Assembly (NCBI GenBank): GCA_951406725.2
Contig: OX597843.1
Coordinates: 17,484,001-17,548,000 of the forward strand
Direction: 5' to 3'
DNA: 64,000 nucleotides
Origin: Octopus vulgaris
Taxonomy: Eukaryota
Part shown: piece by piece, positions 1-64,000 of the stretch
How the letters are laid out: the number at the start of each line of letters is the position of its first letter
Position numbering within the stretch: position 1 is the stretch's first letter
The notes under the pieces: generated by a model
Told to the model about the DNA's origin: nothing
The model's input: only the letters and a program-made list of their open reading frames with translations
Databases searched by the model: none
Translations under genes and position numbers: made by a program

Positions 1-189
1 GGCAGATCTTGTCTTCATTTCGTATTTTTTCTTTTTGGGGTAACATCTAGGCCAGAACTTGTTTCTAGAGAACAGTCGACACCCCACCACCCGTCCTTTG
101 ATCGCCCTTTTAAACACACCCGGAACAACATTCTTTGTGAGTATGTCTACTTAACTATCATATACATACATACATACATACTTACATAC

Positions 190-220
<31 letters not shown>

Positions 221-238
221 CAAACATACATACATACA

Positions 239-270
<32 letters not shown>

Positions 271-386
271 ATGTAAAGGTTTGTGGGAGCATATGTGTGT
301 GTGTATACATATATATATATAGATGTATATATATACATTTATGTATTTTGTATTTGCATGTATTTATGCATACATATATACATACA

Positions 387-435
<49 letters not shown>

Positions 436-447
436 ATATAAATATTC

Positions 448-482
<35 letters not shown>

Positions 483-1318
483 CATACATACATATATATA
501 TATGCATGCACCTATATATATATATATATATATATATACAAATATATATACATATATATATGCACCTATATAAATATTCGTCTATATATATTTACATTGT
601 ATATGATGTATATGCATACATATCTCTATAAATATATATATATATACACATACATACATATATATTATATATGTGTGTGTATGAACACTCACATATATAC
701 ATGCATATATATATATATATATACACACACATATATATATATAATTATATATATATATATAAATATATATATAGATACATACATATACATATATATACAT
801 ACACACACAGAAGCATATATATATATATAGTAATTATTTGTATCGAAGGAACTGTGAGAGATTTCAAAGTTGACAGACAATTGTCGAAAAGTCTAATAAT
901 GCGTGCGCGCGGGTTATATACACAAATACATACATACATACATACATACATACATACATACATACATACATACATACATACATACATACACACATACATA
1001 CATACATACATACATATATACATACATACACACATACACACATACATACACAAATACATACATACATACATACATAAGTAATGGTGTTTATGCTTATGCA
1101 CACATACACACACTCATATATTCACACACACATATTCACACACACACATATATATCGCAGGCGTGGTTGTGTTGTAAGAATTTGCTGACCGATCAGACAG
1201 CTTCGGGTTCAGTCCCACTGTGTGGCACCTTGGGTGTCTTCTATAGCCCAGTGATTTTATAGACGGAAACTAAAAGAAGCCTATTTTATATCTATCCATC
1301 TTTCTATCTATCTATCTG

Positions 1319-1366
<48 letters not shown>

Positions 1367-1377
1367 ACTATACATAA

Positions 1378-1425
<48 letters not shown>

Positions 1426-1827
1426 AAACATATACACATACATATATATTCATACATACATTTTTAGTGACCAACTTGACTTCTGCAAGGAGAACTTTTA
1501 ATAATCTCAAAAAGGGAACATAAATTCCCACAAATGGTGTTTTAGGATAAATCTGACAATTTGCATAAAATTTTCCATCCAAACATAAAAGTACTTGAAA
1601 AATTCCAAACAAAATCAACATGACTATGGATGGGTGATAACAGCTTCCTCCAAGTAGCAGCGTTCAGCTTCCTCCATGGCCCCGCGATGGCTCCAGAGCC
1701 TGGCGCATGTATCCCTCACTGTGTCCCTGAGATCTTCAGTCACTTGACTGCGGCCATGCTGGAGCACCGCCTTTAATCGAGCAACTCGTCCCCGGGACTT
1801 ATTCTTTTGTAAGCCCAGTACTTATTC

Positions 1828-2284
1828 TGCAAGATGCAGTGTTTTGCTGGCCAACAAACAGAAGCCAGCGATTCGCATCAAAAGCCGAAGCCAATTGTCG
1901 AAGAAAGTTTCGTTGTTGCATGACAATGCACACCCACACAAAACCGCTCAGACAGCTGAAACCAATAACCAATCGGGTTTTGAGGTGCTGGAACGCCCCC
2001 CCTGCAGTCCAGATCTCAGACATTCCGGCTGTCAGATCGTTGGACCGCTCAAAGATGCTTTACGAGGTCGTCGATTTCCTACGGATGAAGATGTGAAGGA
2101 AGCGGTACAGAAATGATTGTACAACCAACCGAAAACCTTGGACGGAACACGCAAGCTTAAGGACCGCTGGACCAAATGCATCGGAAAGGAAGGAGACGAC
2201 ATAGAAAAATGACGCGTTTATCCACTGTTTTTTGTGTAAATACATTGACAAAGCCAGAGTGCGTGTAATTTTTGACTCTCTCTC

Positions 2285-2287
<3 letters not shown>
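1828..2287 (+). mobile_element. mariner transposase 3' relic with terminal repeat
   Basis: LLHDNAHPH, PPCSPDL and [12 protein letters not shown] motifs; ends TTTTTGACTCTCTCTCG-TA. Confidence 0.8.
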
Positions 2288-2345
<58 letters not shown>

Positions 2346-2426
2346 TATATATATTCGATTTGCTCGAATAAAGGCGGTGCTCCAGCATGGTCGCAGTCAA
2401 ATGACTGAAACAATAGAGTAAAAGAG

Positions 2427-2504
<78 letters not shown>

Positions 2505-2641
2505 CACACATACATGCATACATATATATATACATATATATGTATATATATACATATATAAATATTAATATATATATATATATTTGTGTGTGTGTGTGTA
2601 TAGATATATGAATTTGCACTGGTACATATATGTGTGTGTGC

Positions 2642-2672
<31 letters not shown>

Positions 2673-3799
2673 TGTATGTATATATGTATGTAAGTATATA
2701 TATGCACACGCACACGCAAGAACGCGCAAACGTGCTGAATCGTGTAATACATATAATACAACCATTCACTCATATACACGCTCATGCACACACTTATATA
2801 CACCTATATACACAAATTTACAGACACACACACACATTTACACACACACACACACACTTCATACACACCTTAACATCCCCATCTTCGCCTTCCTCCATTG
2901 ACATCTTTCCTGTTTTTTTTTTCACTCAGTTTTTCTATCATGGCCGTTAAGAAGCTTCCAGAACAGTGAAGCAGGCGGCATTATCTGTCGTCTGCCGTTG
3001 ATTACAGTATAAATTTCTAAACACCTTTGTAAACTGATGTAGAAAATCCACCTCCGTCGCCGCTTTCTCTCATCTTCTTCCATTATTTCTGCGTCTCTTT
3101 CTTTCTTTCTCGTCTCTTCCCCCCTCCCCCCCCACCACCGCCGCGGCCGCCGTCATGCCGCAACACTATAACACCTTTCTATGCCCAGGTAAAAACTGGT
3201 TTCGGAGCAGATGGAATTGGAAAAACTTGGCAGATAGAGAAAAACACTGGCGGCTCTGTCGACGTTTTAATTTCCGCCGTCCATTTTGGTTTCTTGGTCG
3301 GTGATGGCGGCGGCGGCGGCGCTGATGAGGATGATGATGATGATGGGGTTTGTGACTGTGATTGTGATGGTGATGGTGGTCGGGGGTGGCGGTGATGACA
3401 CTTGTAGTGGCGGTAGAGGGGTCGATGGTGATTGTAATGATGATGAAGGTGGCGGACGTAGTGGTGGAGGTGATGGTGGTGGTGTGGTAATGGTGGTGCT
3501 AGTGGTGGTGGTGGTGACGGTGGTAGCGACGGTAGCGGTGGTGGTGGTGGTGGTGGTGGTGATGTTGATGTTGGTGGTGTTGGAGGCAGTAATGAAGATG
3601 GTGGTGGTGGATGTCTTCGCCGTGATTGCGATGTTAGCGGCGTAGTTGTTGCTGCTGTTGTTAACGAGGGCAGAGGGCAGACGATACCATGCAGGCGACA
3701 GGGGTGGCAGCAGTCGCTGATTTTTTGTCGTTCTTGATGTTAACCCATTCATGGCCAATGTCCAACTTTGCAAGACAGAGATTTGCAATTTGATATCTC

Positions 3800-4208
3800 T
3801 CTTTACTCTTTTACTTGTTTCAGTCATTTGACTGCGGCCATGCTGGAGCACCGTCTTTAGTCGAGCAAATCGACCCCGGGACTTATTCTTTGTAAGCCCA
3901 GTACTTATTCTATCGGTCTCTTTTGCCGAACCGCTAAGTGACAGGGACGTAAACACACCAGCATCGGTTGTCAAACAATGCTAGGGGGACAAACACAGAC
4001 ACACAAACACACACATACACATATACATATATATACATATATACGACAGGCTTCTTTCAGTTTCCGTCTACCATATCCACTCACAAGGCTTTGGTCGGTC
4101 CGAGGCTATAGTAGAAGACACTTGCCCAAGATGCCACGCAGTGGGACTGAACCCGGAACCATGTGGTTGGTAAGCAAGCTACATACCACACAGCCACTCC
4201 TGCGCCTA
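3800..4208 (-). mobile_element. tRNA-derived SINE family 1 (CORE-like), full length
   Basis: Head GGCGCAGGAGTGGCTGTGTGGT with A/B-box-like motifs, CTTGGGCAAGT core-like segment, internal TA/TG repeat and AAAGAGT tail; many copies in the window. Confidence 0.85.
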
Positions 4209-4875
4209 CATATATATTTTTTACCGTTTACCTTCTATGACTTGTTACAGTCATTGGATTGCAGCCATGCTGGGGCACCACCTTCAAGGTTTTCTTTAGT
4301 CGAATGAATCGAATCCGGGACTTATACATTTGTTTTAATGCCTCGTATCTTTTCTATCGGTTTCTTTTGTAAAAGCATTTATATTAACTGCGCTAATATA
4401 AATACTTTTACATACCTTTGTGTTTTGTTACTTCATATTTAAAGTTTTCTTCAAGCATATTATGGAAAATAAGCAATATAAAAGGAGATATATACTCAAA
4501 GTACCCACAGGAGGTAAAAGATATGTTAAAAAAAATTCTTTTACTTGCTTCAGTCATTAGACTGCGGCCATGCTGGAGAACTGACTCCAATACGTATTGT
4601 TTGTTTTAAGTCTGGCGCTTATTCTAAGGGTTTCTTTTGCCGAACCATTAAGTTGTGGAATTGTAAACACAACACCGGTTGTCAAACGGTGGTGGTGGTG
4701 TGAACATCAGATACAAAGACATACACACACACACACGGTCCACATTAATTTTACACTTTTTATACTCCGAGTAACAGGTTTGTTGAAATTCTGCTGCTTT
4801 TAAATAAAGCATATTACTCTACCCCTGGTATTTGAGTACTCTTTTTTCTCACCTTGTTTCACATTTATGTGTTTG

Positions 4876-4932
<57 letters not shown>

Positions 4933-5775
4933 ACATAAATATGTGTGTGTATATATATATATATACACATGCATACATGCAAACATGCATACACGCATAG
5001 ATGCATATATACATAAACATTCACGACTACATACATACATAATGCATACATACATACATATACGCACTAACGTTTTTGACGAAGTTAGAAGGCCAGCGGT
5101 TTTTGAGGGGAAGGATTAATCAATAATATTACTTTCAAGGTTTGGCACAAGGCCAGCAATTTCGGTGAGGGTGTAAGTTAGTTACATTGTTTTAATGATA
5201 CTTAATTTATCGACCCCGAAAAGGATGAAAGGCAAAGTCAACGTTGGTGAAATTTGAATTCAGAATAAATAGCGCTGGGTATTTTGACCGCTGGCACTCT
5301 ACCGATTCTCTCTCTTCCTCTCTCCCTCTCTCTTTTCTCTCTCACACACACACACACATTCACACATCTACACAAATGCATATATATATATATATTTATA
5401 CATATGTACATAAATATATATTTATATACTCACACATACATATGTATTATGCGTGAGCACGCAAGCCTGTGTGCATTATATATACACACATACACACACA
5501 CATATATATATGTATGCATGTATGTATGTATGTACGTATGTATGTATATATATATATGTAGATACATATATATATGTATATATATATACATATATACATA
5601 CATACATATATGTATGCATGTATGTATGTATGTACGTATCTACGTATATATATATATATGTATATATATACATGTATGTATATATATACATACATATGTA
5701 TATATGTATATATATACATACACACACACACATATATATATATGTATATATATGTATGTATTTATATATAAATAT

Positions 5776-5846
<71 letters not shown>

Positions 5847-6358
5847 AACGTATGTTCATAGACACAAACACACACTCACAGAGTATATTTAGATTCATAT
5901 GAATATACATGTGTACGCATGTCTATAGCCAATAAATACATTTCCCATTGGAATAATTCTTCTTTGTGGCCGGCTTTCAAACTCTCTTCTTCCGCCATTC
6001 CACGGCTAAGTGACGGGTTTCTGTTTCTAGATTCAATATGGCCGTATTTGCGTTAACATGGCGCGAGGGATACATCGCTACAAAAGGCGAAAGCATTACA
6101 ACAGCGTCACCTGGCGTCGGAAGACAGAGAAAATGGACAAACTTAATGAAGCGTGGTTTTGTGCTACGTAAAAATGTAACACTCTTCCTCAACATATGTT
6201 TGAATGTATTTATGTATGTATGTATATTTATACGAATAAGCATCTATAGGCTCCGTAATCCGTTCTTGTTGAAAACGGGTTTGTAATGGCTAAGTAAGTT
6301 ATTGATAACTTTGAAAACATTAGCGCAACACATATAGACAGTCGTACACACACACACG

Positions 6359-6397
<39 letters not shown>

Positions 6398-6699
6398 AAG
6401 GGAGGGAGAGAGAGAATAGACCGAAGAAAATAAAATTAGGTTGGTGGTGGTGGTGGAGGAAGGGCGGGAGAAGAGCAAAATAGATAAAGACGAGGAAAGG
6501 AGAGAAAAAATGGAAGAAAAACGAAAGAGAAAAGAGAAGGGAATTCAATTTGCGGATGTAACATGTCGGCTCTTTTTCGATCTATAAATGCGACGGCGAC
6601 GTTTGAAACCGTATTGAAAGGTTTGTAGTAAAGAAAGGTATCGCTGCGTTATTTATTGGTTCTTAATTAATAGATATGAGGCGGTAATTAATAGCTAAT

Positions 6700-7270
6700 G
6701 AGGCTGGCAGAATCGTTGCTGCACTGGACAAAATACTTAGTATTTCATCTGCCATTACGTTCTGAGTTCAAATTCCGCCGAGGTCGACTTTACCTTTCAT
6801 CCCTTCGGGGTCGATTAAGTAGGTACCAGTTACGCACTGGGGTCGATGTAATCGACTTAAGCTATTTGTCTGTCCTTGTTTGTCCGCTCTGTGTTTAGCC
6901 CCTTGTGGGTAGTAAAGAAATAGGTATTTCGTCTGCCGCTACGTTCTGAGATCAAATTCCGCCGAGGTCGACTTTGCCTTTCATCCTTCCGGGGTCGAAT
7001 AAATAAGTACCAGTTACACACTGTAGTCGATATAATCGACTTAATCCGTTTGTCTGTCCTTGTTTGTCCCCTCTATGTTTAGCTCCTTGTGGGTAGTAAA
7101 GAAATAGGTATTTCGTCCGTCAATATTCTTTTCTACACGCTCTGAGTTCAAATTCCACCGAGGTCGACTTTGCCTTTCATTCTTTCGGGGTCGATAAAAT
7201 AGTAGATATATGGCGGTGAGCTGGCAAAACTCGTTACCATGCCGGACCAAATGCTCAGCAGTATTTCTTC
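6700..7270 (+). mobile_element. tRNA-derived SINE family 2, tandem units
   Basis: Head GAGGCTGGCAGAATCGTT, B-box GAGTTCAAATTCC and central GCCTTTCATCCTTTCGGGGTCG block (resembles a Deu/Nin-type domain, from memory), repeated about three times. Confidence 0.8.
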
Positions 7271-7479
7271 CGGCCCGGCTCTATTCGTTGGTACTCCGGT
7301 GGCACTCTTGTGTCTGTAGAGTTTATTTCAAACCGGCAATTCCTTTCGGCTGCGCTGCTAGGCCAGAGTTTTCCGTCAGTCCTAAAGTCTCCGGAAGGGA
7401 CCAGCCAGTTGTTTCTCATCGAAGCTCAAAACCCATCCGAGAACATTGAAGCTCATGCTCACCACGAAACCTCCATTGA

Positions 7480-9480
7480 ATGCTAAAGTCGAACATTCGC
7501 TGTGAGTGCCTGACGGCACTTTAGGTGCCACGCGCCCCACTTCGGTCTACGCTTGATCCAAGACTACAGCTCTGTCAAAGAGACAAGCTGTGGAAAAGTG
7601 AGTCTGATAGACGGCGACCACACTTGCTCATCGTCACGTGAATACTGGAGATGTAGCTTCTGCGCACGCCTGCGTATTACCAGTTACGGCATACCAAGTC
7701 TTCCATTCTGTGGGTGTTGACAACAAATAAAGTGTCTGACCAATCGGATGAGTTCGCACTCCAGTTAAGCCAAACGTGAATTAGGGCAAGGCATGACAAT
7801 ATATAAGAGGGGTGATGTATGCATTCTCCACCTCTGCTCCATCTCTCAGAAATAACTTTCTCTCCGCCTATTTCGGGGTGAGACTGTCACCACTATTCGT
7901 CACCGCGTTTCAGATCTTCTCCCCTTGGTGACCTGGGTCAAACCAGATCCCGTGCAATTCTTCTGGTCCATCCGTCCAGTGTCTCTCAACGCTGTTGGAC
8001 GACACGGACGTGCTCCCCTAGGTGCCGGGCAGCACGGACACAAACGTTTCTTGTTTGATCTCTGCTCTGGTCACCGCATCGGATAGAGCAGTGCGGATCA
8101 GGTTTATGTGCCTCTTCTCCGACACTACGACTGTGACGTCGTCCTCGTATGCCGACACGGTACTTCCACGTCTCAGTTCGCGCAGGACGGCCCTCAACGT
8201 CTCCAGTTTCCGCAGTAGTGGTTCTAGAGGCATTATATATAGAAGAAACGAGAGAAGACAACTTTAATCGATTGAATGCATGATACAGCATGGTTCCAAT
8301 AAGTGACCATTCACCCGAACTACAGAGAAGACGCCGCTGTACATTGCAGAAATCCAACCGCAGAAGACGATACCGAAACCGAATGACGTGAGAACAGCCT
8401 CTAAATACTGGTGGACAACATATCAAAAACTTTTGCTTGATCTAAATTCATCAGGGCCCCACTCATACCACCCTCTCTGTGATACATCACGTGAGGTGGA
8501 GGTTGTGGATAAATCTACACGGGAAGGCGTATGAGTGCGCGTGATTGTGCATCACCTATCCGATAATCACCGACAAGCGTCAACCTCTTTGCTAAAATAT
8601 TGGCTAAAATTATAAGATCTGCGTTTAGCAGTGTTACAAGCCAAAAGTTTTCTATATGATCATCTTTGTTTGGGTTCTTTCTCGACTCCCTGAACTAGGA
8701 ATATTCCCGTTTCGCTGCCACTTGCAGCAGATATCTGCCAAAGAAGCCTCCAAACAAGTCTGGCATAGACTTGTAAAGCTCAGGGGGGAGATCATCAAAA
8801 CCAGGCGACTTTCCGACCCGCCGTGCAGCCAATCATTAATTCCCTTATTTCCACGTAAAGATCTAGATGACCCGGTGCAGTTTTTTCACTTCTACAATGG
8901 CACATTCGGGAAATCCAGTTCGTAACTTTCAGACAGTTGGAAACGCACGAATAGGGTTTACAAGGCTTTTGAATTTCTCTATCAGCTAGTCTCAGACAAT
9001 CCAAGCGTGCATGAAATATGGCGTTCCAGGCGCCCAGTGGTACTAGAGAGCGGGACGTTTCGAGTAAAACCTCTAATCGCCCAGAGAAATCCTGCTACCC
9101 CATCCCTGTCAGAACATAAACAGTTATTAATTTGAAGGCCCCGCTCCTTCGATACTGTTTACATTCAGAGCCACTAACACACCTTCAGAACCGAGAAAAT
9201 TATCCACATCTTGAAATCCATACCAAAGCGGCAGTTGTGCCACCCCTTCCCGATCATCATGGAATAAAGTAAATCTTCACAGAAAATGTGTATGAGGATT
9301 TGTGGATCAGAAACTCTGGTCTCGCTGATAATCACCACATTCGTATTTAGTGACGTATGGTCGTTGAGCAGGAATCCCTGCTTCCAGAGTGACCCTCCCC
9401 CTAGGCCATGCGTATTTACACTGCCTATTCTGAGAACAGCCCCGTGTAGCAAGAGGGCGTGAGAAATCGGTCACTTTATT
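7480..9480 (-). mobile_element. Highly degenerate L1/Tx1-like LINE ORF2 remnant
   Basis: APE-type start LRIGSVNTHGL..IISETRV (9174-9452) and RT-like PLEPLLRKL..VSAYEDDVTVVVS (8018-8233); many stops and frameshifts. Confidence 0.7.
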
Positions 9481-9988
9481 CCTAAGTAGGGTCAGATGGT
9501 TCATCTTTTATGTTAACGGTCGGTATTTCTACGAGCAGTTTTTTTTTATTATACGATGGCTTGCATAGTTATTCTTTGTTCGTTCCGGCAGATTCGAACG
9601 TGAATACGTTCATCGCCGTCATGTTCATCACAGGAGACCAGCTTCCCCTTTCATAACACACTTAATTCTGTGATACTGCTGTTTCAACATATTGTATCTC
9701 GTCAGCCAGAAGCACTCGCACCAATGAACCTTGCAAGAGTTGTCGGTCTTGTTTATAATTTCAGCGAACTGCTCTTCAGGCATTCTTTTGTTTATATTAA
9801 ACCCGAAGTATCCCACTTTTTGGGGAGTTTTGTTTCTTTAAAATTCCGTGTGTTGCGAAATAATCCTTAAATCCTTAAAAATGTTTTAGCCCGAAGGCCG
9901 CGGCCATGCTGGGGCACCACCGCTGTGGATAATATTTTTGTGTGGTCGAATGCTGATGGTTAATATGATGTAATTATTGTCTGTGTTG

Positions 9989-10292
9989 AAGGTACGTGGC
10001 TTAGTGGCAACGGTATTCGGCTCACTGTCGTAAGGTCGTGAGTTCGATTCCCGGCAGTGCTTTGTGTCTCTGAGAAAGGCTTTATTTCACGTTGCCCCAG
10101 TCCAGTCAGCCGGCAAAAATGAGTAGTACCTATAATTCAAGAGGGTCAGCCATGTCCCCTTCGGTGTCACACAGAGTCACTCTGAAGACTACGTTAAGGG
10201 TACACGTGTCTGTGGAGTGTTCAATTTCACGGGTCGGTTGTTTCGTTGATCGGATCGACTAGAACAGTCATCGTCGTAACCGACGGAGGACC
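9989..10292 (+). mobile_element. tRNA-derived SINE family 3 (second copy 43408-43660)
   Basis: A-box GTGGCTTAGTGG, B-box GTTCGATTCCC and shared body TTTATTTCACGTTGC...GGCAAAAATGAGT. Confidence 0.75.
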
Positions 10293-10711
10293 AATTGTAT
10301 TCTGGCGTTTGTGGCTCATCAGGTTATTCTTTTTATTGTTTGTATTGATGACCGTGGAGTTAGTGATTTCCGTTTTTGTCTTTGTTGGGGGATGGTTTCT
10401 GTCTGTTGGTGTTTGCGTGAATTTGGTTGCATTGGCGCTTGTGATGGCGCTCCTAATAGCGCTGCTGGTGGTGGTGGTCGTGGTGATGAGGATGATGATG
10501 TTGAGAGTGCTGGTGTGGCTACTGGTGGGGGTGGTGTTAATGAATCGTTTCCTGGAGGCAGGACCGAATTAAGACTCATAGAGGCCCTAAGCGCTTAAAA
10601 ACTTTCCGTGCCCCAACTTACAGGGTGGGCGAAAAGTCACGCACCAAAACGCTCGACATTTTATTTATATTACGTAATTACGTTATTATTATTATTATTG
10701 TTATTATTATT

Positions 10712-11117
10712 CTTTTACTCTTTTACTTGTTTCAGGTCATTTGACTGTGGCCATGCTGGAGCACCGCCTTTTGTCGAGCAAATCGACCCGGGACTTATTC
10801 TTTGTAAGCCTAGTACTTATTCTATCGGTCTCTTTTCCCGAACCGCTAAGTGACGGGGACGTAAACACACCAGCATCGGTTGTCAAGCGATGTTGGAGGA
10901 GGGACAAACAGACACACAAACACACACACGCATATATATATATATACATATATACGACGGGCTTCTTTCAGTTTCCGTCTACCAAATCCACTCACAAGGC
11001 TTTGGTCGGCCCGAGGCTATAGTAGAAGACACTCGCCCAAGGTGCCACGCAGTGGGACTGAATCCGGAACCATGTGGTTCGTAAGCAAGTTACTTACCAC
11101 ACAGCCACTCCTACGCC

Positions 11118-11118
<1 letters not shown>
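10712..11118 (-). mobile_element. SINE family 1, full length
   Basis: Same structure as 3800-4208. Confidence 0.85.
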
Positions 11119-11193
<75 letters not shown>

Positions 11194-11199
11194 GTTATT

Positions 11200-11748
11200 A
11201 TTGGGTGAGAGAGCAGTGCATACCATCAAAGTGACACTGGGGTAAAATATACGAAGCCCAGTATACCCATCATGACTACCCGTCGGATAAGGGTACACCA
11301 GGCACATGCATCACAACCATATGTGCGCGACATAGTGATCTCATATCAAGATAAACAGCACATGACCTTGCAGGTGGGGCCCAGTTAAAATTTTCTTCAG
11401 GTCGAGTAGCCCATCCCGCTCAAAAGGTCCCCGAATAAGGATTGTTTAAGGAAACATTCAGGTTTCCAAAGGTGAATTATTTCCAGCCCTAAAGAATCCC
11501 TCTCAACACATGGCTATGATGCTCCCCCACTACTTCTGCTCATGATCAGAGATGCACATATCGTCAGCCACTAAGGGACATGCTCAACTGGTTAAGGTCA
11601 AACAAGTGACAAGCAAATCTGTGGTATTGAGCAGAATATTTGCTGTAGCCCATCTTTTATACCAAGACAAAACAATGTACATGATAACACTTCCAGTCAG
11701 TTAAGATCAGAAGCCACGAGAGCCACTGCCTGGTACTGCACCAGGGCA
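11200..11748 (-). mobile_element. ~550-bp non-coding interspersed element in (TAA)n
   Basis: Near-identical inverted copy at 19972-20528 and a partial copy at 15066-15322. Strand inferred from the TAA tail. Confidence 0.75.
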
Positions 11749-12495
<747 letters not shown>

Positions 12496-12499
12496 TACT

Positions 12500-15058
12500 T
12501 TTTTTTTTTTCTTCTTTCAAATTTGCTTCCATTTCTTGCCGAGTGTCTTCCCGACTCCTAGGGCAAAGAAACTCATAGTATACTTTGGTAGGCCATTAAA
12601 CCAAACTCAGTAGTTCGTTCATTTTTTTTAATTTTTTTTTTTTTAAAGTTAAATTAAAATACATGAGCAGCAACAGTTCTCACATCGACAATGCTCTTCT
12701 CAATACGTGTGATGTACCAGTTAAGACAATCTTTTGCACTTCTTGCAGGGATGGTAAGCCAGGGATCATTCTCATATAATTTTCGGTTCCCTTCTTGATC
12801 ATTCCTAGTGCTCCTACGATCACTGGTATTGAGATGCCACATTTTCTCAATTTCAATGAGTAGGTCTTTATATTTTCTGAGCTTGTCAAACTCTTTCGCT
12901 GAGATATTATGATCACAGGGGATGCTCATGTCGATCAATAAGCAAACTTTATTGTTTTGGTCTTTCACAACAATATCTGGTTTATTGGCCTTGATGGTTC
13001 GGTCTGTATGTACTGGAAAGTCCCACAGAATCGTTACATTTTCTCCTTCAGTTACAGCTTCAGGGTGGTGATTATACCACTTGTCGGCAGTTTTGATATT
13101 GTAATGCCGACTTATTAGCCAGTGGAGATATTGGCCAACTCTGTCATGTCTTAATTTATACTCCACTGGTGCTAATCCAGAGATTAGGTGGTCCACTGTT
13201 TCAATCATGTTGCAAAATCGGCATTTTGGGTCTGCTCCATTTTTCATCACATTGGCCTGGTAGTTCCGGGTTAATAGGCTTTGATCTTGAGCAGCCAGGA
13301 TGAAACCTTCGCTCTCTGCTTTTAGCCCTGAGCTCCGTAGCCACTGATGGGTTTGCTTCTGGTCAACATCAGCTTGTTTGCTGCGGGTCACATATTTGCC
13401 GTGCAGAGGTTTCTCCTCCCACCTATCAGCCAATTGCTCGTGCGCTTTTTTCATTGCTATCATTTTCACCTTCTTTGCAACAATAGTTGCCGTACTTCCC
13501 TCGGGTTGTTCAGTTTGGGTATCCTGCACGAGATCAATAGCAAATTTTTTGCTTTCCTTTATGATAGAATGAAGCTTCTTTCGTCTCTCGTGATTTTCCA
13601 CGAGCTTTAGCATCCAGTCATTCGATATTTCGAGATATTTGGCCAGTCCAATTGTGGTTGATTTGTAAGCTAGTTCAAATTGGATCAGGCCTCGACCTCC
13701 TTGGGCTCTGGGAAGGTAAAGGCGATCTACGTCTACCTTTGGGTGGTGCATCCTATTACAACTCAGCAGCTTGCGTATTTTTCTATCTATATTCTTTACT
13801 TCACTCATATTCCAGTTCAACACATTGTAGCTATAAGTAACAACTGGAACTGCTAAGGAATTTATAGCTAACACCTTGTTACGTGCATTTAGTTCAGATT
13901 TCAGGACTGCACGAACTCTCCTATAACATTCCTTCCTGATTTCTCTTTCATGCTTGCATGCTGAATACCAGAGCCTTCATTTATCCCTAAATATTTGTAT
14001 GTTTGTTCTTGCTCAAGCTCTCTTATGACTGTGTCAACATCTAACACGACTGAATTTGTGGTCTTCACTTTCCCTTTCTGGAAAGTGGCCTTGGCACACT
14101 TCTCAAGTCCAAACTCCATCCCGATGTCATCGCTGAATGCTTTCACGGTGCGCAATAGGCCTTCAAGTTCATTATTGTCTTTACCATAAAGTTTTAAGTC
14201 ATCCATATAAAATAGATGGCTTATTTTTTTATTGGCAATTTTATACCCATACTCTGTTCTGTTTAATTCACTTGTAAGGGGTATTAGGGCTATGCAGAAT
14301 ATTAAAGGTGAAAGTGAGTCACCTTGAAAAATTCCACAGTTGATGTTTATATTTTCTGAGGCAAGTACTCCATTAGAGTGGTATAATTGGAGATTCGTAT
14401 TCCACAACGACATATTGTGCTTCAGGAAGTTTGAAATCACAGGGGAAATTTTGAAGATGTCCAGCGATCTCAAGATCCATGGATGCGATATACTGTCGAA
14501 GGCCTTTTTGTAGTCAATCCATGCGGTGCTGAGATTTCTGCGCTTGTTGTGACAGTTCTCAAGGATCATATGATTGATTAGCAGTTGATCTTTGCATCCG
14601 TAAGAGCCTCGGCGGCACCCTTTTTGTTCAATGGGGAAAATATCGTTCTTCTCCATGAATGCATATGTTTTCTCCGCCAGGATAGATGTTAGGATTTTAT
14701 ACGTGGTGGATAGACAGGTTATAGGCCGATAGTTTTTTGGAAGGTTGGTTTCGTTATTCTTTGGGAGTAGGTAAGTAATGCCACTTGCTAACCATTCAGG
14801 TGTTTTCTTTGGGTCTCTCATAATTCCATTGAGCAGCTGAACTAGCTTACCGTGTGCGCATGGGAGCGATGCAAGCCAGAAATTCGGCACCCTATCTTTA
14901 CCGGGGGATTTCCAATTATGGGCCTTCGTGAGTGCCTTTCTTAGGTCTGCTATTGTGATGTCTTCCCATGCTTGTTGTTGTAAATTTTGGTAGGATCCTT
15001 CAGTTTGTATAATCCAGTCTGCATTTATGTTGTACGTCTTCTTGTCACTCCTTGTCAC
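12500..15058 (-). mobile_element. 5'-truncated R4/Dong-like non-LTR retrotransposon (RT plus restriction-like endonuclease), frameshifted
   Basis: RT motifs GIFQGDSLSPLIF and LFYMDDLKLY (ORF 13901-15058). Zn-knuckle remnant CRFC..ETVDHL, RHD, KPDIVV..LIDMSIP..KYKDL and PVIVGALG follow. The 3' UTR ends in (TAA)n. Frameshifts near 13930 and 12830. Confidence 0.9.
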
Positions 15059-15321
15059 TTCTTGTCACCTTGCAGGTGGGGCCCAGTTAGAATTTTCTTC
15101 AGGTTGAGTAGCCCATCCCGCTCAAAAGGTCCCTGAATAAGGGTTGTTTAAGGATGTTGAAAGAACCACCCATGTTTCCAGAGGTGAATTATTCAAACCC
15201 CAAAGAATCCCTCTCAACACATGGCTATGATGCTCCCCCACTACTTCTGCTCGTGATCAGAGATGCACATATCGTCAGCCACTAAGGGACATGCTCAACT
15301 GGTTAAGGTCAAACAACTGAC

Positions 15322-15355
<34 letters not shown>

Positions 15356-15356
15356 G

Positions 15357-15900
<544 letters not shown>

Positions 15901-16870
15901 TTTTGTTCATCCTTTATAAGTCTGTCTGCATTTATCATGAATTTACTTATTTTGATCGATTTTAGAGGAGTTGAAGTATGTCTGACAACTCCGGAGCGTA
16001 TTGAACTGGTTTTGTGCCTGACTTTTGGCCCATCCTGTTTATGTGATTCAACATATATTCAATAATAAACTAGGAAACCAATTTATGTTTTTCAAAATGA
16101 AACAAAATTAACAGAAAAATGGAAAATAATGTTTCTTTTGTTTTATTTTGTACTGCCTCTCCACTTCCCATTCCCGGCCGACGAATAGATGCAATGATCT
16201 GATAGTCGTCGAACATGGGGGCCATCCTGGTTTCACTGACAGCAATTATATCCAGTTCTAGAGACCTGAGGTCGTTGAGCAGGCGTCCCTGCTTCCAGGG
16301 TGACCCCAGGCCTTACAAAATCCTACTCTTAGTAGGTTGGCAAGCTAAAGAGAGAAAGGAAAGGTTTACTTACCTCCGGTGTCTTGTGAAGTTTAGGTAG
16401 TTCGACCTCCATAATTGGTGGGGTCTTTTTAAGGAACCCCTTTATGGGCTTCGATGTGGGTCTCACGTTAGCAGTTCCCACGTCCTCCGGAAAGCTTTCT
16501 CGAATTTTTGTGTTGGAATCGAGCGACATTTGCACCAGAAGTAAAACTTCTGGTACACAAAACGTGTTCGATTCGATGATCACCCCTCCTCTTTCAAATT
16601 CCGTGTTTTGTGTTACGAGTGCCCTCAGTTCCTCGTTGTCCCTTCTGATGAGTACGAAATTGGGTGTTGTTTAATTTGTTTGCTTGATTGCAGTGGTGAC
16701 GGTGTTGTTGCTTCTGTTCCTGCAGTTGTAGATGTTTGTGTGAGTGTCTCTTCCTGTTTAGGTTCTTTGCCTGTGGGGGATTCTGGTGAAAGTGATTGTG
16801 TTGGTTGTGTTGGTGTTGGTGTTTTCGGAGAGATGTTTGCGTGGGTGGTGTTTGTAGTTTTTATTGTGTA

Positions 16871-17342
16871 CTAGCAGATTGACCCCGCTTTGCTCGGGTG
16901 GATAGAAATTTGATGAATAACTTGTTTAAGCGTTAATTTTGACGAAATTGCATTCCATTTTATCCATACTTTTGGAAAAATCAAAACAAAGATATTGTCC
17001 GCAACAACGCATATTTTTATAAATTTGAAGAAAACAGCAGAACTTATGAAATCTGCTATTCGAATAAGGCTCAAAACACATAAGGGAAATAACTATATAA
17101 GCATTTTTAGAGAGTTACTTGTCTTATATAAACCGAGCAAAAAATGCATTAAAAATGGGAAAAAATGATGGTAAATTTTTTTTTAATCGTAGACTCATCG
17201 TAGACGCGCGCTAATACTCAGAATCACGATTATAAGATACTCGCTTTTGGTTAAACTGCACCGCAAAATGTGGGAGTAGTTAGGAATCTAAATCGGAGGA
17301 GACAGACTCTCACACACACAACTTCAGTTTTATATATAAAGA
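16871..17342 (-). mobile_element. Non-autonomous Helitron
   Basis: Minus strand begins TCTTTATATATAAAA and ends in a GC hairpin (CCCGAGCAAAGCGGGG) followed by CTAG. Inserted between A and T with no target-site duplication. Confidence 0.8.
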
Positions 17343-18458
17343 TGTTGATATGGTTTCTGGAGTTTTTCTTTTGTGCTTTCTTTTTTATTTAAACTTTTTT
17401 TTGGCCCTTTCGGTTTTCCTTCATCTTCACCACTAGAAGGTGATGAGTATGTTGTTGTAAGTTTGTGTGTATTTTGTTTGGTGTGAGGGGACGGGTGAGC
17501 TTTCCTTGCTTCCCCTTAGGATGTTTAATGTTTTTAGCGTTGTTGCTGGTGGTTTTGCTGGTGCTGGTGATGTTTGCGGTTCTCGTTCCGGCGAAGGCAG
17601 CAGTGGAGGCCGTAAGGGGAAGCGAGCAGCCAAATGAGTCTTTTCTCTAGACCTGAAACAATGAGGCCTTTGCCCTTAGTCATGATATATATCACCGTCC
17701 CGTTCTGGAGACGGATGTGGTCCGGGATTTTAAAAAATGTTTTCGGGTCTGATCTGGAGAAGTATCTCCAGGTCAACCCTTCACCCATCCTCCCTGGCAA
17801 TTCTTGTCACCTCTATAGGGACAATATCCGTCCCCGCCACGATTACGTATTCCAGAAGCCATCAATGATCTAGTCCTGGGGGTATTCTAAGAATGCGGAC
17901 ACGGACTGTACGTTTCCCTATGTTGGAGGGGCACTTGATGACTTTGCTGGTTTTGCAGGAGGGTCATTGAATGTTTCATAGCGAGGGTTTCTGATTTAAA
18001 CTGCACCGAAACGGTGCCGTATTGCTTGCCCCTCGCTATGTATTCGATGTCATTTCTTATGCACATCAACAACGCCTCAATATCTACTTGGACTATCAGC
18101 GCCGCTCTTTTCGTGTCTGCTGAGATGCATCTGAAAAGCACCGTTCTTCTCTCCGCTGCTTCAATTGCCTCTGACAGGACAGTCAAATTTTCCCAGTTTT
18201 TCTCTTGTTTAATTAGTTTCCATGCTTTTGGGAACATCTGCTCCCTATTTGCCAGGTCTATAGCATATCGGTGTTTGGTCTTGACTGCTGCAAAACCATT
18301 TTTGATATTTTTATGTGTATTGTCTCAGTTGTTGCTTTTATTGTTGTCGTTCTTATTGATGTTGCTGGCATTGCTTTTGTTGTTGTTGCTTTTGTTGTTG
18401 TTGTTGCTATCGCTACTGCCACTGCAGTTGCTTTCTTTTTCTTGGTTGTTGCCGCTCT

Positions 18459-18459
<1 letters not shown>

Positions 18460-18513
<54 letters not shown>

Positions 18514-18624
18514 GCTACTGCTGCTGCTGCTACTACTACTACTGCTGCTACTACTACTACTACTGCTGCTGCTCCTACTACTGCTGCTGCTGCTACTACT
18601 ACTGCTGCACCACTACTGCTGCTA

Positions 18625-18658
<34 letters not shown>

Positions 18659-18700
18659 GCTGCTGCTGCTGCTGCTACTACTACTACTACCACGGCAGCA

Positions 18701-18733
<33 letters not shown>

Positions 18734-18877
18734 ACTACTACGGCAGCACTGCTGCTGCTGCTGCTGCTACTACTGCAACTGCTGCTACTGCTACTACTAC
18801 CACTACTGCTGCTGCTACTACCACTACTACAGCAACTACTACTACTACAACTACCACTACTGCTGCTGCTGCAACTG

Positions 18878-18914
<37 letters not shown>

Positions 18915-18922
18915 CACTGCTT

Positions 18923-18958
<36 letters not shown>

Positions 18959-19069
18959 ATACTACTGCTGCTACTGCTCCTGCTGCTGCTGCTGCTGCTA
19001 CTACTACTACAACTACAACTACCACTGCTGCTGCTACTAGTACTACTACTACTACTGCTACTACTACTG

Positions 19070-19100
<31 letters not shown>

Positions 19101-19110
19101 GACTGCTGCT
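18460..19110. repeat. Mixed (CTA/CTG)n triplet expansion
   Basis: Read directly from the sequence. Confidence 0.95.
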
Positions 19111-19565
19111 GTTGTTATTTCTACCGCTGTTAGTGTTTCTGCTATTATTGTTGTTACTTTTCGTTGCACTCTGTAACACTTCAGTCTTTTTCTCCTCCTC
19201 CTCCTCCTCTTCCTCCTCCTCCCCTTCCCCATTATTGTTGCCCGTGACAGAGGGAAGTCCTCACCTATTACCACATTGGTAGAAGGGTTTCTTGTGTTTT
19301 TCCTTAACTCTTTCAAGACGCGCTCCGCCATCTTGTTGAGTTGTAGTGATTCCATTAAATTTTAACGCGCACTGAATTTATTTGGTGGGCGAAAATCTCC
19401 CCTCTGGTGGCTACACAACCATAAAAAAAGCAGTAATAGGTTCCTGATGCTACTGCAAAAAGACACCAATCCTGGTGTAAATAAATATTTTGAACTGAAC
19501 TTGGAGCGTTCGAAAACACGTCCGATGTGTTCCGCAGCAAATATAATAATAATAATAATAATAAC

Positions 19566-19615
<50 letters not shown>

Positions 19616-19625
19616 TGATGATGAT

Positions 19626-19914
19626 GATAGCAAAAGGGGCTGATCGCTACCTAACTCAGATACCAGGAAACCCAAAAATGGCAGAAATTCAAAAGATAGT
19701 GCTCATGGGAACTGCTCATATCCTACGCAAAATACTTTCTATGTAATCTCAAGTTTTAAAACAAACATAATTTTTTTCTCTTTTTTTTCTTTTTTCTTGT
19801 TTTTTTTTATAGACATCCACTAGTACAACACAAAAAAACCCCCAAATATATGGCACACTAGGCATAACAACAACGGAGCGAACTTGTACGGACATAAAGC
19901 TAAAACCAAACATA

Positions 19915-19915
<1 letters not shown>
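19626..19915 (+). mobile_element. 3' fragment of a third R4/Dong-like subfamily
   Basis: MIAKGADRYLTQIPGNPKMAEIQKIVLMGTAHILRKILSM* plus 3' UTR, between (TAA)n tracts. Confidence 0.8.
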
Positions 19916-19971
<56 letters not shown>

Positions 19972-19973
<2 letters not shown>

Positions 19974-20528
19974 GCCCTGATGCAGTACCAGGCAGTGGCT
20001 CTCATGGCTTCTGATCTTAATTGATTGGAAGTGTTATCATGTACATTGTTTTGTCTTGGTATAAAAGATGGGCTACAGCAAATATTCTGCTCAATACCAC
20101 AGATTTGCTTGTCAGTTGCTTGACCTTAACCAGTTGAGCATGTCCCTTAGTGGCTGACGATATGTGCATCTCTGATCACGAGCAGAAGTAGTGGGGGAGC
20201 ATCATAGCCATGTGTTGAGAGGGATTCTTTGGGGTTTGAATAATTCACCTCTGGAAACATGGGTGGTTCTTTCAACATCCTTAAACAACCCTTATTCTGG
20301 GACCTTTTGAGCGGGATGGGCTACTCAACCTGAAGAAAATTCTAACTGGGCCCCACCTGCAAGGTCATGTGCTGTTTATCTTGATATGAGATCACCATGT
20401 CGCGCACATATGGTTGTGATGCATGTGCCTGGTGTACCCTTATCAGACGGATAGTCATATGGGTATACTGGGCTTCGTATATTTTACCCCAGTGTCACTT
20501 TGATGGCATGCTCTGCTCGCTCACTCAA
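19972..20528 (+). mobile_element. Second full copy of the ~550-bp TAA-associated element
   Basis: Reverse complement of 11200-11748, with TAA repeats on both sides. Confidence 0.75.
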
Positions 20529-20544
20529 TAATAATAATAATAAT

Positions 20545-20575
<31 letters not shown>

Positions 20576-20937
20576 GCAACAAAAACAGCAACAGCATCAA
20601 CATCAATAACAATAATAATTATAACAAAATAACGAAAACAAAGTGTTATACTTTATAACTGTCACTTTATTTTTCTCAAGTTGATATATTTCGGGAAAAA
20701 AATCAAAAAAACGAAGGAAATTGGAACAAATTCATTAATACAGTAAATTATATCATAATTAGTTATATATTTAATTGGACGGTAATTAAGGTCCGAAAAT
20801 GGGGAAAAAGGGGGTTTTATTGTATTTTCTTTTTTTTTTTTACTTGTTTTCAAGAAAAAAATGTGTTGCATACACGTATGGAACATGTGTATACACTACA
20901 TATATATACACACAAACGCGTGGATATATACATGCAA

Positions 20938-20984
<47 letters not shown>

Positions 20985-21027
20985 GTACACATATATATAC
21001 ATATATATAACTATATATGTATACGTA

Positions 21028-21077
<50 letters not shown>

Positions 21078-21234
21078 TATACACATATATATACATATAT
21101 ATAACTATATATGTATACGTATATATGTATATATATATATATATATATATGCATATAGATATACAAAAATTTACACACCATACGCAATGAGTACAATCAC
21201 TTATGTGGAGTATGTATATATATATATGCATGTA

Positions 21235-21284
<50 letters not shown>

Positions 21285-21515
21285 TATATATGTATATATA
21301 TATAATCATATACATATAATCATATATATATATATATGTACACTCACATATATGCATGAAACAGTGTCAGCGCGTACGTGTATGTATTATCATTTAACAG
21401 TAGGTGTGTGTGTAGGGGGATGGTATATTTTGGGAACAGTGGGAGTATGTACATTGATGCATGCAGTTCATAGAAGGTCAACTAAATTAACATTGTACGT
21501 AACCATGATGATGAT

Positions 21516-21580
<65 letters not shown>

Positions 21581-21704
21581 TAATATTTGTTTTTATGTGG
21601 AGTTATAAGTAAAACAATTTAACGTGAAACTGGCGAATTATTCAATGCTTTTTATCTGTGGACCAGACGTTTGTTTATTAAACGAGAAGTAGGGGTGACG
21701 GTGA

Positions 21705-21797
21705 CTTCGACGTTTCGTGCAGTTAGCCTTTGTCGGACTGAATGATGAGAGCGGAGAGACCGAAGCAGCGAGGCCACTGCACCCCTCTTCTTGAAAG
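21705..21797 (-). ncRNA. Degenerate hammerhead-like motif
   Basis: Minus strand: UUUC aagaagaggg GUGCAGU-GGCCU...AGGCU-A-ACUGCAC GAA ACGU C GAAG. The 12-bp stem II, ACGU palindrome and GUC triplet are present, but the CUGA box is lost. Confidence 0.4.
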
Positions 21798-21861
21798 ATG
21801 TGTGTGTGTGTGTCAGTGTGTGTGTGTGTGTATGCATATATATGTATATGTGCATAAACGC

Positions 21862-21913
<52 letters not shown>

Positions 21914-21939
21914 ATATATATGTGTATATATATATATAT

Positions 21940-22155
21940 CTTTTACTCTTTTACTTGTTTCAGTCATTTGACTGCGGCCATGCTGGAGCACCGCCTTTAG
22001 TCGAGCAACTCGACCCCGGGACTTATTCTTTATAAGTCCAGTACTTATTCTATCGGTCTTTTTTGCCGAACAGCTAAGTGACGGGGACATAAACACACCA
22101 GCATCGGTTGTCAAGCAATGCTAGAGGGACAAACACAGACACACAAACACACACA

Positions 22156-22223
<68 letters not shown>

Positions 22224-22389
22224 TACGACAGACTTCTTTCAGTTTCCGTCTTCCAAATCCACTCACAAGGCTTTGGTCGGCCCGAGGCTATAGTAGGATA
22301 CACTTGCCCAAGGTGCCACGCAGTGGGACTGAACCCAGAACCATGTAGTTGGTAAGCAAGCTACTTGCCACACAGCCACTCCTGCGCCT
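21940..22389 (-). mobile_element. SINE family 1, full length
   Basis: Same structure as 3800-4208. Confidence 0.85.
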
Positions 22390-22893
22390 ATATATATAAT
22401 ATATATATAGACATACTCGCACTTATTTATAAGTGTAATAATACATCCGAGGTATATGTTTCTCTAATTGTCATGTTTTGCAATGTTATTCTGGTGGTTC
22501 TAGTATTAGCTGAACCTGACATCGATGACGGGAGAGAAACGCTTTCTGGAATCAAGGTTCCAGGTTCAAACTAGAAAATAAACAATTTATTTCTTTGTTC
22601 TTCCGCTGAACAATCAAAGAAGGCGTTGCGAATGGTAAATCCCACCATTTCGAATAATATACAAATATATACAAATCTATGGAAATATCTGGTCAAAACA
22701 GAGGAATATATATATAATACTTGATAAATAGGGTTCAGCAAAGATTTGCTTTACCACTTACCGAAATTTAGTATTAAGTATTTATTAAGTATTACTTAAG
22801 TTTACCGTGAAATGGTCCTTTTTTCATGCCGAATTCTGCTCGGTGAAATTATTGATTAATTCTTAATTAATTAATTTTACTCTTTGTGATTAT

Positions 22894-22946
<53 letters not shown>

Positions 22947-23043
22947 CACACATACATATGCATATACACATAATTACACACACATACTTTAAAACATATA
23001 ATAATATATATTCAAATATACATACATTTACATACACTGGTAG

Positions 23044-23130
<87 letters not shown>

Positions 23131-23417
23131 TAGTAAATAGACGAAGGAACACACGTACATGTTATATTAATGTATATATATAATGTATATTAATGTATAT
23201 AATGTATATAATGTATATATATTAATGTATATATATAAATAATAATTAAAGGTAATGCTATGCAACTTCATAATAATTCTAACCATTTAATTGCTGATAT
23301 ATACATATATATATATATATATGTATTGTTAATCCAAATAAGAAAGCACAAAAAAATAAAACAACGCGAGCACGTGGAACAAATATAGTATTATTAGACG
23401 CTTAGGAAAGAAGGAGG

Positions 23418-23452
23418 ATTTAACGTTTCGAGCGGAGCTCTTCGTCGGAAAC
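23418..23452 (-). ncRNA. Minimal hammerhead-like motif (U4C variant)
   Basis: Minus strand: GUUU CCGACGA A GAGC UCC GCUC GAA ACGU U AAAU, within a ~195-bp element (23328-23522) flanked by TA repeats. Confidence 0.58.
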
Positions 23453-24044
23453 ATAGGAGAAGGACAGATCCAGAGAAGGGAAGACAGAGGAAAAAAATCG
23501 CCAACGGTACACACGCGGTCACATATATGTATATATAAATAATATTTTATGTATACATATATGTGTATAGTATAAACCGAAATGGAGAAACAGTAAATTC
23601 AATCTGAAGCCTCAGAATAAGGGAAAACTCTTAACAGAATTAATTGTAGAAAACATGGCAGAACTCCGGGTTGAAGGATTATTAGATCGGAATCTTATAG
23701 AATGATGTATGATGGCGGTGGTGGTGGTGGCGGTATGTGGTGGGCGGCATGGGTGGGTTAATGGTGGTGTTGGTGTTAGTAGTAGTGATGCTGACTATGA
23801 TGATGATGGCAATAATCTCTATTAGTTCCCTCCCCCCAGACTTGATCGCATGCAAATCTGTTCAGATGCACTCCAGATATGACCACCCTGTCCTGTTCTC
23901 CCAGAACTAACTGTATTGTCAAATGTGTCATTCTTTGTCCTAACGGGTTTAGAGATTTCGCTGGTGTTTCTAGCAGAGCGAGGGGCCCAAATGATGAAGA
24001 TGATGGCGGGGATGAGGGTGGCGGCGGTTTATGTATGAGTCATT

Positions 24045-24560
24045 GAAGGAGTCCTCTACATGGTAGTTAGATCTGGGAGAAATAGCAGCCAAATCTTCCT
24101 TAAATCACACCCAGGAACCAATGTGGGAGACCCCATACAATAGTTATAAATGGTAGACGTAGCAGCCAAATCTCCCTCAAATCACACCCTACTCTTCTAT
24201 CTATGTATATATGTATGTATGAGCCTACGAGGGAGACCTCTACATGGTAGCTAGACCTGGTAGAAATAGCAGCCAAATCTCCCTCAAATCACACCCTACT
24301 CTCTTATCTATGTATATATGTATGTATGAGCCTACGAGGGAGACCTCTACATGGTAGCTAGACCTGGTAGAAATAGCAGCCAAATCTCCCTCAAATCACA
24401 CCCTACTCTCTTATGTATGTATGAGCCTACGAGGAAGACCTCTACATGGTAGCTAGACCTGGTAGAAATAGCAGCCAAATCTCCCTCAAATCACACCCTA
24501 GTCTCTTATGTATGTATATATGTATGTATGAGCCAATGAGGGAGACCTCTACATGGTAGC
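24045..24560. repeat. Minisatellite, ~95-107-bp unit, about 4 copies plus eroded copies
   Basis: GAGACCTCTACATGGTAGCTAGACCTGGTAGAAATAGCAGCCAAATCTCCCTCAAATCACACCCTA recurs, with units starting near 24221, 24328, 24423 and 24529. Confidence 0.9.
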
Positions 24561-24773
24561 GAGCGACACACAGACAGTCAGTCAATCAGACCAACAGACG
24601 GATGGAGTTTTGTTGTTGTTGTTGTTTCAGCTGCCGTCTATTTTTAACGTTTTTTTTTTTTTAGTTTATAAAATGCCGGGTTAATTTCAACACAAAGCAA
24701 ACCTTGTGCATTATTGATGGCCTGCAACCTCTGATGGCTTTCATATAATAATAATAATAATAATAATAATTAC

Positions 24774-24835
<62 letters not shown>

Positions 24836-24975
24836 TAATAATAATAATAATAATAATGATAATAATAATAATAATAATAATGATAATAATGATAATAATA
24901 ATATTAATAATGATAATAGTAATAATGATAATAATAATGATAATAATAATAAAAATAATAATAATGATAATAATG

Positions 24976-25108
<133 letters not shown>

Positions 25109-25409
25109 TAATAATAATAATAATAGTAATAATGATAACAATAATGATAATAATAATAATAATAATAATAATCGTAATAATTATGATAATACTGATAATG
25201 ATAATAATAATGTGTGTTTCAAACAAACTTGAATAGATAATGATGTTTAATGGGTTGGGGTTGGTGGTCGTGGGTAGTGGTGGAGTGAGAGGTGGCTGTG
25301 TGACCCTTGGATTGTTCTTATAACCCACCCCCACACACATGCAAATACTCACAGGTATATATGTATGTGTGTGTGTTTGTGTATGTATGCATGTATGTAT
25401 GTATGTATG

Positions 25410-25540
<131 letters not shown>

Positions 25541-25659
25541 TGTTTGTTTTTATGTTCAGTTATAATAAAAGCAGTTTAAAATTAAAATTCTGACGAAGCC
25601 TTAGCTGGCCGAAAAACTTCGAAGTTGCTATCAACAACACACTTTTATTATTTTTAAGA

Positions 25660-25716
<57 letters not shown>

Positions 25717-26087
25717 TATATACATACACACACACAGACTCACACACATTAACAAATATAATATATATATGTTTATATATATATTTATATGCATGTATAC
25801 TTTTATTCTTTTACTTGTTTCAGTCATTTGACTGCGGCCATGCTGGAGCACCGCCCTTACTCGAACAAATTGACCCCTTTGTCTATGCGCAAACCTGTTT
25901 GTGCTTCAGTATTTAAATGCCGATATACATACATTAATACATACACACACGCACACACATCTACCTCTGTCTGTCTGTCTGTCTGTCTATGCATGTATGT
26001 ATGTATGTATGTATATATGTATGTATGTATGTATTTATGTATGTATCTATCTACCTATCTACCTATCTCTCTCTCTCTCTATCTCTG

Positions 26088-26141
<54 letters not shown>

Positions 26142-26937
26142 GATATATATTTATTCACACACGCATTCTTATATATTATTCAAGCATGCTAACTTTGTCT
26201 ATTCTTCCCTTTTTCTCTCTCCCTTTCTTTCCTGTCCTCTTCCTTCCCCTCTCACAATATCTCCCGCGTATTATTCTAAATGGCGCTTTGTATTTTAAAA
26301 TTTTCTTCTTTATCCTTATTAGCCCATATCTTCACCAAACACACGATAAACTCCAATCCTTTGATCTTGCGCCGATAAATTATCAATCAATTTAACAGTT
26401 CAATAATTCAGTATTTCTTCTAATGAATAAAGTGAATTTTGTTTGTTCGTATTTTTTTGTTTTTGTCATTGCTATTTGTGAGGTGGGGGTGTTATACCAA
26501 ATCACTCAGCATTTTGTGTTTTTGTTGTTGTTTAGAATCCTAATTTCAGTTTTCTTTTAATAAGCAAATATTAAATCAAGCAATCAATCAATATTTAAAG
26601 GGATTATCGATCTGTAGCTCTATTAGAAGATTGTTTTTGTTATTTTTGTGATCGTTGTTGCATTTATTGTTTTAGATAACCCCAGGCCATCATCACCTCA
26701 CTATATGACTCGAGGCCTTGCATTTTGAGAAGTATTTTAAGCAGTGTAATCCTTACGAAGAGGTTAAATTGTACTTGAAAGGTCTGACTGCTCTTTCCAG
26801 CATACCGAATAACCACACGAGAGTTTCCCCCTTTTTTTTGAGATGATTACAGCAATGAGTACTGTTGACTATATCAGTTAGACTGGGTGGCTAAAGTAAT
26901 AATAATAATAATAATAATAATAATGATAATAATAATG

Positions 26938-26993
<56 letters not shown>

Positions 26994-26997
26994 GATG

Positions 26998-27064
<67 letters not shown>

Positions 27065-27287
27065 TAATAATAATTGTTTCAAATTTTTCCACAAGAGCAG
27101 TCATTTTAAGGGAGGGGATGAGTCGATTACATCGACCCCAGTGTTTCACTGGTACTTAATTTATCGACCCCGAAATGATGAAAGGCAAAGTCGACCTCAG
27201 CGGAATTTGAACTGGGAACGTAGCGACGAGAGAAATACTGCTAAGCATTTCGCGCGGCACGCTAGCGATTCTGCGAGCTGACTGCCT

Positions 27288-27510
27288 TGAAAGACTGTCA
27301 AGGTTGAGCCCGTAATAATTGGTGCTTTAGCGAGCACGAGTAAAAATGTAGACAAATGGTCGAAGGAGATTGGAACCGAATGTACTGTGGATCCTCTAAA
27401 GAAAGTTTGCCTCTTAAGGAAAGGAGAGATTATCAGGAGCACTTGAAAGACTATTGGAAGTAGATACAGGTAGTAACCAGATACTCACAAAGATTCCACG
27501 AACGAGCCAA
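27288..27510 (+). mobile_element. Degenerate R4/Dong-like 3' fragment
   Basis: Reads KTVKVEPVIIGALAS...LKKVCLL and ends in an AAT repeat. Confidence 0.55.
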
Positions 27511-27569
27511 ATCAATAATGATAATAATAATAGTTATCGATGTTGTCATTCTTCTTCTTGTTATTATTA

Positions 27570-28111
27570 TATGCTTGACTTTTGCTTTGTATTTGTACAA
27601 GTTGGCTCCAAGTCTCACTCAGAGACCTCAAGAGACAACAAGCTGGAAGTTCATGTTTGTGTTATGCCTAGGGCGTCATATATTTGGTTTTGTACATAGT
27701 GTTGTTCTAGAGAATGTTTAAGAAAGCATAAGAAAATTATGTTTGCTTTAAAACTTGAGATTACATAGAAAGTATTTTGCGTAGGATATGAGCAGTTCCC
27801 ATGAGCACTATATTTTGAATTTCTGCCATTTTGGGATTACTTGGTATCTGAGCTAGGTAGCAATCAGCCCCTTTTGCTATCATTCCTAGGGCACCTATGA
27901 CAACAGGTATTGCTGTAGTCTTGAGGTTCCACGTTTTGCCAATTTCTATTTCAAGGTCTTTATATTTGCTCAGGTTTTGGTAGGTCTTGACAGATACATT
28001 TATGTCGATTGGGACAGTCATATCAATGGGAAGTCATGGTTTTAGTCTGAAGTCTTTCAATATCATGGCTGGCCTATTCGCATCTATCTTTCTGTCAGTT
28101 TGAACGGTGAA

Positions 28112-28112
<1 letters not shown>
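27570..28112 (-). mobile_element. R4/Dong-like 3' fragment (same subfamily as 19626)
   Basis: ORF 27761-28021, SKYKDLEIEIGKTWNLKTTAIPVVIGALG...RKILSM; in (TAA)n. Confidence 0.82.
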
Positions 28113-28203
<91 letters not shown>

Positions 28204-28219
28204 CATCATTATTATTATT

Positions 28220-28293
<74 letters not shown>

Positions 28294-28301
28294 CATCATT
28301 A

Positions 28302-28383
<82 letters not shown>

Positions 28384-28600
28384 TTTTTTTCTTCTTTCAA
28401 ATTTGCTTCCATTTCTTGCCGAGTGTCTTCCCGACTCCTAGGGCAAAGAAACTCATAGTATACATTGGTAGGCCATCAAACCAAACTCAATAGTTCGTTC
28501 ATTTAAAAAAAATTTTTTTTTAAAGTTATATTAAAATACATGAGCAGCAACAGTTCTCACATCGACAATGCTCTTCTCAATACGTGTGATGTACCAGTTA
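28384..28600 (-). mobile_element. Short 3' end of the 12500-15058 LINE subfamily
   Basis: Near-identical to 12505-12724; flanked by (TAA)n. Confidence 0.85.
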
Positions 28601-28605
28601 AGATA

Positions 28606-28686
<81 letters not shown>

Positions 28687-28834
28687 CATTATTATTAATA
28701 TTATTATTATTATTATTATTATTATCATTATTATTAATATTATTATTATTATTATTATCATTATTATTAATATTATTATTATCTTTATCATTATTATTAT
28801 TATTATTATCATTATTATTAATATTATTATTATC

Positions 28835-28881
<47 letters not shown>

Positions 28882-28975
28882 CATTATTATTAATATTATT
28901 ATTATTATTATTATTATCATTATTATTAATATTATTATTATTATTATTATCATTATTATTAATATTATTATTATT

Positions 28976-29414
28976 CAGTAGTTTTATTTTTATTTTTATA
29001 GCGTGCTTTCACTTCACTACCGAGCGCAGCTCTGTGTGCCTTGGGTATGTGCTGTGATTTGTTGTGATGCTCTGATGGTTATTGTATGGAAAGTGTTCTG
29101 CGTAGGATGTGTGCAGTGCCTAGTAGTGCAATTTTCTGTATGTTATATGTGTTTGTAAGTCCTGGTGTTTTTGTTATGTATTTGTCTGAATATTTTTTTA
29201 TCATGCCTAATGCACCTACTATGATAGGAATTGTTTCTGTTTTCAGATTCCACATTCTAGTTACCTCTATTTCCAGGTCTTTGTATTTTGAGAGTTTCTC
29301 CATTTCTTTTAGAGACACGTTGTCATCTGCCGGTACTGATACATCAATTAGAAAGCATTTTTTTCCTTCATGGTCTCTGACAACTATATCTGGTCTGTTG
29401 GCCTTAATTTCTCT
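28976..29414 (-). mobile_element. 3' fragment of a fourth R4/Dong-like subfamily
   Basis: EIKANRPDIVVRDHEGKKCFLIDVSVPADDN...PIIVGALG...RRTLSIQ*; flanked by (TAA)n. Confidence 0.85.
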
Positions 29415-29487
29415 ATTATTATAGTTATTATTATTATTACTATTATTATTATTATCTTTAACATTATTATTATTATTATTATTATTA

Positions 29488-29537
<50 letters not shown>

Positions 29538-29645
29538 GTTATTATTATTATCATTATCATCATCATCATCATCATCATTATCATCGTTATCATCATCATC
29601 ATCATTATCATCATCATTAATATTATTATTATAATAATAATAATA

Positions 29646-29696
<51 letters not shown>

Positions 29697-29914
29697 GTTG
29701 TTGTTGTTGTTGCTGTTGTTGTCGTCGTCATGGTCAGTGGTCATTTTTTTTCACTTCACAACCGAATGCCTTTCCTTGGCTGCGAATCTTGTTTCGGTTT
29801 TTGTATTTCTTTTATTGTATTTGAAAGTTCTGTCATTTATATTAATATATCCATAAACACATACACACACACACACATTTGTATGTGTTGTGTATGTATG
29901 TGTATACAGTATCT

Positions 29915-30340
29915 AGAATATCTATCTTCTGTAGGTCGTGAATAACCTCGGGGTTATGTGTTTTTCTGCATGCACTGTTATCATTTCCAAACCACTTATC
30001 ATGGGGCTGTTTCTATTTTCGGGTTCTCCCATTCGGGTCATCTCTACTTCCAGGTCTTTGTATTTCGATAGTCTCTCCATCTCTTTTACAGATCCATAAT
30101 CAGAGAGAGACTGATACATCGATAACACTTATCTGGTTAGTTAGCCTTTATCTCTCTGTCGGTATGCATTGTCATATCCAAGAGTATGGTTCCTTTGCCA
30201 TTCTCTCAGAGAATATGTCAATACCGTCTTTTTAATGTTATTTCGTAGTACTGGCCTCCAGTTGGAAAAGGCCCCAGCTTTGTGGTGTCTGTTACTGTCA
30301 TGTCTTTCGTGGCTGCACATGGCCGCACAATTCATCCTGA
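29915..30340 (-). mobile_element. Old degenerate R4/Dong-like fragment
   Basis: KEMERLSKYKDLEVEMTRM and an upstream HERHD remnant. Confidence 0.6.
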
Positions 30341-30617
30341 ACTCGGAATTAATAAAATAAAATACCAGTTAAGTACTGGGGTCGATGTAATTACCCTCCA
30401 CACCAATTTCTTGCTTTCAGTCTAAGCTCCAAAGAGTTGGCAGAATCGTTCGCGCGTCGGTTCTTTTCATTGAGTCCGAATCTAACCGAAGTTGACTTTG
30501 TCTTTCAGCCTTTCAGGGTCTACAGAGTAAAGTATCTGTCATATACTGAGGTCAATATCATCCACTAACACACTCACCTTAAAACTGCTTGCTATGAGCC
30601 AAAATTTAAAACCATAG

Positions 30618-30713
<96 letters not shown>

Positions 30714-31154
30714 CCTTGTATGTTGGATGAATGGTATAATGAAGCAGGGGAAAGAAAGTATATACACGGCATACTACTGTTACTATTACACGAGACTCAA
30801 CGCTCGCTATCAACGGCTCACAGTGAACTGCTACCAACTCGAACTGCCGATCGCTCACAGTTCTTTGTTTTATAACAATGAGTCAGTCCACCTTTACTCA
30901 ATGGGGTGGGCGTGGGGGAATCCTTCTACAATCCTTCCGCAACAATTATTAATATTATTGTAATCTCCGCCATCATCATCTGCACCACCACCACCACCAC
31001 CACCACCACCACCACCACCACCACTTCAACCACCACTTCAACCACCACCACCACCACCACTTCAACCACCACTTCAACCACCACCACCACCACCACCACC
31101 ACCACCACCACCACCACCACCACTTCAACCACCACCACCACCACCAATATATAT

Positions 31155-31291
<137 letters not shown>

Positions 31292-31797
31292 GTTATAAAT
31301 ATATATGCAAATGTACATTAATATACATACACACACACATATGTACACGCACCAACGCGCACTCACACGCACATATATGCACGCGCACACATACATACAC
31401 ATGTATAAATACGTATATGCGTGCACAAACCCGATACAGTCTTCTTATGTCAATTAAATCTTAAATTTTACCTTTTTCCTAACAGACTTCCTCCCTAGAA
31501 TCCATGAAAGATTGAATTCGACACAAACAACCATTATAAAACTATTTGATCATTATTTCAAAAAAAAAAAAATCGTTTATCAAAATTTATTCATTAATTT
31601 AGAAAAAAAAATGCTTAAACTTAAAAAAGGATCTCGAAGCAGATAAAGCTATACAGTATAGCGTGTGAATATTGCGTTAAAATAAAAAAAGCCGATTGGA
31701 TAGAAAATGTCGATGACTCCTCGTGGGATTTGAAACTATATCTTCTGTAAACATGATGGACGTTTTACCGAGCCCCATTGGCAGTCTTCAACTTTTC

Positions 31798-32213
31798 GGA
31801 TCTTTTCGGTTTGAACGGCAGTTTTTAACATAATTTCTAGTTAACTAAACACTTTTAAACTTCGTATACTGGTAGAATGTGTTTATAAAACATCTTTTCT
31901 CTTGGCTTTATTGAGAAAATTCTACAGTTTGTAAGATATTTGTTGTTTTTTCTTCTTCAATTTCTGCAATTTCAACCAATCAATGACGTCTATTGAGGTG
32001 AAAACATTCTGTGCCGTATGAATATGTCCCTCGTTTAAGAAACATATTGGGTTTATTTACATTTCTGAAGAAAAAAAGATACCCTTTCCCCCACCTCTAA
32101 ACCTAACCCTAAAACAGATTGAAATGCAATAGATCGACACTAGGGTAATAATTATGGGTGACAATTTCATATGACACCGATAGAAAAAACTGCCGTTCAA
32201 ACCGAAATGATCC
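31798..32213. mobile_element. MITE with ~28-bp TIRs and an apparent 8-bp TSD (Merlin-like)
   Basis: GGATCTTTTCGGTTTGAACGGCAGTTTT ... AAAACTGCCGTTCAAACCGAAATGATCC; flanks AACTTTTC / AACGTTTC (7/8 match). Superfamily inferred from the GG termini and 8-bp TSD. Confidence 0.78.
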
Positions 32214-32507
32214 AACGTTTCAAGAGATATTCTGAAAGAAAGAATTATTTCACGTTCTCTCTAAAGCTTATAAATTTGTAGAGTAAATCGAAAGATTGCT
32301 TTGGTCAAATGGCAGAACATCTGTCATGTCGATAGGACGTGCAGGTTCCAACCAGTTCCACAAGCCACCTTCAAATGCTTTTATTCCAAGCGTTATTTAA
32401 AACCCAATATTTACATGCTATTATTTATAGTTTTAGGTTTACTTCGAGATCCTCTGTCCCCAAAAAAGAGTTATCTTACGTTCTGTCGAAAGCTTATAAA
32501 ATCCTTA

Positions 32508-32664
32508 TGACGTCAACAACATAATGACGTCAGCAGCATTAAAACGTCAACAAATGTTATTTGATTGGGAACGGTCTATAACTGCTGCTGCTTGTTCGAG
32601 AAAAAACCTCTTTCTGTACATGACTTCCGGTCAAATAAACATCCTTTCGTAGATGACTTCCGGT
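32508..32664. promoter_or_regulatory. Candidate ETS/CRE cis-regulatory module
   Basis: TGACGTCA at 32508 and 32525; ACTTCCGGT (reverse complement of ACCGGAAGT) at 32623 and 32656, in non-repetitive sequence. Confidence 0.45.
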
Positions 32665-32847
32665 CTACGATAACTAAACGTATACCAGGGAAATGTACAG
32701 CTAAACGCCAAAAGAGTTATGACGATGTGGAAGAGAAATGATGATAGCGAACATGTTGAAAATATATATTCTTGAAAATTTGCCTATTTTCCGAAAAATT
32801 TAAGAATGATGTATATAATTCGTATAACGTTCTTACAAATTCATTTT

Positions 32848-32930
<83 letters not shown>

Positions 32931-33481
32931 ATAACAAAGGGTAAAATTAATTAATTAAGAAGTAATCAGTAATTTCACCAAGCAGAATTCGGCATGAAAA
33001 GGATCATTTCGTGGTAAGCTTAAGTAATACTTTATAAATAGGGTTCAGCAACGATTTGCTTCACCACATACCGAAGTTTAGAAATAGCTCCTTTTAGAAG
33101 GAGCCCCTTTTAAAGTAGAAGGAATAGCTAAGATTTTTTGACTGCTATTTCTAAACTTCGGTATGTAGTGAAGCAAATCGTTGCTGAACCCTATTTATAA
33201 AGTGTATATATATATCTAATGTAGGATAAATTTTTTTTCGAAAAATAAATTTTATCAATGGCCAACATATTAAAAAATACCTTTAGAGGTTAAATTTATA
33301 AACAATTCATAAATAAGGGCAAACGAAAAAATTTCTAATGCCAAATATGCCGAAAAATTGGACATGTTGTCCATTAACCATATAATTTTTCGGCATATTT
33401 GGCATTAGAAATTTTTTCTTTTGCCCTTATTTATGAATTATATATATATCGGTACTTAGTTGTGCCATTTATTTACTAATT

Positions 33482-33552
<71 letters not shown>

Positions 33553-33780
33553 TGATGTAAACAGGGAAATAGGACTTCAAATACGAGTATATATATGTAT
33601 ATGCATTTTTCATTCATAAACGGTTGAAGTTACTGTGTGACGACTAGGAGTTTCGTGCGTTGGAAATTAAAAGTGTTAACACACGAAACTCTTGCCCCCT
33701 GAGTCACGCAGTGACATCTACCGGTGTATATACTTACACACAAACACACACATATATATATACATATATATATGTCTATA

Positions 33781-33843
<63 letters not shown>

Positions 33844-34021
33844 TCACACACACATATACATATATATACACGTATATATATAGGTATATGTATATATTCA
33901 TATACGTGTATATATACGTAAATATATATTATATTGTCTCTAAAAATGCCACGAGTGTGTGTATGTATATATCGTTAGCTCCTACACGCATTTTTTTCTC
34001 TCCTTGTTTCTTTTCTGTGTA

Positions 34022-34059
34022 TCTTTCTGTCGAAGAGCGTAGGCTCGAAACGTAAAAGA
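34022..34059 (+). ncRNA. Minimal hammerhead-like motif (A6U variant) in a short TA-embedded element
   Basis: UCUUU CUGUCGA A GAGC GUAG GCUC GAA ACGU A AAAGA, with palindromic ACGU stem III. The host element spans about 33975-34158. Confidence 0.6.
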
Positions 34060-34192
34060 CTTGTTCTATTTCTATTCCTGAGCGCTATACTAATACATTT
34101 GTTTGTTTGTACTCCATCTGTCTTCGTCTTTTGTTTATTTTCGTAAACTTTCCCGTTATATATATATATATATATTCATATATATACGTGTG

Positions 34193-34239
<47 letters not shown>

Positions 34240-34532
34240 TTTATGAAAAAGCAGCAGAAATATCACAAAAACTGTTACTCAGAGTTTCACTTCCCGACGA
34301 ACGGGAACGTGAAACTCTGAGTAACAATTTTTGTGATATTTATGCTGCTTTTTCATAAAGCATATTACTCTATCTCTGGTATTCGAGTACTATTTTTTTC
34401 GTACCTTGTTTTGTACCTTTTTTGAGTTTGTACCTTGTTTTGCATTTATGTGCTTACTCTGGTGTGTGTGTATGTGTGTGCGTGTGTGTGTGTGTGTGTA
34501 TATATAATACAGGCCGATCAGTAAGTTGTCAT

Positions 34533-34575
34533 AATAGAACTCAGAGTTTCAAATACTGCATTTTCCACAGCTACT
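34533..34575 (-). ncRNA. Hammerhead-like motif (A6U variant)
   Basis: Minus strand: AGUAG CUGUGGA AAAU GCAGU AUUU GAA ACUC U GAGU U CUAUU; stems I-III pair. Confidence 0.52.
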
Positions 34576-34606
34576 TAGACGATATGAAAGAAACCGTATA
34601 TATATA

Positions 34607-34671
<65 letters not shown>

Positions 34672-35087
34672 GCATATATGTGTACGTGTGTGTGTAAATG
34701 TATGTTATACAAATTTGGTGGAGGTTGTATAATGACTTGTATGTTTGTTTATGTGCATGCATATACACATATGTATGTATATGTGTGTCTCTCAGGGTGT
34801 GTGATAGAGTGTGAGTGTTATATTTGCGTGTGTATACATAAAGAGAATTTCGGAGAGAATTGGAAAGGTCTATATATGGTAGACATCATTTGATTTATTC
34901 CGAGTTAGAGAAACTTGAGGCTGACACTGCAATGATAGAGCAGAGAAAATATACAGGGTAGAAGGGGTGTACACCTACATACATAGGAACGTACATACAA
35001 GCATCCATAGATATATATACATTAAATACACCCACATATATATATATATTAATTGAAGTGTACATTATAACATATCAATTACGGTCG

Positions 35088-35172
35088 ATCTTATCAATCG
35101 GTTTCGCACGCTAGGGGTTCAACGGAGTGTTAGGTAGCACTCTGATTATGTAACTCTGTGCTCATCAGAGAT
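35088..35172 (-). ncRNA. Hammerhead ribozyme motif, canonical core, imperfect stem III
   Basis: Minus strand: AUCU CUGAUGA GCAC [long loop containing a GAGUG/CACUC hairpin] GUGC GAA ACCGAUUGAU A AGAU. One C-A mismatch in stem III; AUA triplet. Confidence 0.68.
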
Positions 35173-35522
35173 AGCTGTTGTGGAATGAAGTATAGCGACT
35201 GCTGTGTATATATACATATACATATACATATATATATATATAAATACATATATAAGCATACATATATATATACACACACATATATATATACACATATATA
35301 TATATACACATATATATACACATATATATACATATATATACATATATATACATATATATACATATATATATATACACACATATATATACATATATATATA
35401 CACACATATATATAAACATATATATATATACATATACATATATATACATGCATATTATATATATATACATACACACGCACACACGCACACATACGTGCGG
35501 ACATACATCTATGATTTGTTTA

Positions 35523-35599
<77 letters not shown>

Positions 35600-35769
35600 A
35601 TGTGATTCTTTTTACAATTAGGAAATTATGCGTACACATGAATATATTTATACACAAACACACACACATATATATATATATATATGTACGTATGCGTGTG
35701 AATGTATGTGTGGATGTATGTATATATGTTTATATATATGTATGTACGTATATATATATATATATATAT

Positions 35770-35824
<55 letters not shown>

Positions 35825-35847
35825 TACATATATATATATATTATATA

Positions 35848-35879
<32 letters not shown>

Positions 35880-36117
35880 CATGTATATATATAAATAAAT
35901 ATATGTGAATGCATATATCTATAAATACACATACATATATATATATATATACATATATATATGTATATATATATGTGTGTTGTGTGTGCATATATATATG
36001 TGTATGTCTGTATGTATGTGTGTGTGTATGTGTGTGAGTAAAGATTGAATTAATCGTTTGATATTCAATGCCATTCATTGAAACTTTTTATATTTTTCAA
36101 TATCAATATCATTTTAC

Positions 36118-36172
<55 letters not shown>

Positions 36173-36224
36173 TATCATTATTATTAATATCATCATCATT
36201 TGTTTGTTTTTTGTTTGTGTTTTG

Positions 36225-36757
36225 TTAAGCGTAACAGGAGCCCAGATGTGATGGTACGTGACCGGCCGGATTTGAAACCATGTGATTCTGGATGTTGGGG
36301 TAGATGTTAGCGGCGTTCGGTGTTGACCAATAAGAAGCCGGTGCGGCAAATAGACCGGAAGCTGCCGAGTGCGGCACACCGGAATGGGCGTTGATGAAGT
36401 TCATTTTTGAGCTCGTGTATCCAGTGAGAAAGAGGTCCTGTTGATAACGGTAGCTGGTGGGGTCGGCCGTTGACGGCTGCATGGCCTGAGCCAGACCGGC
36501 GAAGTCGAACTTGTAAGCGTAGCGTTTGCCGTGTACCTTTGTCATGATGTTCTTGTCGTAATAATAGCGAAGGGCACGGCTGAGTTTGTCGTAGTTCATG
36601 TTGGGTTTGCTCTTGCGCTCGCCCCAACGCCGGGCCACCTCGTCCGGGTCCACCAGTTTGAACTCCCCGTTCGTGCCTTCCCATGTGATGCAGCTGGCAT
36701 TGTTACTGTCTGAGAGAAGCTCCAGGAGGAATTGCCACAACTGGATTTGGCCACTTC
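36225..36757 (-). CDS. ERG: Terminal coding exon of an ERG/FLI1-family ETS transcription factor (ETS domain plus C-terminal tail)
   Basis: Translates (G)[16 protein letters not shown]...[42 protein letters not shown]...HLGSCYA*, the ERG/FLI ETS signature. Phase-1 acceptor ttttttctatattgcag ends at 36758; TAA stop at 36227-36225. The N-terminus of ORF 36225..36851 is intron read-through. Confidence 0.96.
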
Positions 36758-36974
36758 CTGCAATATAGAAAAAAAAGGAGGCTGAGATAAGAAAGATTAA
36801 ACATACAAATAAGGACTTGTAGGCAGACGGTGTTGCGTTGTGCAACCACAATATGCTACGAAGTATAGGAAACGTTTTTATAAGTCAATGCCGTCTACTT
36901 GTGTGTTAGCAGTGCACTTAAATCACGTGTTATAGAAATTATAGCCAGCAGGGATTTTGGTACATCGTTTCGTA

Positions 36975-37023
<49 letters not shown>

Positions 37024-37269
37024 CAAGCTATACAACATATTCACTCGGATAAAGTGTAAGGTTTAGATTTATTGAATTCTTTTCAAGGAAATCCGTCTTT
37101 CGTAGAAAGATTTCTTACTTTTGAGAGGAAGATCATTTGTATGTGTGTGAACGCACCTGCGTATGCTTGTGTGTGTGTGTATGTGTCTATTGTGCATAAC
37201 TGCAGGAATGGAATTGGAGGGGGGGGGGGGGGCAAGGTATAATTTTTGGAATATTAAAACAAACACAGG

Positions 37270-37728
37270 TATAATAAACTTTTCTATTCTAGGTACAAGA
37301 TCTTTAATTTGTGGGGAGGAGGGTAGTCGGTCACATCGACCCCAGTACTTGAACTCGGAACGTAGCGACGGGCGAAATACCTATTTCTTTACTACCCACA
37401 AGGGGCTAAACACAGAGAGGACAATCAATGACAGACAAACGGATTAAGTCGATTATATCGACCCCAGTGCGTAACTGGTACTTTTTTTACTCAACCCTTA
37501 AAGGATGAAAGGCAAAGTCGACCTCGGCAGAATTTGAACTCAGAACGTAGCGGCAGAAGAAATGCCTATTTCTTTACTACCCACAAGGGGCTAAACACAG
37601 AGAGGACAAACAAGGACAGGCAAAGGGATTAAGTCGATTACATCGACGCCAGTGCGTAACTGGTACTTATTTAATCGACCCCGAAAGGATGAAAGGCAAA
37701 GTCGACCTCGACGGAATTTGAACTCAGG
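37270..37728 (-). mobile_element. SINE family 2 tandem units inside the last ERG intron
   Basis: Reverse complement of the 6700-7270 units. Confidence 0.8.
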
Positions 37729-37824
37729 CGTGCACACACATACATACACATGCACACACACACACACACACATATATTAAAGTAAAGCATAGAAAGAAAG
37801 GCGGTGGAGCACCAGTTCCCTTAC

Positions 37825-37872
37825 CTGTGTTACAAAGTCGATTCGAGATTTGCCGGAAGAATTTGTAAGGAT
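37825..37872 (-). CDS. ERG: Penultimate 48-nt coding exon of the ERG/FLI gene (DPYKFFRQISNRLCNTG)
   Basis: Flanked by ttttgttctttcttcag and gtaagg, phase 1-1, and splices in frame to GSGQIQLW. Corresponds to the vertebrate ERG/FLI1 DPYQILGPTSSRLANPG exon. Missing from the ORF track. Confidence 0.9.
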
Positions 37873-37929
37873 CTGAAGAAAGAACAAAAGAAAATAGAAT
37901 CAGATTTCATCACCTGCATGTTGTTGTTG

Positions 37930-38501
37930 TTGTTTCATTTTGTAGACGGCGGCCATGCTGGGGCACCGCCGTGAAAGGAATAAGTCGAACAAATCGACCC
38001 TTGTACGTTGTTTTTTTTTTTTATTTAAGTCTGGTCTATATTCTATCGAACCCTTGTGCCGAACCGCTATGTTACAGGTACTTAAACAAACCAACGCCAG
38101 CGGTGAAAGTGGTGACACACAGACACAAACACAAAGAACACACACACACGGCAGGCTTCCATACAGTTTCCATCTACCAAATCCATTCACAAGGCATTGC
38201 TCGGCCCAGAGTCATAGTAAAGGACATTTGCCCAAGGTGGCGCTCTGTGAGACTGAACTGAAAATTAGAGGTCCTCAATGGTTTAATTGTCTCTCTCTCT
38301 CTCTTTTACTTGTTTCAGTCATTTGACTGCGGCCATGCTGGAGCACCGCCTTTTAGTCGAGCAAATCGACCCCGAGACTTATTCTTTGTAAGCCCAGTAC
38401 TTATTCTATCAGTCTCTTTTTGCCGAACCGCTAGGTGACGGGGACGTAAACACACCAGCATCGGTTGTCAAGCAATGCTAGGGGGACAAACACAGACACA
38501 C

Positions 38502-38581
<80 letters not shown>

Positions 38582-38751
38582 TATACATATATACGACGGG
38601 CTTCTTTCAGTTTCCGTCTACCAAATCCACTCACAAGGCTTTGGTCGGCCCGAGGCTATAGTAGAAGACACTCGCCCAAGATGCCACGCAGTGAGACCGA
38701 ACCCGGAACCATGTGGCTCGTAAGCAAGCTACTTACCACACAGCCACTCCT
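37930..38751 (-). mobile_element. Two adjacent SINE family 1 copies (diverged 37930-38260; intact 38302-38751)
   Basis: Family-diagnostic blocks occur twice. Confidence 0.8.
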
Positions 38752-39216
38752 AAGCCGAAAGAAATAAGAAAAAGGGGCTTCTACTGGAACATTATGAAAA
38801 AAAAAAAAAAGGCATTGGCTAAACTCGTATCGACGGCAGCGGACCAGTTGACCATTCAAGGATACCCTCGAAGGGGATCAGCTGCTACAAACTCAATCAA
38901 AGACCAACTTCCAGCCATAAAGCGTCAATAGAAACGAACGAAAATAGATTAAGGCGGTGCTCCAGCGTGGCCGCAGTCCTACCACTGGAACCATTGAAAG
39001 AAGAAAAGAATGTTGTTGCAAAGTCCGACGTTTTTTTTTTGTAGCCACACAGACATGCTTGCTACTGTCTCAGACAAAATAAATAATTTAAGATGGAATA
39101 AATTAAGAACGAGACGATGGAAAGATGTCAGAGAATGTTTATTGAAGTCGAATGTACGACATGGCTTCTGTTAATAAGTTTTACAGACAAATCCACAGTC
39201 TTTATGCCCCGACTGT

Positions 39217-39300
<84 letters not shown>

Positions 39301-39662
39301 CTACATACATATCTACATGCATGCATACATACATACACACACACACATACATATCAACATGAATCCATACATATATACATATATATATATATACATATGC
39401 ATACATTTGTGGATAGATAGATAAGTTTAGATATACATACACAAATACATGCACACACACACATACACACATACATAAATATATGCGTGTGTGTATATAT
39501 ACATACATATATATATGTGCGAATGTATATATATATATATATATATACAGACAGACATACATGTGTATGTGTATATATATATAGTATATATATCTATATA
39601 TATATATATACATATATATATAGAGAGAGATAGATATAGATATACATACATATATATAAGTG

Positions 39663-39739
<77 letters not shown>

Positions 39740-39999
39740 ATATATACATACATAGATATATATGTGTGTGAATACATAAATATACATGCATATATATATA
39801 CACATATATACATATATATGTGCTCAGAGATTTATTATTGTATACACACACGTACATATATGTTTATATATATGCATATGTTTTATTTATTAATATATAT
39901 ATATATAGTTAATCCAAACAAGAAAGCACAAAAAAGATACAACACGAGGACGTGGAATATATATAGTATTATTGGACGCTCAGGAAAGAAGGAAAGAAG

Positions 40000-40059
<60 letters not shown>

Positions 40060-40570
40060 TGAATGAATTATCCTATGTTTATCGTCAGCATGGAAAATTC
40101 GTTCGACTCCATTCTTTCATTTAGTCATATATATATATATATATAGATGCAGGCAGACGATTAGAAAGACTTATGAATCGCATATACATCTGTACATCCG
40201 TGTGTCCGTGTGTCCATGTGTGTGCACATATGGCTATGTATGAGCTATTTGTTTCATATTTTTGTTTGAGTTTTATACAAATTGTTTGTTAAGAGAGGTC
40301 GGAGCGGACGCTCCCAAAGCGACAAGACCCTCCTGAGTTAAGAGAGTTGCCGGTGTTTGTAAATATGATGTGGTGTTGGTCGGATGGTCGAGCTGGCGAG
40401 GTGTGCGTGTATTATTAGATATATACATTCATCGACGGACGGATGCAGGCATATGTCTATATGGTTCAGTCTATATATGTACACTCACTGACATACACAC
40501 ACACACGCACACATACCTATATATATGGATTTATTCATAGTCACATAATGTATATGTATACATAGGCCTA

Positions 40571-40851
<281 letters not shown>

Positions 40852-41106
40852 TTATATATGTGGTCTATGTATGTATATATATATATATATACTTTTATTG
40901 TTTCATATGTTTCAGCCCTATGATTGTACGATTATGGCCATATATATTCGTGTGTATGAGCGTGTGTATCTATACATATATATGTATATACAATATACAT
41001 ACATAGACATATAAAGGTATGTATGTCCGAGTACAATCACATGTGTATCTTGTTTCCAGCGTACATTATCGGGGTAGATACATCTTTCCACACACACACA
41101 CACACA

Positions 41107-41141
<35 letters not shown>

Positions 41142-41438
41142 GACGGGCTTCTTTCAGTTTCCGTCTTCCAAATCCACTCACAAGGCTTTGGTCGTACCGA
41201 GGCTATAGTAGAAGACACTTGCTCAAGATGCCACGCAGTGGGACTGAACCCGGAACCATGTGGTTGGTGAGCAAGCTACTTACCACACAGCCACTCCTGT
41301 ATATATAGTTATACATGTGCACAGGCATGCTGGAGTGAAAAAAGAGAAAAAAGAAGTAATGAGTTTGGTGCGTGGTTCACATGAAGCGTTCTCCAGTTTG
41401 CGAAGTGACATTCACGAAACTCTTCGCCGTTGACATAG

Positions 41439-41523
<85 letters not shown>

Positions 41524-41634
41524 TATCCACAAATACACACACACACACATTCACTCACTCACTCGCACATATACATATAGGTATGCATACATGCAAATAT
41601 ATACTTTATATATATGTTCTCTTTCTCTCTTTTC

Positions 41635-41835
41635 TCTTTTACTTGTTTCAGTCATTTGACTGCAGCCATGCTGGAGCACCGCCTTTAATCAAGCAACTCG
41701 ACCCCGGGACTTATTCTTTTGTAAGCCCAGTACTTATTCTATCGGTCTCTTTTGCCGAACCACTAAGTGACGGGGATGTAAACACACCAGCATCGGTTGT
41801 CAAGCAATGCTAGGGGGACAAACACAGACACACAA

Positions 41836-41882
<47 letters not shown>

Positions 41883-42046
41883 CGACGGGCTTCTTTCAGT
41901 TTCCGTCTACCAAATCCACTCACAAGGCATTGGTCGGCCCGAGGCTATAGTAGAAGACACTTGCCCAAGGTGCCACGCAGTGGGACTGAACCCAGAACCA
42001 TGTGGTTGGTAAGCAAGTTACTTACCACACAGCCACTCCTGCGCCT
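41635..42046 (-). mobile_element. SINE family 1, full length (5' half copy also at 41138-41299)
   Basis: Same structure as 3800-4208. Confidence 0.85.
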
Positions 42047-42157
42047 ATATATATATCGTTATATGTATATATGTATTTGCATGTATATATATGTGTATGT
42101 ATGTGTGTATGTATATATATATGTATATATGTATGTGTATGTATGTATATATGTATG

Positions 42158-42190
<33 letters not shown>

Positions 42191-42334
42191 TTATGTATAT
42201 ATATGCGTATGTATATATGTGTGTATGTGTGCTTGTATGTGTGTATGTATGTATTTATCCATCGACTCTTATCAGTTTATCTTCCTATCTATTCGCATAT
42301 ACGCATTCGTGTGTGTGTATGTGTGTGCGTGCGT

Positions 42335-42369
<35 letters not shown>

Positions 42370-42957
42370 ATCGTGTGTGTGTGTGTGCCTGCGTGTATAG
42401 TGTGTAGGGACTGCTCAATGAGGCTTACTACAAAGATTCGTCTGGGAATCTGTGTGAATCAACAACAACGAAAACAAAAGCATCATCATCATCATCATCA
42501 CCAACAACAACAACATCATTAAATCTGATCTATTCATTCAGTCATTTACATTGTGTAAATACAAGACAATCGGCCCCCCCCCAACCCCATCGCATCATCC
42601 CTCCCCTCTTCCTTACACCCCACCCGCAGCCATCACATCCGTCTGTCAGTCTGTCTTTTTGTCTGTCTGCCTCCCTCTCTTTCTACCCCTTTCCCACCCC
42701 TTTTCCTCACCGTTTGTTGCCTGACATTTTATACACAACTTCTGTGAATGGCGACACTCACCATGTGATGTGGTGGCTGTAATTAATGGCTCAAACCACA
42801 AGAGAAATAAAAACATTGACATCGATATGACTCTCAAGCATATAGCGTAATGGTTAAGAGCGCGGGATACTAACCCCAGGTATTCCGCGTTCGATTCTAG
42901 GCAGTGATCTGATTAATAATAATATCGAAAAATACATTATCTATGAACCCTTTTATA

Positions 42958-43361
42958 GGCGCAGGAGTGGCTGTGTGGTAAGTAGCTTGCTAACCAGCCA
43001 CATGGTTTCGGGTTCAGTCCCAGTGCGTGGCACCTTGGGCAAGTGTCTTCTGCTATAGCCCCGGGCCTACCAATGCCTTGTGAGTGGATTTGGTAGACGG
43101 AAACTGAAAGAAGCCCGTCGTATATATGTATATATATATATATATATATGTAGGTGAGTTTGTGTTTGTGTGTTTGTCCCCCTAGCATTGCTTGACAACC
43201 GATGCTGGTGTGTTTACGTCCTCGTAACTTAGCGGTTCGGCAAAAAGAGACCGATAGAATAAGTACTGGGCTTACAAAGAATAAGTCCCGGGGTCGATTT
43301 GCTCGACTAAAGGCAGTGCTCCAGCATGGCCGCAGTCAAAATGACTGAAGCAAGTAAAAGA
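42958..43361 (+). mobile_element. SINE family 1, full length
   Basis: Same structure in plus orientation. Confidence 0.85.
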
Positions 43362-43959
43362 TATTGGAAAATCTTCGTTACATCAACGGCCAGCAACAAA
43401 TGCACGTGAAGGCGCGTGGCTTAGTGGTTAGGGTGCTCCGTTCACGGTCATAAGGCCGTCAGTTCGATTCCCTGCGGTGCACTGTATCCTTGAGCAAGAC
43501 ACTTTATTTCACGTTGCTCCAATCCACTCAGCTGGCAAAAATGAGTTATATCTGTAATTCAAAAAGGGGCCAGCCGTGTCACACTTTGTGTCACGCTGAA
43601 TCTCCCTGAGAATTCCATTAAGGGTATTCAATGTGTGTGGGGTACTCGACCACTAGTTTATTTTATCTCTCATCCTGCATTGTTCCGGCCTCACCCAACA
43701 GGCCAGGTAAGACGAGGGGGCCTGCGCCGTCATAGCGCGTTGCTGTATTTACCATTTGAAATATATTCCCGGGCACCCCCCGGTCATCCCCCGATCACCC
43801 CCGGTCATCCCCGGTCGCCCCCCGGGGGCGATCACTCGAGCATGGTCGCAGACATCTGCTTTGACCATGTGGTACGCGGTCGACCTGTGGTATGTTTGAC
43901 TACCTTCAAACAGGCCACACCATCATTGGTGAGTACTATACCAACTTGCTATCAAGACC

Positions 43960-44277
43960 AAATGCCCAGGAAATTTGACGAAGGGGTCTTGATTAACCAT
44001 CAGGACAATGCCCCAACATACAAGTCCTAGATTTCAATGGCTGCCATGCGCGACTGCTTTCCAACTGGTTGATCACCTGCTAAATTGGTTTCATCGAACT
44101 ACCATCAATTCCCCAACATGAGAAATGACATCGCTGGCAACCATTAGCTCAGTGATCATGACGTCAAATTTGCTGTTGATGACATTTTCTTGAGCAACAG
44201 AATGAAAGCTTCTTCACCAATGGGATCCACGTTCTGCAACACCGACGGAAGACATGTGTGGACCGATATGGGGACTA
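43960..44277 (+). mobile_element. mariner transposase C-terminal relic
   Basis: GVLINHQDNAPTYKS followed by degenerate downstream motifs. Confidence 0.55.
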
Positions 44278-44512
44278 AGGCGGCGAGCTGGCAGAAACGT
44301 TAGCACGCCAGGCGAAATGCGTAGCCGTGTTTCGTCTGCCGTTACGTTCTGGGTTCAAATTCCGCCGAGGTCGACTTTGCCTTTCATCCTTTCGGGGTCG
44401 ATTAAATAAGTACCAGTTACGCACTGGGGTCGATGTAATCGACTTAATCCCTTTGTCTGTCCTTGTTTGCCCCCTCTATGTTTAACCCCTTGTGGGTAGT
44501 AAAGAAATAGAT
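44278..44512 (+). mobile_element. SINE family 2, single full-length unit
   Basis: GGCGGCGAGCTGGCAGAAACG head through GTAGTAAAGAAATA tail. Related copies at 5140-5305, 27075-27285 and 30360-30620. Confidence 0.82.
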
Positions 44513-44711
44513 ATGGGGGCTGATTAGGTTGTAAAACAAACCTCATCTGTTCACATTCAATAAGAGTATGTTGGCCAGCCTATGAACTTGTCAACCGGGG
44601 TTCGAATCTCGGCAGATCTGCGGTAGAACAAGTAGCACCGACGCTTGGGACGTTTCAGATACGAATCCGTCTACGAAAATGTCCTTGTAAATGCATTCGT
44701 ATACTCTTTGC

Positions 44712-45124
44712 TCTTTTACTCTTTTACTTGTTTCAGTCATTTGACTGTGGCCATGCTGGAGCACCACCTTTAGTCGAGTAAATCGACCCCAGGACTTATT
44801 CTTTGAAAGCCTAGTACTTATTCTATCGGTCTCTTTTGCCGAACCGCTAAGTGATGGGGATGTAAACACACCAGTATCGGTTGTCAAGCAATGCTAGGGA
44901 GACAAACACAGACACACAAACGTACACACACACATACATATGTATACATATACATATATACGACGTGCTTCTTTCAGTTTCCATCTACCAAATCCACTCA
45001 CAAGGCTTTGGTCGGCCCGAGGTTATAGTAGAAGACACTTGCTCAAGGTGCTACGCAGTGGGTCTGAACCCAGAACCATATGGTTGGTAAACAAGCTACT
45101 TACCACACAGCCACTCCTACGCCT
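44712..45124 (-). mobile_element. SINE family 1, full length
   Basis: Same structure as 3800-4208. Confidence 0.85.
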
Positions 45125-45281
45125 GAATTCTATAGAAAATCTTTAAAGATAAACTTAAAATGGGAACATCGCACTGCTAACACAAAAAGTCAGGCACAAT
45201 GTTAGCTTATAAATATTTATATACTTGGTCGTATATTACGGTTGCAAGATAAAATACTGTCTTAATACATACATACATACA

Positions 45282-45349
<68 letters not shown>

Positions 45350-45483
45350 TAGTTGAATGAATTATCCTAGTATGGATAATTCGGTTAACCGATACCCGGG
45401 CAGCAAATTTATCACTATGGACTCCGTGTGGGCTGTCATCTAAAAGTTTTTGTTCGTCATGATGCTGACATAAGTTCCTTGTC

Positions 45484-45564
45484 TTTCCTGATGAGAAGGC
45501 GGCATAATGCACCCTTTATTCCTTCGGAATTAAGAATATGCAGTCTTCGAAACATATGTCGAGA
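45484..45564 (+). ncRNA. Type I hammerhead ribozyme motif, canonical core
   Basis: Stem I UUUC/GAGA; CUGAUGA (45488-45494); stem II GAAGGC-G-GCAUA / UAUGC-A-GUCUUC; GAA; palindromic stem III ACAUAUGU; C17 at 45560 (GUC triplet). Confidence 0.85.
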
Positions 45565-45602
45565 ATAAAGGAATTTTGTTAAATCGTCGTTCGACTCCAT
45601 TC

Positions 45603-45665
<63 letters not shown>

Positions 45666-45820
45666 TAATATTCGTAGCCACGTCAACATGGCTGTCCCTT
45701 CGAACGGACTCTAGTGCGATTTTTTAACCCCAAGAGGACGTCTCCTCTAGATGGTTTACGATGCAGGGCTGCACCCGATAAATTGTGTGCAGGGGAGCGT
45801 ATCTTACCACCATCTAACAA

Positions 45821-45884
45821 CGAGGCCAGTAGACTACTCCTAGTTTCGGGCTATTTCTGCCACTCTTCGGTACTGGACACCTCG
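45821..45884 (-). ncRNA. Type I hammerhead ribozyme motif with extended bulged stem I (U4C core variant)
   Basis: Minus strand reads CGAGG-UGU-CCAGUA CCGAAGA G-U-GGC AGAAAUA GCC-C GAA ACUA GGAG UAGU C UACUGG CCUCG. All three stems pair; GUC triplet with C17 at 45832. Confidence 0.82.
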
Positions 45885-45961
45885 TCTTCTAGAGATGGCA
45901 GTAGCTCGCCTCTGCTCGCAATATATATATATATATATATACTTACTTGTTTACTTGCTTG

Positions 45962-46166
45962 TTTACTTGTTTCAGTTTCAGTCATTTGACTGCGGCCATG
46001 CTGGAGCACCGCCTTTAATCGAGCAACTCGACCCGGAGACTTATTCTTTTTGTAAGCCCAGTACTTATTCTATCGTCTCTTGTGCCGAACCGCTAAGTGA
46101 CGGGGACGTAAACACACCAGCATCGGTTGTCAAGCAATGCTATGGGGACAAACACAGACACACAAA

Positions 46167-46197
<31 letters not shown>

Positions 46198-46360
46198 CAC
46201 GTATATACGACAGGCTTCTTTCAGTTTCCGTCTACCAAATCCACTCACAGGGCATTGGTCGGCCCGGGGCTATAGCAGAAGACACTTGCCCAAGATGCCA
46301 CGCAGTGGGACTGAACCCGGAACCATGTGGTTGGTTAGCAAGCTACTTACCACACAGCCA
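45962..46360 (-). mobile_element. SINE family 1, near full length
   Basis: Same structure; first few head bases missing. Confidence 0.82.
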
Positions 46361-46380
46361 TATATATATATATATATATA

Positions 46381-47600
46381 AAGTGTATGTAAGGTATTTG
46401 AGGACATAACTGTTTTCCTAACTCTGTATAAGCTTTGTTTCAGAATATAATAATGGCAGACCCTAAGCTTACTCAAGAAATGAAGAGGCATTCTGTTACT
46501 GTGGTTATAAAGGCTGAGCATAGCAATTTAGAAATATCTCGATTTTTCAAAGTTGCCAGATCTTTCGTCTACAAAGTTTGTAAGGAGTTAAGAGACTGAA
46601 GATGAAAACGTATCACCAGTATCAAAGCATAAAAAGCATTCTAAACGCTCTGAAGTCATCAGAACACCTGAATTTATCCAGCAAGTTCAACAGACCATTG
46701 ATTACAATCTCAGAAAGTCCTTGAGGTCAATTGCGAAAGATCTTCATGTGTCAGAAGGAACAGTCAGAAATGTTGTCCACGTAGACATCAGATATAAGTC
46801 TTATATGATGAGGAAAGGTCAATTTGTCAGAAAAAGCAAAAGAAAATCACTACATCAGATGTAAAAGGCTCTTAAACAAACTGAAAAATCCAGCAGAAGA
46901 AGATTTGATTTGGTTTTTCTCAAATGAGAAAAACTTCGACCAAAATCAAAAAGTCAACAGAAGAAATGACAGACAGTTATGTGCAGACCCTTCTGAAGTA
47001 CAAGTGTTATGCATACAAAATTTCCTGCAACTGTCATGGTTTTACGAGTTGTCAGCAATGAAGGACATGTGATGCCTCCTTACTTCTTCCCACAAGGACT
47101 TAGAGTTAACTCTGCTGTCTACATTGAGATCCTGGAAATAATTGCTAAGCCCTGGATAGACGGTGTATGCAGTGGAAGGCCATATGTGTTTCAGTAAGAC
47201 TCTGCACTATCACACATGGCTCTAGTAACACAAGAATGGATGGTTGAAAGTTTTCATGATCACACAACCCCTAACATTTGGCCTCCTAATTCCCCAGATC
47301 TTAATCCATGTGGAGCATTGTTGAGAGAGAGGTCAATGAACACGCCCAAAACACCAAAGATTCTTTGAAAGCTGCTATAGCCAGAGTAATGTCCAAAATG
47401 AACCAGGACCACTTGAATCGAGCATGTAGATGATTTAGATCTCATATAGAAGCAGTTGTTGAAGCTGAAAGTGGCTTTATTGAATAACATTTTAGAAAAG
47501 AAGGTTTATTTTTATCCTCAAAGCGTTTTCTGATAAATAAAGTTATTATCTGTTATTATATAAACATAAATCTGTCCTCAAATATCTTACGCGCACCCTG

Positions 47601-47602
<2 letters not shown>
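46381..47602 (+). mobile_element. Near full-length degenerate Tc1/mariner element (maT/DD37D-like)
   Basis: FFSNEKNFDQ, VVSNEGHVMPPYFF, YVFQ*DSA and WPPNSPDLNP motifs. Matching TIR cores gtaaggtatttgaggaca / tgtcctcaaatatcttac; ends CCCTG-TA. Confidence 0.82.
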
Positions 47603-47644
<42 letters not shown>

Positions 47645-47835
47645 TACACATATGTATATGCATGCACATACACGCATTCACATAAAGAATCACAGACACA
47701 TATATACATATAGGTATGTATATATGTGTATATATCTCTCATACACTCTCTATGCCTGTATATGCATATGCATATAAATACTAATGTATGTGTGTGTGTG
47801 CTTGTGTGTGTATTTATATGCATATATATACCGAT

Positions 47836-47881
<46 letters not shown>

Positions 47882-48406
47882 CAGACCCCGTGTGACATGT
47901 GAATCCAAATGGCGTCGAGGTTGGCATCTTTTAACATCACAAATGATGACATTTATGTGTGTTACTTTCTCACCTCCACTTTCAGAGAGCTTCAAACCTC
48001 TCCCCATCTTCCCCCTCTCTCGTTTGTTGGTCATGTGTCGGCTGTGCGCGCTCAGCTTTGCCGTCGAGTCGTACTGTACCGGAAGTAGATTGTGGGATAC
48101 TGGGATATGAATGTGTTCGGTTGAGAGCAGGAATTAATTTGGGAAAAAAGTAGGGTGGGAAAGAGAGAGAAAGAGAGGTGAAGAGAGAGAGAGAGAGAGA
48201 GACAGAGAGAAGAGAGGAGAGAGGAGAGAGGGGGAGAAAGAGACGGAAAGTAAGAGAGAGAGAGAGAAAGAGGGAGAGAGATAGTGTATGTGCTGGAGAG
48301 AAATGATGGGGAGAAGATGAGGTGAGGCTTGGTGGTCGTGGTGGAGGTGGTAGGAATGACAGATGGATAGATAGGAAGATAGGCAGATAGAGAGATTGAA
48401 ATAGAT

Positions 48407-48444
<38 letters not shown>

Positions 48445-48783
48445 AAAGAGAGAGAGAGAGACAGAAAGCTAGACATACGATGATAGAGATAGATAGAATG
48501 GGATAGATAGATGGACAGATAGATAAATTGAGTGGTAGAATGATGGATAAATGAATATATAGATAATCAGATACATGGGTAGATGGACAGACAGACAGAC
48601 AGATAAATAGATAGATAGATAGACAACCAGAGAGATGGGTAGATAGGTATATAGGTAGATATATAGATAGATAGACAGACAGATAGATAGATAGATAGGT
48701 AGATAGATAGATAGATAGATAGGTAGATAGATAGATAGACAGATAGGTAGATAGATATATAGATAGATAGATAGATAGATAGG

Positions 48784-48823
<40 letters not shown>

Positions 48824-48864
48824 CAGACAGATAGATAGATAGATAGGTAGATATATAGATAGAT

Positions 48865-48934
<70 letters not shown>

Positions 48935-48935
48935 G

Positions 48936-48966
<31 letters not shown>

Positions 48967-48984
48967 GTAGATAGACAGACAGAT

Positions 48985-49470
48985 AGAAATGTTTTTTTAT
49001 TAGCAACACAAGGCTGAACAAATTACAAAGTAGAGCTTTTCTTTTTGGGGAGGAAAAAAATGGGGTAGGTTTTCGATCAAAAGGGATCGTAAAAAGGAAA
49101 GAAAAAAATAATGATCAATAGGGATCGTGTATCACAGAAATATCATGATGTAAAGTGTAAAGGGGGAAGCAGATAAGGTTTATCCGTGGAAAGAAAAACC
49201 TACGGAAAAGACCATGGTAACGTCGGTCAATAATGCCGCATGTTAACACATTTATTTGCAAGTAAGTAGCTCTCTGTTTTAAAATTTTCCGGGTTCATGC
49301 GTGCCGTCCTTGCTACATTCACCCATCTTTTTTTGAAACATTCGCTAGACAAAACTTGCCTCTCTACTCTCAGCTTCCTTTTCAAGTGATACTTGAAGAA
49401 GTTGATGAGAGATTGACCAGAGAGGAAAGTGTTTGTCTCCAATCCTTTCAGACGCGTCCTCCAGATAAAT
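48985..49470 (-). mobile_element. 3' end of an L1/Tx1-like LINE tailed with (TCTA)n
   Basis: ORF2-like C-terminus TFLSGQSLINFFKYHLKRKLRVERQVLSSECFKKRW; T-rich 3' UTR, then AATAAA, then (TCTA)n. Confidence 0.62.
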
Positions 49471-49575
49471 TATTTCGCCACAGCCACAAGGATGATGAAG
49501 ATAGCTCTTCCTTCCCGTTTGAAGGAAGGAGGCGTGACAATATTGACGATAGACTCGACTGATGACGATAGACTC

Positions 49576-49635
<60 letters not shown>

Positions 49636-49930
49636 CGATAGATAGATAGGTAAGTAGGTAGGTAGATTGAAAGACAAATAGACAGAGAGGTCGATAGAAA
49701 GATTGATAAATTGATGATTAATAGAGCGATCGAGTGATTGATGAATTGGTAGATAATGTACAACTCCGACAGAAGCAGTGATGTGATCGGTACACCAATT
49801 AATAGGTAGGTGTATGTGTGTGTGAATGTGTGCGTGTTTGTGCATATGTGTATATATGGATGCATGTGGGTCTGCATATATATGTACTCCACCTGCCTTC
49901 GTCTTTTGTTTATTTTCGTAAACCTTCCCG

Positions 49931-49983
<53 letters not shown>

Positions 49984-50079
49984 ATCCAAACAAGAAAGCA
50001 CAAAAAAAAACACAACAACGCGAGGACGTGGAACAAATATAGTATTATTGGACGCTCAGGAAAGAAGGAAAGAAGGAGG

Positions 50080-50114
50080 GTTTAACGTTTCGAGCGGAGC
50101 TCTTCGTCGGAGAC
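50080..50114 (-). ncRNA. Second copy of the 23418 hammerhead-like motif
   Basis: Minus strand: GUCU CCGACGA A GAGC UCC GCUC GAA ACGU U AAAC, in element 49979-50178. A truncated copy lacking the motif lies at about 39907-40000. Confidence 0.55.
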
Positions 50115-50176
50115 ATAGGAGAAGGAAAGATCCAGAGAAGGGAAGACAGAGGAAAAAAAATCGCCAACGGTACACA

Positions 50177-50224
<48 letters not shown>

Positions 50225-50514
50225 ACACGCATGTGTATAAATTTGCATGTATATATATGCATAATATTATAAATAAATATATGATAGATATCATATATGA
50301 TATACGCACCTATGTATATCGATTAGCTTTTTATCAGGCAAGTTAGGTCCTTATCTACCAATTCATCAATCACTCGATCGTACTATTAATCTTCAATCCA
50401 TCAATCTTTCTATCGACCTCTCTGTCTATTTGTCTTTCAATCTACTTACCTACTTACCTAGCTATCAACCTATCTACCCAGTTGCTTATTCGAAAAAAAA
50501 AAAAAAAAGAAATA

Positions 50515-50827
50515 TAACATGTGACTCCATTGACCGAGGTTACCGTGGTCTTTTCCGTAGGCTTTTCTTTCCACGGGTAAACCTCACCTGTCCTCCCCTT
50601 TACACTTCATATTGACATTTCTGTGATAACGATCCCTATTGATCAATTTTTTTCCCTCTCCCCCTTTTTTTTAACCCCCCTTTTTTTGTCCTTTTTCTCT
50701 CCTTTTACGATCCCTTTTGATCGAAACTCCCCCTTCCTTTTTTTTTTTTTTTAAACCTTCAAAAGAAAAGCTCTACCTTGTAATTTGTTCTATCTGTGTG
50801 CAGCCCTGTGTGGCTAATAAAGAAACA

Positions 50828-50890
<63 letters not shown>

Positions 50891-50931
50891 GTCCCATCTG
50901 TGTGCAGCCCTGTGTGGCTAATAAAGAAACA

Positions 50932-50984
<53 letters not shown>

Positions 50985-51054
50985 CTATCTATCTCTATCT
51001 ATCTATCTATCTTTGTCCCATCTGTGTGCAGCCCTGTGTGGCCAATAAAGAAAC

Positions 51055-51130
<76 letters not shown>
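50515..51130 (+). mobile_element. 3' UTR of the same LINE family with a triplicated tail
   Basis: Similar to the reverse complement of 48985-49230. The unit atctgtgtgcagccctgtgtggctaataaagaaac + (TCTA)n occurs three times. Confidence 0.65.
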
Positions 51131-51131
<1 letters not shown>

Positions 51132-51169
51132 ATTGTAAGGCTATCAAGAAATACTTTGATTTTATAAAA

Positions 51170-51490
51170 TACAGTTCAATCTCCGTTTACGAACACATCT
51201 CATCTCGAACAAATCGGTTGACGGACAATTTTTCGGACATAAAACGTTTCGAGTGACGAATGTTGTCTCAAGTAACGAACGGGTTCTCAAAGTAACGAAC
51301 ACATAAGACTGCAATAATGTTTAGGTACAAGCTGGGAGTATCAGCAGAAGAGCATCAGTTGCTGTCTAGCTTTCACTCAGTAACGTCGCTGCTCGAATTT
51401 GGCCATTAGAAAAATAGTTTCGGATTGCGAACATTTCGGGTACCGAACGGCTTTCGAGAACGAATCAAATTCATTGATTGAAGATGATGG
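51170..51490. mobile_element. Probable pogo/Tigger-like MITE remnant
   Basis: TA-CAGT start with repeated ACGAAC subterminal motifs and an eroded opposite end. Confidence 0.4.
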
Positions 51491-51728
51491 ATTAGAGTAA
51501 TTCAGGTAACGCACGAGTTGTGCCATTAGACTGAAAGTAGCCTGCATAATCTGGGTTATGTCTGCGTTTTCTGTTTTCATACTGTCGAGGAGCAGAGGTG
51601 GCTGTGTGGTAAGAAGTTTGCTTCTCAACCACATTGTTCCGGGTTCAGTCTCACTGTATGGCACCTTGGGACTACTGCAACCTCTCATATCCTTATGAGT
51701 GGATTTGGTAGACGAAAAGTGAAGTCCG

Positions 51729-51767
<39 letters not shown>

Positions 51768-52109
51768 AATATAAGAGTGTCCACTATGTGGACGCTCTTG
51801 CGCTAAAAATAGATCTGCAATGGTCTTAAACACCAAGAATTGTTCCCAAGGAGAATTAGCACACCTATGGGAACAATTCTTGGTGGTTGAGACCATTGCG
51901 GATCTATTTTTAGCGCAAGAGTGTCCACATAGTGGACACTCTTATATTTGTGTATCAATTTCTACTGTATCCCAATTTTTATGCGCTAAACCACTTGGTG
52001 TTAAATTGATGTTATTATCAAATTAATATCCAAATTTTTCACCCTTATTTTTGATATATATACTCTTTTACTTGTTTCAGTCATTTGACTGTGGCCATGC
52101 TAGACACCG

Positions 52110-52165
<56 letters not shown>

Positions 52166-52283
52166 GTTAATGTTTGTTTTTATGTTCAGTTATTAAAAAA
52201 ATGGTTTGACAGGTTACTCCTTAATTTTGTAGAGTACAAATTTATTATTCTTAAGCAAGAATGCCAACATTATTCTTGTTTAA

Positions 52284-52320
<37 letters not shown>

Positions 52321-52540
52321 CTCCTCTCCACAATACCGGATGAACCAACAGCCCGACATGAGGTGCAGACGAGGGCAGCGGACTCAAGCTCCTTTATACA
52401 CCAAATGGGTCAACAGCTGGAACAAAGCACATAGAGGAGTGGTGATGTGAAATACTTCAGACTGAGGAAATCAGAAAGACCACGGTGGGGCTCCAGCATG
52501 ACCACAGCTGCAAAGCTGAAACAAGTAAAAGAGTAAAAGA

Positions 52541-52812
<272 letters not shown>

Positions 52813-53495
52813 TATTCATGTGTGTGTCCGTCCACCACCATCGTTTGACAATCGGTGTTTGTCTGTTTCCATCCCCGTAACCTAGTGGCTCGGCAAAAGA
52901 CGCCGATAGAATAAGTTCTAAGCTACAAAAAAAAAAGCGCTATGACAGTTTCGTGTGAGACGAGAACCCTTCCAGGCGGTGCCCCAGTATGGCCGCAGTC
53001 TGTGACTGAAAAAGGTGAAAAAGGAAAACCACTCTCCATCATTGTGATTGCTGATTTTTCAGAACGACGCTCAGTTGACTTAAGCCTCACTGTATTTTTG
53101 CGACAGGGGCGGGATTCGAACTCAGAATGTCCAGAGGTGGAGCAGATAACGTAAAAGAAGGCATGGCTGTGTTTCCCAACCACGTGATCTCGGGTTTATT
53201 CCCCACGGCGTGGCATGCTGGACAACACAGGTGTCTTCTATTATAGTCACGGTTCGAATAGTGTCTTGTGAGAGAATTTGTAACACGGAAACTGTGTGGA
53301 AGCCGTCGTGAGTATATGGCAAGAAGCCTGCTTCACAATCACATGGTCCTGGGTTCAGTCCCACTGTGTGGCACCTTGGGCGAGTGTCTTCTACTCTAAC
53401 CTCATGCTGATCAAAGCTTTATAAGTGGTTTAGTAGACGGAAACTGAAAGAAGCCCGTCGTATGTATGTATGTATGTATGTATGTATATATGTGT

Positions 53496-53538
<43 letters not shown>

Positions 53539-53660
53539 GGCGCAGGAGTGGCTGTGTGGTCGTAAAAAGCTTGCTTCCCAACCACTTGGTTCTGGGTTCA
53601 ATCCCACTGCATGGCTTTGTGAGTGGATTCGGTAGATTGGAAACTGAAAGAAGCCTGTCG

Positions 53661-53704
<44 letters not shown>

Positions 53705-53760
53705 TTACTGCACGCATTTTTTTCTCTCCTTCTTTCTGTGTTTTTTTTTCTCTCTGTGTA

Positions 53761-53798
53761 TCTTTCTGTTAAAGAGCGTAGGCTCGAAACGTTAAAGA
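53761..53798 (+). ncRNA. Degenerate second copy of the 34022 hammerhead-like motif
   Basis: UCUUU CUGUUAA A GAGC GUAG GCUC GAA ACGU U AAAGA, in a copy (about 53701-53898) of the same element family. Confidence 0.5.
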
Positions 53799-53896
53799 CT
53801 TGTTTTATTTATATTTCCTGAGCGCTATACTAATACAATTGTTTGTTTTGTTTTCCACCTGCCTTCGTCTTTTGTCTATTTTCATAAAGCTTCCCG

Positions 53897-53939
<43 letters not shown>

Positions 53940-53986
53940 GAGAGAGAGATCTGTAATATAATATGTGACAATTATTCGGTTGCCAT

Positions 53987-54047
53987 AATAAAACTCCGAG
54001 TTTCGGAGGTCGGGGCGGAAACCTGCTCCGGAATTTCTTCAGTTATC
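53987..54047 (-). ncRNA. Hammerhead-like motif with irregular stem II junction
   Basis: Minus strand: GAUAA CUGAAGA aauucc GGAG...CUCC GAA ACUC G GAGU U UUAUU. Its 3' flank resembles that of the 34533 motif. Confidence 0.5.
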
Positions 54048-54415
54048 GAGGCAATCAAAATATGCTATGAAAATCATAAACTCGAAACCCGGAATCTTAT
54101 TATGACAACCGAATAATTGCAACATATTATATTAAAGATAAATTCCTCTATTTACATAATATCGAGGTATCTTCATTCTTTTGCTGTCCTACCATTACTA
54201 TTAATACATGTATCTATTTGTGTATCTATCCCTCCACCATCGCTTGACAACCGATGTTGGTGTGTTTACGTCCCTGTTCGACACAAGAAACCGATAGAAT
54301 AAGTACTAGGCTTACAAAGAATAAGCCCTGCAGTGCTCCAGTATGGCTACAGTCAAATAACTGAAAGAAGTAAAATAATAACAATATAAGCACACACATA
54401 CATACAAATATATTT

Positions 54416-54456
<41 letters not shown>

Positions 54457-54478
54457 CATATATATATATACATATATA

Positions 54479-54883
54479 GGCGCAGGAGTGGCTGTGTGGT
54501 AAGTAGCTTGCTTACCAACCACATGGTTCCGGGTTCAGTCCCACTGTGTAGTACCTTGGGCAAGTGTTTTCTACTATAGCCCCGGGCCGACCAATGCCTT
54601 GTAAGTGGATTTGGTAGATGGAAACTGAAAGAAGCCTGTCGTATATATATATATGTATGTGCGTGTATGTCTGTCTGTGTTTGTCCCCCTAGCATTGCTT
54701 GACAACCGATGCTGGTGTGTTTACGTCCCTGTAACTTAGCGGTTCGGCAAAAGAGACCGATAGAATAAGTACTAGGCTTACAAAGAATAAGTCCTGGGGT
54801 CGATTTGCTCGACTAAAGGCGGTGCTCCAGCATGGCCGCAGTCAAATGACTGAAACAAGTAAAAGAGTAAAAGAGAGTAAAGA

Positions 54884-54885
<2 letters not shown>
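54479..54885 (+). mobile_element. SINE family 1, full length (partial copies at 52825-53660, 54225-54380, 56173-56325)
   Basis: Same structure in plus orientation. Confidence 0.85.
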
Positions 54886-54937
<52 letters not shown>

Positions 54938-55601
54938 GTATATATAAACACACACATATATGTTTATATAGAATTGCTGTTATGAAAACTTTAGAATTTT
55001 GTTTCGTCTACCAAATCCTCTGCGAGGTGGCATGAATCTTCGGGTAGCCATAAAAACCCCTTGAGAAGTGACACCCAGGGCGTCGGGGCGAGGAGAGGGT
55101 GGCGGAGATTAAAATATTTTATAATCACTAGAGTAATTAGTTTTAAGGTAATTATCTCTTCAGGGCAGGGCTGGTGTGTGGGGGGAAGAGGGTGAGCGTA
55201 CTTAAGGCTAATGAAGTATGTTAATGCGCAGCCGTGGATGTATGTGTGTGTATGAGGGAGAGAGAGAGAAGATGTTTGTGTATATGTGTGTATATATGTG
55301 AATATATGTGTGTATAAGAAGTTATACACTCACACATACTTAAACTATTTTTCTCGTTTTGACACGTGTATATAAAAATGCGCATCGCGAATACATAATA
55401 CGTACGTAAATTCATACATGTATGCACACATACAAATGTATATTATGTGCGTATATATCTATGATTAACACACATACACACACATATGTATAAATATATA
55501 TGTATGCATATATTATGTATGTACATGCATACGCATACGCATATAACTATATGCATATTTGTATGTGTGTATACATACATATATGTATGCATATATGCAT
55601 T

Positions 55602-55636
<35 letters not shown>

Positions 55637-55778
55637 ATGTGTGTATAAATGTTTATATATGCATATTTATTCACATGTGTGTGTAATTTCATAGACATAC
55701 CCTCAACACACACGTACGTTTGTATATGCTCAAAGACATTCCTGCTGCCTATCACTAGTTTTACTGACGCCGTTACAG

Positions 55779-55834
<56 letters not shown>

Positions 55835-55838
55835 ACAC

Positions 55839-55872
<34 letters not shown>

Positions 55873-56118
55873 CAGCTTGTTTATATATCGTGTATATGTC
55901 AGTGGTCGCTATAAAAATGCCACGTTTTAACCATGTTTACACTTCAGAGATTTTTGTAGTCCTCTTCCTCCTCCTCCTCCTCCTCCTCCCCCTCCTTCTA
56001 GATCATTACTTATATACCCAATACAATCACATGAGTGTAGATCACGTGGAGAGATTTGATGTTCCCTATATAGATCCAGCGTAACTATATATATATATAT
56101 ATATGTATATATGTGTGA

Positions 56119-56167
<49 letters not shown>

Positions 56168-56324
56168 CACATAGGCACAGGCGTGGCTGTATGGTAAAAA
56201 AACTTGCTTCCCAACCACTTGGTTCCGGGTTCAGTCTCACTGCATGGCACCTTAGGCAAGTGTCTTCTACTATAGCCCCGAGGTGATCATAGGCTCGTGG
56301 ACGGAAACTGAAAGAAGCCCATCG

Positions 56325-56420
<96 letters not shown>

Positions 56421-56871
56421 CACACATGTATCTGTGTGTGTGTGTGGGGGGGTGTCTGTGAAAGATGATAGAAATAAAAGAAACTACAGAATTGCGTAGT
56501 CACCGAAGTACAACAATTTTAGCTGGAGTTGAAGACTCTGGAGAAGCTGTAGGAGGAAGCCTAGGAAGAGGAACAACAACCAGTAGTAGAGGTGCAAGAC
56601 TTACCGAGTAAGGGGGCGATCACCGTACTTGGAGTAGAAGGACATAGGAGACGATGGAGAGGAAGGTCAAGGAAATGCATAGGTTTCGTTTACAACCCTT
56701 TTTGTAATTATCCAAACATTCATACCAACCACAACACCACTACCACCATCACCACTACTATCACCTCCCCACTATCACCGTCACCACCACCACCACTACC
56801 AACAATCCCATCACCACCACCATCATCACCATCACCAAAACCACTGCCACCATCAATACCGCTAGTATCAA

Positions 56872-57276
56872 TACCTATTTCTTTACTACCTACAGAGGAG
56901 ACAAACAAGGATAGACAAACGGATTAAGGTGATTATATTGACCCCAGTGCGTAACTGGTACTTATATATCGACTCCGAAGGATAAAAAGCAATGTCAACC
57001 ACGGCGGAATTTGAACTCAGAACGTAGCAGCAGACGAAATGCCTATTTCTTTACTACCCACAAGGGACTAAACACAGACAGGACAAACAAGGACAGACAA
57101 ACGGATTAAGTCGATTACTACGATCCCAGTGCGTAACTGGTACTTAATTTATCGACCCCGAAAGGATGGAAGGCAAAGTCGACCTCGGCGGAATTTGAAC
57201 TTAGAACGTAGCGGCAGACGAAATACTGCTAAGCATTTCGCCCGGCATGTTAACCATTCTGCCAGCTCGCCGCCTT
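56872..57276 (-). mobile_element. SINE family 2, head plus tandem duplicate
   Basis: Two consecutive units with the same junction as 6700-7270. Confidence 0.8.
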
Positions 57277-57670
57277 ACCGCCATCTCCACCAGCACGACC
57301 TCCATCAAACAACGCTGTTGTACACTGCCATACTCAAACACTTCGATGCCACCATACAATCGCACCACCACAGTACAACAGCTGTACTATTCAACGCTAC
57401 CATACGTACATGATAGACAATGATCATAGGAGCACACAACCATGGGCCATTTCCTACGCCAGCACCACCAGAACCACCACGCCACCACCAACATCAAAGA
57501 CCCCTTAGGGGCCGTCTAAGTACTGTTTTTTTAAAGAAATATTCTAAGTATGAAAATTAATGACGGACCTTTGGAATGGAGTCTCAGCAATGAACTTACC
57601 TGACTTGCTTCACGGCTGAATGGCTTTAAACACACACACACACACATATATGCGCGCGTGTGTATGTATG

Positions 57671-57832
<162 letters not shown>

Positions 57833-57872
57833 CATAGTCTATATCTATCAATCTATGCATGTATGTATTTCT

Positions 57873-57949
<77 letters not shown>

Positions 57950-58200
57950 CATACATACATAGGCGCAGGCGTGGCCGTATACACACACACACACATATAT
58001 ATATACATAGGCGCAGGCGTGGCCGTATACACACACATACATACACACACATATATATATATATATATAAACAAACGCATACACACATATATAAAGATAT
58101 ATGCATATACACACACGCATACACCGTCCATATCCTTGAGCGGACATTAAGGTGAGTAGAACTCTTTAGCGATGAAAACAAGATTACGTGACTGAACACA

Positions 58201-58252
<52 letters not shown>

Positions 58253-58603
58253 AACACACACACACACGTATGTACATATCGCTACACACATAAATACACG
58301 CATGTACACATTCCTGCAAGTGTGTAATGCAAATGAAGGCGAAGACGGCCGCCTCGGCGGCGGTGACGGCAGCAAATTGTTTGCTCAAGGGATTAACTCG
58401 TTACAGGTTAATAAACTCAGAATATTTCCCCTTCGGCACATTTCGACCTCTGCCGTCGCTCTCCGTATTATTCTGCTTTTTCATTTTACTTAGATTTTCT
58501 TTCTTTCTTTCTTTCTTTCGTGTTGCCATTCCATCGCAAGTTTCCTTCCTTTGTTTTTTTCTGCTCTCCTATCCTCCCTTACCTCTCCCCCAAACACTCT
58601 GTG

Positions 58604-58654
<51 letters not shown>

Positions 58655-58695
58655 TATATAAAAATATACACCGAGTTTTGGTATATATGTATGTA

Positions 58696-58740
<45 letters not shown>

Positions 58741-58853
58741 CACACACACACATATATATATATGTACAGTATATATATGTATATATATATATACACATAT
58801 ATATATATATATATAAATATATATATATATATGTGTACAGTATATATATATAC

Positions 58854-58905
<52 letters not shown>

Positions 58906-58922
58906 CAGTATATATATACATA

Positions 58923-58953
<31 letters not shown>

Positions 58954-59280
58954 GTATATGTATGTATGTACAGTATGTATATGTGGTCGTTCTAGTTGGT
59001 TAAGCTTTTACCATAATCCCCTTTCATATATTCTCTGAGTTCGTGTTTCTCTCTCTCTCCCTCCTCCTCTTTCCCCCTCTCTCTCTCTATATATTTATAT
59101 ATATATTTTTTCTGGTCTGAACTGCTGGAGATGTTGGTGTTTTACGCTAAGTCTGCGCGGTTAAAACATTAGTTTCCAAACCACGTCATTTAGGTTTCGA
59201 TCCCTCTCTGTGTCGCCTTTGGTTTGGTGTAAGTGGTTAAATGTCTTTTATCAAAATCTCGTGTCGAAGCTATATATATA

Positions 59281-59488
59281 GGCGCAGGAGTGGCTATATA
59301 GATACAGGAGTGGCTATATAGATACAGGAGTGGAGTGGCTGTGTGGTAAGTAGCTTGATTACCAACCACATGGTTCCGGGTTCAGTCCCACTGCGTGGCA
59401 CCTTGGGCAAGTGTCTTCTACTATAGCCTCGGGCCAACCAAAGCCTTGTGAGTGGATTTGGTAGATGGAAACTGAAAGAAGCCCGTCG

Positions 59489-59520
<32 letters not shown>

Positions 59521-59730
59521 TGTGTGTGTTTGTGTGTCTGTGTTTGTCCCCCTAGCATTGCTTGACAACCGATGCTGGTGTGTTTATGTCCCCGTTACTT
59601 AGCGGTTCGGCAAAAGAGACCGATAGAATAAGTACTGGGCTTACAAAGAATAAGTCCCGGGGTCGAGTTGCTCGATTAAAGGAGGTGCTCTAGCATGGCC
59701 GCAGTCAAATGACTGAAACAAGTAAAAGAG

Positions 59731-59731
<1 letters not shown>
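59281..59731 (+). mobile_element. SINE family 1 with stuttered 5' head
   Basis: CAGGAGTGGCTATATAGATA occurs twice before the normal body. Confidence 0.85.
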
Positions 59732-59779
<48 letters not shown>

Positions 59780-60636
59780 TACATGTACGTATGTTTGTTT
59801 GTTTACGTAGCTCATTGTTTAGCTCTTAAAATTGCAAAATATCCGAATAAAAGAAAAAAAGGGATGGAAAAGGTAAAAAAGCAACTACATATGTTTCATA
59901 ACTTTTTATGGCTACTTGCTTACTAACAATTGATCGCATTCATGATCTGAATTTCTTCCTTTTTTCAACGAGTCATTTGTACTGTGAATATATTAGTTGA
60001 CCATTTACTCGTTTCCATGCTACAATGTGAAAAGCTCGAAGGTAACCGGGCCTGCGGATTAGCTGAACGGGTTTTGGGTGTGTTACAAGTTATGTGAAAA
60101 AAAGAAGTTTTTGCTACGAAACATATGTAATCTTTATTTACCTTTCGCAGACGTTACATTTTTGGAATTCTATTTCACTATAGTATTTTCCCTTTCGTCT
60201 CTTGCTAACATCAGACGTGCTTTTCGTGCACCAACGGTAGCGCGCTTTTATTCCGTGATAGGTTTTCTTATAAGAAAGAAGTACTTTCCAACACAGGATT
60301 TTTTTTTACATTAATCTTGTACGGTGGGTTAAACCATATGATATCTCTTTCAGTTATCAAGAGGCTGGATGAAATAGGTAAGTACCTTATTATTCTTTAT
60401 TGGTATCATCTACACAACATCCACTCACTGTAGTACCACGTTGTGTTGTTGACGGCATCTTGTAAACGTACACACATACATATATATGTATATATACACA
60501 TACATGTTTATATGTATTTATATATGCATGTATATATATTATAAATATATATATACCAATATACATATATATACATGTTTATATAAGTTCATATATGAAA
60601 TATACACACACATGTATATATGTATGTATATACATA

Positions 60637-60688
<52 letters not shown>

Positions 60689-60692
<4 letters not shown>

Positions 60693-61693
60693 GTCATCCC
60701 ATAAGTTCCGTCCGAATTTACTTTTTTTAAAAATTGAATGAAATTTAAAAGTATTTTAGAATGTCTAATGGGATTAAAAATGATTTTTATGCATTTGTCT
60801 ACATTTAAACTAATTAAATATTATTTTACAGAATAATAGAATTAAAATTTCTTTGATTAAAACCATTTCTAACATGGAAGTATCCAAAGAGCATTTAAGG
60901 CACAAAATTCTTTATGAGTACCAAAAAGTAAACTCTGCAGCCGAAGCGACTCGAAACATACACTCAGTTTATGGGAAAGAATGCTTGAATGAAAGAACTT
61001 GCAGAAGATGGTTTGCAAAATTCAGAAGTGGAGATTTCAGCCTTGAAGATGAAGATCAAACAGGACGTCCAGTTGAGTTTGATGATAAGCTCTTTGAAGC
61101 ACTACTTGAAGAAAATCCTGCATTATCAGTTGAAGCATTGGCGATAAAACTTAGTTCAAACCATACAACTGTTCATCGTCATCTTCAACAACTTGGAAAG
61201 GTTCCTAAACTTGGATAATGGGTGCCTCATGAATTGTCCGAAAGCAACAGTAAATCCCGAGTTGACATCTGCTCTTTTCTCCATTCTCACAAACTCATTT
61301 CCCCCTTTTTGGATAGACTTGTGACTGGTGACGAGAAATGGTTCTTCTATCGAAATGTTAAACGTCGTAAATAGTGGCTTGGAAAAAGGGAAAAAGCTCA
61401 ACCACAACCGAGAAGCGAACTTCATGGAAAAAAGGTTCTTCACTCAATCTGGTGGGATTGCCAAGGAATAATTCACTTTGAATTGTTACCACCTAATACA
61501 ACAATCAATACTCAAGTCTACTGCCAGCAATTGGAGCATTTGAACCAAGCTTTGAAGAAAAAAAGACCCGCTTTAGTGAATCGAAAAGAAGTGATGTTTC
61601 ATCAGGACAATGCGCGGCTCCACACTGCAAAGATCACATCACAGAAGATCGAAAAGCTTGGTTGGGAAAAAATTCCTCATCCACCTTATTCTT
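60689..61693 (+). mobile_element. mariner element, 3'-truncated transposase pseudogene
   Basis: TA-TCAGGTC left end; ATG at 60874; HTH region, WVPHEL, TGDEKW, HQDNAR and HPPYS motifs; in-frame stops at 61216 and about 61372. Confidence 0.9.
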
Positions 61694-61893
61694 CCTACTT
61701 ACTTTTTACTACTGTTTTCTATTTATTGTACTTTATTGTACTTTATTGATACTTTTTTATAGTATATGTTTTTTTTTATATGGTGTGAATAACATCTTTC
61801 TTTATTGAATTGTTTAATAGAGATTTTTCTCTAAATTATATATATGTATATATATGTATATATATATATGTATATATATGCATATATATATGT

Positions 61894-61961
<68 letters not shown>

Positions 61962-62289
61962 CACACACATACTAATATACATCTATTCATGTAAACTTAT
62001 CCGCGCTTATATGTGTATTTGTATATGTATCTCTCTCTCTCTCTCTATCTATCTGCCTGTCTGTCTGTCTGTCTGTCTTTGTCTCTCACGCATATACATA
62101 TATATGCATATAAATATGTGTGTGTATGTCAGTGTGTTTATGTTTGTGTGTATGTTAGTGTGTGCGTGTGTGTATACGTTGGTATGGTTAGATTAGTGTA
62201 TGACAATATTTAAAGATAATCTGCGCGAATCATAGTTTAAGAGATTTGCGGTATCTAAACCAATTCAGCTGAATAAAAGAATTCACCAC

Positions 62290-62338
<49 letters not shown>

Positions 62339-62520
62339 GTCATCACCATCGTCTTCACTGTAATAATAACGATGATGATGATGATGATGATGATATTATT
62401 ATCATAAATTTTGTCATTATCATCATCATCATTATCATCATCATCATTGTCATCATCGTCGCCGTCATCATCATCATCGTCATCACCATCGTCATCACTG
62501 TAATAACGATGATGATGATA

Positions 62521-62566
<46 letters not shown>

Positions 62567-62688
62567 CAATGATATTATTATCATAGATTTTGTCATTATC
62601 ATCTCATCATTGTCATCGCCGTCACCGTCGTCGTCATCTTCATCATCATCATCATCATCATCATCATTATTTGTAGTAGTACTTCATC

Positions 62689-62729
<41 letters not shown>

Positions 62730-63371
62730 GTCCCTGTGTTTTTCTTTCAAATATTTATTCCCAAACAGTTCCCCCTTTCTTCACCAATGAATAATGTATA
62801 ACAATTCATTTGTTTTCGCCGAACCCCCGCGGCCCCAATAAAATATTCAACGCCCATTATGAACGGCAGCAGCGTGTCAAACTGTCCGCTCATCACGACG
62901 ACACTCGGCAATCTCCGGCCTTCTTCGTCACGACGCTCGGCAATCTCCGGCCTTCTTCGTCAGTCACCACTTCATTCCATCAAACGAAAGGTTCTCATCA
63001 AAGCGCAGCGTTTCGCCTTTGCATTCTCTTCAGTTTGCCATGACAGAAGCACTTTCATCTTGTATATTTTACTTGTTGAAGTCATGGGACTGCGGCCATG
63101 CTGGGGCACAGCCTTGAAGAATTTTAGTCGAATGAATCGCCTCATCCATCACTACTTTTTTTTTTTTTATAAAAAGCTGGTATGTGTTCTATCCCTGTCT
63201 TTTGCTGAACCGCTAAGTTATGGGGACGCAAGCACGCAAATCAAGTCTAGTCCCTTTTTTTCCGCATAAGTCTGGTATTTATTCAATCGGCCTCTTGCTC
63301 TTCGAACTGAAAAGTTACGGGGACATAAGCCAACCAACACCGGTTGTCAAACGGTGGTGGAAAACGAACAC

Positions 63372-63407
<36 letters not shown>

Positions 63408-63444
63408 ACAAACACACACAGACACACACGCACAAACACACACA

Positions 63445-63556
<112 letters not shown>

Positions 63557-63570
63557 AAAACACACACACA

Positions 63571-63633
<63 letters not shown>

Positions 63634-64000
63634 ACACACACTCTCTCTCTCTCTCACACACACACACACATACAGCCATTCCAAATGTAAATAGACACTC
63701 ATTCGATGAATTTTAGCTTTTAGTTGGCAAGCCATGCGCAGTTTTTAATGATTTAACTCGTTTGGGTGTTGTACAAATGGAGAAGATCCGAACAGATACG
63801 ACGCTACAATGAAGAATGTCTACGAGCAGTGCTGAAAATGTCCGGCCTGCAAGGAAATGGCGAAAGGCCAGGTTGGAGGGCCGAACTTGCGAGTTGGTTT
63901 ACAAGGCTTAGAAAAACTGAAGGACCGCTGCAATGACTTTGTGAATCTGTTGAATAAAATCATAATTTTATAAAATCGTAGTTTTGAGCTGTCAGTAAGT

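Follow-up and report, generated by a model that had tools for sequence, protein, structure and literature searches.

A long-armed hammerhead motif in a truncated Penelope-like insertion of Octopus vulgaris

The hammerhead motif and its surroundings

The window, that is, the whole 64,000-nucleotide stretch of the Octopus vulgaris contig OX597843.1 that was analysed, contains at 45484..45564 of its plus strand a motif with the parts of a type I hammerhead ribozyme: a CUGANGA core, a GAAA box, an NUH triplet, and three stems, of which stem I is open (Table 1). An earlier note on this DNA had named the CUGAUGA and GAAA boxes and the GUC triplet, and all of them can be read in the sequence. The palindromic stem III and the AUUCC-UUC-GGAAU hairpin in loop II are also where it placed them, and the interrupted 11-bp stem II is seen as 6 + 5 pairs around one G·A mismatch. 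The extent assigned to the motif was right as to its core and too short as to stem I, which reaches farther on both sides.

Table 1. Features at and around the hammerhead motif (positions in the window)
Feature	Position	Strand	Details
Last exon (ETS domain) of ERG/FLI-like gene	36228-36761	-	PF00178, E 2.4e-36; 77% to mollusc Fli-1/Erg
Probable penultimate ERG/FLI exon	37817-37879	-	Weak collinear tblastn hit
Second two-ended insertion in (TA)n, ~70 bp	40056..40125	.	Inverted sister-subfamily long end + sense short end
(TA)n target microsatellite, left flank	45285..45347	.
Inverted last ~62 nt of ~150-nt 3' tail	45348..45409	-	"Long" 3' end at 45348
Hairpin of 9 bp, shortly before the long 3' end	45359-45382	-
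5'-truncated sense piece of 3' UTR/pseudo-LTR	45409..45608	+	"Short" 3' end, 47 nt past cleavage site
Stem I, strands overall	45472..45487 (5' strand), 45561..45576 (3' strand)	+
Stem I, distal helix	45472-80/45568-76	+	9 bp
Stem I, proximal helix	45484-87/45561-64	+	4 bp; 3x3 loop separates distal helix
Catalytic core CUGAUGA	45488-45494	+	Sequence reading and descriptor scan
Enlarged domain II, 54 nt	45495..45548	+	Stem, asymmetric internal loop, apical hairpin 45514-45534
Stem II	45495-45506/45537-45548	+	12 positions: 6 + 5 pairs around G45501·A45542 mismatch
Apical hairpin AUUCC-UUC-GGAAU	45518-45530	+	Three further pairs (45514-16/45532-34) beyond U·U
GAAA box	45549-45552	+
Stem III, self-complementary ACAUAUGU	45552-45559	+
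GUC triplet	Ends at 45560	+	Predicted cleavage after C45560
(TA)n target microsatellite, right flank	45607..45661	.

When the window was scanned with a descriptor on both strands, this site was returned together with one weaker site, in two parses, at 9705 on the minus strand. The latter (9670-9705, minus) is a compact, degenerate hammerhead-like motif with a CUGACGA core, a 13-nt domain II, and the imperfect palindrome ACAGCAGU. The folding z-score of 45465-45580 is -2.54, with 1 of 200 shuffles equally good, and that of domain II is -2.36. The rarity of the motif in the descriptor scan, the z-score of the whole segment, and its 39 exact genome copies argue against a chance origin. Judged from its sequence, 45484..45564 is a genuine type I hammerhead motif whose cleavage is only predicted. 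A targeted Rfam scan found no match up to an E value of 10, and the whole-window Rfam scan was dominated by microsatellite matches. The long domain II is the likely cause of the targeted miss, which is not taken to exclude the motif from the hammerheads. A search of the PDB returned no relevant entry.

The window also includes part of an ERG/FLI-like gene. Beyond the window, further weak upstream hits at ~65,840-65,950 and 68,230-68,290 (extended coordinates) are collinear with the exons in Table 1; the tblastn E values of the upstream exons range from 0.002 to 0.5. Searches with SAM_PNT and with whole proteins detected no ERG PNT exons near the window. As had been claimed, the motif is antisense to ERG, the ETS exon being on the minus strand and the motif on the plus strand. 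Because collinear exons lie at 37817-37879 and beyond the window, it is probably located within a 28-kb ERG/FLI intron. Because the ribozyme is antisense, the ERG pre-mRNA would contain its complement and cannot be cleaved by it. The window has one hammerhead of this family, and the nearest same-strand motif in the 264 kb scanned is ~139 kb away, so that no partner for a cis dimer is available at the locus. A function at this locus is very unlikely.

Three ERG/FLI-like ETS exons are found on the same chromosome (7847777-7848322, 8319705-8320220, and 17520231-17520761); they are 75-78% identical to chiton Erg, which suggests a local triplication. About 500 bases past the window end, a hammerhead-like motif of another family (L156:424-500, minus) lies in sense orientation in the same probable ERG intron. 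It combines CUGAUGA with a 58-nt domain II, the palindrome ACAGCUGU, and GUA.

The earlier note had described 45348-45608 as a host element that starts with its own hairpin. The segment instead combines two fragments of a Penelope-like retroelement of ~3.6 kb, one from the tail and inverted, the other from the 3' end and in sense orientation. Positions 45348..45409 are the reverse complement of the tail present in longer copies (L024, L032, and others), and the 45409..45608 piece matches query positions 58/60-258 at many loci with 97-99% identity. The hairpin is real, and a predicted hairpin recurs at its place in sister subfamilies, but it belongs to the opposite strand. On this sequence evidence, the 261-bp segment is two truncated retroelement 3' ends, joined head to head in (TA)n. 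A fixed inversion centre, deduced from a shared breakpoint, was rejected because that breakpoint is the query's own junction.

The second insertion, which had been noted at 40060-40120 as a copy that keeps both ends and lacks the ribozyme, does share both ends with the larger one. With arms of ~40 nt and ~30 nt, it is too truncated to include the ribozyme; a loss of the ribozyme need not be invoked, and the segment fits a more truncated insertion of a sister subfamily. Its variant long-end sequence is also present as a loose end in contigs of sequencing runs X1 and X7.

Other repeats in the window include a long near-perfect inverted repeat at 51759-51957, with a spurious MIR2670 match, which is probably a MITE-like element; a non-LTR reverse transcriptase remnant at 12657-15064 (minus); and a mariner-type transposase remnant at 60814-61746 (plus).

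The 258-bp segment is a repeat, with 2,423 first-look candidates, 40 of them scored, in the genome searched (2.8 Gb in 227 contigs). The exact 73-nt core is found in 39 copies, and an intact core with a domain II of 54-56 nt at 4,512 sites; the controls, including the reversed pattern for the exact core, gave 0 in both cases. The family is also present in the contigs of four sequencing runs, with no usable ends. The 45484 locus is one copy among many and is not special. It had been singled out as the best candidate for an active ribozyme, a rank that does not suit an ordinary locus whose core recurs identically in the genome and which has no nearby same-strand partner. Eight octopus subfamilies, W (that of the window) and A to G, were examined. 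A different hammerhead, with a 29-nt domain II and the 10-nt palindrome ACGUUGACGU, is found on the minus strand of L113 in two copies ~565 bp apart (region 5535-5584 and 6149-6198).

The parent retroelement

Longer copies of the repeat run into an open reading frame (ORF) with YRDD and GIY-YIG motifs. Full-length relatives encode a reverse transcriptase (RT) and GIY-YIG ORF of ~895 aa between two hammerheads ~3.6 kb apart. L106, for instance, has an open frame of 899 codons between hammerheads at 1378 and 5035, a distance of 3,657 bp, with the upstream site 267 nt before the first Met of the ORF; in L155, three hammerheads follow one another at intervals of 3,624 bp. Intact frames of ~900 codons are found in sister subfamilies. 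Among the fetched loci of the window's own subfamily there was no intact ORF, the longest (833 and 804 codons) being 5'-truncated or broken. The GIY-YIG match (PF01541, E 5.5e-4) is below the curated cut-off, and a Pfam scan of six proteins did not detect the RT domain. The closest named homologs of the element protein are from Octopus and Argonauta. The family displays pseudo-LTRs (pLTRs), tandem and inverted arrangements, an optional tail, and a hammerhead in the pLTR, all of them Penelope-like features; the origin of the motif from a Penelope-like element (PLE) is near certain.

A parent from the Neptune clade was ruled out by the absence of the CX2-5CxxC linker and the CCHH motif. The features given for the Hydra clade in section 11 of PMC8557442 are DKT, an RW motif, no CCHH, CxxC..E, and CxH. 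In the octopus proteins, SDKT or ADKT (DKG modified to DKT) is present in 8 of 8 ORFs and RIRW(L/A/K/R) in 6 of 6 ORFs that retain the N terminus, with the exact RWK in one. The endonuclease (EN) has no CCHH, and CxxC and CxH flank the conserved E and N. The likeness to Hydra-1_Obim was assessed visually, one motif at a time, on the published supplement. The CxCX5C linker is present in D, E, F, and the homologs P0002-P0004 and absent from W, A, B, and C. An Asn/Ser-rich stretch replaces it in the latter four (L106:1706-4402, L136:1287-3620, and the L151 ORF), the ends of which are still flanked by (TA)n; the cysteine linker has been proposed, in the text of PMC8557442, as the mediator of (TA)n targeting.

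In a midpoint-rooted tree of 15 proteins, with no named Hydra row and with P0005 and P0009-P0011 left out, the window subclade has a support of 100/100. Because CxCX5C has been lost from it and kept in the sister families D-F, this subclade is filed as a derived offshoot: by its protein motifs, it is a linker-less lineage with a Hydra-type RT and EN, and not a textbook member of the Hydra clade. Family C has a U4-to-C change in its core, which reads CCGAAGA in each of the two pLTRs of an L136 element (967-1041 and 3830-3904) with an intact frame of 778 codons.

The long arm, the palindrome, and the 3' ends

The long arm of the motif is its domain II, which, counted from after CUGANGA to before GAAA, has 54 nt in W; 55 in A, G, and B; 55-56 in C; 51 in D; 60 in E; and 57-58 in F. 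The 26 Hydra rows in File S2 of PMC8557442 have 12-26 nt, so that the octopus domain II is about twice the longest listed there for Hydra elements. Its length stays at 54-56 nt across subfamilies with ORF identity of 58-70% and at 51-60 nt down to about 33-46%. The upstream UTR of W is 48-57% identical to those of the other subfamilies, with a shuffle baseline of 48%.

In an alignment of 17 sequences, 91% of the stem II cells are paired, and 5 of the 12 pairs show changes on both sides, counts that come from related sequences and stand for a handful of independent events; slid controls for the whole structure give 33-51% pairing. Because the 17 sequences are related, the shuffle control overstates the significance. 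The double-changed pairs fall in pairs 7-12, far from the core. Double changes affect 1 of 11 pairs in distal stem I, and the three monomer pairs of stem III are invariant. Between W and B, the youngest subfamily, 13 of the 24 stem positions differ and 11 of the 12 pairs are kept, versus 5.4 expected when the observed substitutions are scattered over the stem (0 of 5,000 permutations as good). All 20 ordered comparisons of five subfamilies retain 11-12 pairs versus 5.2-9.5 expected (P <= 0.048 in each). The apical helix is weaker, with 83% of cells paired and one pair with a double change; one apical pair in one subfamily is U-A, C-G, or U-G in 37, 14, and 8 of 62 rows, respectively, with ~5 rows mis-parsed. 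From the same alignment, RNAalifold predicted stem II together with two pairs of stem III; stem I and the apical hairpin were missing from its prediction. Taken together, the alignments point to selection on the structure of the long arm, its stem being kept by compensatory change within a UTR near background-level identity.

Two other pairings were considered and dropped. In one, proposed by RNAalifold (alignment A1 columns 47-52 and 148-153), the core would pair with a conserved UCKUCG farther downstream, which would silence the ribozyme; this pairing runs across distal stem I, does not hold in some young copies, and shows one both-side change only. The other, an AUGG/CCAU pseudoknot linking domain II to the short end, fails in families C-F, as judged by eye.

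It is possible, if doubtful, that the expansion of domain II is tolerated, any stable hairpin that closes the core being sufficient and only its base being selected. Stem II length is variable in known hammerheads, as described in PMC3088659, and two spike-moss PLE hammerheads in File S2 of PMC8557442 have loops II of 29-35 nt. Identity of domain II between distant subfamilies is only 49-60%, its apical part is laid out differently between clades, and single copies with a 47- or 49-nt domain II exist. Tolerated expansion, however, would hardly keep the length of domain II while the adjoining UTR approaches background identity, place double changes in the stem pairs distant from the core, or switch an apical pair between U-A and C-G with U-G intermediates within one subfamily. 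As a selected structure, the long arm would most likely be a docking or protein-binding surface that tunes the time of cutting. A more specific proposal, offered tentatively, is that in the octopus Hydra radiation it forms a selected docking or protein-binding switch: a dimer hammerhead would be kept off while the RNA templates twin priming at two sites separated by 150 nt, and its cutting would be confined to tandem transcripts, in a lineage that targets (TA)n without the cysteine linker.

The stem III 8-mer is ACAUAUGU, ACAUGUGU, or ACACGUGU, all self-complementary, in 87 of 88 distinct copies, a count made with a search pattern that fixed six of the eight positions and limited a seventh to C or T. 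The 8-mers of distant families, ACGAUCGU, ACAAUUGU, and ACGAUUGU, are all self-complementary as well. The palindrome is kept in all subfamilies, including the two central bases that are free in the monomer. For the window sequence as a monomer, the predicted probabilities are 0.00-0.01 for stem III and 0.11-0.12 for proximal stem I, and the predicted monomer misfolds, with the core AUG paired to the palindrome. The active strand-swapped dimer is predicted at -57.6 kcal/mol versus -52.4 for two monomers, i.e., 5.2 lower, and the best dimer at -58.7. Metazoan PLE hammerheads are described in PMC4209133 as inactive as monomers and weak as dimers in vitro. The idea of a possibly dimer-dependent ribozyme is therefore the best reading of a monomer with next to no stem III, a favoured dimer, and a kept palindrome; the special standing given to this locus falls away. 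On these folding models, dimer-dependent activity of the family is likely.

A ribozyme of the same retroelement origin might instead work as a monomer if the long stem II docked on the long, looped stem I, or if the element's protein bound it, and so offset the weak stem III. Stems I and II are both extended and are interrupted at about the distance at which canonical hammerheads make tertiary contacts, the role of which is treated in PMC3088659; stem III has three possible pairs, like the published Hydra hammerheads drawn as monomers in PMC8557442; and the ribozyme of an anole PLE is reported to be protein-assisted (PMC11167929). Monomer action is nonetheless rather improbable: the central bases of the palindrome pass from U-A through U-G to C-G with intermolecular pairing always kept, the monomer is predicted to misfold, and families D-F keep the long domain II, some of them with only a 4-bp stem I.

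The 3' ends of the copies bear on how a dimer-dependent hammerhead could fit the life cycle of the element. Among 72 3' ends from loci L001-L075, 35 are short, 35 are long, and 2 are elsewhere. On the reference, short ends lie 52-62 nt and long ends ~196 nt past the cleavage site; the short end is at 47 nt in the window, the class being lengthened on the reference where A/T letters overlap the flank. The copies stop 47-57 or 196 nt beyond the site. A (TA)4 run is present within 30 nt after 61 of the 70 short or long ends, a raw count. Inverted pairs combine a long and a short end in 31 of 33 cases, both exceptions being one complex locus seen twice; 24 of the 31 come from the composite query and are biased, and loci derived from the ORF end give 7 of 7. 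This one-long-one-short rule fits the two-start-site mechanism seen in vitro for the anole element in PMC11167929. The 150-nt tail (L024:1348-1522 and L106:5134-5328) has a long predicted hairpin (GCACG...CGUGY); the terminal tail hairpin recurs in several subfamilies, and tail hairpins are candidate RT binding or start signals.

According to PMC11167929, both strands are nicked by the anole PLE, whose tail is delimited by the two internal sites where its reverse transcription begins. It uses uncleaved RNA, and its protein-assisted hammerhead is dispensable for insertion in vitro, with no RNA ends seen at the site. Since the octopus copies run past the cleavage site, the RNA that was reverse transcribed was presumably uncut there or rejoined, and the ribozyme would thus be off or reversible at the copying stage. 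In the cycle proposed for the octopus element, two hammerheads of a tandem transcript would swap strands via the palindrome, cut, and release unit-length RNA; a cut at the upstream site of tandem elements could define the RNA 5' end. The element protein would nick both (TA)n strands and prime at two internal RNA sites. Priming at both would account for the window insertion, with its arms of ~60 nt and ~200 nt, and for the one at 40,060, with arms of ~40 nt and ~30 nt.

The whole is best read, with a probability of about 0.8, as the pLTR hammerhead of a Hydra-type PLE, carried in a truncated head-to-head (TA)n insertion, with predicted dimer- or protein-dependent cleavage and likely inert at this locus. 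A small non-autonomous element of ~260 bp (MITE- or retrozyme-like, possibly acting on ERG, with 40,060 as its deletion derivative) is highly improbable: ~20 loci do have the same composite 245-272-bp layout, the two ends of the 261-bp segment resemble an imperfect inverted repeat, and PLE pLTRs are the reported source of retrozymes (preprint 10.64898/2026.07.22.740005), but those loci were chosen by the composite query and their junctions differ, which largely refutes such an element, each of the two arms occurs in many lengths, some reaching full ORFs, the loci read contain no tandem arrays of the short unit, and the motif is solitary and antisense to the host gene.

Comparison with known systems

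A hammerhead in the pLTR of a Hydra-type PLE is a known kind of system; the octopus one has a clade-wide enlarged and selected domain II. The literature search found no paper on an octopus long-arm Hydra-type hammerhead; Lunse et al. may describe long-arm variants. The words "hammerhead," "ribozyme," and "Hydra" are absent from the main text of a 2026 O. vulgaris repeat paper (PMC13282606). For the question of why PLEs have hammerheads, the octopus family offers young, intact, and tandem elements, natural compensatory variants, and thousands of insertion footprints, which make it possible to test directly for dimer dependence, for help by proteins, and for what the long arm does; the 45484 locus itself has no evident role. 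Because long-armed motifs escape Rfam and a single pattern gave 4,512 sites, counts of animal ribozymes are probably too low.

The closest relatives are the elements of the Hydra clade, such as Hydra-1_Obim, as presented by Craig et al. (2021; PMC8557442, text and supplement). They share with the octopus family a single ORF with RT and C-terminal GIY-YIG domains, DKT and RW motifs, the lack of CCHH, CxxC and CxH around E and N, (TA)n flanks, inverted 5'-truncated copies, and a type I hammerhead near the 3' end with a short palindromic stem III. In contrast to the Hydra elements described there, the octopus family has a domain II of 51-60 nt (12-26 nt in Hydra), a unit of ~3.6 kb (under 3 kb), a tail of ~150 nt (30-40 bp), and, in the window subclade, no CxCX5C linker. 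Its hammerhead sequence also differs from that shown for Hydra-1_oBim.

Like the metazoan PLE hammerheads described by Cervera and de la Pena (2014; PMC4209133), the octopus motif is of type I, with a short proximal helix I, a longer helix II, and a palindromic helix III. Both groups have thousands of solo truncated copies, opposite-strand pairs 100-700 bp apart, and predicted dimer activity. The helix II reported there has 6-8 bp, whereas the octopus one has 12 positions followed by an internal loop and a second hairpin, and the window subfamily does not have the extra base between A9 and G10.1.

PAc Poseidon of Anolis, as characterized by Frangieh et al. (2024; PMC11167929), has two defined 3' ends that bound an optional tail, AT-rich targets, and copies that extend past the hammerhead cleavage site, all as in octopus. 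It belongs to a different PLE clade, and its start sites lie inside the ORF, 30-40 nt apart, whereas in octopus the two ends fall in non-coding RNA, are separated by ~150 nt, and are combined, one of each kind, in inverted insertions.

The spike-moss PLE-X1 rows in File S2 of PMC8557442 also have a large loop II (29-35 nt, flagged there as non-canonical), but these elements are endonuclease-less, related to Chlamys, and targeted to 28S rDNA in plants. Finally, the non-LTR retrozymes outlined in preprint 10.64898/2026.07.22.740005 resemble the octopus locus in that they are non-coding, carry type I hammerheads, and come from PLE pLTRs; their defining trait is a tandem array of short units, in contrast to the octopus locus, a single head-to-head insertion with no tandem array.

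Follow-up and report, generated by a model that had tools for sequence, protein, structure and literature searches.

A type I hammerhead motif in a likely ERG/FLI intron of Octopus vulgaris and the dispersed 360-nt repeat to which it belongs

Retrozymes, Penelope-like elements and intronic ribozymes

Metazoan non-LTR retrozymes are non-coding repeats that carry a full type I hammerhead, have units of about 350 nt (350-390 nt in mussel and 330-350 nt in axolotl) and occur in copy numbers on the scale of thousands, with head-to-tail junctions and alongside Penelope-like elements (PMC7229834, in its available text). The octopus repeat family described here shares these traits, and its unit of 360 nt with a type I hammerhead falls within the retrozyme range of about 170-400 nt. 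By contrast to the described retrozymes, the octopus family is old (no scored pair exceeds 87% identity), consists mostly of monomers and partial tandems, and the copy under study is a 260-nt monomer with a C in place of the consensus U at core position 4 (U4C). Octopus and squid are not mentioned in the main text of PMC7229834, the supplements of which may differ, and no report of a cephalopod retrozyme was found in the literature on Penelope-like hammerheads, metazoan retrozymes and cephalopod hammerheads; supplementary tables may list such elements. Within the literature searched, the family extends retrozymes to cephalopods. By its sequence features it is classed as a non-LTR retrozyme-type element, an old family of a known kind, and as most likely read the locus matters little beyond adding one more such family.

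Retrozyme monomers have been proposed to be both derived from and mobilised by Penelope elements (Li, Clavereau and Pollet 2026, bioRxiv 10.64898/2026.07.22.740005). According to the available text of that preprint, Xenopus retrozymes occur as solo copies across chromosomes, 42-44% of them intronic. The octopus family likewise has dispersed solo copies, and the one studied here is intronic; unlike the retrozymes of the preprint, which resemble pLTRs, no matching pLTR was found for the octopus unit among the three or so Penelope families surveyed. No mollusc is named among the sampled groups in the text available, although the supplements may differ. Penelope-like elements form partial tandems, carry an inverted 5'-truncated arm and a tail at one end only, and are biased to microsatellites as targets (Craig et al. 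2021, PMC8557442, in its available part). The octopus family has these same traits, but its unit holds no ORF, its tail is 57 nt compared to 30-40 bp, and its hammerhead is full rather than minimal.

CPEB3 is an HDV-like ribozyme. Similar to CPEB3 (PMC10919898) and to the amniote intronic hammerheads of RECK, CTCL and DTNB (PMC6155905), the octopus motif is a single sense-strand ribozyme deep in a long intron, and like the amniote hammerheads it likely has a retroelement origin. In the available parts of these sources, deep conservation is the defining trait of the amniote intronic hammerheads (PMC6155905), and RECK, CTCL, DTNB and CPEB3 are conserved across mammals, birds or reptiles, whereas the octopus motif decays at the rate of its repeat family. 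The Sm-alpha hammerhead of Schistosoma is also of type I, with the architecture of a helix I-loop II contact within a repeat (PMC6155905); in the octopus motif this contact is predicted.

The hammerhead motif and its host intron

The motif was found on the minus strand at positions 45821-45884 of the window (the whole 64,000-nt stretch of DNA that was analysed) by use of sequence inspection coupled with a descriptor scan, shuffled controls and folding. Read from 45884 to 45821, it comprises a 5-bp outer stem I, a UGU bulge (45879-45877), a 6-bp inner stem I, the core CCGAAGA (C3 at 45870 and C4 at 45869), a stem II with a 7-nt loop II (AGAAAUA) and then GAAA, and a 4-bp stem III with a GGAG loop. 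A GUC with C17 at 45832 follows this order of parts, and the predicted cut site lies between 45832 and 45831 of the minus strand. The conserved core (C3 U4 G5 A6 N7 G8 A9/G12 A13 A14/A15.1-U16.1/H17) is complete except for U4C. By strict descriptor, one motif was detected in the 64,000-nt window compared to none in 300 dinucleotide shuffles (19.2 Mb). The original prediction of a full monomeric hammerhead with these parts was borne out by the minus-strand reading and the shuffles; its description had lacked both U4C and the interrupted stem II (1 bp, a 1-nt bulge and 3 bp). The hammerhead fold has three helices, with helix I open, and ties the minimum free energy (-16.0 kcal/mol); over four context windows, pair probabilities were 0.92-1.0 for stems I and II and 0.41 for stem III. 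Thus, the type I hammerhead motif is genuine and self-cleavage is predicted. The UGU bulge and the loop ending in AAAUA presumably resemble those of the Schistosoma Sm-alpha hammerhead; unlike the latter, the window copy has a U4C core and a bulged stem II.

The motif had also been described as having the architecture of a fast hammerhead. Fast cleavage is not supported, as the core carries U4C, a natural variant reported to decrease activity in vitro considerably while still allowing viroid infectivity (PMC3088659, in its available part). Whether the window copy still cuts is, by our estimate, about an even chance, and because of U4C any such cutting would be slow. For comparison, one of nine predicted retrozyme elements cleaved in the assay of the Xenopus preprint, according to its available text (bioRxiv 10.64898/2026.07.22.740005).

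The surrounding gene was modelled by homology and splice consensus rather than by spliced reads. The last coding exon of an ERG/FLI gene, which encodes the ETS domain, was placed by homology at 36225-36757 on the minus strand; its identity over the query is 100% with a protein named as the Octopus sinensis ERG homolog, and it shares 65-78% identity with other ERG/FLI proteins. A 48-nt coding exon was placed at 37825-37872 (minus strand) by tblastn and splice consensus. Beyond the window end, the next upstream exons are at about 1853-1930 and at 4232-4282 of the adjoining sequence (L031), in frame and with GT/AG ends. The host intron, as deduced from homology, thus occupies 37873-64000 of the window (minus strand) and runs 1,852 nt past its end to a donor at L031:1852, for a whole length of 27,980 nt. 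Its acceptor at 37873 is 7,959 nt downstream of the predicted cut site, which would put the cut about 20 kb downstream of the donor and 8 kb upstream of the acceptor. Since the modelled exons lie on both sides of the motif, the hammerhead is in sense within this 27,980-nt intron, and an ERG/FLI transcript most likely spans it, in agreement with the presumed ERG intron of the original prediction.

Several minor observations concern the same gene. The 48-nt exon, which lies directly downstream of the intron with the ribozyme, is absent from many short ERG proteins of molluscs and could be a cassette exon. Two further ERG/FLI-type ETS exons were found on the same contig (G000:C30:8319705 and 7847777), with 67-72% identity to a Haliotis protein. 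A SAM_PNT search gave no match on the contig of the ERG/FLI ETS exons, and a candidate split PNT-start exon was noted about 167 kb past the window end.

The 360-nt repeat family and the origin of the window copy

The motif is held in a monomer of an old, non-coding repeat (45663-45921, minus strand) that corresponds to positions 1-260 of a 360-nt unit and is 89% identical to the family majority. The 3' end of the monomer meets a (TA)27 tract (45607-45661), which is common to the neighbouring element, and its 5' side meets a (TA)n run (45922-45941), at a point where a short AT run occurs inside the unit. With the window copy as query, at least 55 matches were obtained from the 40 scored of 1,161 candidates, with a best non-self identity of 85%; a more typical copy gave at least 65 matches from the 40 scored of 1,663 candidates, with a best of 87%. 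Because there are more than 1,000 candidates and the best other copies are 85-87% alike, the family is both large and old. An exact 33-letter core pattern occurred 11 times compared to none for its control, and hundreds of family contigs were present in each of three large runs with three organism labels. Summed depth over single-copy depth was about 1,400 in run X17 and 1,200 in run X18, ratios that are in line with the candidate counts and are not copy numbers. Sampling favoured copies that resemble the queries, and an intact-core pattern served to choose 11 of the loci.

The 360-nt unit has no ORF. Head-to-tail junctions were found at 27 of 58 distinct loci (30 junctions, 329-384 nt, mode 360) and inverted arms at 24 of the 58. 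A few loci (L159 and L161) are tandems with two ribozyme copies; long tandem arrays were not seen over the 58 loci, and the locus in the window holds a single monomer. Most family hits (100 of 122) end at one of two fixed points, unit position 250-266 (24 hits) or 300-317 (76 hits, 27 of which run into the next unit), and a microsatellite follows 43 of these 100; the window copy ends at the shorter (260) of the two. Among 23 outward-facing arm pairs, 13 end at 260/317, one at 317/317 and none at 260/260, with an unclassed end in the other nine. Common variants of the family occur at tolerated positions (N7, the stem II bulge, loop III, H17 and a U-A/U-G pair). Since these variants spare the invariant core, the source elements were probably active ribozymes. 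Four short family contigs, less than 90% alike, were present in one putative-RNA contig set; contigs of this type cannot show circles. Run X1, putatively RNA, yielded no contig from the window locus, and run X15 (organism B) did not cover 45781-45825; neither gap counts as evidence.

Inverted arms at 24 of 58 loci, a tail at one end only and a microsatellite target make up the footprint of Penelope mobilisation, the traits of which are given in PMC8557442 (in its available part). Intact Penelope ORFs with reverse transcriptase (RT) and GIY-YIG domains are abundant in the genome. In a survey of three or so of its Penelope families, the 360-nt unit was absent from 49 of 50 and 36 of 37 loci and occurred only at the two family loci used to seed the searches. 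At one of the 58 repeat loci (L025/L201, the same place as L163/L164; L201:2034-4496, G000:C2), the repeat is fused to a Penelope element: a full arm on the minus strand and then a short one on the plus strand lead directly, with no microsatellite between, into a Penelope ORF remnant, the junction joining unit position 38 to mid-ORF. The remnant is an internally deleted RT/GIY-YIG element, 77-86% like a young 775-aa family, that runs to its own 3' end, and both outer ends of the locus are in TA tracts. The fusion is a candidate for a template switch by the same enzyme, with nested insertion plus deletion as the alternative. A link between retrozymes and a Penelope helper has been proposed in print and not shown; this one chimeric locus names a candidate helper family. 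A further ORF remnant, beside L058, was considered as an autonomous parent and set aside, as it is about 500 nt away behind a microsatellite.

The young Penelope family (L194-L196) has a 775-aa RT/GIY-YIG ORF with an upstream ORF of 454-499 aa, and gave well over 100 near-identical hits, with 4.27-kb tandems and inverted pairs. A pattern search of its 3' region detected no standard hammerhead; a CCGAAGA...GAAA stretch is present. Two more young Penelope-like families (L114-L131; 16,351 candidates) have intact ORFs of 720-745 aa and no adjoining standard hammerhead, and the one checked against Pfam gave no match.

Taken together, we hold with considerable confidence that the window locus is a decayed copy of a dispersed, protein-less 360-nt repeat, which a Penelope-type retrotransposon enzyme likely inserted at a TA microsatellite in a likely ERG/FLI intron, where it is likely a neutral passenger. 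The motif, the family, its 360-nt period, the two fixed 3' ends in microsatellite, the inverted arms and the decay at the family rate were established directly. By analogy with the retrozymes of coral, mussel and axolotl, tandem source copies would have been transcribed and cut to unit length by their own hammerheads, and the unit-length RNA would probably have been circularised. A Penelope-like RT/GIY-YIG enzyme may then have nicked the (TA)n tract and begun to copy the RNA at either of two positions, and at the window locus copying would have stopped after 260 nt at the internal AT run of the unit. With one ribozyme and 260 of the 360 nt, the window copy cannot release a unit-length circle.

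A second hammerhead element, which would have entered the same TA tract later, lies at 45348-45606 on the plus strand, antisense to the gene (C3 at 45488 and C17 at 45560). This element is independent and younger, with a long stem II, a palindromic stem III and (TA)n flanks; it gave 2,427 candidates, of which 40 were scored, with copies up to 99% identical. Many copies at 98-99% identity start at position 60-62, with a separate or inverted piece of positions 1-62. No DNA similarity was detected between this element and the 360-nt family. The younger element was present at none of 57 other loci of the 360-nt family, and the latter at none of 19 other loci (18 distinct) of the younger element. 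As the two families do not co-occur at the other loci sampled, the idea that the facing ribozymes act as a pair was rejected. The motif had been predicted to converge on a ribozyme at 45484 across a (TA)n tract, and both ribozymes are indeed present; no meaning of its own is supported for their convergence, as they belong to unrelated families that do not co-occur at the other loci sampled, and it reflects the TA tract as a common target.

Decay of the window copy, alternative readings and the gene

The window copy was compared with its relatives for the rate and pattern of change. Its end branch in the family tree is 0.10, compared to a family median of 0.11. Relative to the majority of 10 other C4 copies, it differs at 5 of the 64 sites within the ribozyme and at 19 of the 196 outside it (Fisher p 0.81), and over 70 copies divergence is 10.7% inside the ribozyme and 10.4% outside. 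All five changes in the ribozyme keep or improve pairing, including a compensatory double change from C-G to U-A in stem III. No sister copies with this exact stem III variant were found above background (2 matches compared to 2 for the control). Under simulated neutral decay, the core and stems are kept in 5.5-5.8% of copies, bulge and loop II are also intact in 1.8-2.5%, and the outer stem is perfected as well in 0.15-0.17%. With more than 1,000 candidates, chance alone should yield some tens of copies that retain the core, stems, bulge and loop, and about two in which the stem is perfected; since there are so many candidates and the copy was picked for looking complete, its low per-copy chance, though striking by itself, is to be expected. 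In the sample, where intact cores are over-represented, the core and stems are preserved in 8 of 70 copies and the bulge and loop II as well in 5 of 70, and locus L054 likewise has all stems paired. Thus, a perfect-looking intronic hammerhead is to be expected by chance among the repeat copies of this genome and calls for caution.

Position 4 was considered separately. U4 is found in 57 of 70 copies and in 92-93% of the depth in three runs. A private lesion was rejected as the source of U4C, given that 11 of 70 copies carry C4 and cluster on the tree; on a tree built without the ribozyme columns, from which three partial rows were left out and in which branch support is weak, C4 required 5 changes compared to a shuffled mean of 8.9 (0 of 500). 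The window copy has decayed at the family rate, C4 is a trait of a minority subfamily, and the locus is most likely an ordinary monomer.

Three other readings were weighed against this one. We give almost no credence to a chance match that was never a ribozyme: by itself the 64-mer does not fold with unusual stability (z -0.84), and Rfam found no hammerhead match for the window motif at the gathering score or at E<=5, with microsatellite noise only, nor for six loci of the 360-nt family at E<=1, but no such motif arose in 19.2 Mb of shuffles, the family majority (with U4 in 57 of 70 copies) is a canonical hammerhead, and the subfamily variants spare the invariant core. It is very unlikely that an autonomous Penelope-like element has the 360-nt unit as its pLTR, with the window copy as a 5'-truncated insertion of that element. 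Such an element would leave an equal insertion footprint, Xenopus retrozymes are placed as sister to pLTRs in the available text of the preprint (bioRxiv 10.64898/2026.07.22.740005), and one locus does join the unit to a Penelope ORF; that locus, however, joins unit position 38 to mid-ORF, and the element there has a different 3' end. At 27 of 58 loci, one unit is also followed head-to-tail by another without an ORF; the unit is missing from all the Penelope loci surveyed but the two that seeded the searches, and the window hammerhead is full whereas those of Penelope-like elements are usually minimal (PMC6155905, in its available part).

We regard as very unlikely, too, that selection later retained a mobile insertion as an intronic ribozyme whose cutting of ERG/FLI pre-mRNA competes with splicing, similarly to CPEB3 and amniote RECK. 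The sense orientation would suit this reading, as would the five changes, none of which harms the fold and some of which better it (a neutral chance of 0.15-2.5% per copy), and the 7,959 nt between the cut and the next exon, a distance close to that in mouse Cpeb3 (9,931 nt; PMC10919898); amniote intronic hammerheads have been proposed as domesticated from retroelements (PMC6155905; both sources in their available parts). The orthologous copy is present in runs X17 and X18, which bear two organism labels, differing by a single letter over 184 and 182 nt; such near-identical copies are too close to test conservation. Against selection, the substitution rate in the ribozyme is not lower than outside it (p 0.81), comparable copies are expected by chance, with this one picked for its completeness and L054 equally paired, U4C is retained, and the next 200 kb contain another four hammerhead motifs on the minus strand. 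The parallel once drawn with conserved amniote intronic hammerheads is accordingly not supported, as the motif is part of one copy, about 10% diverged, of a mobile repeat, with an equal rate of change inside and outside the ribozyme. An early domestication, in which selection kept a slow U4C ribozyme foldable so that it would cut ERG/FLI pre-mRNA within the time of transcription to the exon 8 kb on and tune output or isoforms, is highly doubtful. If true, it would be an invertebrate counterpart of CPEB3 and RECK with the parent family still readable in the genome, and would show how mobile hammerheads become gene regulators. We prefer the neutral passenger, because the motif is one worn copy of an old genome-wide repeat.

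As for the suggestion that ERG pre-mRNA could be cut co-transcriptionally, a transcript most likely spans the motif in sense, as it requires, so that the nascent RNA could be cut. Introns cut by a hammerhead were still spliced in vivo, whereas a fast HDV ribozyme blocked splicing (PMC2995048, in its available part, citing Dye 2006 and Fong 2009), and by analogy a cut by a U4C hammerhead in mid-intron would likely be tolerated. Mouse Cpeb3, with a half-life of 2-3 minutes and 9,931 nt to the next exon, can matter (PMC10919898, in its available part), and given this precedent some effect on ERG/FLI is conceivable.

Other motifs and repeats were noted in and near the window. Additional hammerhead-like cores occur at 50110, 23448, 55043 and 54042 on the minus strand and at 25590 and 34294 on the plus strand, as well as at L129 and L132, and the next 200 kb hold the four more minus-strand motifs. 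Several other hammerhead-like cores have a C at position 4, which suggests that U4C recurs in octopus elements. The window also contains what we take to be a remnant of the 3' region of a non-LTR retrotransposon (12657-13976, minus strand) and, presumably, remnants of two mariner-like transposases (60814-61746 and 46450-47070, both plus strand).
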